A stretch of 64,000 bases of DNA from the sequence record PQ871103.1; one strand, given 5' to 3'. A program made the translations under genes and the position numbers. A model generated the notes under the pieces. The model searched no databases and was not told the origin of the DNA. It saw only the letters and a list, made by a program, of their open reading frames with translations. This DNA comes from Escherichia phage vB_Eco_ZCEC15. Below are positions 1 through 64,000 of this stretch, in pieces. How positions within the stretch are numbered: position 1 is the first letter of the stretch; the number at the start of each line of letters is the position of its first letter.

Positions 1-1607
<1,607 letters not shown>

Positions 1608-1648
1608 TAAATATTATAAACTAATTAAAGCCCAGATTAGGAGAAATC

Positions 1649-4789
<3,141 letters not shown>

Positions 4790-4817
4790 TATTAAAGCAT
4801 ATTAAAGAGGATTAAAA

Positions 4818-6797
4818 ATGACTTTATTATCTCCGGGCATTGAGCTCAAAGAAACTACGGTTCAAAGCACCGTGGTTAATAACTCTACTGGTACAGCAGC
4901 TTTGGCCGGTAAATTCCAGTGGGGTCCTGCTTTTCAGATTAAACAGGTTACAAACGAAGTAGATTTAGTTAATACTTTTGGTCAACCTACAGCTGAAACT
5001 GCTGACTATTTTATGTCTGCAATGAATTTCTTACAATATGGAAATGATTTGCGAGTTGTGCGCGCTGTCGATAGAGATACCGCTAAAAACTCATCTCCGA
5101 TTGCTGGTAATATTGAATACACAATTTCTACCCCAGGTAGTAACTACGCGGTTGGAGATAAAATCACGGTCAAATATGTTTCAGAAGATGTTGAAACAGA
5201 AGGTAAAATTACCGAAGTAGATGCTGATGGAAAAATTAAGAAAATTAATATTCCTACTGCAAAAATTATTGCTAAAGCTAAAGAAGTTGGCGAATACCCA
5301 ACATTAGGTTCTAACTGGACTGCAGAAATTTCTTCGTCTTCCTCTGGTTTAGCTGCAGTAATAACTCTTGGAAAAATTATTACTGATTCTGGTATTTTAT
5401 TAGCTGAAATTGAAAATGCTGAAGCTGCTATGACAGCTGTTGACTTTCAAGCAAGTCTCGAAAAATATGGAATTCCAGGAGTAGTAGCTCTTTATCCAGG
5501 TGAGTTGGGCGATAAAATTGAAATTGAAATCGTATCTAAAGCTGACTACGCAAAAGGGGCTTCTGCATTACTCCCAATTTATCCAGGTGGCGGAACACGC
5601 GCATCTACTGCCAAAGCAGTGTTTGGATATGGACCACAAACTGACTCGCAATACGCTATTATAGTTCGTCGCAATGATGCTATTGTTCAAAGCGTTGTTC
5701 TTTCAACGAAGCGTGGTGAAAAAGATATTTACGATAGTAACATCTATATTGATGACTTTTTCGCAAAAGGCGGTTCAGAATATATTTTTGCAACTGCACA
5801 AAACTGGCCAGAAGGCTTCTCTGGAATTTTAACTCTGTCTGGTGGATTATCATCAAATGCTGAAGTAACAGCAGGAGATTTGATGGAAGCTTGGGACTTC
5901 TTTGCTGACCGCGAATCTGTTGACGTTCAGTTGTTTATTGCGGGTTCTTGTGCCGGTGAATCTTTAGAAACAGCATCTACTGTCCAAAAACACGTCGTTT
6001 CAATTGGAGATGCTCGCCAAGATTGCTTAGTATTGTGCTCACCACCGCGTGAAACTGTTGTTGGAATTCCTGTAACTCGTGCTGTTGATAACTTAGTCAA
6101 TTGGAGAACCGCATCAGGTTCATACACTGATAATAACTTTAATATCAGTTCAACCTACGCAGCAATTGATGGTAACTACAAGTATCAGTATGACAAATAT
6201 AATGATGTAAATCGTTGGGTTCCATTAGCAGCTGACATTGCTGGTTTATGCGCGAGAACTGATAACGTTTCTCAGACTTGGATGTCTCCAGCTGGTTATA
6301 ATCGTGGCCAGATTCTTAACGTTATTAAACTTGCTATTGAAACTCGCCAAGCTCAGCGCGACCGTTTATATCAAGAAGCTATCAACCCAGTAACTGGTAC
6401 AGGTGGTGATGGTTACGTATTATATGGTGATAAAACAGCTACTTCTGTTCCTTCTCCATTTGATCGTATTAACGTTCGTCGTCTGTTTAATATGTTGAAA
6501 ACGAATATCGGACGTAGTTCAAAATATCGTTTGTTCGAATTAAACAACGCGTTTACTCGTTCATCATTCCGCACAGAAACTGCCCAGTACTTACAGGGAA
6601 TTAAAGCTCTCGGTGGAATTTATGAATATCGTGTAGTTTGCGATACAACAAATAATACTCCGTCAGTAATTGATAGAAATGAGTTTGTTGCAACATTCTA
6701 CATCCAACCGGCGCGCAGTATAAATTATATTACTTTGAATTTCGTCGCAACTGCTACTGGTGCAGACTTCGATGAGTTAACTGGTCTTGCAGGTTAA
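4818..6797 (+). CDS. 18: Tail sheath protein gp18
   Basis: 659 aa, same length as T4 gp18; position. Confidence 0.95.
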   Translation: MTLLSPGIELKETTVQSTVVNNSTGTAALAGKFQWGPAFQIKQVTNEVDLVNTFGQPTAETADYFMSAMNFLQYGNDLRVVRAVDRDTAKNSSPIAGNIEYTISTPGSNYAVGDKITVKYVSEDVETEGKITEVDADGKIKKINIPTAKIIAKAKEVGEYPTLGSNWTAEISSSSSGLAAVITLGKIITDSGILLAEIENAEAAMTAVDFQASLEKYGIPGVVALYPGELGDKIEIEIVSKADYAKGASALLPIYPGGGTRASTAKAVFGYGPQTDSQYAIIVRRNDAIVQSVVLSTKRGEKDIYDSNIYIDDFFAKGGSEYIFATAQNWPEGFSGILTLSGGLSSNAEVTAGDLMEAWDFFADRESVDVQLFIAGSCAGESLETASTVQKHVVSIGDARQDCLVLCSPPRETVVGIPVTRAVDNLVNWRTASGSYTDNNFNISSTYAAIDGNYKYQYDKYNDVNRWVPLAADIAGLCARTDNVSQTWMSPAGYNRGQILNVIKLAIETRQAQRDRLYQEAINPVTGTGGDGYVLYGDKTATSVPSPFDRINVRRLFNMLKTNIGRSSKYRLFELNNAFTRSSFRTETAQYLQGIKALGGIYEYRVVCDTTNNTPSVIDRNEFVATFYIQPARSINYITLNFVATATGADFDELTGLAG

Positions 6798-7454
6798 TTG
6801 ATTATGGGGCTTCGGCCCCTATTCTCGAGGAAACAAGTGATTATTTCTAAGTTTGTTAAAGTGAAAATTGTACCATCAAATTTTAAACATTATCAATCAA
6901 AGGGTTATAAATTAACACCTCTTGGAGCGGTTAAACATGGATTTAGGTATTATGAAATTGATGTTAAAGTTGAAGACATTAAAGGTAGTACCGCGTATGT
7001 AAAATGCCGTTGCGATAAATGTGGAATTGAATATAACCAACGCATTGGAAGAAACACTGATATTTGTCGTGATTGCCGTCATAAAGATAAAATGCGCAAT
7101 AATTCATATGGTTCCGCGAATAAAGGAAAAACAGTAGAATGTATGCATGGCGTAAATCATCCAAGATGGAACCCAAATAAATCTGAAATGCGTGAATATA
7201 TTTCATTGGTATATAAAGAAACTCGTAAGCATAAGAAAATTTGGTCAAAATGGCCAAATGCTGATAAAATAGGAGTGTGCGGTACAAAAGGTGCTTACCA
7301 ACTTGATCATAAGGTATCTATCAAATACGGTTTTGATAATTTAATTCCTGCTGAAATAATTGGCGGTATTAATAATTTAGAAATAATCACTTGGGAATCT
7401 AACCGAGAAAAATCAAAAAGAAATAGTGTAGATCTTTGGGATTTACTAGAATGA
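6798..7454 (+). CDS. Zinc-finger/HNH-family endonuclease (free-standing homing-endonuclease-like); true start may be GTG at 6837 after GAGG
   Basis: Cys cluster CRCDKCG...CRDCRH followed by HNH-like core QLDHKVSIKYG...NNLEIITWESNREKS; ORF start as listed is TTG inside the gp18 terminator hairpin. Confidence 0.65.
   Translation: MIMGLRPLFSRKQVIISKFVKVKIVPSNFKHYQSKGYKLTPLGAVKHGFRYYEIDVKVEDIKGSTAYVKCRCDKCGIEYNQRIGRNTDICRDCRHKDKMRNNSYGSANKGKTVECMHGVNHPRWNPNKSEMREYISLVYKETRKHKKIWSKWPNADKIGVCGTKGAYQLDHKVSIKYGFDNLIPAEIIGGINNLEIITWESNREKSKRNSVDLWDLLE
6806..6819 (+). terminator. GC hairpin GGGGCTTCGGCCCC after gene 18
   Basis: Perfect 5-bp GC stem with TTCG loop 9 nt after gp18 stop. Confidence 0.5.
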
Positions 7455-7460
7455 TTCTAA

Positions 7461-7479
7461 AGGCCTGTTTCGGCAGGCC
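7461..7479 (+). terminator. Hairpin AGGCCTG-TTTCGG-CAGGCC after HNH ORF
   Basis: Inverted repeat directly after ORF stop. Confidence 0.45.
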
Positions 7480-7480
7480 A

Positions 7481-7488
7481 TATAAATA
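7481..7488 (+). promoter_or_regulatory. Late promoter box TATAAATA (distal, gene 19)
   Basis: Exact TATAAATA in intergenic region. Confidence 0.5.
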
Positions 7489-7539
7489 CACTATATCCTT
7501 AATTCTTTAATTCTATATGCCCTAGGTTAAACATAGGGA

Positions 7540-7547
7540 TATAAATA
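7540..7547 (+). promoter_or_regulatory. Late promoter box TATAAATA (proximal, gene 19)
   Basis: Exact TATAAATA 15 nt upstream of gp19 ATG. Confidence 0.6.
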
Positions 7548-7561
7548 CTACAGAGGCTAAT

Positions 7562-8053
7562 ATGTTTGTAGATGATGTAACACGCGCGTTTGAATCGGGT
7601 GATTTTGCGCGACCTAACTTATTCCAAGTAGAAATTTCTTATCTTGGACAAAATTTTACGTTTCAATGTAAAGCCACTGCTTTACCAGCTGGTATTGTAG
7701 AAAAAATCCCAGTCGGATTTATGAACCGTAAAATTAACGTAGCAGGCGATCGTACATTCGATGACTGGACTGTTACAGTAATGAACGATGAAGCTCATGA
7801 TGCTCGCCAGAAGTTCGTTGATTGGCAAAGCATTGCTGCGGGGCAAGGAAACGAAATTACTGGTGGAAAACCTGCAGAGTATAAAAAGAGCGCTATCGTT
7901 CGTCAATATGCTCGTGATGCTAAAACAGTAACAAAAGAAATTGAAATTAAAGGTCTGTGGCCTACTAACGTGGGTGAACTTCAATTAGATTGGGATTCAA
8001 ACAATGAAATCCAAACATTTGAAGTAACTCTCGCTCTCGATTATTGGGAATAA
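7562..8053 (+). CDS. 19: Tail tube protein gp19
   Basis: 163 aa as T4 gp19; follows sheath gene. Confidence 0.95.
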   Translation: MFVDDVTRAFESGDFARPNLFQVEISYLGQNFTFQCKATALPAGIVEKIPVGFMNRKINVAGDRTFDDWTVTVMNDEAHDARQKFVDWQSIAAGQGNEITGGKPAEYKKSAIVRQYARDAKTVTKEIEIKGLWPTNVGELQLDWDSNNEIQTFEVTLALDYWE

Positions 8054-8060
8054 AATGAAT

Positions 8061-8074
8061 GGGGAGAAATCCCC
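8061..8074 (+). terminator. Hairpin GGGGAGAAATCCCC after gene 19
   Basis: GC stem-loop 8 nt after stop. Confidence 0.45.
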
Positions 8075-8085
8075 ATCCTGCTTAA

Positions 8086-9710
<1,625 letters not shown>

Positions 9711-9711
<1 letters not shown>

Positions 9712-9950
9712 TGGAAGGTTTAATTGAAGCTATTAAATCAAACGACCTCGTAGCCGCTCGTAAATTATTTGCTGAAGCCATGGCTGCAAGAACGACTGAT
9801 TTAATTAAAGAAGAAAAAATCGCTATCGCTCGTAATTTCTTAATCGAAGGTGAAGAACCTGATGACGAGGATGATGACGAAGACGAAGATAGTGATGATA
9901 AAGACGACAAAAAAGACAAAGACTCTGACGAAGACGAGGATGATGAATAA
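9711..9950 (+). CDS. 67: Prohead core protein gp67 (acidic C-terminus)
   Basis: 79 aa with poly-Asp/Glu tail; position between 20 and 68. Confidence 0.8.
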
Positions 9951-10375
9951 TGCTTCTGATCCCTGAAACTCATGAATTAGTTCTCGAGAATGTCGAAGCA
10001 CTTATTCCTGAAGCACAGGGTCGCTTTGACGAATTGTCTTCTGCTTTAAATAAAGACGATATAAATACAATTGTCGAGAATATGCTTGATGATGAAACTG
10101 ATTTAGCGGTTGCATTAGCTTCTATTAATGAAAATATGCCGTTAAATGAATTTATCGTTAAACATGTTTCTGCCCGTGGTGAAATTACTCGCACTAAAGA
10201 TCGCAAAACCCGCGAACGTAATGCATTTCAAACTACCGGGTTGTCTAAAGCAAAACGTAGACAAATTGCTCGTAAAGCTACCAAAACGAAGATTGCCAAT
10301 CCAGCAGGTCAATCTCGTGCTCAGCGTAAGCGTAAAAAAGCTCTTAAACGCCGTAAAGCATTAGGATTAAGCTAA
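9950..10375 (+). CDS. 68: Prohead core protein gp68
   Basis: 141 aa, basic C-terminus; position. Confidence 0.8.
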
Positions 10376-11013
10376 TGAATGAACCCCAATTACTAATTGA
10401 AACTTGGGGTCAACCTGGCGAAATTATTGATGGCGTACCAATGCTTGAATCTCATGATGGAAAAGACTTAGGTTTAAAACCGGGTTTATACATCGAAGGA
10501 ATATTCATGCAAGCGGAAGTCGTCAATAGAAATAAACGTCTTTATCCAAAACGTATATTAGAAAAAGCGGTAAAAGACTATATTAATGAGCAAGTTTTAA
10601 CTAAACAAGCTCTCGGAGAATTAAATCATCCTCCACGCGCTAATGTTGACCCGATGCAAGCCGCTATCATTATAGAAGATATGTGGTGGAAAGGAAATGA
10701 CGTATACGGACGAGCTCGTGTTATTGAAGGTGACCACGGTCCTGGAGATAAATTAGCAGCTAATATTCGTGCCGGATGGATTCCAGGAGTTTCTTCTCGT
10801 GGATTAGGTTCATTGACTGACACAAATAAAGGTTATCGTATCGTAAACGAAGGATTCAAATTAACTGTAGGTGTTGATGCAGTATGGGGTCCAAGTGCTC
10901 CAGATGCATGGGTAACTCCTAAGGAAATTACCGAATCACAGACGGCGGAAGCCGATACAAGTGCCGATGACGCCTATATGGCTCTCGCAGAGGCCATGAA
11001 AAAAGCGTTATAA
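10375..11013 (+). CDS. 21: Prohead core scaffold protease gp21
   Basis: 212 aa; position before scaffold gp22. Confidence 0.9.
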   Translation: MNEPQLLIETWGQPGEIIDGVPMLESHDGKDLGLKPGLYIEGIFMQAEVVNRNKRLYPKRILEKAVKDYINEQVLTKQALGELNHPPRANVDPMQAAIIIEDMWWKGNDVYGRARVIEGDHGPGDKLAANIRAGWIPGVSSRGLGSLTDTNKGYRIVNEGFKLTVGVDAVWGPSAPDAWVTPKEITESQTAEADTSADDAYMALAEAMKKAL

Positions 11014-11043
11014 ATATTATTATCTAAACAACAGGACTACAAA

Positions 11044-11853
11044 ATGCTTAAAGAACAACTGATTGCTGAAGCGCAAAAAATTGATGCTTCCGTTGCTCTT
11101 GATAGTATTTTCGAATCAGTTAATATTTCTCCGGAAGCAAAAGAAACTTTCGGCGCTGTATTCGAAGCTACCGTCAAGCAGCACGCCGTTAAATTAGCTG
11201 AATCTCATATCGCTAAAATTGCTGAAAAAGCAGAAGAAGAAGTAGAAAAAAATAAAGAAGAAGCCGAAGAAAAAGCTGAGAAGAAAATCGCTGAGCAAGC
11301 TTCTAAATTCATCGACCATCTTGCGAAAGAATGGCTCGCTGAAAATAAATTAGCAGTTGATAAAGGCATCAAAGCCGAACTGTTTGAATCCATGCTTGGT
11401 GGATTAAAAGAGCTCTTTGTTGAACACAACGTTGTTGTTCCAGAAGAATCAGTTGATGTTGTAGCTGAAATGGAAGAAGAGCTGCAAGAACATAAAGAAG
11501 AATCAGCTCGTCTGTTCGAAGAACTCAATAAGCGTGACGCATATATCAATTATGTGCAGCGTGAAGTGGCATTGAGCGAAAGTACTAAAGATCTGACTGA
11601 GTCTCAAAAAGAAAAAGTCTCTGCTCTGGTCGAAGGTATGGATTATTCAGATGCATTCTCAAGTAAATTGAGTGCCATCGTAGAAATGGTGAAGAAGTCT
11701 AATAAAGATGAAAGCACTATTACTGAGGGTATAAATACTCCTGATACTGAAGCAGCCGGACTGAATTTCGTCACTGAAGCTGTAGAAGATAAAACTGCAC
11801 CTGGTGCAGAAGATATTGTAAGTGTATATGCGAAAGTCGCATCTCGTTTCTAA
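11044..11853 (+). CDS. 22: Prohead core scaffolding protein gp22
   Basis: 269 aa, highly charged coiled-coil-like sequence; position. Confidence 0.9.
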   Translation: MLKEQLIAEAQKIDASVALDSIFESVNISPEAKETFGAVFEATVKQHAVKLAESHIAKIAEKAEEEVEKNKEEAEEKAEKKIAEQASKFIDHLAKEWLAENKLAVDKGIKAELFESMLGGLKELFVEHNVVVPEESVDVVAEMEEELQEHKEESARLFEELNKRDAYINYVQREVALSESTKDLTESQKEKVSALVEGMDYSDAFSSKLSAIVEMVKKSNKDESTITEGINTPDTEAAGLNFVTEAVEDKTAPGAEDIVSVYAKVASRF

Positions 11854-11871
11854 TTTTAAAGGTTAACACAA

Positions 11872-13437
11872 ATGACTATCAAAACTAAAGCTGAACTTTT
11901 GAACAAATGGAAGCCATTACTGGAAGGTGAAGGTTTACCGGAAATTGCTAATAGCAAACAAGCGATTATCGCTAAAATCTTTGAAAACCAGGAAAAAGAT
12001 TTCCAGACAGCTCCAGAATACAAAGACGAAAAAATCGCTCAGGCGTTCGGTTCTTTCTTAACAGAAGCTGAAATCGGTGGTGACCACGGTTACAACGCTA
12101 CTAACATCGCTGCTGGTCAGACTTCTGGCGCAGTAACTCAGATTGGCCCAGCTGTTATGGGTATGGTACGTCGTGCTATTCCTAACCTGATTGCTTTCGA
12201 TATTTGCGGTGTTCAGCCGATGAATAGCCCGACTGGCCAGGTATTCGCACTGCGTGCAGTATATGGTAAAGACCCAATCGCTGCTGATGCTAAAGAAGCA
12301 TTCCACCCAATGTATGGTCCAGATGCAATGTTCTCTGGTCAGGGTGCTGCTAAGAAATTCACTGCTTTAACTGCTGGCGCTACTACTGTCAAAGGTGACA
12401 TCTATACTTATTTCTTCCAGGAAACTGGTACTGTATATCTGCAGGCTTCCTCTGCAGTAAAAATTAGTTCAAGTGCTGTTGATGCAGCTAAATTAGATGC
12501 TGAAATTAAGAAACAAATGGAAGCTGGTGTACTGGTAGAAATCGCTGAAGGTATGGCTACTTCTATCGCTGAACTTCAGGAAGGTTTCAACGGTTCTACC
12601 GATAACCCATGGAATGAAATGGGCTTCCGTATCGATAAACAAGTTATCGAAGCTAAATCTCGTCAGCTGAAAGCTGCTTACTCTATCGAATTAGCACAAG
12701 ACCTCCGCGCTGTTCACGGTATGGATGCTGATGCTGAACTGTCTGGTATTCTGGCTACCGAAATCATGCTGGAAATCAACCGCGAAGTTGTTGATTGGAT
12801 TAACTACTCAGCTCAGGTTGGTAAATCTGGTATGACCCTGACTCCGGGTTCTAAAGCTGGTGTATTTGACTTCCAGGATCCGATTGATATTCGTGGTGCT
12901 CGCTGGGCGGGTGAATCCTTTAAAGCTCTGTTGTTCCAGATTGACAAAGAAGCAGTTGAAATTGCTCGTCAGACCGGTCGTGGTGAAGGTAACTTCATTA
13001 TCGCTTCCCGTAACGTAGTTAACGTTCTGGCTTCAGTTGATACTGGCATTTCTTATGCTGCACAGGGTCTGGCTACCGGCTTTAACACTGATACTACCAA
13101 GTCAGTATTTGCTGGTGTTCTGGGTGGTAAATACCGTGTATATATCGACCAGTATGCTAAACAGGATTATTTCACTGTAGGTTATAAAGGTCCGAACGAA
13201 ATGGATGCTGGTATTTACTACGCTCCATATGTAGCTCTGACTCCGCTGCGTGGTTCCGATCCGAAGAACTTCCAACCGGTAATGGGATTCAAAACTCGTT
13301 ACGGTATCGGTATCAACCCATTTGCAGAATCCGCTGCTCAGGCTCCGGCTTCTCGCATCCAGAGCGGTATGCCTTCTATTCTGAATAGCCTTGGTAAAAA
13401 TGCTTACTTCCGCCGTGTATATGTTAAAGGTATCTAA
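11872..13437 (+). CDS. 23: Major capsid protein gp23
   Basis: 521 aa; strongly biased codon usage (CTG/GGT/CGT/CCG) typical of very highly expressed gene. Confidence 0.97.
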   Translation: MTIKTKAELLNKWKPLLEGEGLPEIANSKQAIIAKIFENQEKDFQTAPEYKDEKIAQAFGSFLTEAEIGGDHGYNATNIAAGQTSGAVTQIGPAVMGMVRRAIPNLIAFDICGVQPMNSPTGQVFALRAVYGKDPIAADAKEAFHPMYGPDAMFSGQGAAKKFTALTAGATTVKGDIYTYFFQETGTVYLQASSAVKISSSAVDAAKLDAEIKKQMEAGVLVEIAEGMATSIAELQEGFNGSTDNPWNEMGFRIDKQVIEAKSRQLKAAYSIELAQDLRAVHGMDADAELSGILATEIMLEINREVVDWINYSAQVGKSGMTLTPGSKAGVFDFQDPIDIRGARWAGESFKALLFQIDKEAVEIARQTGRGEGNFIIASRNVVNVLASVDTGISYAAQGLATGFNTDTTKSVFAGVLGGKYRVYIDQYAKQDYFTVGYKGPNEMDAGIYYAPYVALTPLRGSDPKNFQPVMGFKTRYGIGINPFAESAAQAPASRIQSGMPSILNSLGKNAYFRRVYVKGI

Positions 13438-13451
13438 TCTTTGACGATTTA

Positions 13452-13469
13452 AGGGACCTTCGGGTCCCT
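13452..13469 (+). terminator. Terminator hairpin AGGGACCTTCGGGTCCCT plus T-run after gene 23
   Basis: Perfect GC stem, followed by TTAGTTGTTTTT. Confidence 0.7.
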
Positions 13470-13485
13470 TTAGTTGTTTTTATGG

Positions 13486-13493
13486 TATAAATA
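13486..13493 (+). promoter_or_regulatory. Late promoter box TATAAATA upstream of gene 24
   Basis: Exact motif 28 nt upstream of ATG. Confidence 0.6.
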
Positions 13494-13520
13494 AATCATA
13501 TAAACCAAAAGGAAAGCGCA

Positions 13521-14804
13521 ATGGCTAAAATCAACGAACTTCTGCGCGAATCAACCACAACGAATAGCAACTCAATCGGTCGCCCAAATCTCGTTGCTTT
13601 GACTCGCGCTACCACTAAATTAATATATTCTGACATTGTAGCAACGCAAAGAACTAATCAACCTGTTGCTGCTTTTTATGGTATCAAATACCTTAACCCG
13701 GATAACGAATTTACATTTAAAACTGGTGCTACTTATGCTGGCGAAGCTGGGTATGTAGACCGAGAACAAATCACAGAATTAACAGAAGAGTCTAAATTAA
13801 CTCTCAATAAAGGCGATTTATTCAAATATAATAATATCGTTTATAAAGTATTAGAAGATACACCATTTGCTGATATTGAAGAAAGCGATTTAGAATTAGC
13901 TCTTCAGATTGCAATTGTTCTTTTAAAGGTTCGTCTATTTTCTGATGCTGCAGTAACAAGCAAATTTGAAAGCTCTGATAGTGAAATTGCGGATGCTAGA
14001 TTCCAGATTAATAAATGGCAAACCGCAGTTAAATCTCGTAAACTTAAAACTGGCATCACAGTCGAATTAGCACAAGATTTAGAAGCAAATGGATTCGATG
14101 CTCCTAATTTCTTGGAAGATTTGCTTGCAACTGAAATGGCGGATGAAATCAATAAAGATATTCTACAGTCTTTGATTACAGTATCAAAACGCTATAAAGT
14201 TACAGGAATTACTGATACTGGATTCATTGATTTGAGTTATGCATCTGCACCTGAAGCTGGTCGTTCATTATACCGAATGGTGTGTGAAATGGTTTCACAT
14301 ATCCAGAAAGAATCAACTTATACAGCAACGTTCTGTGTTGCTTCAGCTCGTGCCGCTGCGATTCTTGCTGCATCAGGTTGGTTAAAACATAAACCAGAAG
14401 ATGACAAATATCTTTCACAAAATGCCTACGGGTTCTTAGCTAATGGTTTACCGCTTTATTGCGATACCAACAGTCCATTAGATTATGTAATCGTTGGCGT
14501 AGTAGAAAATATTGGTGAAAAAGAAATTGTTGGATCAATTTTCTATGCTCCGTATACAGAAGGTCTTGACTTAGATGACCCTGAACATGTAGGTGCATTT
14601 AAAGTTGTAGTTGATCCAGAAAGTTTGCAGCCATCTATCGGTTTATTAGTTAGATATGCTTTATCTGCAAATCCTTACACTGTAGCAAAAGATGAAAAAG
14701 AAGCAAGAGTAATTGATGGTGGAGATATGGATAAAATGGCGGGTCGTTCAGATTTGTCTGTTTTATTAGGTGTTAAGCTACCAAAAATTATCATTGATGA
14801 ATAA
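13521..14804 (+). CDS. 24: Capsid vertex protein gp24 (gp23 paralogue)
   Basis: 427 aa; position after gp23. Confidence 0.95.
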   Translation: MAKINELLRESTTTNSNSIGRPNLVALTRATTKLIYSDIVATQRTNQPVAAFYGIKYLNPDNEFTFKTGATYAGEAGYVDREQITELTEESKLTLNKGDLFKYNNIVYKVLEDTPFADIEESDLELALQIAIVLLKVRLFSDAAVTSKFESSDSEIADARFQINKWQTAVKSRKLKTGITVELAQDLEANGFDAPNFLEDLLATEMADEINKDILQSLITVSKRYKVTGITDTGFIDLSYASAPEAGRSLYRMVCEMVSHIQKESTYTATFCVASARAAAILAASGWLKHKPEDDKYLSQNAYGFLANGLPLYCDTNSPLDYVIVGVVENIGEKEIVGSIFYAPYTEGLDLDDPEHVGAFKVVVDPESLQPSIGLLVRYALSANPYTVAKDEKEARVIDGGDMDKMAGRSDLSVLLGVKLPKIIIDE

Positions 14805-14810
14805 AACAAA

Positions 14811-14826
14811 GGGACCGAAAGGTCCC
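14811..14826. terminator. Bidirectional terminator GGGACCGAAAGGTCCC flanked by A-run and T-run
   Basis: Between convergent genes 24 (+) and rnlB (-). Confidence 0.7.
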
Positions 14827-14833
14827 TTTTTAT

Positions 14834-15838
14834 TTAACTTACCAATTCAATCCAAGCCGGACGAAGTACATCTTGTACCATTTTAACTAATTCCTTCTTA
14901 ATCAAAGAAGGATTATCCGCTTGAGTTAGAGTAATACCTTCACGAGAAGTTTCTTCCAAAATATCTTGAACAGTTAGCCCCATCACCTTTCCAAAATCTT
15001 TTGGACCAATTTCACCAATTTTAGAAATAACGTTATTTACTCGGTTCAGTGTAACGTAACAAGCTAAAATTCCAACCAATTTGTTATCAGCTTCTGACAG
15101 TTCAACTTTAGCTTTAATAGGCTTATCAGACTTTTTCTTTTCACTAAATTTAGAGTTCTTGCATTTGATAGCTACGCGATTGCCATTAGGCATCCAAGAA
15201 GGATAACAAGGTTTCAATACATATCCTTCAGCGGTAAATACTTCGCCTTTTACTTCAGCATTCCAAACGCATTTATTTGCATCAACTAATCCAGCATGGT
15301 CTACCGTAAAATTATAATCCTGGACGACAGAATCTAAATCATTTGGCAATTTAATAAGTTCTTCAAATTTACCGCGACCTAAAAGTGGAGCCATTTTAAA
15401 TTTAAATGTATTACAGAATGATTCCATCATATAATCATCGACATAAGTCACATCACCACTTTCTGTAGTAACAATAATGTCAAATACATAAAAATCTTTA
15501 TCGCCATAATCGACATTCTTCTGAATGCCAGGTCCGGCAAATTCACCGAAGACTTGATAAGATACAACCGCTGAAGTTTCCATAATATCTTGTACTGCTT
15601 TAATGGAATCAGCGTAATTCTTCAAAATAATTTCATACCCAAAGAAATCTTCAGCAGGAAGAATAGGACCAGTTCGTTTAGCACAAGTTACTTTATCACG
15701 CTCAATAATCAATGAGAAATTTGTGCCATGAATCTTTTCACGAGCTACCCATTCGCCACCAGTCAATCCTAAACTATAAAGTTTTTCAATGAATTTAGAA
15801 TTGTAATGATTTTCAAGACTGCTATACTTTTTAAACAT
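14834..15838 (-). CDS. rnlB: RNA ligase 2 (Rnl2)
   Basis: 334 aa; nucleotidyltransferase motif I EKIHGTN (KxHG); position after gene 24. Confidence 0.9.
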
Positions 15839-15847
15839 AATTAATCC

Positions 15848-16126
15848 TCAAAATGTAATTTCTAACCAATCACCATCACGCTGATCACTATTGACTTTAA
15901 AGCTAAACCCTTCTTTTCTCAGCCAATCACCAATTTCTTCAGTAATCAATTTATCGCGAGCAGTACAATAATAACTAAAATATGTTTTACCTTGTTCAGC
16001 TGCTTTATTAGCAAGTTCCGAAAAATCTTTAATAAAACACTCTAACTTAAACTGTTTACTTTTAAGTGCTTTTTCACGTAATTGATTAGCAAAAGATTCA
16101 TTTTCATAAAGATCATACTGTTCCAT
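15848..16126 (-). CDS. Hypothetical protein (T4 24.2-like position)
   Basis: 92-aa ORF with AGGTGA RBS; conserved position. Confidence 0.55.
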   Translation of the reverse strand: MEQYDLYENESFANQLREKALKSKQFKLECFIKDFSELANKAAEQGKTYFSYYCTARDKLITEEIGDWLRKEGFSFKVNSDQRDGDWLEITF

Positions 16127-16129
16127 TTT

Positions 16130-16327
16130 TCACCTTTTATTAATATGTCTTTTTCTATAGACAACTTTTTCTCGAGTTTCAAATTTATTCTTAGCAGTCA
16201 TAGCTCGAGCCCATAATACAGCCACTTCTTTCGCCTGTAAGTTTAATTCACGAGCAATTTCAATGAATGACTTTCCAGACTCATGAAGAGTAAACACCAC
16301 AACCTCAGTTCTCATAATCAATCTCAT
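16130..16327 (-). CDS. Hypothetical small protein with possible helix-turn-helix (T4 24.3-like position)
   Basis: 65-aa ORF; segment SGKSFIEIARELNLQAKEV resembles an HTH. Confidence 0.5.
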   Translation of the reverse strand: MRLIMRTEVVVFTLHESGKSFIEIARELNLQAKEVAVLWARAMTAKNKFETREKVVYRKRHINKR

Positions 16328-16396
16328 GTTATCGAGTTGATGCCATTATATACATCATTTTCTGAGTATGTTTTGTGTGCTTTCAAAATGAAGAAA

Positions 16397-16410
16397 GGGG
16401 CCGAAGCCCC
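16397..16410 (-). terminator. Hairpin GGGGCTTCGGCCCC plus T-rich tract downstream of hoc
   Basis: GC stem-loop 13 nt after hoc stop on - strand. Confidence 0.6.
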
Positions 16411-16422
16411 TTATGATTATGA

Positions 16423-17559
16423 TTATGGATAGGTATAGATGATACCAGTTTCTAAAGCAGTTTTATGAATGATGTATCCATTACGTGATTCTTGAACATC
16501 AACTTCTGGATAGTCTTTCATCATCTTTTGAAGAGTGTAACGATGCAGATAGTATTTACTGTCTGGATCTTCAGTTTTCCAATCTTTACCTTCTTCGGTC
16601 ATTTTTTGGATTTCATCCATAACCCACCAACCGCACCAGATATAAGCTGAAGTACGATGTGGAAGAGGATGAACATAAGGCAATTCACCTTCTGGTTCCG
16701 GAGCAACTTTATCAGTTACCTGAACTTGGCCTGTTGCTTTAACTGTTTTACTATCATAGTCGGTTGCTGTAACGACAGCAGTAACTTCAATAGTTTGACT
16801 TCCAATAGATGAGGTGTCAACGGTGTATACGTTAGTTGACCCTTCTACAAGAGAAGAATCTTTCTTCCATGAATAAGTAATTTGTGCTGCTTCAGGTGCT
16901 CCAGTAACATTAGCCGTAAATGTAGCCGAAGCATCTTGCTGAACGTTAATAGAAGGAGGAGTCAATGTAACCTGTGGATTCATTGTCTTCTTATTAACTG
17001 TCAATGATACTTCATTAGAAGTAACTTCCTTTTCATTGTAATTTTCAGCCGTTACTTGGGCTACACACTTAACTGTTTTAGCTCCAACTGTGGTAGGAGT
17101 ATAGTTAAATGTAGCAGAAGTCGCTTCACCAATTTGAGAATCATCTACATACCACTGATACGTAGCGTTTGCACCTGATGGCTGTGAAGCTAAGGCAGCG
17201 GTAAATTCAATTGGAGTTCCAATCACTCCAGCATCAGGGCTACCAGGAGTTACAGCTAAAGTAGTTGTTTGTGTCTTATTTTGAACTGTGATAGTTGTCG
17301 TAGTTTCTGCTGTTTCAGGTTCAGCTTCAGATTCTGGAACTGTATTTGTTGCAACTACTTTAATAGTCTTTTGACCTGCAGGTCCTTTTAGTACATAGCT
17401 AAAAGTTGCTTCAGCTCCATCCTGTGGAACATTATCTACACTCCAAGCATAGGTAATAGTTCCACCTTCAGTTTGACCACTGGGTGTAGCAGTAAACTGC
17501 TTGGTTTCATCAATAACTCCTGTTGGGGTTTTAGGAGTTATATCAACTGTAAAAGTCAT
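16423..17559 (-). CDS. hoc: Hoc, highly immunogenic outer capsid protein (Ig-like repeats)
   Basis: 378 aa; repeated Thr/Val-rich Ig-like modules; position between rnlB block and inh. Confidence 0.85.
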   Translation of the reverse strand: MTFTVDITPKTPTGVIDETKQFTATPSGQTEGGTITYAWSVDNVPQDGAEATFSYVLKGPAGQKTIKVVATNTVPESEAEPETAETTTTITVQNKTQTTTLAVTPGSPDAGVIGTPIEFTAALASQPSGANATYQWYVDDSQIGEATSATFNYTPTTVGAKTVKCVAQVTAENYNEKEVTSNEVSLTVNKKTMNPQVTLTPPSINVQQDASATFTANVTGAPEAAQITYSWKKDSSLVEGSTNVYTVDTSSIGSQTIEVTAVVTATDYDSKTVKATGQVQVTDKVAPEPEGELPYVHPLPHRTSAYIWCGWWVMDEIQKMTEEGKDWKTEDPDSKYYLHRYTLQKMMKDYPEVDVQESRNGYIIHKTALETGIIYTYP

Positions 17560-17568
17560 AAGTTATCC

Positions 17569-18249
17569 TTATTTTAATGTTACGAAAGAAGAATTGCGTG
17601 TTTCACGAATTAGAACTGATCCGTCACGATTAATGTAGTAAATTAAGCTAAATAAAGTTTGATGCGCAGACGCATGTTCAAAACTGGTTGGGCGAGATTT
17701 CCAATCTGGAGTTTCAGCAATCCATTGGTAAATCCACCAAGGAACAGTGCAGAATCCTGGATTTTTTCCAATCAGCTGAAGATTCGGACTAAAGTTTTCC
17801 GGAAGAGTAAATACAGACGGCTTTTCAGATTCAATAATCTCAGATACAGCCTGTTCAAATTTTTCTTCAACAAAAGGAGTATCTTCAATCAAAACATCGG
17901 TATTTTCAGGAATTTTATCCGTTTCTACTACTTCAATTTTAATGTCAGATTTAACCGGAGAATCAATCAGAAGTGCTGCTTCTGGATTGACTTCTTCATC
18001 GTCATATTTTAATCCCTCTGCAGCATCAGCAGCATCAATTAAGTCTTTAATAGATAACCCATCAGTCTCCGGCATAGGTTCACTAGCGAGCTTCTGGAGG
18101 GCTTCTTCAATATCAACAACGATATTATCAAAAGATTTATTCTTTTTGACCTTTATACCAAACTGTTCAGCGTATTCAGCTAATTTAGCTTTAGCTTCTT
18201 TATTATCATCAAGAGCCTTCAGCTCTGCAATATAATCTTTATCTATCAT
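17569..18249 (-). CDS. inh: Inh, inhibitor of prohead protease
   Basis: 226 aa, position adjacent to hoc. Confidence 0.75.
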   Translation of the reverse strand: MIDKDYIAELKALDDNKEAKAKLAEYAEQFGIKVKKNKSFDNIVVDIEEALQKLASEPMPETDGLSIKDLIDAADAAEGLKYDDEEVNPEAALLIDSPVKSDIKIEVVETDKIPENTDVLIEDTPFVEEKFEQAVSEIIESEKPSVFTLPENFSPNLQLIGKNPGFCTVPWWIYQWIAETPDWKSRPTSFEHASAHQTLFSLIYYINRDGSVLIRETRNSSFVTLK

Positions 18250-18262
18250 AATATTTCCTCAG

Positions 18263-18270
18263 TATAAATA
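18263..18270 (+). promoter_or_regulatory. Late promoter box TATAAATA upstream of segE
   Basis: Exact motif 28 nt upstream of ATG 18299. Confidence 0.5.
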
Positions 18271-18298
18271 TAGATATATTTATTACTCGGAAAATAGT

Positions 18299-18916
18299 AT
18301 GTACCACTTTGTATATGAAACAACAAATCTAATAAATGGTAAAAAGTATATAGGAAAACACTCTACTGATGACTTGAATGATGGTTACCTTGGTTCCGGT
18401 AAGGCAATTCAGCAGGCTATAAAGAAATATGGTGAAAACAATTTCTCTAGAACAATACTAAAAGAGTTTAAAACTTCCGAAGAAGCGTACATGTATGAAG
18501 AAGAAATTATAACTCCTGAACTAATAAAAAGCAAAAATTATTATAATATGAAACCTGGTGGAATTGGTGGAATTGTTATGACTACAGAGGTTATAGCAAA
18601 GATGAAAGAATCTTCCGCTAAAAGATTTGAAAACTCACCAGGCACGGTATTAGGTAAAACTTGTTACACTAATGGAACTAAAAATATTTTTATTAAACCT
18701 GGAGAACTTGTTCCAGAAGGATTTGTAAAAGGGATGGTTCATCCTAATAGAAAGTCCAGAAAAGGATGTAAAGTCAAACCGACTACCACAGGAACTTTTT
18801 GGGTCAATAATGGCGCAATAAATAAATTAATACAACCAGACGGTATTATTCCCGACGGATTTATTAAAGGTCGTCTCATGAAAAGAGATTCTAAAGGCAA
18901 ATTTAGTAAGGCATAA
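18299..18916 (+). CDS. segE: GIY-YIG homing endonuclease SegE
   Basis: 205 aa; N-terminal FVY...(10)...YIGKH GIY-YIG motif; position between inh and uvsW. Confidence 0.8.
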   Translation: MYHFVYETTNLINGKKYIGKHSTDDLNDGYLGSGKAIQQAIKKYGENNFSRTILKEFKTSEEAYMYEEEIITPELIKSKNYYNMKPGGIGGIVMTTEVIAKMKESSAKRFENSPGTVLGKTCYTNGTKNIFIKPGELVPEGFVKGMVHPNRKSRKGCKVKPTTTGTFWVNNGAINKLIQPDGIIPDGFIKGRLMKRDSKGKFSKA

Positions 18917-18918
18917 TT

Positions 18919-20427
18919 ATGGATATTAAAGTACATTTTCACGACTTCAGTCATGTACGCATCGATTGTGAAGAGAGCACGTTCCACGAATTAAGAGATT
19001 TCTTTTCGTTTGAAGCTGATGGGTATAGATTTAACCCTCGCTTCAGATATGGCAACTGGGATGGACGAATCCGTCTTTTAGATTATAATCGACTTCTTCC
19101 ATTCGGCTTAGTCGGGCAAATTAAAAAGTTCTGTGATAACTTTGGCTATAAAGCCTGGATTGATCCACAAATTAACGAAAAAGAAGAATTATCAAGAAAA
19201 GATTTTGATGAATGGCTTTCTAAATTAGAAATCTATTCAGGAAATAAAAGAATTGAACCACACTGGTATCAAAAAGATGCAGTGTTCGAAGGATTAGTTA
19301 ATCGTCGTAGAATTCTTAATCTTCCAACATCCGCAGGTAAATCTTTAATTCAAGCTTTGCTTGCTCGGTATTATTTGGAAAATTATGAAGGTAAAATTCT
19401 TATCATTGTTCCAACAACTGCTCTGACAACTCAGATGGCTGATGACTTTGTTGACTATCGTTTATTCAGTCATGCAATGATAAAGAAAATCGGCGGTGGA
19501 GCATCAAAAGATGATAAATATAAAAATGATGCACCGGTCGTTGTTGGTACATGGCAAACTGTAGTAAAACAACCAAAAGAATGGTTCTCACAGTTTGGAA
19601 TGATGATGAATGATGAATGCCATCTTGCTACAGGAAAAAGTATTTCATCTATCATATCAGGTTTAAATAACTGTATGTTTAAATTTGGTTTGTCTGGTTC
19701 ATTGCGCGATGGCAAAGCCAATATCATGCAGTATGTTGGAATGTTTGGTGAAATATTTAAGCCAGTAACGACTTCTAAATTAATGGAAGATGGACAAGTA
19801 ACTGAGTTAAAAATTAATAGTATTTTTCTTCGCTATCCCGATGAGTTCACTACTAAATTAAAGGGAAAAACTTACCAAGAAGAAATAAAAATTATTACTG
19901 GGCTCAGTAAAAGAAATAAATGGATCGCTAAATTAGCTATTAAGCTTGCGCAAAAAGATGAAAACGCTTTTGTCATGTTTAAACACGTATCACATGGTAA
20001 AGCTATTTTCGATTTAATTAAAAATGAATACGATAAAGTTTATTACGTATCAGGGGAAGTTGATACCGAAACCCGCAATGTAATGAAAACCTTAGCTGAA
20101 AATGGTAAAGGAATAATTATAGTAGCTAGTTATGGTGTATTTTCTACTGGTATTTCAGTTAAAAATCTACATCACGTTGTTTTAGCGCACGGTGTTAAAT
20201 CAAAAATCATTGTATTACAAACAATCGGTCGTGTATTACGTAAGCATGGTTCTAAGACAATAGCAACAGTCTGGGACCTCATAGATGATTGCGGTGTTAA
20301 GCCAAAATCTGCTAATACGAAAAAGAAATACGTTCATTTGAACTATCTTTTAAAACACGGCATTGATCGTATTCAGCGCTACGCAGATGAAAAATTTAAT
20401 TACGTAATGAAAACAGTTAATTTATAA
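18919..20427 (+). CDS. uvsW: UvsW DNA/RNA helicase
   Basis: 502 aa; Walker A PTSAGKS; DECH box. Confidence 0.9.
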   Translation: MDIKVHFHDFSHVRIDCEESTFHELRDFFSFEADGYRFNPRFRYGNWDGRIRLLDYNRLLPFGLVGQIKKFCDNFGYKAWIDPQINEKEELSRKDFDEWLSKLEIYSGNKRIEPHWYQKDAVFEGLVNRRRILNLPTSAGKSLIQALLARYYLENYEGKILIIVPTTALTTQMADDFVDYRLFSHAMIKKIGGGASKDDKYKNDAPVVVGTWQTVVKQPKEWFSQFGMMMNDECHLATGKSISSIISGLNNCMFKFGLSGSLRDGKANIMQYVGMFGEIFKPVTTSKLMEDGQVTELKINSIFLRYPDEFTTKLKGKTYQEEIKIITGLSKRNKWIAKLAIKLAQKDENAFVMFKHVSHGKAIFDLIKNEYDKVYYVSGEVDTETRNVMKTLAENGKGIIIVASYGVFSTGISVKNLHHVVLAHGVKSKIIVLQTIGRVLRKHGSKTIATVWDLIDDCGVKPKSANTKKKYVHLNYLLKHGIDRIQRYADEKFNYVMKTVNL

Positions 20428-20452
20428 GGGCTTCGGCCCTTTGGAGAAAAAG

Positions 20453-20683
20453 ATGTTACTAGAATTTAAACAATTTCTTTATGAAGCTTCTATTGATGAA
20501 TTTATGGGTAAAATTGCCTCTTGTCAAACAATAGAAGGTCTAGAAGAACTTGAAGCTTATTATAAGAAAAGAGTTAAAGAAACTGAATTAAAAGATACTG
20601 ATGACATCTCTGTGAGAGATGCTTTGGCAGGAAAAAGAGCTGAATTAGAAGATTCAGACGATGAAGTAGAAGAAAGCTTTTAA
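20453..20683 (+). CDS. uvsW.1: UvsW.1 small helicase-associated protein
   Basis: 76 aa from ATG 20453 (GGAG upstream); listed ORF start 20441 is TTG in hairpin GGGCTTCGGCCC. Confidence 0.7.
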   Translation: MLLEFKQFLYEASIDEFMGKIASCQTIEGLEELEAYYKKRVKETELKDTDDISVRDALAGKRAELEDSDDEVEESF

Positions 20684-20692
20684 ATTAAAAAA

Positions 20693-20715
20693 GGCCCAAC
20701 CAAAAAGGAAGGGCC
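20693..20715 (-). terminator. Hairpin GGCCC...GGGCC followed by T6 on - strand (end of uvsY operon)
   Basis: Stem-loop downstream of the 55-codon ORF stop. Confidence 0.45.
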
Positions 20716-20738
20716 AAAACTATAGACTAAAGGTCACA

Positions 20739-20906
20739 CTATAGCAAAAGTTGTGTTTCATTTAATTGTTCTTCCGAACTTTCTGAAACTGGTAGTTCTT
20801 TAATGTAATTATAACAAGGCCCAGGATGTACAGGACCTTTGTCTGTTTCAACAACCAATGCAGAATCGATTGGAGTTTTACAGACAACGCAAATCTTATC
20901 TGACAT
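20739..20906 (-). CDS. uvsY.-2: Small Cys-containing protein (uvsY.-2-like), not in supplied ORF track
   Basis: 55 codons read by eye: ATG with GAGGAG RBS; MSDKICVVCKTPIDS...HPGPCYNY. Confidence 0.6.
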   Translation of the reverse strand: MSDKICVVCKTPIDSALVVETDKGPVHPGPCYNYIKELPVSESSEEQLNETQLLL

Positions 20907-20934
20907 GATTGTCTCCTCTAAATTATATATCTAT

Positions 20935-21159
20935 TTATATAACTCTCATATGCATATCAATGCCCATATCTTTAGAATAAAAATATTCATCAAGATATCC
21001 GGCAAATTTTCCTTTAACATAAAGTACATCTTCACCACATGGATGGTCGGCCAGGATACGAATATCCTGACGCTTGAGATTATACTTTTTCATTAAGAAT
21101 TGAATTTCCGTTTCGAATTCTTCTTCATAATTAAAAGCATCATCAATGCTATATTTCAT
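20935..21159 (-). CDS. uvsY.-1: Hypothetical protein (uvsY.-1-like)
   Basis: 74 aa; start overlaps uvsY stop. Confidence 0.65.
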   Translation of the reverse strand: MKYSIDDAFNYEEEFETEIQFLMKKYNLKRQDIRILADHPCGEDVLYVKGKFAGYLDEYFYSKDMGIDMHMRVI

Positions 21160-21572
21160 TATTTTCCAGCCTCAAATGCTCGCATGTCTTGAATATGCTT
21201 AATAGCAAATCCGCGTGATTTAATAGCATCAAGAGCTCCGCTACAGAAATCCAATAAAATTCCCCAATACTGCAATGAAGTATCAACTTTTAAAACATCC
21301 TTATCAGCTGATAGAACTGTCTTCATTTCTGATTTCTCATAACGGTCCATACTAAATTCATCACCATCTCCTCGTCCCGAGTAGTAGTCTAATTTAGCTT
21401 TAAGAGCAACTTTTTTCTGTGCTTCAATTCTAAGCATTTCCTTTTTAATACTTGAATGCTTATTGAGCCATTTACTATATAACATCACATTATTAGCTGC
21501 TTCATACTGTAATTTAGTCGAATCTATAAACACATCTTTCTTCAATTCTTCTTGAAGATCTTCTAATTTCAT
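21159..21572 (-). CDS. uvsY: UvsY recombination mediator protein
   Basis: 137 aa as T4 UvsY; position. Confidence 0.9.
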   Translation of the reverse strand: MKLEDLQEELKKDVFIDSTKLQYEAANNVMLYSKWLNKHSSIKKEMLRIEAQKKVALKAKLDYYSGRGDGDEFSMDRYEKSEMKTVLSADKDVLKVDTSLQYWGILLDFCSGALDAIKSRGFAIKHIQDMRAFEAGK

Positions 21573-21612
21573 ATTGTTCTCTATTCAATTGTTATTGGAT
21601 GGACTTAGATTC

Positions 21613-21639
21613 ATTATACCACGTTTATACGTGAAGCAT
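21613..21639 (-). promoter_or_regulatory. Middle (MotA-dependent) promoter for uvsY: MotA box ATGCTTCA, 13-nt spacer, -10 TATAAT
   Basis: - strand reads ATAATGCTTCAcgtataaacgtggTATAAT about 40 nt upstream of uvsY ATG. Confidence 0.6.
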
Positions 21640-22037
21640 TATACTCTGTTACTGGAAGCCAGTTGTAGTTTTATCTGCTCAATATCATCAGGGTTATCGA
21701 TGACTGAAAAGCGTATTTCTACTATCAGAGTATAATCATCATAAACCGGTATTACATTAACTGCTAATTTATCAATACGTGGCTCGTAGTTTCTTACTGC
21801 GCTTTCAATGTTACGCTCAACAGTATCAGCAGTAAGAGGAGTCATATTCTCAAAAAGCTGATCAGATAAATCGCATCCAAATTCTGGGTCAAATGGCCTT
21901 GACCCTTTCCTGGTTGTAATAATTCCTAAAAGGCTATTTTTAATTGACCTTAATCCAAGGGATCTAGAAACATCTTTATCCCAATCCATTTTCATTTCTG
22001 GGTCAATGTCAGAATAAAGCTTATTAATATTTGCCAT
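21639..22037 (-). CDS. 25: Baseplate wedge protein gp25
   Basis: 132 aa as T4 gp25; position. Confidence 0.9.
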   Translation of the reverse strand: MANINKLYSDIDPEMKMDWDKDVSRSLGLRSIKNSLLGIITTRKGSRPFDPEFGCDLSDQLFENMTPLTADTVERNIESAVRNYEPRIDKLAVNVIPVYDDYTLIVEIRFSVIDNPDDIEQIKLQLASSNRV

Positions 22038-22663
22038 TACAATAGCTCAAAGAATTCTTTGAGTCCTCTTATTACATGAGCGTGAGTTTTTCCACACTCT
22101 GGACACTTAATTGGAACAGCCAAATAAACAGTAGGCTTTAAAAGCATATCTTTTATAGCTACAATATCTGACTCTGTGATGATAGAATATAAATCTTCCA
22201 GTTCTTTTTCATTTAAGTCTTCAACTGGAATGCTTTCACCGTTAGCATGAATCGTTTCTATACATGATACTATCATGTGGGCTATATTTTTATCATCAAA
22301 AATTTTAGGGTAATGGAACTTAATTTTAATGTCACCCAGTGTATACCAGAGGTCTTCTGGTGCATCTATTTGTGTATGTAATAGATTTATATGGGTTGGT
22401 ATTTCAGTTCCACAGGTGCACTTCCAGGAGTTTTCATGATTAACTTCTCCAAGAGAATGCGCCCATAAATGAATCAGCAGTAGTTCTGATTCTTGACGGT
22501 TTAAATCTTTTGCATTTGTGCATTCTTTAATTAGCTTTTTAACGATCTCTTCTACTGAACCGTTCTTTTTAGCAGTAATAAGTTCTAGATATTCTTTAAG
22601 AGTAAATGCGCGACAGTTGATTATTTTAGAACCAACTCTCACATCAAATTTGTATTCATACAT
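22037..22663 (-). CDS. 26: Baseplate hub protein gp26
   Basis: 208 aa; position. Confidence 0.85.
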
Positions 22664-22684
22664 ATTTAGCTCCTTTATTTATCA

Positions 22685-22696
22685 TATTTATAAATA
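22685..22696. promoter_or_regulatory. Divergent late promoters (TATAAATA on both strands) for gene 26 (-) and gene 51 (+)
   Basis: Sequence TATTTATAAATA contains the late box in both orientations. Confidence 0.55.
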
Positions 22697-22713
22697 GAAT
22701 AAAAGGAGCATCT

Positions 22714-23466
22714 ATGGCAAACATTATTCGCTGTAAATTACCAGATGGTGTTCATCGTTTTAAACCATTTACGGTAGAAGATTATCGAGATTTTTTGTTA
22801 GTTCGAAACGATATAGAACATCGGTCACCACAAGAACAAAAAGAAATAATTGCTGATTTAATTGCTGATTATTTTGGAGACTATCCAAAGACTTGGCAGC
22901 CATTTATATTTTTGCAGGTATTTGTAGGGTCAATAGGTAAAACTAAAGTACCGGTCACATTTGTATGTCCAAAATGCAAAAAAGAAAAGACAGTTCCATT
23001 TGAAATATATCAAAAAGAATTAAAGGAACCTGTTTTTGATGTAGCTAATGTTAAAATTAAATTAAAGTTTCCTTCTGAGTTTTATGAAAATAAAGCAAAG
23101 ATGATTACTGAAAATATTCATTCCGTTCAAGTAGATGAAATGTGGTATGATTGGAAGGAAATTAGCGAATCGAGTCAAATAGAACTTGTTGATGCCATCG
23201 AGATAGAAACATTAGAAAAAATTCTCGATGCAATGAATCCTATTAATTTAACACTGCATATGTCGTGTTGTAATAAGTATGTAAAAAAATACACTGATAT
23301 AGTAGATGTGTTTAAGCTATTAGTTAATCCAGATGAGATATTTACTTTTTATCAAATTAATCACACACTTGTAAAAAGTAATTATAGCTTAAATTCAATA
23401 ATGAAAATGATTCCTGCTGAGCGCGGATTCGTATTAAAACTGATTGAGAAGGATAAACAACAATGA
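22714..23466 (+). CDS. 51: Baseplate hub assembly catalyst gp51
   Basis: 250 aa; position. Confidence 0.85.
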
Positions 23467-24638
23467 GTATGTTGCAACGCCCCGGATATCCAAATCTCAG
23501 CGTTAAATTATTTGAGAGTTATGACGCTTGGAGTAATAATAGATTTGTTGAATTAGCTGCTACTATTACCACATTAACTATGCGGGATTCTCTTTATGGT
23601 CGAAATGAAGGAATGCTGCAGTTTTATGATTCTAAAAATATCCATACAAAAATGGATGGAAATGAAATAATTCAGATTTCTGTAGCTAATGCAAACGATA
23701 TTAATAATGTTAAAACACGAATTTATGGGTGTAAGCACTTTTCCGTATCGGTAGATTCAAAGGGTGATAACATCATTGCTATTGAATTGGGAACTATTCA
23801 TTCTATAGAAAATCTTAAATTTGGCAGACCGTTTTTCTCTGATGCAGGTGAATCTATAAAGGAAATGCTTGGTGTCATTTATCAGGATCGCACGTTATTA
23901 ACTCCAGCAATAAATGCTATAAATGCTTATGTTCCTGATATTCCATGGACTAGCACATTTGAAAACTATTTGTCGTATGTCAGAGAAGTTGCTCTAGCTG
24001 TAGGAAGTGACAAATTTGTATTTGTATGGCAAGACATCATGGGAGTTAACATGATGGACTATGATATGATGATAAATCAAGAACCATATCCAATGATTGT
24101 CGGTGAGCCATCTTTAATAGGTCAATTCATCCAAGAATTAAAATATCCATTAGCATATGATTTCGTTTGGTTGACTAAATCGAATCCTCATAAACGCGAC
24201 CCAATGAAAAATGCTACTATCTATGCTCATTCATTTTTAGATTCTTCATTGCCAATGATTACTACAGGAAAGGGCGAAAACTCTATTGTAGTGTCAAGGT
24301 CAGGTGCTTATTCTGAAATGACTTATAGGAATGGATATGAAGAAGCTATTCGTCTTCAAACTATGGCGCAATATGATGGCTATGCTAAATGTTCTACTGT
24401 CGGTAATTTTAACTTGACTCCTGGTGTTAAAATTATTTTTAATGATAGTAAAAACCAATTTAAAACAGAATTTTACGTTGATGAAGTTATCCATGAATTA
24501 TCAAATAATAATTCAGTAACTCATCTATATATGTTCACTAATGCAACGAAACTGGAAACAATAGACCCAGTTAAGGTTAAAAATGAATTTAAATCTGATA
24601 CTACCACTGAAGAAAGTAGTTCTTCCAATAAGCAATAA
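23463..24638 (+). CDS. 27: Baseplate hub subunit gp27
   Basis: 391 aa as T4 gp27. Confidence 0.9.
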
Positions 24639-25116
24639 AGAAGTTTCTATTCCTAAAATGGGTCTTAAACATTATAACATTTTAAAAGATGTTAAAGGTC
24701 CTGATGAAAATTTAAAACTTTTGATCGATTCTATTTGTCCGAATTTATCACCAGCAGAAGTTGATTTCGTTTCCATTCATTTATTGGAATTTAATGGAAA
24801 GATTAAATCTCGTAAAGAAATAGATTGTTATACTTATGACATAAATGACGTTTATGTATGCCAAAGATTAGAATTTCAATACCGAGGAAATACATTTTAT
24901 TTTAGACCTCCTGGAAAATTTGAGCAATTTTTGACAGTAAGCGATATGTTATCTAAATGCTTGCTTAAGGTCAATGATGAAGTTAAAGAAATTAATTTTC
25001 TTGAGATGCCAGCATTTGTATTAAAATGGGCAAATGATATTTCTACAACTTTAGCAATTCCTGGCCCTAATGGTCCAATAACTGGAATTGGCAATATTAT
25101 TGGATTATTTGAATGA
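24583..25116 (+). CDS. 28: Baseplate hub distal subunit gp28 (overlaps 3' end of gene 27)
   Basis: 177 aa; AAGG RBS; 56-nt overlap with gp27. Confidence 0.8.
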
Positions 25117-26885
25117 AAAAGCCACAAGAAATGCAAACGATGCGTAGAAAAGTTATTTCAGATAATAAACCAGTTCAGGAAGCGGCTAAATCCGCTTCTA
25201 ACACTTTATCTGGGCTTAATGACATTTCTACAAAATTGGATGATGCTCAAGCTGCTTCTGAATTAATAGCTCAAACCGTTGAAGAAAAATCGAATGAAAT
25301 AATTAGAGCAATTGACAATGTAGAAAGCGCAGTGAGTGATACTACTGCTGGTTCTGAGTTAATTGCTGAAACTGTAGAAATTGGCAACAATATTAATAAA
25401 GAAATCGGTGAATCACTCGGAAGTAAATTAGATAAATTAACGAGTTTACTAGAACAAAAAATTCAAACAGCTGGAATTCAACAGACAGGAACCAGCTTAG
25501 CTGTAGTCGAAAGTGCTATTCCCGTTAAAGTTGTCGAGGATGATACAGCTGAATTTGTTGGTCCATTATTACCAGCTCCTGAAGCAGTTAATAATGATCC
25601 TGACGCTGATTTTTTCCCTGCCCCTCAACCAGTTGAACCTAAGCGAGAGTCACCGGAAGAAAAACAGAAAAAAGAAGCATTTAATTTAAAATTATCTCAA
25701 GCTTTAGATAAATTAACAAAGACTGTTGATTTTGGATTTAAAAAATCCATTTCAATTACTGATAAAATATCAAGCATGCTATTTAAGTATACTGTCAGTG
25801 CTGCTATTGAAGCTGCTAAAATGGTTGCATTAATAATGGCTGTTGTTATTGGAATAGACCTACTGATGGTTCATTTTAAATATTGGTCAGATAAATTTTC
25901 AAAAGCCTGGGATTTGTTTAGCACTGATTTTAAAACTTTTTCAAGCGAAACCGGAACTTGGGGTCCTTTATTACAGAGCATCTTTGAATCTATTGATGAA
26001 ATTAAAAAGTTCTGGGAAGCGGGAGATTGGGGCGGTTTGACGGTAGCTATTGTAGAAGGGCTTGGAAAGGTTCTTTATAATTTAGGAGAACTTATTCAGC
26101 TTGGAATGGCTAAATTATCAGCAGCAATTCTTCGAGTTATTCCTGGTATGAAAGATACTGCTGACGAAGTAGAAGGAAGAGCACTGGAAAATTTCCAAAA
26201 TTCTACTGGAGCATCTCTCAATAAAGAAGACCAGGAAAAAGTTGCGAATTATCAAGATAAACGAATGAATGGAGACCTTGGTCCGATAGCAGAAGGACTA
26301 GACAAAATTGCGAACTGGAAAACCCGTGCATCTAACTGGATTCGTGGTGTTGATAATAAAGAAGCATTGACAACTGATGAAGAACGCGCAGCAGAAGAAG
26401 AAAAATTAAAGCAACTTTCACCAGAAGAAAGAAAAAATGCTTTAATGAAGGCTAATGAAGCCCGTGCCGCGATGATTCGTTTTGAAAAATATGCTGATTC
26501 AGCTGATATGAGTAAAGACTCAACGGTTAAATCAGTTGAAGCTGCCTATGAAGACCTTAAAAAACGGATGGATGACCCGGATTTAAATAATTCACCGGCA
26601 GTTAAAAAAGAACTTGCTGCTAGATTTTCTAAAATTGATGCTACTTATCAAGAGCTCAAGAAAAATCAGCCTAATGCCAAACCTGAAACTTCTGCTAAAT
26701 CGCCAGAAGCAAAACAAGTCCAGGTAATAGAAAAGAACAAAGCACAGCAAGCTCCTGTTCAACAAGCATCTCCTTCAATCAATAATACTAATAATGTTAT
26801 TAAGAAAAATACTGTCGTTCATAATATGACACCCGTAACGAGCACAACTGCTCCTGGTGTATTTGGCGCGACTGGAGTTAATTAA
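25113..26885 (+). CDS. 29: Baseplate hub / tail length determinator gp29
   Basis: 590 aa; position. Confidence 0.9.
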   Translation: MKKPQEMQTMRRKVISDNKPVQEAAKSASNTLSGLNDISTKLDDAQAASELIAQTVEEKSNEIIRAIDNVESAVSDTTAGSELIAETVEIGNNINKEIGESLGSKLDKLTSLLEQKIQTAGIQQTGTSLAVVESAIPVKVVEDDTAEFVGPLLPAPEAVNNDPDADFFPAPQPVEPKRESPEEKQKKEAFNLKLSQALDKLTKTVDFGFKKSISITDKISSMLFKYTVSAAIEAAKMVALIMAVVIGIDLLMVHFKYWSDKFSKAWDLFSTDFKTFSSETGTWGPLLQSIFESIDEIKKFWEAGDWGGLTVAIVEGLGKVLYNLGELIQLGMAKLSAAILRVIPGMKDTADEVEGRALENFQNSTGASLNKEDQEKVANYQDKRMNGDLGPIAEGLDKIANWKTRASNWIRGVDNKEALTTDEERAAEEEKLKQLSPEERKNALMKANEARAAMIRFEKYADSADMSKDSTVKSVEAAYEDLKKRMDDPDLNNSPAVKKELAARFSKIDATYQELKKNQPNAKPETSAKSPEAKQVQVIEKNKAQQAPVQQASPSINNTNNVIKKNTVVHNMTPVTSTTAPGVFGATGVN

Positions 26886-26893
26886 GGAATAAT

Positions 26894-27988
26894 ATGGCAA
26901 TTGTTAAAGAAATAACTGCTGATTTAATCAAAAAGTCCGGTGAGAAAATTTCAGCCGGACAGAGTACTAAATCAGAAGTAGGAACTAAAACATACACAGC
27001 CCAGTTTCCAACTGGGCGTGCTAGTGGGAATGACACTACAGGGGACTTCCAGGTAACAGATCTATATAAGAATGGATTATTATTTACTGCATACAATATG
27101 TCATCTAGGGATTCTGGAAGTCTCAGAACGATGAGATCTAACTACTCTTCTTCATCTTCTAGTATTTTACGTACAGCCAGAAACACTATCAGTAATACAG
27201 TATCAAAGCTGTCAAATGGATTAATATCAGATAATAATTCAGGAACAATAAGTAAAGTTCCTGTTGCAAATATTCTTTTACCGAGATCTAAATCCGATGT
27301 TGATACATCATCACATAGATTTAACGATGTTCAAGATAGTCTTATTACAAAAGGTGGAGGTACTGCTACTGGCGTGTTAAGCAATATGGCTTCAACTGCA
27401 GTATTTGGAGCACTGGAAAGTATAACACAAGGTATAATGGCTGATAATAATGAACAGATTTATACGACAGCCAGAAGTATGTATGGTGGTGCTGAGAATA
27501 GAACTAAAGTGTTCACTTGGGATTTGACTCCGCGTTCCACAGAAGATTTAATGGCTATTATTAATATCTATCAATATTTTAACTATTTTTCTTACGGTGA
27601 AACGGGTAAATCTCAATATGCTGCTGAAATAAAAGGATATCTAGATGAGTGGTATCGCTCTACTTTTATTGAGCCATTAACTCCAGAAGATGCAGTTAAA
27701 AATAAGACGTTATTTGAGAAAATGACATCGAGTTTAACTAACGTTCTTGTAGTTTCAAACCCGACAATTTGGATGGTTAAAAACTTTGGCGCAACTTCTA
27801 AATTTGACGGAAAAACAGAAGTGTTTGGACCGTGTCAAATTCAAAGTATTAGATTTGATAAAACTCCGAATGGTAATTTTAACGGATTAGCTATTGCTCC
27901 AAACCTCCCTAGTACATTTACTCTTGAGATTACTATGAGAGAAATTATCACGTTAAACCGTGCTTCTTTATATGCGGGGACTTTTTAA
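26894..27988 (+). CDS. 48: Baseplate tail tube cap gp48
   Basis: 364 aa; position. Confidence 0.9.
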   Translation: MAIVKEITADLIKKSGEKISAGQSTKSEVGTKTYTAQFPTGRASGNDTTGDFQVTDLYKNGLLFTAYNMSSRDSGSLRTMRSNYSSSSSSILRTARNTISNTVSKLSNGLISDNNSGTISKVPVANILLPRSKSDVDTSSHRFNDVQDSLITKGGGTATGVLSNMASTAVFGALESITQGIMADNNEQIYTTARSMYGGAENRTKVFTWDLTPRSTEDLMAIINIYQYFNYFSYGETGKSQYAAEIKGYLDEWYRSTFIEPLTPEDAVKNKTLFEKMTSSLTNVLVVSNPTIWMVKNFGATSKFDGKTEVFGPCQIQSIRFDKTPNGNFNGLAIAPNLPSTFTLEITMREIITLNRASLYAGTF

Positions 27989-28953
27989 TGTATTCTTTAG
28001 AGGAATTTAATAATCAAGCAATAAACGCAGATTTTCAACGTAATAATATGTTTAGCTGCGTTTTTGCGACAACTCCATCAACTAAAAGCTCTTCGTTGAT
28101 AAGTTCAATTAGCAACTTTTCTTATAATAATTTGGGTCTAAATTCAGACTGGTTAGGATTGTCTCAAGGCGATATTAATCAGGGAATTACCACGCTAATT
28201 ACTGCTGGCACACAAAAACTGATAAGAAAATCAGGGGTTAGTAAATATCTTATTGGTGCCATGAGTCAACGTACAGTTCAAAGTTTATTGGGCTCATTTA
28301 CAGTCGGTACATATTTAATTGACTTCTTTAACATGGCATATAACTCATCTGGGTTGATGATATATTCTGTAAAAATGCCAGAGAATAGATTATCCTATGA
28401 AACTGACTGGAACTATAATTCTCCTAATATTCGTATAACTGGGAGAGAATTAGACCCTTTGGTTATTTCATTTAGAATGGATTCAGAAGCTTGTAACTAT
28501 CGTGCAATGCAAGACTGGGTTAACGCTGTTCAAGACCCAGTAACTGGACTGCGTGCTTTGCCACAAGATGTCGAGGCAGATATTCAGGTTAATCTTCATG
28601 CTCGTAATGGATTACCTCATACTGCGGTGATGTTCACTGGATGCATTCCAGTGTCAGTGAGCGCTCCTGAGTTATCATATGATGGAGATAACCAAATAAC
28701 TACATTTGATGTTACTTTTGCATATAGAGTCATGCAGGCTGGAGCAGTTGATAGACAAGCTGCCCTTGAATGGCTTGAATCTGCTGCTATAAACGGTATT
28801 CAAAGCGTTCTCGGAAATAGTGGAGGTGTCACTGGATTATCTAATTCGCTTTCACGACTTAGTAGATTAGGGGGAACTGCTGGAAGCATTTCAAACATTA
28901 ATACTATGACGGGAATTGTCAACTCGCAAAGTAAAATATTAGGAGCAATATAA
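27988..28953 (+). CDS. 54: Baseplate tail tube initiator gp54
   Basis: 321 aa; position. Confidence 0.9.
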   Translation: MYSLEEFNNQAINADFQRNNMFSCVFATTPSTKSSSLISSISNFSYNNLGLNSDWLGLSQGDINQGITTLITAGTQKLIRKSGVSKYLIGAMSQRTVQSLLGSFTVGTYLIDFFNMAYNSSGLMIYSVKMPENRLSYETDWNYNSPNIRITGRELDPLVISFRMDSEACNYRAMQDWVNAVQDPVTGLRALPQDVEADIQVNLHARNGLPHTAVMFTGCIPVSVSAPELSYDGDNQITTFDVTFAYRVMQAGAVDRQAALEWLESAAINGIQSVLGNSGGVTGLSNSLSRLSRLGGTAGSISNINTMTGIVNSQSKILGAI

Positions 28954-28956
28954 CAA

Positions 28957-28974
28957 TGGGGACCTTTTGGTCCC
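28957..28974 (+). terminator. Terminator hairpin GGGGACCTTTTGGTCCCC plus T-rich tract
   Basis: After gp54 stop, between convergent genes. Confidence 0.65.
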
Positions 28975-28981
28975 CATATTT

Positions 28982-29272
28982 TTATTTACGGAATGAAATA
29001 AAAGCAGCAACTGAAGCAACTAAACTGTCTTCAATATAAACTTCAATTTTTACCGGAGCTTCTGACTCAAATTTACCTGTTACTACACCTTGGAAAATGC
29101 TTTCAGTCTGTTCTGGCTTTGAAAAATTTTCAGAAGGAAAAATTCCGAACTTTTTATCTGTTCCAAAAATTTTGATAAATTCATCATAAACTGCTTCATT
29201 AAAAGCGTTATCAGCAGGAATAACGCCTTCAACTACAAGTTCTTGACCTAAAAAGCGTAAAGAAGATTTCAT
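28982..29272 (-). CDS. Hypothetical protein (alt.-3-like position)
   Basis: 96-aa ORF, GAGGA RBS, directly downstream of early promoter cassette. Confidence 0.6.
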   Translation of the reverse strand: MKSSLRFLGQELVVEGVIPADNAFNEAVYDEFIKIFGTDKKFGIFPSENFSKPEQTESIFQGVVTGKFESEAPVKIEVYIEDSLVASVAAFISFRK

Positions 29273-29279
29273 TTTGTGT

Positions 29280-29333
29280 TCCTCATGTTATGTCAGTAAG
29301 ATTATTATAACACAACACGAGGGACTTGTAAAC
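29280..29333 (-). promoter_or_regulatory. Early promoter-leader cassette, copy 1 (-35 GTTTAC, 17-nt spacer, -10 TATAAT, leader to GAGGA)
   Basis: - strand GTTTACAAGTCCCTCGTGTTGTGTTATAATAATCTTACTGACATAACATGAGGA; identical 54-mer at 44848..44901. Confidence 0.7.
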
Positions 29334-31390
29334 TACATCTTGAACTTTTTAGACATTTCGTTGATGTTAACCAAAGAAGCCAAGATTTGAGAAACTTCGT
29401 TTTCCTCTTCTTTTGATTCTTCTACAAGGAATTGATTAAACCCAGCCATTGGACGAACTTCGCCAGTTTCCATTAGATGATCGCCATCATATACCGATTC
29501 TTCTAATTGTTCAGAAGGAGGAACGATTGTGCCTTCGATTAGATACTTGTTATAAGCAGTTTCTTTCATCATGTACGTGCTTACTTTATTAATCTTCAAC
29601 AAAATTCCACGCGGTAGAATAACTTCAGCTTCTGATGGAAATCCTGATAAATGACCTGGAACGATAACTTTGATTCGCTCAGCCCCTTTAATTACCATAC
29701 CTACGCTAGCTTCAGCATCTTCATTAGCATATGCAGAATGACTACCCATATGCATTAAATCTTCAGCATCAACAGAACCTTCTCCTTCACCAGAAAATAC
29801 TGCGCCGGAATCATCTAGAGCCATATAGTTTTTACCATGCTCACCGAAGATATTTGGTTTAAGCGACGTGGATACGAAGTTCTTGAAATAGAACATTTTA
29901 TTTTCAATATTATGACGTAAAGTTTTAAAAGTAACTTCTTGCCCACGATAAAGCGTAGTTCCTGGAGGAAGAACTGATCCTTTGGCGAATGCAGAATCCA
30001 GCGTCTCGATGTGTTTAATAGCTCGTTCAATGTATTCTTCACGGGTAGAATCTGGTTTACCCAAGAGGAACGAGTTCATTTCAACATATGAATCTGCACA
30101 ATAATCTTCAATTACATCAGACTCAGCCTGAGTCAGTCCTTTTGGAGTTACTTCGGTGCTTGCATATTCATACGCCTGAGCAGCAGATGCATTAATCAAT
30201 TTATAAATGCCATTCATGACAAATCGAATAATAGCTACCTTTTCGTCTGGTGTGGCTTTAGAACCTTTAACTAAATCATTGATAATTTTCTTAATAACAT
30301 CAAAGCTATTAGAAATATTAATGTCAGCGAGATCGCTCAAAATTTTATCGGTTTTATAATCAAAAAATTCTTTATTCTTTAAATATTCTTGAGAACCTTG
30401 ATGTGTTATATCGCTCTGCAGTCTGATAGACGGATCACGTAAACGTGCATGGGCCAATGCAATATCATTTCGGAAGCTTTCTAGTTCATAATCGTTAGAT
30501 TTAAAACGAGAAGCACTTCTCATACCACCGATAGCTCCTTTGCTGAAGTTTGAACCAATCTGAATAACGCCAGAGTTCATTGATCCTTCTGCTTTATATA
30601 CCGGAACTTTAGATTCAAACTCTTGATATTTCTTGGCAGCGAAGCTATCACCCTGTAGCGAAGCATCGACAGTAGAATATTGAGCTTGCGCTGCTAATCG
30701 ACGACTAATTTTAGTTTTCTGAATAACAGCTTGATCCGTGCGCTTATCATTTTCTAAAGCAACAGAAGCAGCAACAGCAACAGCTTTAGGAACAGCATTA
30801 CCTGTTTTAACATCTACATAAACATCACCAACCTTTGATTCAACTTTTGTGAATAACTCAGTTGAAATAGGAGGTACACCTGGAATGTCTTCTAAATTGG
30901 CATTTTTACGGTAAACCATAATATATGCATACTTTTTATCGTAATCCCAGATTTCCTTTAAAAGAACATATCGACCTGCTCCTTTAGTACGTACTAAACG
31001 GTCAGCAATAACTTGCATCTGACGAGCAGCGCCATTTGTTTTACTTTTTAGTACGCGGAATAGGCATGCGTCAATTTTATACTGTTTCATTGTTTGAAGA
31101 GCAGTATCAAAAACCGCATTAATGACACCAATTGGATTTCCACCCAAGTTTTTAAGTTTAACTAATGATAGTTTCTCATTAACACCTATCATTACGATAT
31201 GCATCATTTTATCGCCTGGCTTAACGTTTTTATTTGTATCACCGCCAGAGGTGTATGTACAAAATCTAAATCCAGGAAGCACGCTTTCTTCACCGGCTTG
31301 AATAGCAAAAATTTGAGGTATTTTATGCTTAGGATTTAAGTTAACAACCGGCGCCGAAGCGCCGTCAAATAATTCTGTAATAAGTTCCAT
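29333..31390 (-). CDS. Alt-like ADP-ribosyltransferase paralogue
   Basis: 685 aa; R-S-E ART motif (YRGQ, FVSTS, EAEVILPRG); N-terminus near-identical to upstream paralogue. Confidence 0.8.
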   Translation of the reverse strand: MELITELFDGASAPVVNLNPKHKIPQIFAIQAGEESVLPGFRFCTYTSGGDTNKNVKPGDKMMHIVMIGVNEKLSLVKLKNLGGNPIGVINAVFDTALQTMKQYKIDACLFRVLKSKTNGAARQMQVIADRLVRTKGAGRYVLLKEIWDYDKKYAYIMVYRKNANLEDIPGVPPISTELFTKVESKVGDVYVDVKTGNAVPKAVAVAASVALENDKRTDQAVIQKTKISRRLAAQAQYSTVDASLQGDSFAAKKYQEFESKVPVYKAEGSMNSGVIQIGSNFSKGAIGGMRSASRFKSNDYELESFRNDIALAHARLRDPSIRLQSDITHQGSQEYLKNKEFFDYKTDKILSDLADINISNSFDVIKKIINDLVKGSKATPDEKVAIIRFVMNGIYKLINASAAQAYEYASTEVTPKGLTQAESDVIEDYCADSYVEMNSFLLGKPDSTREEYIERAIKHIETLDSAFAKGSVLPPGTTLYRGQEVTFKTLRHNIENKMFYFKNFVSTSLKPNIFGEHGKNYMALDDSGAVFSGEGEGSVDAEDLMHMGSHSAYANEDAEASVGMVIKGAERIKVIVPGHLSGFPSEAEVILPRGILLKINKVSTYMMKETAYNKYLIEGTIVPPSEQLEESVYDGDHLMETGEVRPMAGFNQFLVEESKEEENEVSQILASLVNINEMSKKFKM

Positions 31391-31393
31391 GAT

Positions 31394-33490
31394 TTATCCT
31401 TGAACGAACTTGTAAGGCATGTTTGCAATATCTATGCAAGATGCAATAATTCCAAGAGATGATTCTACTTTTTGTTTAACATTTGATGAAACAAATGTTG
31501 CAAAGTCAACTCTGTCTTCTATTTCAATATCATCTGTCATTGCAACTACTTCACCAGTTTCCATTAGACTGTCACCGTCATAAATTACCGATTCGGTGAG
31601 TTCTTCTGTAGTCATAACTTCAGCTTGAATGAGTTTTGTATTATTAGATGTTGTTCCGTCATTATTAGAAGCATCAGTTATTTTATTAACTTTGACCATC
31701 AATCCGCGCGGCAGAATAACTTCAGCTTCTGTTGCTATTCCGAGACTTCCTGGATATACAACATTAACTTTATGAGCTCCATCAATTGCCCATCCTATTT
31801 GAACTTTAACGTATTCAGGATTTTCTTTATACGCTCTTATTTCATTTGGATTAATAGTTATTCCTTCTTCATTTTTATCAACTGTTAATTCATTACGAGC
31901 TTCTGGTTCTAAAAGACCAATACCAGCATGCGTAATTCCAAAACGTCCAAAAATGATAGGAGTTAAAGAAGTAGATACAAAATTTCTGAAATAGAACACT
32001 TTATTTTTAACTAGTGCTTCGTATATAGGAGCAGTCATGCTTTGAGCACGATAAACTGTAATGCCTTCTGGTATACGGTCACCATTTTCAAAGGCTGAAT
32101 CTAAATTATTTATCGCAGATTCAATTTCTTTTTCACTCATTACCTCATATCGTTCTGGATTGTAGCGACCTAAAAGAAGATTATTGATGTCAGTATATCC
32201 TGAACCACAATACTCTCTAATGCCGCGCTTTTGTGATGGAGTATATTTAGAACCATCACGAGCAATAGTAATATCAATCATTGGACCTGCACCAATTCCA
32301 GAAAAACTATAAATCATTCTTTTGAGGAATTTAGTTTTTGCTGCGTTCCAGGAATTTTTAGTTATTTCTTCCCAGACTTCATCTGTCTGTCCTTTACGAG
32401 TTTTATTATGTTTATCAAGCCAGTTATCTTTATATTCTTCAAATAATTGATTAACAACTGTTGCGTATTTCTCTAAACATTTTATTGAAGTAGTTGGTTC
32501 ATTTTTAATCGCATTAAGAATTACATCTTTAATTTTTTCAGAAACTTCATTAACCTCACTTTTTGAAAAGAATTTATAGTCATAATGAAGTTCATCTGCA
32601 GTTCCTTCAGCAATAATTTTTGCTGCCTTAGTTTTAGAAGCTAATGAATTAATTCCAAGCTTCATTTCTTCTGCTTCGGGAATTAAAGGAGCTGTAGCAG
32701 GTTTATTGAAATTAGCTGCGGTAGATTCATACTTCTGGAATAATTCACTTTCAAATCTAGAAGATTCCAATGATTGACTTTGTGCAATTGCTCTACGGGA
32801 AATTTTAACTTTAACGATTACAGCTTGGTCAGAACGTTTATCATTTTCTAGTGCAATAGATGCTGCAATTGCCTCATTTTTAGTTACTTGAGCTCCAGTA
32901 TCTTTATTGATATAAACATCACCGACTTTCGATTCAACTTTAGTAAAGAGCTCGGTACTAATTTCTGGAACTCCTGGAATGTCTTCTAATGATACATTTT
33001 TGCGATGTATAAGAATATATGCATACTTTTTATCATAATCCCAGAGTTCCTTAAGAAGGACGTATCTGCCACCTGAGCGACTACGGATAAGTCTATCAGC
33101 AATAACTTGAATTTGTCGAGCTTGACCAGCAGTTTTAGACTTAAGAATACGGAGCATACAGGCATCAATTTTATACTGACGCATTGTTTGCATTGCAACA
33201 GTAAAAACTGAATTGATATAATTAATTGGGCTTGGACCAAGACCTTTCAATTTAGCAATTGAACCTTTAGCAGTTAATGTAAAAGGAACAATATGCATCA
33301 TTTTATCGCCCATCTTTAAATCACGATTAGTATCACCTCCAGATGTATAGGTACATAAACGAAAGCCTGGTTGTTCAATTGCATCATCAACATGAACTGA
33401 AAAAATTTGTGGTATTTTCTTCTTTGGATTTAAGTTTGTAATCGGAAGAGTAGTATCTTCGTCAAATAATTCTGTAATGAGTTCCATCAT
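31394..33490 (-). CDS. alt: Alt ADP-ribosyltransferase (virion-packaged, modifies host RNA polymerase)
   Basis: 698 aa; R-S-E ART motif (YRAQ, FVSTS, EAEVILPRG); late promoter upstream. Confidence 0.8.
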   Translation of the reverse strand: MMELITELFDEDTTLPITNLNPKKKIPQIFSVHVDDAIEQPGFRLCTYTSGGDTNRDLKMGDKMMHIVPFTLTAKGSIAKLKGLGPSPINYINSVFTVAMQTMRQYKIDACMLRILKSKTAGQARQIQVIADRLIRSRSGGRYVLLKELWDYDKKYAYILIHRKNVSLEDIPGVPEISTELFTKVESKVGDVYINKDTGAQVTKNEAIAASIALENDKRSDQAVIVKVKISRRAIAQSQSLESSRFESELFQKYESTAANFNKPATAPLIPEAEEMKLGINSLASKTKAAKIIAEGTADELHYDYKFFSKSEVNEVSEKIKDVILNAIKNEPTTSIKCLEKYATVVNQLFEEYKDNWLDKHNKTRKGQTDEVWEEITKNSWNAAKTKFLKRMIYSFSGIGAGPMIDITIARDGSKYTPSQKRGIREYCGSGYTDINNLLLGRYNPERYEVMSEKEIESAINNLDSAFENGDRIPEGITVYRAQSMTAPIYEALVKNKVFYFRNFVSTSLTPIIFGRFGITHAGIGLLEPEARNELTVDKNEEGITINPNEIRAYKENPEYVKVQIGWAIDGAHKVNVVYPGSLGIATEAEVILPRGLMVKVNKITDASNNDGTTSNNTKLIQAEVMTTEELTESVIYDGDSLMETGEVVAMTDDIEIEDRVDFATFVSSNVKQKVESSLGIIASCIDIANMPYKFVQG

Positions 33491-33510
33491 ATCCTCTCTA
33501 GTGTTTATTC

Positions 33511-33518
33511 TATTTATA
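33511..33518 (-). promoter_or_regulatory. Late promoter box TATAAATA (- strand) upstream of alt
   Basis: Exact motif about 21 nt upstream of alt ATG. Confidence 0.55.
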
Positions 33519-33524
33519 AAATTA

Positions 33525-33538
33525 AAGGCCCGAAGGCC
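33525..33538 (-). terminator. Hairpin GGCCTTCGGGCC
   Basis: Between 62-aa ORF and alt late promoter. Confidence 0.5.
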
Positions 33539-33539
33539 T

Positions 33540-33728
33540 TTAATAATCTATAGGTAAGAGAGTACGATATATTTCAAACTTTGGACCTTTTTCATAAGCA
33601 TCAAAAGTTTCTGTGAATTTATTATAAGCATATGCATCTATAAATTCAATCATAATTTGTGATACAGAAGTAGAAACATCTCCACCTTCTTTTTGAGCCA
33701 CGACAATTGTTTCTAAGTAAGCTTTCAT
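33540..33728 (-). CDS. Hypothetical protein
   Basis: 62-aa ORF overlapping ligase stop. Confidence 0.45.
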   Translation of the reverse strand: MKAYLETIVVAQKEGGDVSTSVSQIMIEFIDAYAYNKFTETFDAYEKGPKFEIYRTLLPIDY

Positions 33729-35185
33729 AGACCAGTTACCTCATGAAAATCACCAAATACATCCTCGAATGTATTAGCTTTAGTTTTATCTTCACGTAAA
33801 CGAATCGCAATCGGAAGAAATAATTTAACGTAATCAGTGCGGCCATCAGATTTTAACCAACCATTGCATTCACATTCTAGAATTTTTCCAATATAATAAT
33901 TTTGATTTTCCATAATGCGAGTACGGTCAAGTTCATGCGATTTTACACCGGCTTTATCTTTTAAGCCTGAACCAGCATTTACTTTAATTTTTCCACACTC
34001 TGATTCAAGAATAAATCCACCTGCTTTAGTAGGGTCTTTACGGTGAGGATAAATTCCTACAATTTTTAAATCAACATCAATTACTTCTTTAAATTTATAA
34101 AGATTTTTTGAACGAGCATTTTCCCACAATCCATCGGTATTTTTGAGAATAATACCTTCAAGACCTTGGTCAATATATTTTTTATAAATTACCTTAGCTT
34201 CATCTAGGTTATTTACTACCTGGTTTTCAATTAAAATTACTTTATCATATCCTGACGTCATTTGTTCTAATTTAGAAAAACGTACATCATATTTTAAACG
34301 AAACGCCGGAAGACCGTATATTTCTACCAACGGGACATAATCCCAGACCTGAAACTTCATGCATTTGGCTTCTTTTTCTGAAATAGTTCCCTTTAAAGAT
34401 TTATTGGCGATTCCATTAGAAGCAGTACGTGATTCAGCTACTTCGGCAAACTCTTTAACTTTACTATTTTCAGGAGCGTCAAAAAGAAAATCTAGGCCTT
34501 CTGGCTCCTTTTCAACTTGCTCGTGGTATACCAATTCGCCATCAATTAACACACCTTCTGGATGAATCTGGCGGGCTTCTGCAGTCATTTTGATTAACTC
34601 TTCCTTAAGAAGATCTAATCCTAGATATTCATTACCAGCTCGTGATAAAAGACGAACATCATCTAATTCATCACCTCGGACTTCAGCAAAACACCGAGCT
34701 CCATCTGCTTTTAACTGTGCAAAGGCTGGAAATTTGATATTCTTACTAATGCCTTTTTCATCATAAGAACTTGCCAGCATTTGAGGTTGTTCAGGAATTA
34801 AACCTGGCCAAACTTTATTTGCAATAGATACCGAAGCACCACATTCAAGGTCTCGCATCATAACTCGACGCAAAACTTCAACATCATCCTTTTTACCATC
34901 AGTGATATATCCAGTTAATTCCTCAATTGCAGCATTTCCAGTCAATTTCCGAGTAGCTAACGTGAATTCAATGAAGTCAAGCATATCGGTAATAGTCAGC
35001 ATTCCAAAACTCTGGGTAGAAATACCAGGTTTAGGCCATTTCTTGATATAATACTGTAACCCACGAGAATAAGTCAGACGATATACTCTTTTAAGCAATT
35101 CATTATCTTTATTCTTTTCAAGAATTGCTTGCTTCTGCTTAGTTGATCCAATAGATGCTATTTCATTCAGAATTTTAAGAATCAT
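33725..35185 (-). CDS. 30: ATP-dependent DNA ligase gp30
   Basis: 486 aa; adenylation motif KADGARC (KxDG). Confidence 0.95.
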   Translation of the reverse strand: MILKILNEIASIGSTKQKQAILEKNKDNELLKRVYRLTYSRGLQYYIKKWPKPGISTQSFGMLTITDMLDFIEFTLATRKLTGNAAIEELTGYITDGKKDDVEVLRRVMMRDLECGASVSIANKVWPGLIPEQPQMLASSYDEKGISKNIKFPAFAQLKADGARCFAEVRGDELDDVRLLSRAGNEYLGLDLLKEELIKMTAEARQIHPEGVLIDGELVYHEQVEKEPEGLDFLFDAPENSKVKEFAEVAESRTASNGIANKSLKGTISEKEAKCMKFQVWDYVPLVEIYGLPAFRLKYDVRFSKLEQMTSGYDKVILIENQVVNNLDEAKVIYKKYIDQGLEGIILKNTDGLWENARSKNLYKFKEVIDVDLKIVGIYPHRKDPTKAGGFILESECGKIKVNAGSGLKDKAGVKSHELDRTRIMENQNYYIGKILECECNGWLKSDGRTDYVKLFLPIAIRLREDKTKANTFEDVFGDFHEVTGL

Positions 35186-35451
35186 TGCTCATCCTTCAAG
35201 GTTTGGTTTACAGCTCTATTATAAATCAATTCATCATTAAGCTCAGGCAAAGACCTATGATATGTAGTTCTAACTTTATTTCCTTGCATCCAGTGCTTAA
35301 CGTAAATGAAACCTTGCTCTACACATTTTTTAAAAATTCGTTCGTCTTTTTGAGCTCGGAATTCTGGATTGCATCTAAAAAATTGATTTACGTGACCGTA
35401 ATCACGTGTAGTATTACCTTCATTTTCATAAATAGTGTGAACGACAAACAT
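35182..35451 (-). CDS. Hypothetical protein (30.1-like)
   Basis: 89-aa ORF in ligase operon. Confidence 0.55.
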   Translation of the reverse strand: MFVVHTIYENEGNTTRDYGHVNQFFRCNPEFRAQKDERIFKKCVEQGFIYVKHWMQGNKVRTTYHRSLPELNDELIYNRAVNQTLKDEQ

Positions 35452-36290
35452 TAGAATGCTCCTTGGAAAATATTATCACCGCTAGTAGGTCTATTATACA
35501 AATACTCTATGCCACCAGGTTTAATATAGTTCCATGTCTGAAATGGATGTGTCTGATATGGATGATATAGATGATTATAAGGATTAAATCCAGGCGTTCT
35601 CCAGGTAGTGTTCCAAGGAAAAGAATCGTTTTTAACCATCTTCTCAATTAAATCTTTTATAGCTTTTTCACTATCAAAACTTTCTTTATTTTCCTTCGGC
35701 GAAAAAAGCTTATTTTCTACATCATTCCATGTATAAACTCGCTGAGCAGTTTTTGGAATATTGTCACGCTCTCCTCGAGCCATCCAATAAACAGGAACAT
35801 TTAATATTTCACTCGCATGATCGCAGTGATGAGCGAGATCGTCAATATAACAAATTACGTTATATTTCTCTTTTGCCTTTTTAAACAACTCTTCTTTTGA
35901 AGAATCATGACCACACATCATTACTTCTGAGAAGGCACCAGGAAAAAGAGCATTCAAATTAAATTGACGATTCAACAGAGCGTCAATAGAATCACCCAAT
36001 GCTGTGACAGCTACAAAATTATAATCTTCTTTTAATTTGTTAATTACACACAGTGCATCTTTATATGGAGACAAGTAACGAATAAAATCTGATCGATTAT
36101 ATTTTTCAATTAGCTTGACACCAAGTTCTTCATCACAATTAAAGAGTTTACCTGGAGAAATAAATTTCTCATCTTGGATCATTTTTAAAATATGTTCTAA
36201 CGGAAGATTATATTTCTGAGCAAAATAAGGAAGACCTGATTGCCAGCTTAAACATACTCCATCAATATCAGTTAAAATAGTAGGCTTCAT
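35451..36290 (-). CDS. HAD-superfamily hydrolase-like protein (30.2-like)
   Basis: 279 aa; N-terminal LTDIDGV (DxDGx HAD motif I). Confidence 0.6.
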   Translation of the reverse strand: MKPTILTDIDGVCLSWQSGLPYFAQKYNLPLEHILKMIQDEKFISPGKLFNCDEELGVKLIEKYNRSDFIRYLSPYKDALCVINKLKEDYNFVAVTALGDSIDALLNRQFNLNALFPGAFSEVMMCGHDSSKEELFKKAKEKYNVICYIDDLAHHCDHASEILNVPVYWMARGERDNIPKTAQRVYTWNDVENKLFSPKENKESFDSEKAIKDLIEKMVKNDSFPWNTTWRTPGFNPYNHLYHPYQTHPFQTWNYIKPGGIEYLYNRPTSGDNIFQGAF

Positions 36291-36745
36291 AGAGAGTCTC
36301 TTAATAGGTTTAACACATCAATAAATTCAGCTTCGGTTAGTATTGTATCATCTTTTGTTAGACCACTAGCCATGCTGTGCTTCAAAACTTTTCCTTTCGA
36401 GGCTTGTAATGCATCGCGAAAGCCCTTGTTTTGGAACGCTGCTTCAAAATATGCATTTGTGTATAATTCTTTCCACGCTGGAGAGTATCTTGAAAACGGA
36501 ACTCCAAGCCAGAAGAGGGTCCCACGGTCCTGAGCTCTAGCATAAGACCTTCCAGCTTGTTGGGCGGCAAGCCCGGATAACCCAAATATACGTCTTTGCT
36601 GTTCAACATTTTTCACCTTACATCCTTGGAGGAATCCTTCGAGACCTCCAAATTGAATGTCATCCATAACGAAAGGCCATTGGGCGAAATTACTTAATGC
36701 ACATGATGGCCATTTAAAATTGCTTCTAATCTCTAACTCAGACAT
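36287..36745 (-). CDS. NADAR/YbiA (DUF1768)-like protein (30.3-like)
   Basis: 152 aa; LSNF...PF...D..F.S.E...Q..K and C-terminal segments resemble NADAR fold; by eye only. Confidence 0.5.
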   Translation of the reverse strand: MSELEIRSNFKWPSCALSNFAQWPFVMDDIQFGGLEGFLQGCKVKNVEQQRRIFGLSGLAAQQAGRSYARAQDRGTLFWLGVPFSRYSPAWKELYTNAYFEAAFQNKGFRDALQASKGKVLKHSMASGLTKDDTILTEAEFIDVLNLLRDSL

Positions 36746-36953
36746 CTTTAATACTTATAATTTCAATATCAGCCCAATGACCGTAACTTGGTAAACGGTC
36801 TTCAATAGATAATCCGCCATCATATTTAAGCATTTTAATTGTCATAATATATGGCTCTAAATGGTCTTCAGTGAGCGGAGAGACATCAGTCACACGATAA
36901 GTAACTTCGACCATTTCCGTGCCCAGTAATTTCTTGATTAATTTCTTAAACAT
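36738..36953 (-). CDS. Hypothetical protein
   Basis: 71-aa ORF. Confidence 0.5.
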   Translation of the reverse strand: MFKKLIKKLLGTEMVEVTYRVTDVSPLTEDHLEPYIMTIKMLKYDGGLSIEDRLPSYGHWADIEIISIKDV

Positions 36954-36957
36954 TTTA

Positions 36958-37245
36958 TTAGAACCTCATCTGAAAACCGTGCGATTTAACATTACCGCCG
37001 CCAATATCAGAAATGTTAATTTCACGCGCAATTGAAGGGTCAATGTCAATTTCACGATTGAGTTTAGTGATAGCTAAAGTATCGCGGCCATTTACAGTAC
37101 GGAACTCTAAAGGACATACTACATTAACGTAGTTTTTAATCGATTCGCTGGTAGGTTGCAAATGAGCAGGAAGGTCTTTAGGCGCCTTAGAGAAAACCAC
37201 TTCACAGAAATTTTTGCGGGTGTCAAAATAAGTAGTCATAAACAT
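36958..37245 (-). CDS. Hypothetical protein
   Basis: 95-aa ORF; GAGGAAA RBS. Confidence 0.55.
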   Translation of the reverse strand: MFMTTYFDTRKNFCEVVFSKAPKDLPAHLQPTSESIKNYVNVVCPLEFRTVNGRDTLAITKLNREIDIDPSIAREINISDIGGGNVKSHGFQMRF

Positions 37246-37286
37246 AGTATTTTCCTCAGTAAGGGGCCGAAGCCCCTCATTTTATT

Positions 37287-37664
37287 TTAAATATCAAATT
37301 CGTTAAGAACTACATCAAAGATTGCTTCAAGATGCTCAGGTTTAGCTCTGTTACTCAGAATATGACGAATCCAAGTTTTAACCAGAAGCTTGCGATTAAC
37401 GCCATTCCAGCAAGGATGAGTCCCTAAATCGCGTTGACGAAAATCATCATCCAAAGCGATTTTGAAGTTGGAACCTTCCATTGTGATTGAAACCGTGATG
37501 CCATTTTCAAATCGCATATAAACGTAGTTAGGAGTCATATACTGTTCAATTTCGCATACTGATCCATTTTGATGTTTCCAAAGGCAAATAGTATCAATAG
37601 AACCTGCAATACCATTAGAAACATATTTACGTTCAAAGTTGATGTAGTTCATTTTATTCTCCAA
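37287..37664 (-). CDS. Hypothetical protein
   Basis: 125-aa ORF. Confidence 0.55.
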   Translation of the reverse strand: MENKMNYINFERKYVSNGIAGSIDTICLWKHQNGSVCEIEQYMTPNYVYMRFENGITVSITMEGSNFKIALDDDFRQRDLGTHPCWNGVNRKLLVKTWIRHILSNRAKPEHLEAIFDVVLNEFDI

Positions 37665-37719
37665 GATGTTTAATTGCGGTACAGGTATATAATATCATAT
37701 CCTGTACCAAAGTAAACAA

Positions 37720-38052
37720 TTATTTTACTACTTTCCAGTGCTGCATGTCAAGTTTACCAACTTTTTTCATCTTCTCAATTAAGCGTTCGGCACGTTGGCG
37801 AGCTGTAACATAATACCATTCACCCAATTCATTTTGTTCAATTTTTCCAACGATTACCGTATTCAATTCATAAATCCAACCAGTAAAGAAATTATGAACT
37901 TGAATTGTAAAGGTGAAATCTGTTCCCATACCTTCTGTTGTTTCTACTTCAATAATATCACCTTCAACTGCCATTAAGAACCACATAGTTTCATCATATT
38001 TACCGTTGAAGCATTTAGTTTTAACTGCAGCGTTCAGATTAATTGTTTTCAT
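37720..38052 (-). CDS. Hypothetical protein
   Basis: 110-aa ORF; AAGGAGAA RBS. Confidence 0.55.
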   Translation of the reverse strand: MKTINLNAAVKTKCFNGKYDETMWFLMAVEGDIIEVETTEGMGTDFTFTIQVHNFFTGWIYELNTVIVGKIEQNELGEWYYVTARQRAERLIEKMKKVGKLDMQHWKVVK

Positions 38053-38079
38053 TTTATTCTCCTTTGTTTGTGTAAGATA

Positions 38080-38109
38080 ATACTATCACAAAGGAACCAT
38101 ACTGTAAAC
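38080..38109 (-). promoter_or_regulatory. Putative early promoter (GTTTAC-N18-TAGTAT)
   Basis: - strand GTTTACagtatggttcctttgtgaTAGTAT upstream of the 110-aa ORF. Confidence 0.4.
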
Positions 38110-38138
38110 AACTTTGTGCAGTCTTTGGAAAATAAAAA

Positions 38139-38158
38139 AGGACTCCCGAAGGAGTCCT
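38139..38158 (-). terminator. Terminator hairpin AGGACTCCTTCGGGAGTCCT followed by T-run on - strand
   Basis: Perfect 8-bp stem then TTTTTTATTTT. Confidence 0.7.
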
Positions 38159-38162
38159 CAAC

Positions 38163-38381
38163 TTATGCTTTCTGCTTACCAAAACGAGAAGCATCATCTC
38201 GAAGAACCGCACGTGCTCGGCGCATGATCTTCTCAACAGTTTGATTGATACGAGAGTTCGACCCACGCTTGTAACCAGCGCGTTTAGAATCACCAACTTT
38301 CTTTTCAACTGCTTTCTTTGCTTTAGCTTGTTTTGCCATTATAAATTCTCTTTTAAATGAAAATGCAGGACTTATTGGCAT
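38163..38381 (-). CDS. Small basic protein (30.9-like position); start may be internal Met (MAKQAK...)
   Basis: 72-aa Lys/Arg-rich ORF. Confidence 0.45.
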   Translation of the reverse strand: MPISPAFSFKREFIMAKQAKAKKAVEKKVGDSKRAGYKRGSNSRINQTVEKIMRRARAVLRDDASRFGKQKA

Positions 38382-38533
38382 TGCCTGCGCAAGCCCTCAA
38401 GGGGAACATAGGTTTTGAATATTTACCGACAGGATAACCATAAACCTCGTCAACATTCAAGAGGTACACCGTAAAACAAAGTTCGACGGCTCCTCGATTT
38501 TAGCTCACACTAAGGCAGTGAATCTCCAATAAA

Positions 38534-38782
38534 TTACTTCAGTGTTACCACAAAGTGACGAACTGCTTTTCGTGCAGCAGAAGCCAGTGGCTTAGCATAT
38601 TTAAGTTCATCTTTTTCCTGAAGCTCAGCAGCTAATGCAGTTTGAGCAGGATTCAGATGTTTGAAATAACGCAGGATTTCAAGAGCTTCGGCTTCAACAT
38701 CAATAGATGCGCCATAGTTTTCGTGACCATTATTCCATGCGTTTCGTTGCAGTTCAAGAGCGTGTTGTAATTGTTTAATCAT
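38534..38782 (-). CDS. rIII: rIII lysis-inhibition accessory protein
   Basis: 82 aa; position immediately downstream of gene 31. Confidence 0.7.
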   Translation of the reverse strand: MIKQLQHALELQRNAWNNGHENYGASIDVEAEALEILRYFKHLNPAQTALAAELQEKDELKYAKPLASAARKAVRHFVVTLK

Positions 38783-38908
38783 TTAAAAATTCTCGTTAGA
38801 GATTAAAACTCGGTAGTCACGTTCTTCTGAATTTCATCTTCTTTCGACAGATCTCTCAGTTGTAGACTACCACATAGAATTGAAACCCAATTCATATTAT
38901 TATTTATA

Positions 38909-39244
38909 TCACTTATAAAGACACGGAATAGCTTTATAGTGACAGGTAACGAATTTTTGTTTAATTTCTTTTGGCTGCTTAAGACCCAGAGCTACAAAAG
39001 GATGCGGAACGTTTCGAATTTGACCAACTGGAAGAGAAGTCAAATCACCAACTTCGCAGAAACCTTCAGGAACATCAGGACCAACGGAGTGAACTACACA
39101 CAGTTCAGGAACTTCACCTTGAACACGTTTACCGATAATAAGTCCTGATTCTGTAACTTCTTCATCACCGGCTTGTGCAGGTTCAGAAACTAAAATAACA
39201 TATTCACCGACAGCACGAATTGGTAGCTGTTGTACTTCAGACAT
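38909..39244 (-). CDS. 31: gp31 co-chaperonin (GroES analogue)
   Basis: 111 aa as T4 gp31; MotA-type promoter upstream. Confidence 0.9.
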
Positions 39245-39274
39245 CGTTTTTCCTTTTTGTTAACAGATGAATTA

Positions 39275-39302
39275 ATAATAACAAATAATTCTTAAAGCAT
39301 TT
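39275..39302 (-). promoter_or_regulatory. Middle promoter for gene 31: MotA box AAATGCTTTA, 12-nt spacer, -10 TATTAT
   Basis: - strand AAATGCTTTAagaattatttgtTATTAT 30 nt upstream of gp31 ATG. Confidence 0.6.
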
Positions 39303-39609
39303 ATTTACCAATAAATTGAAGCAAATGCTCAACTTTCATACCATTAACGGAAATCAATTTGTCAATAGAAAAACCTCGCCATGCACCAAGCTCAACATCA
39401 AATACTGGAACCATATCAGTAGATTCTTTCCGAGTAGATTCAGTCAATTTACCGGTTTGCATGGTTGGCATAAAATCGGCATCACGAGTACCTTTCATAG
39501 TACGAATAGTACCATCAGACTTTTCAAAAACTATGTTTGAAACCCCCATGGACAATTTAGTTTTCAAAATTTCACGAATTGCTACTTTTTGTTCAGTTGT
39601 CAGTTTCAT
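39301..39609 (-). CDS. Hypothetical protein (31.1-like)
   Basis: 102-aa ORF. Confidence 0.55.
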   Translation of the reverse strand: MKLTTEQKVAIREILKTKLSMGVSNIVFEKSDGTIRTMKGTRDADFMPTMQTGKLTESTRKESTDMVPVFDVELGAWRGFSIDKLISVNGMKVEHLLQFIGK

Positions 39610-39846
39610 TTATTTACCTATTACAGTTTTAATATGGGTTGTTCCACGTTCTTTAAGAGTGGAAAGCAATTTTTGGCATTTTTCTAAATCAGATTTCCAA
39701 CTATACGGCCTATCAATACTAGTCCAATCAGTTTTATAATACTGTTTCCATTTAGAGAAAAAATACTTCTTATACTCTACAGCAAATGAAATGTTCTCAT
39801 TAGAATAAGAACTAATTGCTGTGAGCTGTACCAAACGAAATTTCAT
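39610..39846 (-). CDS. Hypothetical protein (31.2-like)
   Basis: 78-aa ORF. Confidence 0.5.
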   Translation of the reverse strand: MKFRLVQLTAISSYSNENISFAVEYKKYFFSKWKQYYKTDWTSIDRPYSWKSDLEKCQKLLSTLKERGTTHIKTVIGK

Positions 39847-40427
39847 TATTCACCACAGAATTCGTTGATGTTTTCCCAGTTTAACTTATTCAAGTTTTTC
39901 TTAGGAACATTAAACACTTCAATACCTGCATTTCGCAGAATATCATCCCAGCCAGGTTTATTTTTATCGTATGTTTCGCAATAAACCAGCTTTTTAATAC
40001 CAGATTGAGCTATCGCTTTTGCACAATCTGGGCAAGGAGAAAGTGTTACATACATAGTAGCACCTTCAATTGAAGAACCGTTTCGTGCAGCAAACAAAAT
40101 CGCATTTAGTTCAGCATGAATTTCATTTTTAGACGACCATTCAGAGTGCGCGCTACGGTGTTCTTTCGCCAAGACAAAACGATCAGTTGAACCAAATGAT
40201 ACGCATTCAGGCTTATGACCTTGAATGATAGTATGTTTAGGCTTATTCAGCAACCAACCTTGCTCAGCAGCATAATCACAGCAATTCACACCACCTGCAG
40301 GTGAACCATTATATCCGGTAGAAATAATACGTCCATTCTTTTCAATTACTGCTCCTACCTTCCAGGAGCAACATTTTGATTCTTGCGATACTAAATATGC
40401 AATTTGAAGTACTGTACTCGCTTTCAT
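39846..40427 (-). CDS. cd: dCMP deaminase
   Basis: 193 aa; zinc-binding HAE...PCPDC deaminase motifs. Confidence 0.95.
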   Translation of the reverse strand: MKASTVLQIAYLVSQESKCCSWKVGAVIEKNGRIISTGYNGSPAGGVNCCDYAAEQGWLLNKPKHTIIQGHKPECVSFGSTDRFVLAKEHRSAHSEWSSKNEIHAELNAILFAARNGSSIEGATMYVTLSPCPDCAKAIAQSGIKKLVYCETYDKNKPGWDDILRNAGIEVFNVPKKNLNKLNWENINEFCGE

Positions 40428-40762
40428 TTCATAATCACCAAATAAGCAGATTTAGCAGTTTCAACACGATAAATTTCGTGACGAAGTTTAGTTATACTTT
40501 TAATAACAGAACTAATTATATTCTGCCCATCTTTAAAGCGGTTTTTCTTATCAATAAAAATTGCGCCAACCATCTTTTTGTGAAGCTCAACTGGATACTT
40601 CGTCACAATAATAGCATCATACACAGAAGGATGAATACTATTCACTAGAGTATCATTCATTAAAGTTATTCTAATAAACTGTGCTGTTTCAGAGTCAAGC
40701 GCTCTATGATCGCCAGTATCATTTTCAAGACAATTATCAATTATATCAGTTAAATTCATCAT
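40424..40762 (-). CDS. Hypothetical protein (cd.1-like)
   Basis: 112-aa ORF. Confidence 0.55.
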   Translation of the reverse strand: MMNLTDIIDNCLENDTGDHRALDSETAQFIRITLMNDTLVNSIHPSVYDAIIVTKYPVELHKKMVGAIFIDKKNRFKDGQNIISSVIKSITKLRHEIYRVETAKSAYLVIMK

Positions 40763-40995
40763 AGTACGCCATACACCCTTTGTGCTTCAACTAATCCATC
40801 AAAATCCAATTTGAGATGTGTTATTTGGTCACCATCACCTGGATTCACAATTACTAATACTGAACGAGGAGTTTCGGTAATAACGCGAACCGATGTTTCT
40901 GGAAATCGTTCAGAAACCTTATTTACCAATTCCTGAGCAAATAGTTTAACTTTTTCTTGGAATTCTTTAACAGTAATTGGTTTTTCGCTTAGCAT
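40759..40995 (-). CDS. Hypothetical protein
   Basis: 78-aa ORF. Confidence 0.5.
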   Translation of the reverse strand: MLSEKPITVKEFQEKVKLFAQELVNKVSERFPETSVRVITETPRSVLVIVNPGDGDQITHLKLDFDGLVEAQRVYGVL

Positions 40996-41516
40996 GTTGA
41001 TCCTAGCTCCTTACTTTCAACGTTTTTAACTAATTTGACAGAAACTAATTCAGCATCTCGAGTAATCATTACCGGGCCTTCTTCATACTCTTCAAGATAT
41101 TCTAGAGCTTTCTTTTTAGCTTCTTCCTTCGTATCAGTTTGAGCATAGATATAAAACATGCAACCAGTAATACCTACTACTTTCCACTTAATTTCTTTAT
41201 CAGTTTTAATTTCAAATTTACTGACAGAATCATCTTTTTGAACTTCTTCGAAAAAAGAATATTCTAACATATAAGCAATTGAAAATAACGGGCTAACTTT
41301 ATAAGATTCGCCCATTACATCAACAGCTTTATACCAGCAGTCATCAATTTCGCGTTTAATGCTAATAACATTTTTCGCAGGATCTATTTTTACTTTAAAT
41401 GAATTTTCCCCAATAAACTGGGCAATTCGTTTATTAGCCCCGCAAGTTTCATTAAAAATATCTTTATACCCAGCTTTAAAGCGATAAACCTTATCTTCTT
41501 CAAACCATTCGCTCAT
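40989..41516 (-). CDS. Hypothetical protein
   Basis: 175-aa ORF; early promoter upstream. Confidence 0.55.
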   Translation of the reverse strand: MSEWFEEDKVYRFKAGYKDIFNETCGANKRIAQFIGENSFKVKIDPAKNVISIKREIDDCWYKAVDVMGESYKVSPLFSIAYMLEYSFFEEVQKDDSVSKFEIKTDKEIKWKVVGITGCMFYIYAQTDTKEEAKKKALEYLEEYEEGPVMITRDAELVSVKLVKNVESKELGSTC

Positions 41517-41546
41517 TTCAATTTCCTCATTTGTTTTGGTAGAGCT

Positions 41547-41576
41547 ATAATATCACAACTCTACCGTAAAGTAAAC
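41547..41576 (-). promoter_or_regulatory. Putative early promoter (GTTTAC-N18-TATTAT) with -10 inside inverted repeat GGTAGAG...CTCTACC
   Basis: - strand GTTTACtttacggtagagttgtgaTATTAT. Confidence 0.45.
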
Positions 41577-41578
41577 TG

Positions 41579-41860
41579 TTAAATTGCTTTGAATTCTGAT
41601 GTCTGTGATTCAAAGCGAATATCGCCTTTAATGACTAGCTCAGCATCAAGACCGAATACGACAATGATATGCGCAGAACCTGGATACAGCGTAATGGCAA
41701 TAGAATCCACCTGGTCTGGAAGCAAAGTGTTCAATACATGAGTCACTTGAGCATGAATTCGAAGCTCGGCTGCGTTATCAAGCTTTTCAAACATATTATT
41801 AGCGATAATTTGACTAAACACTACTTCTACGATTTTAGAATAAGTCGGAAACATATTCAC
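41579..41860 (-). CDS. Hypothetical protein
   Basis: 93-aa ORF. Confidence 0.5.
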   Translation of the reverse strand: MNMFPTYSKIVEVVFSQIIANNMFEKLDNAAELRIHAQVTHVLNTLLPDQVDSIAITLYPGSAHIIVVFGLDAELVIKGDIRFESQTSEFKAI

Positions 41861-42049
41861 CCCACATAATTTTCTTCAAGCCAATTAATAACATCCAACG
41901 CATTATCAAAAGTTGAACCATCTACTTTGTCTTCTGTTTCATAATCAAGAACATCTAAGCCTACTCTTCCATCAACAATAGGCCATAAACAAAATAGATA
42001 TTTCTTTTCTTTTTCAATTTTATCACAAAGCCGATAAATCTTTTCTATG

Positions 42050-42057
<8 letters not shown>
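41857..42057 (-). CDS. Hypothetical protein
   Basis: 66-aa ORF. Confidence 0.5.
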
Positions 42058-43472
<1,415 letters not shown>

Positions 43473-43475
43473 TTA

Positions 43476-43700
43476 TTATTTCTCAACCAATGATTGAATA
43501 TAATCATGCAGGTCTTTAGATGCTTTACCCCACTTATTTTGGTATTCATTTTTAAGATTAGCACGTGATTGAGCTAATAAAACATCATTAGTTGGAGGTA
43601 AAGATTCTAATCGCTGAATCTGGCGTCCGTAAATCATTGCAGCCATCTCGGATTCATAAATCAATCCTTTGAGATGTTCAAATTGATGCCATGAAATCAT
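43476..43700 (-). CDS. Hypothetical protein
   Basis: 74-aa ORF. Confidence 0.5.
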   Translation of the reverse strand: MISWHQFEHLKGLIYESEMAAMIYGRQIQRLESLPPTNDVLLAQSRANLKNEYQNKWGKASKDLHDYIQSLVEK

Positions 43701-43996
43701 TTACATTTATCCTCTTTTAACTCTTGACGATAATAACATATCATAGTTTTCTGATCATGTACATATCGTTTTACATCATTAAGCCAAATACGAAATTCCT
43801 GGGAATCTTCGAATGGCATACCGACCCAAGCTTTACCATCAATAACTTTAACTTGCCAGGATAGTTTAGCTTCATCATATGACTTTATTTGTACTGGCCA
43901 ATTAGGATGAACTGTTTCTTTCTTTACTTCTAGAGGCTTTGTCGAACAACCAACTAGAAGACCAATAGATAATATTACTGCTGATAGTTTAATCAT
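43697..43996 (-). CDS. Putative lipoprotein
   Basis: 99 aa; N-terminal signal MIKLSAVILSIGLLVGC with lipobox LVGC. Confidence 0.6.
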   Translation of the reverse strand: MIKLSAVILSIGLLVGCSTKPLEVKKETVHPNWPVQIKSYDEAKLSWQVKVIDGKAWVGMPFEDSQEFRIWLNDVKRYVHDQKTMICYYRQELKEDKCK

Positions 43997-44346
43997 TTAG
44001 AAAGGTCCTGGATGTCTTCTGCGAACTTGTTGAAGGAGTTGTTGATTTGTTTTTCAACCAATCCTGGCTTATGAGCCACCACATCCGCCTTCTTTGCGTC
44101 TTTGCGCAGTTTTTCATTTTCACGCTCAATAGCAGCAATTGCCTCACGATTTTTATTATTCATCGCATCAATATAATTATACTGAATTCGCAAATTATTT
44201 AATGCTAAAGCGTTTTCATTGGCCGTTTTTGTAATTTCTACAACAGACGTTTCTAATCTTTCAATTTTATTTTTTAAAATTAAAGAAGTTCCGCCCAATG
44301 CAATTACAATTAATAGCAAACCTGTTGTCGTATTACTTAATTGCAT
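43993..44346 (-). CDS. Putative membrane-anchored coiled-coil protein
   Basis: 117 aa; hydrophobic segment LLLIVIALGGTSLIL then charged helical region. Confidence 0.55.
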   Translation of the reverse strand: MQLSNTTTGLLLIVIALGGTSLILKNKIERLETSVVEITKTANENALALNNLRIQYNYIDAMNNKNREAIAAIERENEKLRKDAKKADVVAHKPGLVEKQINNSFNKFAEDIQDLSK

Positions 44347-44840
44347 AAAGTTTTAATAACCTCTACAATATCGTCTTGAGAAAGACCGTTAATTAAAATA
44401 TGATGTTCAGCCGGAGATTTAGAAATTTTAAAGCATGCCTCAACATCTTCTGCCATATCTGATGCACTACGATTTGGATTACTAATTCCAAGACGATGTT
44501 TTCCCGTTAAAGGATTAACGATGATATAGCATTTACAGTTGTTAATATGAACATTAGGTTGAGTCTGATTAATGAACACATCACAATCATATTTCGCAAG
44601 CTGATTTTCTAAAAAGACTTTCATCTCCTCAACCGCATCAGGAAGCATATCACGGGCTTGCTCAAGACGACGATTTCGATATTCTTTAATGGTCGTTTTC
44701 CGCTTGACTTGCTTAGCTAAATCTTTCTTAAGATCGGTGATATATCCAACTCGACGATTTCCTTTAAATACAGAAATCCCATCTGTAGTATCACCGTATG
44801 CTTCAACGACCATCTCAGTAGTAATAAGCTGCAAATCCAT
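44337..44840 (-). CDS. alc: Alc-like protein (host transcription shut-off), assignment by size and position
   Basis: 167 aa; between pseT-distal ORFs and rnlA; early promoter immediately upstream. Confidence 0.6.
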   Translation of the reverse strand: MDLQLITTEMVVEAYGDTTDGISVFKGNRRVGYITDLKKDLAKQVKRKTTIKEYRNRRLEQARDMLPDAVEEMKVFLENQLAKYDCDVFINQTQPNVHINNCKCYIIVNPLTGKHRLGISNPNRSASDMAEDVEACFKISKSPAEHHILINGLSQDDIVEVIKTLCN

Positions 44841-44847
44841 TATAAAG

Positions 44848-44901
44848 TCCTCATGTTATGTCAGTAAGATTATTATAACACAACACGAGGGACTTGTAAA
44901 C
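44848..44901 (-). promoter_or_regulatory. Early promoter-leader cassette, copy 2 (identical to 29280..29333)
   Basis: Exact 54-nt identity; starts 1 nt after rnlA stop, ends at GAGGA 7 nt before the alc-like ATG. Confidence 0.7.
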
Positions 44902-44904
44902 AGC

Positions 44905-46492
<1,588 letters not shown>

Positions 46493-46500
46493 AATAAAAT

Positions 46501-46514
46501 GGGCCTTGCGGCCC
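46501..46514 (-). terminator. Hairpin GGGCCGCAAGGCCC plus T-rich tract after nrdB
   Basis: GC stem-loop 6 nt after nrdB stop. Confidence 0.6.
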
Positions 46515-46519
46515 ACTCC

Positions 46520-47698
46520 TTAAAAATATTTTTTAAAACTCATCATAACTTTATCATCAACATCATTATCAATCTGTGCTACAAGATAAGATGACAGTTC
46601 TACTTCTTGTGGCGCTGATTGAACATTATCAGAATTAAGATATTCACGAATCCAAGGATATGGATGTTTAACCGGAGCATCGGTAATTGGGCATGGAAGA
46701 CCACACTGTTTCATACGAGATACAGTTAAGTAATCAATAAAGCTCCACATGCTATTTGTATTTAATCCAGGAACATCGCCGTCTTTAAATAAATGAACTG
46801 CCCAGTCTTTTTCTTGGCGGTTAACTTCCATGAAAATATCAACTGCTTCTTGTTCACACTCTTGAGCAATTTTAACCCATTCATCACCATCAGTGCCAAG
46901 TTGAAGTTGACGAATAATATATTGGGTGCCTTTAAGGTGAAGTTGCTCATCACGTGCAATGAACTTCATAATCTTGGCATTACCTTCCATGATTTCCATG
47001 TTCTTATGGAAGTTAAAGGTACATGCGAAAGATACGTAAAAACGAATAGCTTCTAAGGCATTAATAACGTGCAAACAGAGGTAAAGAGATTTCATTAAAG
47101 CACGTTTAGCTTCGGCTTCTTGTTTAATAGCTCGGTTTAAACGAAAGACAGCATCAGGAGATTCTTTAGCTAGTTCTACAAATTCTTTAGCATTTTCCCA
47201 TTCACGGGTTTTAATCAGAACATCATCATAATAACGCCCAATGGATTCAGCACGTTTCATAATAGCTTCATCTAATACAATCTCATCAAATACCTTCGAT
47301 GGATCAGTATAAAGATTTCGCATGATATGAGTATATGAACGACTGTGAATAGTTTCACTAAAAGTCCATGTAGCAACCCATGTATCAAGACTTGGGTCTG
47401 AAATTAATGACATAAGTACAGCAGACGGTGCACGACCCTGAATGCTATCCAAAAGTGATTGATACTTCAAGTTGTTAGTAAAAATATTCTGCTGATACTG
47501 AGGAAGTTTATTAAATTGTGCAGCATCCATCATTAAGTTTACTTCTTCGGGACGCCAGAAAAATGATAATTGCTTTTCGGTTAAATCTTCAAAAACTTTA
47601 TGACGTTGAATATCATAACGCGCAATACCAAGACCTGAACCAAAAAACATAGGTTCTTTTAAAACATCAACTGGATTTGTATTAAAAACTGTGCTCAT
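46520..47698 (-). CDS. nrdB: Ribonucleotide reductase small subunit NrdB (uninterrupted, no intron)
   Basis: 392 aa continuous ORF with di-iron ligand motifs. Confidence 0.95.
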   Translation of the reverse strand: MSTVFNTNPVDVLKEPMFFGSGLGIARYDIQRHKVFEDLTEKQLSFFWRPEEVNLMMDAAQFNKLPQYQQNIFTNNLKYQSLLDSIQGRAPSAVLMSLISDPSLDTWVATWTFSETIHSRSYTHIMRNLYTDPSKVFDEIVLDEAIMKRAESIGRYYDDVLIKTREWENAKEFVELAKESPDAVFRLNRAIKQEAEAKRALMKSLYLCLHVINALEAIRFYVSFACTFNFHKNMEIMEGNAKIMKFIARDEQLHLKGTQYIIRQLQLGTDGDEWVKIAQECEQEAVDIFMEVNRQEKDWAVHLFKDGDVPGLNTNSMWSFIDYLTVSRMKQCGLPCPITDAPVKHPYPWIREYLNSDNVQSAPQEVELSSYLVAQIDNDVDDKVMMSFKKYF

Positions 47699-47749
47699 AA
47701 ATTTTCCACTTAGTTAATAGTTGGTGACTCGTCCGTGAGTCAAATTATA

Positions 47750-50014
47750 TCATAATTTACAGGATGAACAATCTTCAGCTTTTGGAGTTTCTATTTCATA
47801 ATCATCAGTACCAGAACCATCGCGGGTATTATGATAATAGAAATTTTTTCCGCCAAAATACCAAAAATACAAAAGGTCATCAATCATTATTGACATTGGA
47901 ACTTTTCCTTTTGGAAAAATCTGTGGGTCATAATATGTATTCGCTGAAGCTGATTGACATACCCATTTAAGCATAATAGCTACTTGCGTAAGATAAGGTT
48001 TATTACCTTTCTTAGCTAATTTCCACGTATAATCATAGAGGTCTATGTTATGCTCAATATTGGGCACGACTTGATTAAAGGAACCCTCTTTTGATTCTTT
48101 AACAGAGACTGGTCCACGTGGAGGCTCGATACCGTTTGTACTGTTAGAAACTTGGGAAGATGACTCACATGGCATAAGTGCTGATAATGTGCTATTACGG
48201 ATGCCAAAGAGCTTAAGGTCTTCCCGCAGCGACGACCAGTCACAAACGTATTTTGGAGCTGCGATTTGGTCAATCTTTTTATTGTACCAGTCGATAGGTA
48301 ATTCGCCTCGAGACCAACGAGTGTCTGAATAATATTCGCAAGGTCCTTTTTCTTTGGCGAGCTTAATGGATGCTTTAATGAGTCCATACTGTAATCTCTC
48401 AAATAGTTCATGTGTTAAATCGTTAGCATCTTCATAAGAAGCAAAATTACTTGCCAGCCAAGCTGCATAGTTAGTAACACCTACGCCAAGGTTTCGACGT
48501 TTTTTAGCTTTTTCTGCTTCAGGAACTGGATATCCTTGGTAATCCAAAAGATTATCAAGAGCACGAACTTGGACTTCTGCCAATTCATTAATTTTATCTT
48601 GGTCTTGCCAATCGAAGTTATCTAACACAAATGCAGATAACGTACACAATCCAATTTCAGCATCAGGACTATTCACATCATTTGTTGGAATAGCAATTTC
48701 ACAACACAAGTTGCTCTGACGAATAGGTGCCTTTTCACGAATAAACGGAGTATAGTTATTCGTATTATCAATGAACTGTACATAAATCCTTGCTGTTCCT
48801 GAGCGTTCAGTCATGAGCAATTCAAACAGTTCACGGGCTTTAATACGCTTTTTACGAATATTAGGGTCTTTTTCTGCAGCTTCGTATAATTCACGGAAAC
48901 GGTCTTGGTCTTTAAAATAAGAATAGTAAAGTTCGCCACCCATTTCATGCGGACTGAACAAAGTAATGTAATCATTCTTTCCAAATCGTTCCATCATCAA
49001 ATCATTCAGCTGGACGCCATAATCCATATGACGGATACGGTTTTCTTCTACACCTTTGTTATTTTTCAAAACGAGAAGATTTTCAACTTCCAAATGCCAA
49101 ATAGGATAATAAGCAGTAGCAGCGCCGCCACGAATTCCACCTTGTGAGCATGATTTAACAGCAGTTTGAAAATGTTTCCAAAAAGGAATAACACCAGTAT
49201 GGCGTACTTCACCCATGCCAATCTTAGAACCTTCGGCACGAATCATACCAACGTTAATACCAATTCCAGCGCGTTTGGAGATATATTCAACAATTGAAGC
49301 AGAAGCCTTGTTGATAGACTTTAATGAATCGCCTGCCTCAATAACAACGCATGAACTGAACTGTCGAGTGGGAGTACGACAACCAGCCATAATAGGAGTT
49401 GGCAATGAAATCTGTCGAGTAGATACTGCTTCATAAAAACGAATAACATGTTTTAATCTATCAACAGGTTCATCTTGATGCAATGCCATTCCAATAGTCA
49501 TAAATGCAAACTGTGGAGTTTCATAAATTTGACCAGTGGTTTTATCTTTAACTAGATATTTTTCTTTTAATTGCATCGCCCCGGAATAAGTAAATTCCAT
49601 ATCCCGTTCATGCTTAATTTTTGATTCTAAAAATGTAATTTCTTCTGCTGAATATTTTGACAACAATTCAGGGTCGTATTTACCTTCATTTACACAGTAA
49701 GAAATATGGTCAATAAATGAACGTGGTTCATACTGTCCATAAACATGCTTACGAAGAGCGAACATTAAACAGCGTGCAGCTACATATTGGTAATCAGGCT
49801 CTTCAACTGAAATAGAATTTGCAGCAGCCTTAATGACAATAGTCTGAATGTCATCAGTTGTCATTCCATCACGGAGATAAGATTTAATATTTTCATATAA
49901 TTCATAAGGATCTACTGATGTTCCCTCAGCTGCCCAAGATAAAACTTTAATAATTTTTTGTGGGTCAAAGCTCTGAGAAACACCACTACTTTTGATAACA
50001 TTAATTAATTGCAT
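47750..50014 (-). CDS. nrdA: Ribonucleotide reductase large subunit NrdA
   Basis: 754 aa; active-site NLCCEI segment and C-terminal CxxC. Confidence 0.95.
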   Translation of the reverse strand: MQLINVIKSSGVSQSFDPQKIIKVLSWAAEGTSVDPYELYENIKSYLRDGMTTDDIQTIVIKAAANSISVEEPDYQYVAARCLMFALRKHVYGQYEPRSFIDHISYCVNEGKYDPELLSKYSAEEITFLESKIKHERDMEFTYSGAMQLKEKYLVKDKTTGQIYETPQFAFMTIGMALHQDEPVDRLKHVIRFYEAVSTRQISLPTPIMAGCRTPTRQFSSCVVIEAGDSLKSINKASASIVEYISKRAGIGINVGMIRAEGSKIGMGEVRHTGVIPFWKHFQTAVKSCSQGGIRGGAATAYYPIWHLEVENLLVLKNNKGVEENRIRHMDYGVQLNDLMMERFGKNDYITLFSPHEMGGELYYSYFKDQDRFRELYEAAEKDPNIRKKRIKARELFELLMTERSGTARIYVQFIDNTNNYTPFIREKAPIRQSNLCCEIAIPTNDVNSPDAEIGLCTLSAFVLDNFDWQDQDKINELAEVQVRALDNLLDYQGYPVPEAEKAKKRRNLGVGVTNYAAWLASNFASYEDANDLTHELFERLQYGLIKASIKLAKEKGPCEYYSDTRWSRGELPIDWYNKKIDQIAAPKYVCDWSSLREDLKLFGIRNSTLSALMPCESSSQVSNSTNGIEPPRGPVSVKESKEGSFNQVVPNIEHNIDLYDYTWKLAKKGNKPYLTQVAIMLKWVCQSASANTYYDPQIFPKGKVPMSIMIDDLLYFWYFGGKNFYYHNTRDGSGTDDYEIETPKAEDCSSCKL

Positions 50015-50331
50015 AAGTCCTCAACTTGAAAATCGTCTTTAAACAATCGGTTAACTATATGAGCTATTATATCACCATGACACGGCTTTGGTTTACATGT
50101 GCATCCTAGCCTCATTCCACGTAAAGGCTCTAAATGTGCTTTAGTTATTTCTCCGGATTTAATTCGACGTATAAAATCTTTTTTGAATAATTCAATGGCA
50201 GCCTCCCGGCTGCCAGCATCTTTACCGACGTAATTTCCCCAAAATGTACCACGGTGAATATTAACATCAAAGTCGGATTTATATTTATTCACTACCCGAC
50301 ATAGACGGCCCGCGCGGTGATAATTCGGCAT
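50005..50331 (-). CDS. Hypothetical protein (nrdA.1-like)
   Basis: 108-aa ORF. Confidence 0.5.
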
Positions 50332-50560
50332 ATTGTTTTTCCGTTAAAACAGTAATATCGTAGTAACAGTCAGAAGAAGTTTTAACTGTGGAAATTTTAT
50401 TATCAAAATACTCACGAGTCATTTTATGAGTATAATATTTTTTGCTATAAATGATAATAGGCTGATTTGGTCCTGGAACTTCTAACTCGCTTGGGTTAGG
50501 AAGTGTAAAAAGAACTACACCAGAAGTATCTTTAAATCGTAAAATCATATATCCTCTCAA
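50285..50560 (-). CDS. Hypothetical protein (nrdA.2-like)
   Basis: 91-aa ORF, overlaps previous by 47 nt. Confidence 0.45.
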
Positions 50561-50571
50561 TTAAATTAAAA

Positions 50572-50883
50572 TTATACCGCCATCTTTCCTTTAATTGGCG
50601 GGTGAGATACATAGTTGTTAAGAACGAAATCTTTAGGTCTAAGTTTAAGAACATATTTTAATTGTTCTTTAGTAGAAAGATATCGGAATTTATAAGGTAG
50701 ACCACTTATTACCAACTCACAAAGCTCTTTAGGTTCACGCCTCAAAATTTCTTTACATTGTTCTACGTGATTCATATAGATATGAGTATTACCACCAGAA
50801 AATATCAAATCTCCTGGAATAAGATTACACATCTTAGCTACAATATGAACTAACGTAGCATATGATGCAATATTAAATGGAAG
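50572..50883 (-). CDS. td: Thymidylate synthase, exon 2 (103 codons)
   Basis: Begins LPFNIASYATL directly after intron 3' end ...CATAATG; continues exon 1. Confidence 0.9.
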   Translation of the reverse strand, partial: LPFNIASYATLVHIVAKMCNLIPGDLIFSGGNTHIYMNHVEQCKEILRREPKELCELVISGLPYKFRYLSTKEQLKYVLKLRPKDFVLNNYVSHPPIKGKMAV

Positions 50884-51899
50884 CATTATGTTCAGATAAG
50901 GTCGTTAATCTTACCCCGGAATTATATCCAGCTGCATGTCACCATGCAGATCAGACTATATCTCCAACTTGTTAAAGCAAGTTGTCTATCGTTTCGAGTC
51001 ACTTGACCCTACTCCCCAAAGGGATAGTCGTTAGGCATTTATGTAGAACCAATTCCATTTATCAGATTTTACACGATAAGTAACTAATCCAGACGAAATT
51101 TTAAAATGTCTAGCTGCATCTGCTGCACAATCAAAAATAACCCCATCACATGAAATCTTTTTAATATTACTAGGCTTTTTACCTTTCATCTTTTCTGATA
51201 TTTTAGATTTAGTTATGTCTGAATGCTTATGATTAAAGAATGAATTATTTTCACCTGAACGATTTCTGCATTTACTACAAGTATAAGCAGAAGTTTGTAT
51301 GCGAACACCGCACTTACAAAACTTATGGGTTTCTGGATTCCAACGCCCGTTTTTACTTCCGGGTTTACTGTAAAGAGCTTTCCGACCATCAGGTCCAAGT
51401 TTAAGCATCTTAGCTTTAACAGTTTCAGAACGTTTCTTAATAATTTCTTCTTTTAATGGATGCGTAGAACATGTATCACCAAACGTTGCATCAGCAATAT
51501 TGTATCCATTAATTTTAGAATTAAGCTCTTTAATCCAAAAATTTTCTCGTTCAATAATCAAATCTTTCTCATATGGAATTTCTTCCAAAATAGAACATTC
51601 AAACACATTACCATGTTTGTTAAAAGACCTCTGAAGCTTTATAGAAGAATGGCATCCTTTTTCTAAATCTTTAAAATGCCTCTTCCATCTCTTTTCAAAA
51701 TCTTTAGCACTTCCTACATATACTTTATTGTTTAAAGTATTTTTAATCTGATAAATTCCGCTTTTCATAAATACCTCTTTAAATATAGAAGTATTTATTA
51801 AAGGGCAGTCCTACAATTTAGCACGGGATTGTCTACTAGAGAGGTTCCCCGTTTAGATAGATTACAAGTATAAGTCACCTTATACTCAGGCCTCAATTA
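50884..51899 (-). ncRNA. Group I self-splicing intron of td (1016 nt) containing the I-TevI ORF
   Basis: 5' end TAATTGAGGCCTGAGTATAAGGTGACTTATACTTG... follows exon 1 ...CTTGGGT; 3' end ...CATAATG; interrupts TS between FLG and LPFN. Confidence 0.9.
51031..51768 (-). CDS. I-TevI: Intron-encoded GIY-YIG homing endonuclease I-TevI
   Basis: 245 aa; GIYQIKN...KVYVGSA GIY-YIG domain, Zn finger CKCG...CSKC, C-terminal DNA-binding region. Confidence 0.95.
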   Translation of the reverse strand: MKSGIYQIKNTLNNKVYVGSAKDFEKRWKRHFKDLEKGCHSSIKLQRSFNKHGNVFECSILEEIPYEKDLIIERENFWIKELNSKINGYNIADATFGDTCSTHPLKEEIIKKRSETVKAKMLKLGPDGRKALYSKPGSKNGRWNPETHKFCKCGVRIQTSAYTCSKCRNRSGENNSFFNHKHSDITKSKISEKMKGKKPSNIKKISCDGVIFDCAADAARHFKISSGLVTYRVKSDKWNWFYINA

Positions 51900-52448
51900 A
51901 CCCAAGAAAACATCTACTGATCGTTGATACCACTGCAAATCCAAATAGCCATTACGCACATTAAACTGATAGAACATATGACAAGGCGGTAATGCCATAT
52001 ATTTAAGTTCAGCTGGATTCCATGCAGAAACAATTTGACGCCTATCATTTGGCAGTTTTTTAATACGATCAATAACTTCTATAATTTGGTCTACACCGCC
52101 AAAATCGCGCCATTGTTTTCCATAAATTGGACCAAGTTCACCGCTATGGTATCCTAAATCTTTTGCTTGATTTTCGTAATTTTCATCCCAGACTGTTTTG
52201 CCTTGAATTAATGAATCATGTTGAATTAATCGCAAATCATTGACATTTGTGCTTCCCGATAAAAACCATATTAGCTCAGCAATGCAAGCTTTCCAGGCGA
52301 GCTTCTTAGTTGTTACGGCAGGAAAACCTTTAGTTAAATCCCAGCGTAATTTAGTACCGAACAAAGCAATTGTTCCTGTGCCTGTTCGGTCATCGGTTTC
52401 ATAGCCATTTTCAAAAATGTCTTTAATTAAATCTTGGTATTGTTTCAT
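51900..52448 (-). CDS. td: Thymidylate synthase, exon 1 (183 codons)
   Basis: Catalytic Cys in LPPCHMFYQF; ORF stops at TAA formed by first intron nucleotides. Confidence 0.9.
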
Positions 52449-52492
52449 TTAGTACCTTATATAAATTATAATACATTTTATGAAGCTAATAA

Positions 52493-53692
<1,200 letters not shown>

Positions 53693-53700
53693 ATTATCTC

Positions 53701-54036
53701 CTAATATAAAGGATCGGGAACATATCCACTGGCTTTAATCATTTTGATTAACGTTAGCAGTCCTTTATTAACTGCTTGTGAGATTTCATTAAAAACTTCA
53801 TCACTAAAAAGTTCTAACACTCCCTTCTGAACTTTTAATTTACAACCAACAATTTCATCATCGCCTATAGTAAATTCGTTTCCGCCAATTCCACCGAAAA
53901 ACTTAATTACACCAGTTAACTGTGTTCCACGAGAATATGGGTCGTGTGATAAAGTAATATGAGTCACCCCAGGTACAGTTTTAAATTGGCAGCGAATGTT
54001 TACTTGGGAAATTCCAGTTACATGAATGTCAGACAT
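53701..54036 (-). CDS. Hypothetical protein (frd.2-like)
   Basis: 111-aa ORF. Confidence 0.5.
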   Translation of the reverse strand: MSDIHVTGISQVNIRCQFKTVPGVTHITLSHDPYSRGTQLTGVIKFFGGIGGNEFTIGDDEIVGCKLKVQKGVLELFSDEVFNEISQAVNKGLLTLIKMIKASGYVPDPLY

Positions 54037-54046
54037 AATATTTTCC

Positions 54047-54289
54047 TCAAACAGACTTTTTCACAATTTTCCAATCAGCTTTAAACTGATCAACGTCAGA
54101 ATGGTAAATCCAGAATCCTGCGCTTTCTCCATCCTCATAAAGAGGGCATCCATCACATTCATCTTCCCATCCCATATCACGCAAAAGACGTTCAGCTTTT
54201 TCAACAAGTTCAGAATCTTTACCGATGATATTAAAATACCATTTACCTCTAACTTCTGAATCTTTAATGCTCTGACGTTGTAATCTCAT
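54047..54289 (-). CDS. Hypothetical protein (frd.3-like)
   Basis: 80-aa ORF. Confidence 0.5.
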   Translation of the reverse strand: MRLQRQSIKDSEVRGKWYFNIIGKDSELVEKAERLLRDMGWEDECDGCPLYEDGESAGFWIYHSDVDQFKADWKIVKKSV

Positions 54290-54398
54290 TTTATTCTCCT
54301 TAGCAAGCTTTAATCAAAAGGTATAAGCAAACTAACATAACTGCTGCCATAATATAAGGTGCGAACATTTTCTTTTCTCCATTAGTTTTGATAGGGTA

Positions 54399-54428
54399 AT
54401 AGTATCACACTACTACCCTTCTGTAAAC
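54399..54428 (-). promoter_or_regulatory. Putative early promoter (GTTTAC-N18-TACTAT) with -10 inside inverted repeat
   Basis: - strand GTTTACagaagggtagtagtgtgaTACTAT. Confidence 0.4.
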
Positions 54429-54823
54429 TACTTTTTGAAAGTTTTTCGCAAAAGTTCAATGATTTCGTCTACATTGTTTTCATCAACAATGCAGTGAATT
54501 TTTGTTACGCCAGAAACTGGGGTCTTATTAATGAAATCTATGGGTTGAAATGATTCTGGAGATACTTCAACAAAGTATTTGAATTCGTCTTCATATATTT
54601 CAAAAAATGAACCCGGTTTGCCGGCAGCATAAAATTTACTGCCGTCTTGCATAGTAACTCCTGTTACGAATGATACGTTGTCATCATCAACAACCATATC
54701 ATTGACAGTAAAACTAGGACCATGAATCTCAATCAAAGATACCATATCAGCATTTTGTGGGCATTCATCAGCAAAAGTAGCTTTGCATATAGGATTAATG
54801 ATATAAGTTTTTCCGATTTTCAT
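54428..54823 (-). CDS. Hypothetical protein
   Basis: 131-aa ORF with AGAGAAAATAA RBS region. Confidence 0.5.
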   Translation of the reverse strand: MKIGKTYIINPICKATFADECPQNADMVSLIEIHGPSFTVNDMVVDDDNVSFVTGVTMQDGSKFYAAGKPGSFFEIYEDEFKYFVEVSPESFQPIDFINKTPVSGVTKIHCIVDENNVDEIIELLRKTFKK

Positions 54824-54844
54824 TTATTTTCTCTCATTTTAATA

Positions 54845-54860
54845 GGGGCTTGATAGCCCC
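54845..54860 (-). terminator. Hairpin GGGGCTATCAAGCCCC
   Basis: GC stem-loop between gene 32 downstream region and next ORF. Confidence 0.55.
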
Positions 54861-54867
54861 TTGATAA

Positions 54868-55095
54868 TTACTGCTCAATAAATCCTGTGTAAAATTCTAC
54901 ATCTTCATCATCCATACCGTCACAGTATTCATTAACCATAAACTGTTTAAGACGATTTAAAGGACCTTCAATAACAACTGAAACATTGCAATTAGGATCA
55001 TTTAGTGCGCTTATGATATTAAGTTCAGGATAACGATTACGAATATTTTGAAGAAATTATTCGTAATCAATAACATCAATATCAACTTTAGCCAT
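54868..55095 (-). pseudogene. Reading frame interrupted by in-frame TAA: 12-codon ORF (MAKVDIDVIDYE) then 62 further open codons; possible disrupted gene or leader peptide plus hairpin
   Basis: AAAGAGGAAAACAAT-ATG start; TAA at 55057..55059 lies inside an 11-bp perfect inverted repeat. Confidence 0.35.
55035..55068. repeat. Perfect 11-bp inverted repeat GATTACGAATA / TATTCGTAATC with 12-nt loop
   Basis: Read directly from sequence. Confidence 0.8.
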
Positions 55096-55115
55096 ATTGT
55101 TTTCCTCTTTAATCA

Positions 55116-55949
55116 TCAGCAGTATTGCCGATAGTTGTATAGTACCATAGTTCTTGTGGCAAAATCATCAGCAACTTTATCAGCTTTCTTAGCGGCAGTC
55201 GCTGCGGCACCACCCATAGCAGCAGTTCCCATAACTTGACTGAACTTAGTGCTCAGTTCTTCAAACGATTTGAATTTATCTTTAGAAGTCATTTCAGAAA
55301 GGTCAACCATTTGTTCAAACAGTTCTTTCTGGAAAGATTCATCATCAATGTTTGGAATCGCAGATTGATTCAGGAATTTAGATTCGTCGTAGTTACTAAA
55401 ACCAGAAACTTGTTTAACTTTCAGTACAAAGTTAGCACCTTCCCACGGACAAGTTACATCAACCGGAGTTTCACCCATTTCAACATCAACTGCAATCATT
55501 GCATTGATTTTATCCCAGATTTTCTTGCCGAAACGGTATTTAAATACTTTACCTTCATTTTCTGGAGCAGCTGGGTCTTTTACTACAAGAATGTTAGCCC
55601 AGTAAGAAGTTTTACGTTTAACAAGACCGTACTCTTTATTGTCAGTGTTGTACAAATCATTTTTACTGATGTACTGACATACTGGGCAAGAATCGTAATC
55701 ACCGTGGGTAGATGAACAGTTTTCAATATACCATTTACCATTTTTCTTGAAACCGTGATTTACAAGAATTGCGAATGGTGCTTGTTCATCATTTTTAGAC
55801 GGAAGAAAACGAATTACTGCTTGACCGTTACCCGCATTATCGAGTTTCAGTTTCCACTCGCCTTTATCTTCAGAAGAAAAACCACCTTTATTTCCAGCCA
55901 GTTTAGCCATTTGTGCAGCGAGTTCAGCAGTGGATTTACGTTTAAACAT
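55116..55949 (-). CDS. 32: Single-stranded DNA-binding protein gp32 (ORF ends without acidic C-terminal domain)
   Basis: 277 aa; Zn site H...C...CPVC; ends [24 protein letters not shown]. Confidence 0.85.
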
Positions 55950-56030
55950 TTTTATTTCCTTTTTAATTTAATTAACAGTTGGTGCTATGACGATGTATGA
56001 CCTCATAGCTGGTCAGTGAGATAATTATAA
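55950..56030 (-). promoter_or_regulatory. Gene 32 translational operator: AU-rich unstructured leader and upstream pseudoknot
   Basis: - strand ...TGACCAGCTATGAGGTCATACATCGTCATAGCACC...TTAATTAAATTAAAAAGGAAATAAAAATG. Confidence 0.7.
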
Positions 56031-56032
56031 TC

Positions 56033-56040
56033 TATTTATA
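56033..56040 (-). promoter_or_regulatory. Late promoter box TATAAATA (- strand) for gene 32
   Basis: Exact motif about 85 nt upstream of gp32 ATG. Confidence 0.5.
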
Positions 56041-56048
56041 ATAAGCAA

Positions 56049-56702
56049 TTAATACTTGCAAGATTTCACAGTTTCAATAAAAACACTTTTAGCTTTCTGT
56101 GAATCAATATTTAAAATTTTTCTATAAGCCTTTAACTTTATAGAATAATTATTCCAGACTAAATTATCAGTCTGTTCATCATGTTTATCGATTATATTTA
56201 AAAACGAATCAAGCAAGATAAACGTTTCAAACGAAATTATATTCGATTGAAGTAGTTTAAAAATATAACTTGATTGGACTTTTGGATTATACTCAAAGAT
56301 TTCTTTAAAAGCAGAAACTTCAACTTTTTTACTAAAATAATAAATGTTGCGAATATCTTCTTCAAACTTAAATTTAATTTGCTTTAAGCGTCCGATATAT
56401 TCACGATAAAACACAAGTGCATCAGCGTCAGAGATGTCACCAATCCAAGCATCTTGGTTAGCAACAAGATTGCTTATAAAGATTAAAGCAAGTTCCTTTA
56501 ATTTATATTTTTCTGATAACTTCTGGAAAAAATACTTATCCCTTCGCTTTTGATAAGCGGCATCAGACACCCGCATGCACCAATTATACTTAATTACATC
56601 ATACTTTCCATTCATATGTTGTTTTATCATTAAGTATAATTTATAAACTGATTTACCATCAATGTATCTTTCACCACCAGCAGGCATGCGGAGTTTAATC
56701 AT
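56049..56702 (-). CDS. 59: gp59 helicase loader
   Basis: 217 aa as T4 gp59; position upstream of 32. Confidence 0.9.
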   Translation of the reverse strand: MIKLRMPAGGERYIDGKSVYKLYLMIKQHMNGKYDVIKYNWCMRVSDAAYQKRRDKYFFQKLSEKYKLKELALIFISNLVANQDAWIGDISDADALVFYREYIGRLKQIKFKFEEDIRNIYYFSKKVEVSAFKEIFEYNPKVQSSYIFKLLQSNIISFETFILLDSFLNIIDKHDEQTDNLVWNNYSIKLKAYRKILNIDSQKAKSVFIETVKSCKY

Positions 56703-57037
56703 AGTAGAAAATCTAATGTATTAGTTTTTTCACAACGAACAACAGAAGGACGTAAAAGATTTTCGTCAATAGCTTCTGACTGAATTTTTTCAATTATACC
56801 CGAAGGAATAAATTTAGCAAATTGAGTTTCAGGAATAGAATTTTCTTCTAAGAATGCTGTTGTAGCTTCAAGATAACTCATTCCAAACTCTTCTACCATT
56901 TTTTCAATAATAAATCCATTTTCTTGACGATCAAGAAGCTTTGCAATTTCATCTTTTTCTTTCTTAATTGAAAGTTCTTTTTCTGAAAGACCGGTCTCAT
57001 CGACCGGACGAATATCATTTAGAGAAAACTGCGTCAT
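56699..57037 (-). CDS. 33: gp33 late transcription co-activator
   Basis: 112 aa from internal Met MTQFSLNDIRP. Confidence 0.85.
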   Translation of the reverse strand: MTQFSLNDIRPVDETGLSEKELSIKKEKDEIAKLLDRQENGFIIEKMVEEFGMSYLEATTAFLEENSIPETQFAKFIPSGIIEKIQSEAIDENLLRPSVVRCEKTNTLDFLL

Positions 57038-57284
57038 AAAGTTCAACTACCTCTTCAGTTTCAGCTTCAAACACATCACGGTTATCTTTATGATACAAAG
57101 CTAACAGACGATTAAACATCTTGCCATCAACGCCAAGTTCATCTTTGGCACGAATTCGAATATCTTTAATCAATTCATTATAACCAGAAATTTTCAGTTT
57201 ATGATCAGATGCTTCTTTAATAAATTTAGCCAAATCTTCGCCATGGATAGCTTCATCAAATTCAACCATTTCTTTTTTAGCCAT
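57015..57284 (-). CDS. dsbA: DsbA double-stranded DNA-binding protein
   Basis: 89 aa; position between rnh and 33. Confidence 0.8.
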   Translation of the reverse strand: MAKKEMVEFDEAIHGEDLAKFIKEASDHKLKISGYNELIKDIRIRAKDELGVDGKMFNRLLALYHKDNRDVFEAETEEVVELYDAVFSK

Positions 57285-57292
57285 TATTCACC

Positions 57293-58210
57293 TCAAAATT
57301 CATTAATGCTATTAGTTAATTTAGAAAGACCCGCTTTTACAAAATATGAATAAATTTTGCCACGCGGTGGTAATTTATATGAATTATAGTAATTCACAAT
57401 GTTTGAAGCAATATTATCAGGAATATAATCAAAATCAATTAGAACTAAATTTTCTTTATAACGATTATATTCAGATTCTGTGAGAAGCACCTTAGCTTGC
57501 TCACGGTCATTAGCAATAGCTTCAACAATAGAGGTTTTCATTGAAGGAGTTCGTTCACCTTCAACTCTGGTAAACCAAAAGTCAGATCGTACTTTAACTG
57601 AAGCAACGTTATCCTTTTTGTCACCCTTAAGAATTTTAGTCATACAATCAATTTCAGCAGAACCGCTTTTAATTTTAACCCATTTCTTGTGCATCGGTGA
57701 CCATTGCTTAACATTTGGATATTTGTGAAGTTGAGTAAAGTCACCGTCCGATGAAATGATTAAAATCTTATGTCCTTCTAAAGAGAACTTTTTAACAAGA
57801 ACAGCAATGTGGTCATCTGCTTCATACTTATCAATATCCATAACAATGTATGGCATATAAGCTTTCAATTCATCTATAACTTTATGGCTGGATTCAAAAT
57901 AACCTTCCCAGTCCCAAGTAGATTCTTCTCGTGCTTTTCCACGGTTTTTCTTATAATAATAAGCGAAATCACGGCGCCAGTATCCAGATTTCGCGTTATC
58001 AATACACAGCACAATTTTAGTGTATCCAAGCGTTTTTGCTTTTTTGACATTAAACTTAATTGAGTTCAATATCAAATGACGAACCATTGATAAATTAATT
58101 TTTTCTTTATCTGGGAAGTTTACCAGAGCAGTTGAAAGAGCAATTTGACTAAAGTCAATAAAGCAAATTCCTTCTTTGTAATCTTCATCCAGCATCATTT
58201 CTAAATCCAT
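57293..58210 (-). CDS. rnh: RNase H (5'-3' exonuclease / flap endonuclease)
   Basis: 305 aa from internal Met MDLEMMLDEDYKEG. Confidence 0.9.
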   Translation of the reverse strand: MDLEMMLDEDYKEGICFIDFSQIALSTALVNFPDKEKINLSMVRHLILNSIKFNVKKAKTLGYTKIVLCIDNAKSGYWRRDFAYYYKKNRGKAREESTWDWEGYFESSHKVIDELKAYMPYIVMDIDKYEADDHIAVLVKKFSLEGHKILIISSDGDFTQLHKYPNVKQWSPMHKKWVKIKSGSAEIDCMTKILKGDKKDNVASVKVRSDFWFTRVEGERTPSMKTSIVEAIANDREQAKVLLTESEYNRYKENLVLIDFDYIPDNIASNIVNYYNSYKLPPRGKIYSYFVKAGLSKLTNSINEF

Positions 58211-58239
58211 ATGAACCTCGTTCAATTAGTGAGATTTCT

Positions 58240-58268
58240 ATTATATACTATCTAAATCTTAAAGTAAA
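58240..58268 (-). promoter_or_regulatory. Early promoter for rnh (GTTTAC-N17-TATAAT)
   Basis: - strand GTTTACtttaagatttagatagtaTATAAT about 30 nt upstream of rnh ATG. Confidence 0.55.
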
Positions 58269-58271
58269 CAG

Positions 58272-58279
58272 GTATAAAT
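58272..58279 (+). promoter_or_regulatory. Late promoter box TATAAATA upstream of gene 34
   Basis: Exact motif 36 nt upstream of ATG. Confidence 0.6.
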
Positions 58280-58314
58280 ACTTATTATTGAAAACACAAT
58301 AGGAGCCCGGGAGA

Positions 58315-61300
58315 ATGGCCGAGATTAAAAGAAAGTTCAGAGCAGAAGATGGTCTGGACGCAGGTGGCGATAAAATAATCAACGTAGCTTTAGCTGATCG
58401 TACCGTAGGAACTGACGGTGTTAACGTTGATTACTTAATTCAAGAAAACACAGTTCAGCAATATGATCCAACTCGTGGATATTTAAAAGATTTTGTAATC
58501 ATTTATGATAACCGCTTTTGGGCTGCTATAAATGATATTCCAAAACCAGCGGGAGCTTTTAATAGCGTACGTTGGAGAGCATTACGTACTGATGCAAACT
58601 GGACAACTGTTTCGTCAGGACCTTATCAATTAAAGTCAGGTGAATCAATTTCAGTTAATACTGCAGCAGGAAATGATATCACATTTACTTTGCCAACTTC
58701 TCCAATTGATGGAGATACTATCGTTCTTCAAGATATTGGTGGAAAACCTGGAGTTAACCAAGTTTTAATTGTAGCTCCAGTGCAAAGTATTGTAAACTTT
58801 AGAGGCGAACAAGTACGATCAGTACTAATGACCCATCCAAAATCACAGATAGTTTTAATTTTTAGTAATCGTCTGTGGCAAATGTATGTGGCTGATTATA
58901 GCAGAGAAGCGGTAGTTGTGACGCCAGCAAGTCTCTACCAGGCGCAGTCAAACGATTTTATCGTGCGCAGATTTACTTCTGCTGCACCGATAAATATTAA
59001 ACTTCCGAGATTTGCTAATCATGGCGATATTATTAATTTCGTTGATTTAGATAAATTAAATCCTCTTTATCATACAATTGTTACTACATATGATGAAACT
59101 ACATCAGTACAAGAAGATGGAACTCATTCCATTGAAGGCCGTACATCTATTGATGGTTTCTTGATGTATGATGATAATGAGAAATTATGGAGATTATTTG
59201 ACGGGGATAGTAAAGCACGTTTACGCATTATAACGACTAATTCAAACATTCGTCCAAATGAAGAAGTTATGGTATTTGGTGCGAATAATGGAACAACTCA
59301 AACGATTGAACTTCAGCTTCCAACTAATATTTCTGTTGGTGATACTGTTAAAATTTCCATGAATTACATGAGAAAAGGACAAACAGTTAAAATCAAAGCT
59401 GCCGGTGAAGATAAAATTGCTTCTTCAGTTCAATTGCTGCAATTCCCAAAACGCTCAGAATATCCACCTGAAGCTGAATGGGTGACTGTTCAAGAATTAG
59501 TTTTTAACGGTGAAACTAATTATGTTCCAGTTTTACAGCTTGCTTATATTGAAGATTCTGACGGAAAATACTGGGTTGTACAGCAAAACGTTCCAACTGT
59601 TGAAAGAGTCGATTCTTTAAATAATTCTACTAGAGCAAGATTAGGCGTAATTGCTTTAGCTACACAAGCCCAAGCTAACGTTGATTTAGAAAATTCTCCA
59701 CAAAAAGAATTAGCAATTACTCCAGAAACATTAGCTAACCGTACTGCTACAGAAACTCGTAGAGGTATCGCAAGAATAGCAACTACTGCTCAAGTAAATC
59801 AGAACACTACATTCTCTTTTGCTGATGACCTTATCATCACTCCTAAAAAGCTGAATGAAAGAACTGCTACAGAAACTCGCAGAGGTGTCGCTGAAATTGC
59901 TACGCAGCAGGAAACTAATACAGGTACTGATGATACTACAATCATCACTCCTAAAAAGCTTCAAGCTCGTCAAGGTTCTGAAACATTATCGGGTATTGTA
60001 ACTTTTGTATCTACCGCAGGAGCTACTCCAGCCTCTAGTCGTGAATTAAATGGTACAAATGTTTATAATAAAAATACTAATAATTTAGTTGTTTCGCCTA
60101 AAGCACTGGATCAGTATAAAGCTACTCCAACGCAACAAGGTGCAGTAATTTTAGCAGTTGAAAGTGAAGTAATTGCTGGACAAAGCCAAGAAGGATGGGC
60201 AAATGCGGTTGTAACACCAGAAACGTTACATAAAAAGACATCAACTGATGGAAGAATTGGTTTAATTGAAATTGCTACGCAAAGCGAAGTTAATACAGGA
60301 ACTGATTATACTCGCGCAGTCACTCCTAAAACTTTAAATGACCGTAGAGCAACTGAAAGTTTAAGTGGTATAGCTGAAATTGCTACGCAAGTTGAATTCG
60401 ACGCAGGCGTCGACGATACTCGTATCTCTACACCATTAAAAATTAAAACTAGATTTAATAGTACTGATCGTACTTCTGTTGTTGCTCTATCTGGATTAGT
60501 TGAATCAGGAACTCTCTGGGACCATTATACCCTTAATATTCTTGAAGCAAATGAGACACAACGTGGTACACTTCGTGTAGCTACACAAGTTGAAGCTGCT
60601 GCAGGAAAATTAGATAATGTTTTAATAACTCCTAAAAAGCTTTTAGGTACTAAATCTACCGAATCGCAAGAAGGTGTTATTAAAGTTGCAACTCAGTCTG
60701 AAACCGTGACTGGAACGTCAGCAAATACTGCTGTATCTCCAAAAAATTTAAAATGGATTGTGCAGAGTGAACCTACTTGGGCAGCCACTCCAGCCATAAG
60801 AGGATTTGTTAAAACTTCATCCGGTTCAATTACATTCGTTGGTAATGATACAGCTGGTTCTACGCAGGACTTAGAGCTATACGAGAAAAATAGTTATGCA
60901 GTATCACCATATGAATTAAACCGTGTATTAGCAAATTATTTGCCGTTAAAAGCAAAAGCTGCTGACGCAAATTTATTAGATGGTCTAGATTCATCTCAGT
61001 TCATTCGTAGGGATATTGCCCAGACAGTTAATGGTTCACTAACCTTAACCAAACAAACGAACCTGAGTGCCCCTCTTGTATCATCTAGTACTGCTACGTT
61101 TGGTGGATCAGTTTCAGCAAATAGTACACTAACTATTTCTAATACTGGAACGGCAACTCAATTAATTTTTGAGAAAGGACCTCAAACTGGAACAAACCCG
61201 ACTCAAACAATGACTGTAAAAGTGTGGGGAAATCAATTTAGTGGGGAGTCAGACACAACACGTTCTACTGTATTTGAAGTTAGTGATGAAACTTCTAGTC

Positions 61301-62184
61301 ATTTTTATTCTCAGCGTAATAAAGCTGGTAATATAACATTTAATATCAACGGTACAGTAACACCGATAAATGTGAATGCTTCAGGAACATTGAATGCGAA
61401 TGGTGTTGCTACATTTGGTAATTCAGTCACTGCAACTGGTGAAATTATTTCTCGAAGCGCAAATGCTTTCCGTGCTATTAATGGAAATTACGGTTTCATT
61501 ATTCGTAATGGCGGGTCAGTAACGAATTTTATGCTTACTGCATCAGGCAATCAAACTGGTGGATTTAATGGATTACGTCCATTGTCCATTAATAATCAAT
61601 CTGGGCAGGTCACAATTGGTGAAAGCTTGATCATTGCTAAAGGTGCTACTATAAATTCAGGGGGTTTAACTGTTAACTCGAGAATTCGTTCTCAAGGTGT
61701 TAAAACATCTGATTTATATACCCGTGCGCCGACATCTGATACTGTAGGATTCTGGTCAATCGATATTAATGATTCAGCCACTTATAACCAGTTCCCGGGT
61801 TATTTTAAAATGGTTGAAAAAACTAATGAAGTTACTGGACTTCCATACTTAGAACGTGGCGAAGAAGTTAAATCTCCTGGTACATTGACTCAGTTTGGTA
61901 ACACACTTGATTCACTTTACCAAGATTGGATTACTTATCCAACGACTCCAGAAGCACGTACCACTCGCTGGACACGTACATGGCAGAAAACCAAAAACTC
62001 TTGGTCAAGTTTTGTTCAGGTATTTGACGGAGGTAACCCTCCTCAACCTTCAGATATAGGAGCGATCCCATCTGATAACGGAATAATAGGTAATCTTACT
62101 ATTCGCGATTTCTTACGAATTGGTAATGTTCGCATTATTCCTGACCCAGTGAATAAAACTGTTAAATTTGAGTGGATTGAATAA
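58315..62184 (+). CDS. 34: Long tail fibre proximal subunit gp34
   Basis: 1289 aa as T4 gp34; internal repeated ATETRRG...ITPKKL units. Confidence 0.95.
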   Translation: MAEIKRKFRAEDGLDAGGDKIINVALADRTVGTDGVNVDYLIQENTVQQYDPTRGYLKDFVIIYDNRFWAAINDIPKPAGAFNSVRWRALRTDANWTTVSSGPYQLKSGESISVNTAAGNDITFTLPTSPIDGDTIVLQDIGGKPGVNQVLIVAPVQSIVNFRGEQVRSVLMTHPKSQIVLIFSNRLWQMYVADYSREAVVVTPASLYQAQSNDFIVRRFTSAAPINIKLPRFANHGDIINFVDLDKLNPLYHTIVTTYDETTSVQEDGTHSIEGRTSIDGFLMYDDNEKLWRLFDGDSKARLRIITTNSNIRPNEEVMVFGANNGTTQTIELQLPTNISVGDTVKISMNYMRKGQTVKIKAAGEDKIASSVQLLQFPKRSEYPPEAEWVTVQELVFNGETNYVPVLQLAYIEDSDGKYWVVQQNVPTVERVDSLNNSTRARLGVIALATQAQANVDLENSPQKELAITPETLANRTATETRRGIARIATTAQVNQNTTFSFADDLIITPKKLNERTATETRRGVAEIATQQETNTGTDDTTIITPKKLQARQGSETLSGIVTFVSTAGATPASSRELNGTNVYNKNTNNLVVSPKALDQYKATPTQQGAVILAVESEVIAGQSQEGWANAVVTPETLHKKTSTDGRIGLIEIATQSEVNTGTDYTRAVTPKTLNDRRATESLSGIAEIATQVEFDAGVDDTRISTPLKIKTRFNSTDRTSVVALSGLVESGTLWDHYTLNILEANETQRGTLRVATQVEAAAGKLDNVLITPKKLLGTKSTESQEGVIKVATQSETVTGTSANTAVSPKNLKWIVQSEPTWAATPAIRGFVKTSSGSITFVGNDTAGSTQDLELYEKNSYAVSPYELNRVLANYLPLKAKAADANLLDGLDSSQFIRRDIAQTVNGSLTLTKQTNLSAPLVSSSTATFGGSVSANSTLTISNTGTATQLIFEKGPQTGTNPTQTMTVKVWGNQFSGESDTTRSTVFEVSDETSSHFYSQRNKAGNITFNINGTVTPINVNASGTLNANGVATFGNSVTATGEIISRSANAFRAINGNYGFIIRNGGSVTNFMLTASGNQTGGFNGLRPLSINNQSGQVTIGESLIIAKGATINSGGLTVNSRIRSQGVKTSDLYTRAPTSDTVGFWSIDINDSATYNQFPGYFKMVEKTNEVTGLPYLERGEEVKSPGTLTQFGNTLDSLYQDWITYPTTPEARTTRWTRTWQKTKNSWSSFVQVFDGGNPPQPSDIGAIPSDNGIIGNLTIRDFLRIGNVRIIPDPVNKTVKFEWIE
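59735..59965 (+). repeat. Imperfect tandem repeat units (about 115 bp) within gene 34
   Basis: 20-mer ATCATCACTCCTAAAAAGCT at 59826 and 59941; ACTGCTACAGAAACTCG at 59743 and 59863. Confidence 0.7.
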
Positions 62185-62192
62185 GAGGTATT

Positions 62193-63308
62193 ATGGAAAA
62201 ATTTATGGCAGAGTTTGGACAAGGATATGTCCAAACGCCATTTTTATCGGAAAGTAATTCAGTAAGATACAAAATAAGTATAGCGGGTTCTTGCCCGCTT
62301 TCTACAGCAGGACCGTATGTTAAATTTCAGGATAATCCCGTTGGAAATCAAACATTTAGTGCAGGTCTTCATTTAAGAGTTTTTGACCCTTCTACGGGAG
62401 CATTAGTTGATAGCAAGTCATATGCTTTTTCTGCTTCAAACAATACAACATCTGCCGCTTTTGTCAGTTTCATGAATTCTTTGTCAAACAATAGACTTGT
62501 TGCTATATTAACTAGCGGAAAGGTTAATTTTCCTCCTGAAGTGGTATCTTGGTTAAGGGGAGCAGGAACTTCAGTTTTTCCATCAGATTCAGTATTGTCA
62601 AGATTTGACGTATCATATGCTGCTTTTTATACTTCTTCTAAAAGAGCTATTGCATTAGAGCATGTTAAACTAAGTAATAGAAAAAGCACAGATGATTATC
62701 AAACTATTTTAGATGTTGTATTTGATAGTTTAGAAGACGTCGGAGCGACAGGATTTCCAAAAAGAACTTATGAAAGTGTAGAGCAATTCATGTCAGCAGT
62801 TGGTGGAACTAATAACGAAATTGCGCGATTGCCAACTTCAGCTGCTATAAGTAAACTTTCTGACTATGATTTAATTCCTGGTGATGTTCTTTATCTTAAA
62901 GCACAGTTATATGTTGATGCTGATTTACTTGATCTTGGAACTACAAACATATCCATTCGTTTTTATGATGCATCAAATGGATATATTTCCTCGACCCAAG
63001 CTGAGTTTACTGGGCAAGCTGGGTCTTGGGAATTAAAAGAAGACTATGTAGTTGTTCCAGAAAACGCCGTAGGATTTACGATATATGCACAAAGAACTGC
63101 TCAAGCAGGTCAAGGCGGCATGAGAAATTTAAGCTTTTCTGAAGTATCAAGAAATGGCGGCATTTCAAAACCTGCCGAATTTGGCGTCAACGGTATTCGC
63201 GTTAATTATGTCTGTGAATCGGCTTCACCTCCAGATATAATGGTACTTCCTACACAAGCCTCTTCTAAAACTGGCAAAGTGTTTGGGCAAGAATTTAGAG
63301 AAGTTTAA
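62193..63308 (+). CDS. 35: Long tail fibre hinge protein gp35
   Basis: 371 aa; position between 34 and 36. Confidence 0.85.
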   Translation: MEKFMAEFGQGYVQTPFLSESNSVRYKISIAGSCPLSTAGPYVKFQDNPVGNQTFSAGLHLRVFDPSTGALVDSKSYAFSASNNTTSAAFVSFMNSLSNNRLVAILTSGKVNFPPEVVSWLRGAGTSVFPSDSVLSRFDVSYAAFYTSSKRAIALEHVKLSNRKSTDDYQTILDVVFDSLEDVGATGFPKRTYESVEQFMSAVGGTNNEIARLPTSAAISKLSDYDLIPGDVLYLKAQLYVDADLLDLGTTNISIRFYDASNGYISSTQAEFTGQAGSWELKEDYVVVPENAVGFTIYAQRTAQAGQGGMRNLSFSEVSRNGGISKPAEFGVNGIRVNYVCESASPPDIMVLPTQASSKTGKVFGQEFREV

Positions 63309-63313
63309 ACTGA

Positions 63314-63332
63314 GGGAGCCTTCGGGTTCCCT
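63314..63332 (+). terminator. Hairpin GGGAGCCTTCGGGTTCCC plus T-run
   Basis: After gp35 stop. Confidence 0.6.
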
Positions 63333-63339
63333 TTTTCTT

Positions 63340-63347
63340 TATAAATA
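63340..63347 (+). promoter_or_regulatory. Late promoter box TATAAATA upstream of gene 36
   Basis: Exact motif 24 nt upstream of ATG 63371. Confidence 0.6.
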
Positions 63348-63370
63348 ATATTAAAATAAAGGGGCATATA

Positions 63371-64000
63371 ATGGCTGATTTAAAAGTAGGTTCAACTGTG
63401 GGTGGATCTGTCATTTGGCATCAAGGAAATTTTCCATTGAATTCAGCCGGTGACGATGTACTCTACAAATCATTTAAAATATATTCAGAATATAATAAAC
63501 CGCTGGCAGCTGATAACGATTTCGTTTCTAAAGCTAATGGTGGTACTTACACCGGTCCAATTACTATTAATTACGGGGTAAATAGTTATCTTCAATTAAG
63601 TAATAATGAAACCCCCATTCGAATTCGTTCTGGTGGCGGTACCGGCAATACTCTTGTAGTTGGCGGCTCTTCTGGCGGTATTAGTTTTAGACCAGCAGGT
63701 AGTGAAATCACTACTGGACAAATTACTATTACGCCAGAAGGTTTGACAACATTTACCAAAGCTGTAACGGCTCCATCTGTAACTGTCACATCTACTCCTT
63801 CCGCAGCATCAGATGCTACTCGTAAAGATTATGTTGATGGAGCAATAAATACTGTTATAGCAAATGCAAACTCTAGGGTATTACGCTCTGGAGACACTAT
63901 GACAGGAAATTTAACTGCGCCAAACCTTTTTTCACAGAATCCTGCATCTCAACCTTCACACGTTCCACGATTTGACCAAATCGTAATTAAGGATTCTGTT
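63371..64000 (+). CDS. 36: Long tail fibre distal connector gp36, 3' end truncated by window edge
   Basis: Open frame from ATG 63371 to window end (210 codons); MADLKVGSTVGGSVIWHQGNFPL start. Confidence 0.8.
   Translation, partial: MADLKVGSTVGGSVIWHQGNFPLNSAGDDVLYKSFKIYSEYNKPLAADNDFVSKANGGTYTGPITINYGVNSYLQLSNNETPIRIRSGGGTGNTLVVGGSSGGISFRPAGSEITTGQITITPEGLTTFTKAVTAPSVTVTSTPSAASDATRKDYVDGAINTVIANANSRVLRSGDTMTGNLTAPNLFSQNPASQPSHVPRFDQIVIKDSV

Follow-up and report, generated by a model that had tools for sequence, protein, structure and literature searches.

The C-domain of phage T4 gp32, residues 254-301, makes the contacts of gp32 with proteins of replication, repair and recombination and is the source of a kinetic block on duplex melting (PMC5892887). 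Partners assigned to this domain include gp61, gp59 and RNase H (PMC3012046) as well as UvsX and UvsY (PMC3016280). Dda binds the amphipathic helix formed by residues 248-270 by way of A255, V258, L262 and F265, and most of the acidic charge of gp32 is held by residues 273-301 (PMC11551737). The *I truncate binds ssDNA approximately 45-fold and dsDNA approximately 80-fold more tightly than full-length gp32 (PMC5892887). A smaller lesion of the domain is carried by deltaPR201, a T4 strain that remains viable, with autoregulation unaffected and the specificity of protein-protein contacts changed (PMC535899, PMC5892887).

Here we describe a gene 32 allele from a 64,000-nucleotide stretch of the genome of Escherichia phage vB_Eco_ZCEC15 (PQ871103.1), referred to below as the window, whose product is truncated within the same domain. 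Like *I, also designated G32P*I or gp32-A (T4 residues 1-253/254), the window protein retains the B domain and Zn/OB core, has no acidic stretch and would be without the partner-binding function. In contrast to *I, which is a proteolytic or recombinant laboratory product, the window truncation is encoded in the genome, and the protein ends at T4 residue 261 rather than at about residue 253 and continues into 15 unrelated residues with a net charge of +2. The lesions of deltaPR201 (residues 292-296 lost) and of the 1-295 truncate lie in the same domain as that of the window but remove only 5-6 residues, whereas the window allele is missing 40, including L262 and F265.

A second class of described events is also relevant to this locus, as template switching between short inverted repeats yields arm homogenisation and spacer inversion (PMC8604942, PMC7202029). 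The change found in frd.3, the gene directly downstream of gene 32, would be the same in kind as these mutations and is special only for the nonsense codon that it creates.

The window is a segment of a Tequatrovirus (T4-like) genome, and its gene 32 region lies on the minus strand with the gene order rnh - dsbA - 33 - 59 - 32 - frd.3 - frd.2 - ... - frd. In T4, segG sits between genes 59 and 32 (PMC2988022, PMC535899), and Hafnia phage IsaacDaniel has segG at the same place; in contrast, the 99-nt gap between the two genes in the window (55950..56048) is without this homing-endonuclease gene. The region was aligned with the close Tequatrovirus relatives EPIMAM01, T4_ev151 and CAM-21. Two structural mutations, both recent and derived, have very probably struck neighbouring genes here, a blunt deletion and a spacer inversion, in a genome that is otherwise intact. 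The features of the region are, in the direction of the genes:

56049..56702, minus strand: gene 59 (helicase loader), intact, upstream of gene 32; product 100% identical to gp59 of T4_ev151 and phiC600P9
55164..55949, minus strand: gene 32 codons 1-262, normal gp32; PF08804 gp32, E 1.7e-66, profile positions 1-208 of 208
55116..55163, minus strand: novel 15-codon tail and TGA, formed by the old frd.3 promoter -10 and 5' leader, out of frame
55161..55162, minus strand: deletion junction, GATGATTT joined to TGCCAC; the EPIMAM01 flanks are 100% identical and 200 bp further apart
55139..55147, minus strand: surviving TG-extended -10 (TGgTACTAT) of the frd.3 promoter, its -35 deleted
55093..55107, minus strand: frd.3 Shine-Dalgarno GAGG (55107..55104) and ATG (55095..55093), 5-20 nt past the gene 32 stops
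54868..55095, minus strand: frd.3, 75 codons, with an ochre codon at codon 13 (TAA 55059..55057); PF05798 Phage_FRD3
54428..54823, minus strand: frd.2-family gene, intact, downstream; PF03197 FRD2, E 3e-31

The truncated gene 32 product

Gene 32 extends on the minus strand from 55949 to 55116, with its ATG at 55949 and a TGA at 55118..55116, and encodes 277 aa. A second TGA follows at 55115..55113, so that a tandem TGATGA lies shortly ahead of the frd.3 ribosome-binding site. The first 262 codons take in the B domain and the Zn/OB-fold core and reach 8-9 residues into the C-domain; their product is 100% identical to the gp32 of GEP001 and 98.9% identical to that of T4_ev151, with no private substitutions. 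The N-terminal basic cooperativity (B) domain, residues 1-21 with the KRKST motif, is present and the same as in relatives, and the OB-fold/Zn core is likewise present, its His/Cys Zn ligands being visible in the translation.

Beyond residue 262 the protein departs from its relatives. The 15-residue tail contains no acidic and two basic residues, whereas the 40-aa tail found in relatives has 12 acidic ones. Three-frame translation and tblastn agree that an acidic C-terminal (A) domain is encoded in no frame at this point and nowhere else in the 64-kb window. The initial annotation had reported a 277-aa gp32-like ORF, matching gp32 through the Zn-binding core and closed by a 15-residue non-acidic tail, with no alternative frame supplying an acidic one, and this description is borne out in full on the minus strand. 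The same annotation had considered that relatives might share the short C-terminus. They do not, as the gp32 of relatives is 301-302 aa long, and gp32 homologues in a large protein database measure 290-308 aa with very few exceptions. Among the homologues listed, the sole other aberrant gp32 C-terminus belongs to a 262-aa protein ending ...GGAAAAADSGMPHGGRRL, in which the acidic tail is missing; it is encoded on a 3143-bp ENA metagenome contig (P0023) that may be chimeric.

Because the window protein can be matched to T4 gp32 only as far as residue 261, it has neither L262 nor F265 and none of the acidic stretch. The amphipathic helix that binds partners (T4 residues 248-270) is cut in half by the deletion, and the encoded protein consists of the B-domain, the core and a neutral to basic tail of 15 aa.

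The 200-bp deletion and the gp32::Frd.3 fusion lineage

Alignment and exact mapping against EPIMAM01 define a clean, blunt deletion of 200 bp with 0 nt microhomology, its junction lying between 55162 and 55161. EPIMAM01 reads ...GCTGATGATTT, then the segment missing from the window, GGATGCATTC ... GGTTTACA, and then TGCCACAAGAAC..., and both halves of a 71-nt junction probe match this phage at 100%, as two separate pieces. T4_ev151, the best public match to the region (98.2% identity), also aligns in two pieces, with 2000 bp set against a query of 1801 bp. The lost 200 bp contained the final 40 codons and the stop of gene 32, the rho-independent terminator of that gene (GGGGACCCTAGAGGTCCCC followed by T6), and the -35 box TTTACA of the T4 early-type frd.3 promoter. 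In EPIMAM01, both the promoter (TTTACA-17-TACTAT, with an upstream TG) and the gene 32 terminator were detected intact. In the window, the frd.3 promoter was not reported at its place, and a terminator-like site, defined as a GC-rich stem with a T-run, was found nowhere in 54300..56150.

Judged by these alignments, the tail of gene 32 is the frd.3 leader that was already there, now translated in a different frame as the product of a deletion with no replacement. The initial annotation had suggested a rearrangement that replaced the 3' end of gene 32; the change to the gene end is real and consists of the 200-bp deletion, but nothing was put in its place. When the window is compared with T4_ev151, 11 nt at the junction have the appearance of a filler. 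These were rejected as a templated insert, being the EPIMAM01 lineage's own intergenic sequence. SegG cleavage followed by repair was rejected as a cause, as segG is absent here and no tie was found between the SegG cleavage site and the breakpoints. A GC-rich stem-loop, GGGGCT-ATCA-AGCCCC, lies at 54845..54860 directly 3' of the frd.3 stop and is kept in relatives; it has no T-run and received no terminator call, and following the deletion it is the first strong structure 3' of gene 32.

The same gene junction is altered in a lineage in which gene 32 and frd.3 are fused. phiC600P9 (MZ681930, L006:3001-4179) encodes a 392-aa protein with both gp32 and FRD3 Pfam domains, and the fusion junction is found again in GEP001 (PV173775, L008:352-1530; CDS of 1179 nt), in vB_Eco-B1.1 and in another record of phiC600P9; the gp32::Frd.3 fusion is also listed under ON871820 and MT630408. 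Relative to JE01-type phages, the fusion represents a blunt, in-frame deletion of 106 bp with 0 nt microhomology, in which gene 32 loses its last 7 codons and stop, the terminator and frd.3 -35 box disappear as well, and Frd.3 stays intact. The fusion and window alleles are alike in their blunt loss of the gene 32 stop, terminator and frd.3 -35 box, but the fusion allele differs in size (106 versus 200 bp), in the loss of only 7 residues, in remaining in frame and in its occurrence in several isolates. The 106-bp deletion is independent of the 200-bp deletion of the window; the right breakpoints of the two (55161..55162 in the window, about L006:3885 in the fusion) are 3 nt apart, directly after the -35 hexamer TTTACA. 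Its presence in three differently named isolates suggests that the fusion genotype is viable and in circulation, and this in turn indicates that phages tolerate changes to the end of gp32 and the removal of the terminator and promoter. In IsaacDaniel (MW749000, L009:1087-1443), the 118-aa frd.3 entry bears the label 'putative ssDNA binding protein'; it was rejected as a gp32 fusion, the entry reflecting an over-extended ORF call upstream of frd.3.

The 3' end of gene 32 may be a deletion-prone or a selected spot, and a selective explanation for the changes at the gene 32/frd.3 junction is conceivable. Selection might have removed the gene 32 tail together with the terminator and promoter region, either in escape from a host defence (for example one that senses ssDNA covered by phage SSB, or a tail-dependent partner such as Dda) or in adaptation to a laboratory host, the frd.3 knockout then being secondary, an adjustment to read-through or coupled over-expression. 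Such an account gains from the persistence, in three differently named isolates, of an independent 106-bp deletion ending 3 nt from the window's right breakpoint, and from reports that phage SSBs trigger or co-trigger defence systems (DARNA preprint, doi 10.64898/2026.02.22.705581) and that T4 escapes DRT1 through destruction of dda (PMC13275509). However, deletion of the gp32 tail is not known to provide escape from any defence system, and a T7 SSB with its C-terminal Phe232 deleted, which blocks the polymerase contact, inhibits DARNA cells like the wild type (DARNA preprint). The fusion lineage itself also fits poorly, as it keeps all of gp32 but 7 residues and makes Frd.3 at the level of gp32, against the toxicity of Frd.3, and the window allele has been seen once only. 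Survival of that lineage with Frd.3 at gp32 levels weakens the proposal that frd.3 was knocked out as a harmful read-through product. As a joint account of the gene 32 and frd.3 changes, we consider selection quite improbable.

The interrupted frd.3 gene and its palindrome

The reading frame that the GAGG and ATG open, eighteen bases past the end of gene 32, comprises 12 codons, the TAA at 55059..55057 and then 62 open codons up to a TAA at 54870..54868. Every element of this arrangement as first annotated, namely a ribosome-binding site and ATG, 12 codons, a TAA within a perfect 11-bp repeat at 55035..55068 and 62 further codons, is present, and one of the interpretations then put forward, a gene interrupted by a nonsense codon, agrees with our results: the downstream ORF is frd.3, and its match to PF05798 spans the stop. 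After repair of the stop, the ORF covers positions 1-75 of the 75 in the PF05798 profile (E 3e-31); the part following the stop covers positions 17-75 (E 1e-19), and tblastn with the T4_ev151 frd.3 ORF runs across the stop. In place of an uninterrupted FRD3 reading frame, the window thus has a TAA where relatives have Tyr13 (TAT). On the strength of these matches, the 12-codon ORF and the 62 open codons that follow are one gene, frd.3, predicted to be inactivated by the nonsense codon; we regard it as dead because the next in-frame ATG after the stop at codon 13 comes only at codon 53.

The stop codon lies in a palindrome with two parts:

55035..55068: 34-bp palindrome with perfect 11-bp arms, GATTACGAATA/TATTCGTAATC; the arms are also perfect in EPIMAM01
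55046..55057: 12-nt spacer, inverted relative to all relatives, TTTTGAAGAAAT to ATTTCTTCAAAA; this creates the change from TAT to TAA

EPIMAM01 reads GATTACGAATA-TTTTGAAGAAAT-TATTCGTAATC and the window GATTACGAATA-ATTTCTTCAAAA-TATTCGTAATC, with the same arms and the same flanks, and the window 34-mer is the reverse complement of the EPIMAM01 34-mer. The 6 base differences between them all fall in the spacer, and because they are exactly those given by its reverse complement, chance is ruled out. The TAA straddles the border of arm and spacer, the first base of the spacer turning TAT into TAA. In most relatives the arms are imperfect (GATTTT...GTAATC), the corresponding arm of the window reading GATTAC at 55063..55068, and a repaired 69-mer finds a full match in EPIMAM01 only, among 510 records. 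The double change from TT to AC that perfects the arms corresponds to Phe11 to Tyr in Frd.3 and looks like an earlier templated arm homogenisation in the lineage. Folded as an ssDNA hairpin, the perfect arms give -8.8 kcal/mol in either loop orientation, compared with -3.0 and -2.5 kcal/mol for the common imperfect forms. A change that is the exact reverse complement of a spacer, with arms and flanks intact, is what defines a spacer inversion, and the flipped spacer would accordingly bear the signature of hairpin template switching, or of arm-arm recombination, which gives the same products.

The inverted repeat by itself is uncommon yet within chance: perfect inverted repeats of at least 11 bp with loops of 3-20 nt number 2 in the 64 kb, and approximately 0.6 are expected from first-order Markov simulations. 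The other such repeat, GATTATGCAAT-TTTTAACGC-ATTGCATAATC at 53626..53656, is located inside an 81-aa ORF on the minus strand (53447..53692) and has the same orientation in phiC600P9 and CAM-21; EPIMAM01 has one arm mismatch in it.

A further interpretation offered in the initial annotation was a regulatory hairpin with a leader peptide. Here, the hairpin and the 12-codon ORF would serve as an attenuator or terminator, or the TAA would be read through or recoded to yield full-length Frd.3. The strong ribosome-binding site, the short ORF ending in a stable hairpin (RNA -12.2 kcal/mol, z -3.1) and the frame that is still open past the TAA are the features that invite such a reading. However, the short ORF corresponds to frd.3 codons 1-12 and its stop is unique to the window, being found in 0 of 696 related records, which argues against a conserved leader-peptide device; EPIMAM01, moreover, has the same hairpin with an uninterrupted ORF. 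The stem is AT-rich and without a T-run, no terminator-like site is present, and a comparison with Rfam returned no family match for the hairpin, with snoRNA hits at chance level only. Read-through is further disfavored by the base following the stop, as a UAA with U as the next base makes a strong stop signal in E. coli. A regulatory device of this type is therefore exceedingly unlikely.

Origin of the two lesions and their expected consequences

Sequence databases were searched for each lesion. The junction in one piece occurs in none of the 513 records matching the junction probe, and neither the stop nor the flipped loop occurs in any of the 696 records matching the frd.3 probe, among which the best identity to the probe (at most 93.4%) is the value expected for an unflipped loop. 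No record contains the exact 277-aa protein, and metagenome scans gave no hits. Exact-pattern scans of viral_contigs found neither the junction nor the flipped palindrome, but these nulls carry little weight since the unflipped palindrome is absent there too. When all T4_ev151 ORFs were scanned against the window, gene 32 and frd.3 alone were damaged; other flagged lesions (43479..43706 and 31043..31207) were rejected as normal C-terminal variation, and further flags as spurious ORFs. With the rest of the 64 kb intact and the lesions approximately 100 bp apart, the window is not a generally poor assembly, and the identity of gp59 and of gp32 residues 1-262 to those of relatives indicates that the lesions are recent.

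The gp32 C-domain is reportedly required for T4 replisome assembly, according to the title of Hurley et al. 1993 (J Mol Biol 229:398, cited in PMC5892887). With the domain regarded as required, a clonal, healthy phage carrying this allele would be unexpected, which raises the probability of an artefact, of a helper-dependent variant or of a sub-population that is defective. The record might derive from an artefact or an unrepresentative molecule (a library or amplification chimera, a cloning step, a mixed-stock consensus or a defective minority genome), the infectious phage being intact. In keeping with this, an essential domain is lost with no compensating change visible in gp32 1-262 or in gp59, both lesions are unique among 500-700 relatives, and one of them lies in a palindrome, palindromes being known sites of fold-back artefacts in vitro. 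Nevertheless, the ends of the deletion share no repeat, and the symmetry of the palindrome does not extend into its flanks (left, T; right, G), where k-mers of at least 13 including a flank base should fix the loop orientation; a graph assembler should therefore create neither change without supporting reads. In addition, the remaining 64 kb is without frameshifts or broken genes, and fold-back products are usually of low frequency and do not reach the consensus. On balance, an artefact or unrepresentative molecule is unlikely, and both changes are probably present in the sequenced DNA as read, having arisen during recent propagation.

Two observations count against our main reading of two recent structural mutations: the presence of two rare structural lesions approximately 100 bp apart in one record is unusual, and the blunt junction departs from the classic deletion signature of short direct repeats. 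In the mechanism that we propose, an end-joining-type deletion of 200 bp would join gene 32 codon 262 to the frd.3 leader, and a hairpin-mediated template switch of the polymerase, or recombination between the arms, would flip the frd.3 spacer and convert Tyr13 to an ochre codon. Both might result from one complex repair or replication accident or from two linked events; the distance of approximately 100 bp between the lesions suggests either a single messy accident or a second mutation that was favored after the first.

Several consequences can be anticipated. Judging from the biochemistry of *I/gp32-A, the truncated protein is expected to bind ssDNA cooperatively and more tightly, with the kinetic block on melting gone, and the tail-dependent recruitment of Dda, gp59, primase, polymerase, UvsX/UvsY and RNase H would be lost. 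With the terminator removed, gene 32 transcripts are expected to run into frd.3 and frd.2, and the two genes may plausibly be translationally coupled to some extent, as 5 nt now separate the gene 32 stops from the frd.3 Shine-Dalgarno.

Most likely, then, the short gp32 and the split frd.3 are fresh mutations of known kinds in known genes and involve no new biology. They explain the oddity in the annotation, and gene 32 of PQ871103.1 is unsuited as a reference. It is somewhat unlikely that the window shows the true genotype of a plaque-forming T-even phage that replicates without the gp32 acidic tail, with the domain dispensable, or compensated elsewhere in the genome, under its growth conditions and the gene 32/frd.3 junction a recurrent deletion site under selection, perhaps by host defences that sense SSB. 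If it were the true genotype of a viable phage, the allele would provide a natural in vivo test of the need for the gp32 C-domain and, together with the fusion lineage, would mark the 3' end of gene 32 as a tolerated, perhaps selected, site of change. The palindrome offers a clean, datable case of what appear to be successive template-switch products, arm correction followed by spacer inversion, in a phage coding sequence.

Elsewhere in the window, the gene at 16426..17559 aligns with a 568-aa hypothetical protein of T4_ev151 (L004 18589..20295) in overlapping pieces only, which suggests that the number of internal repeats differs between the two phages.
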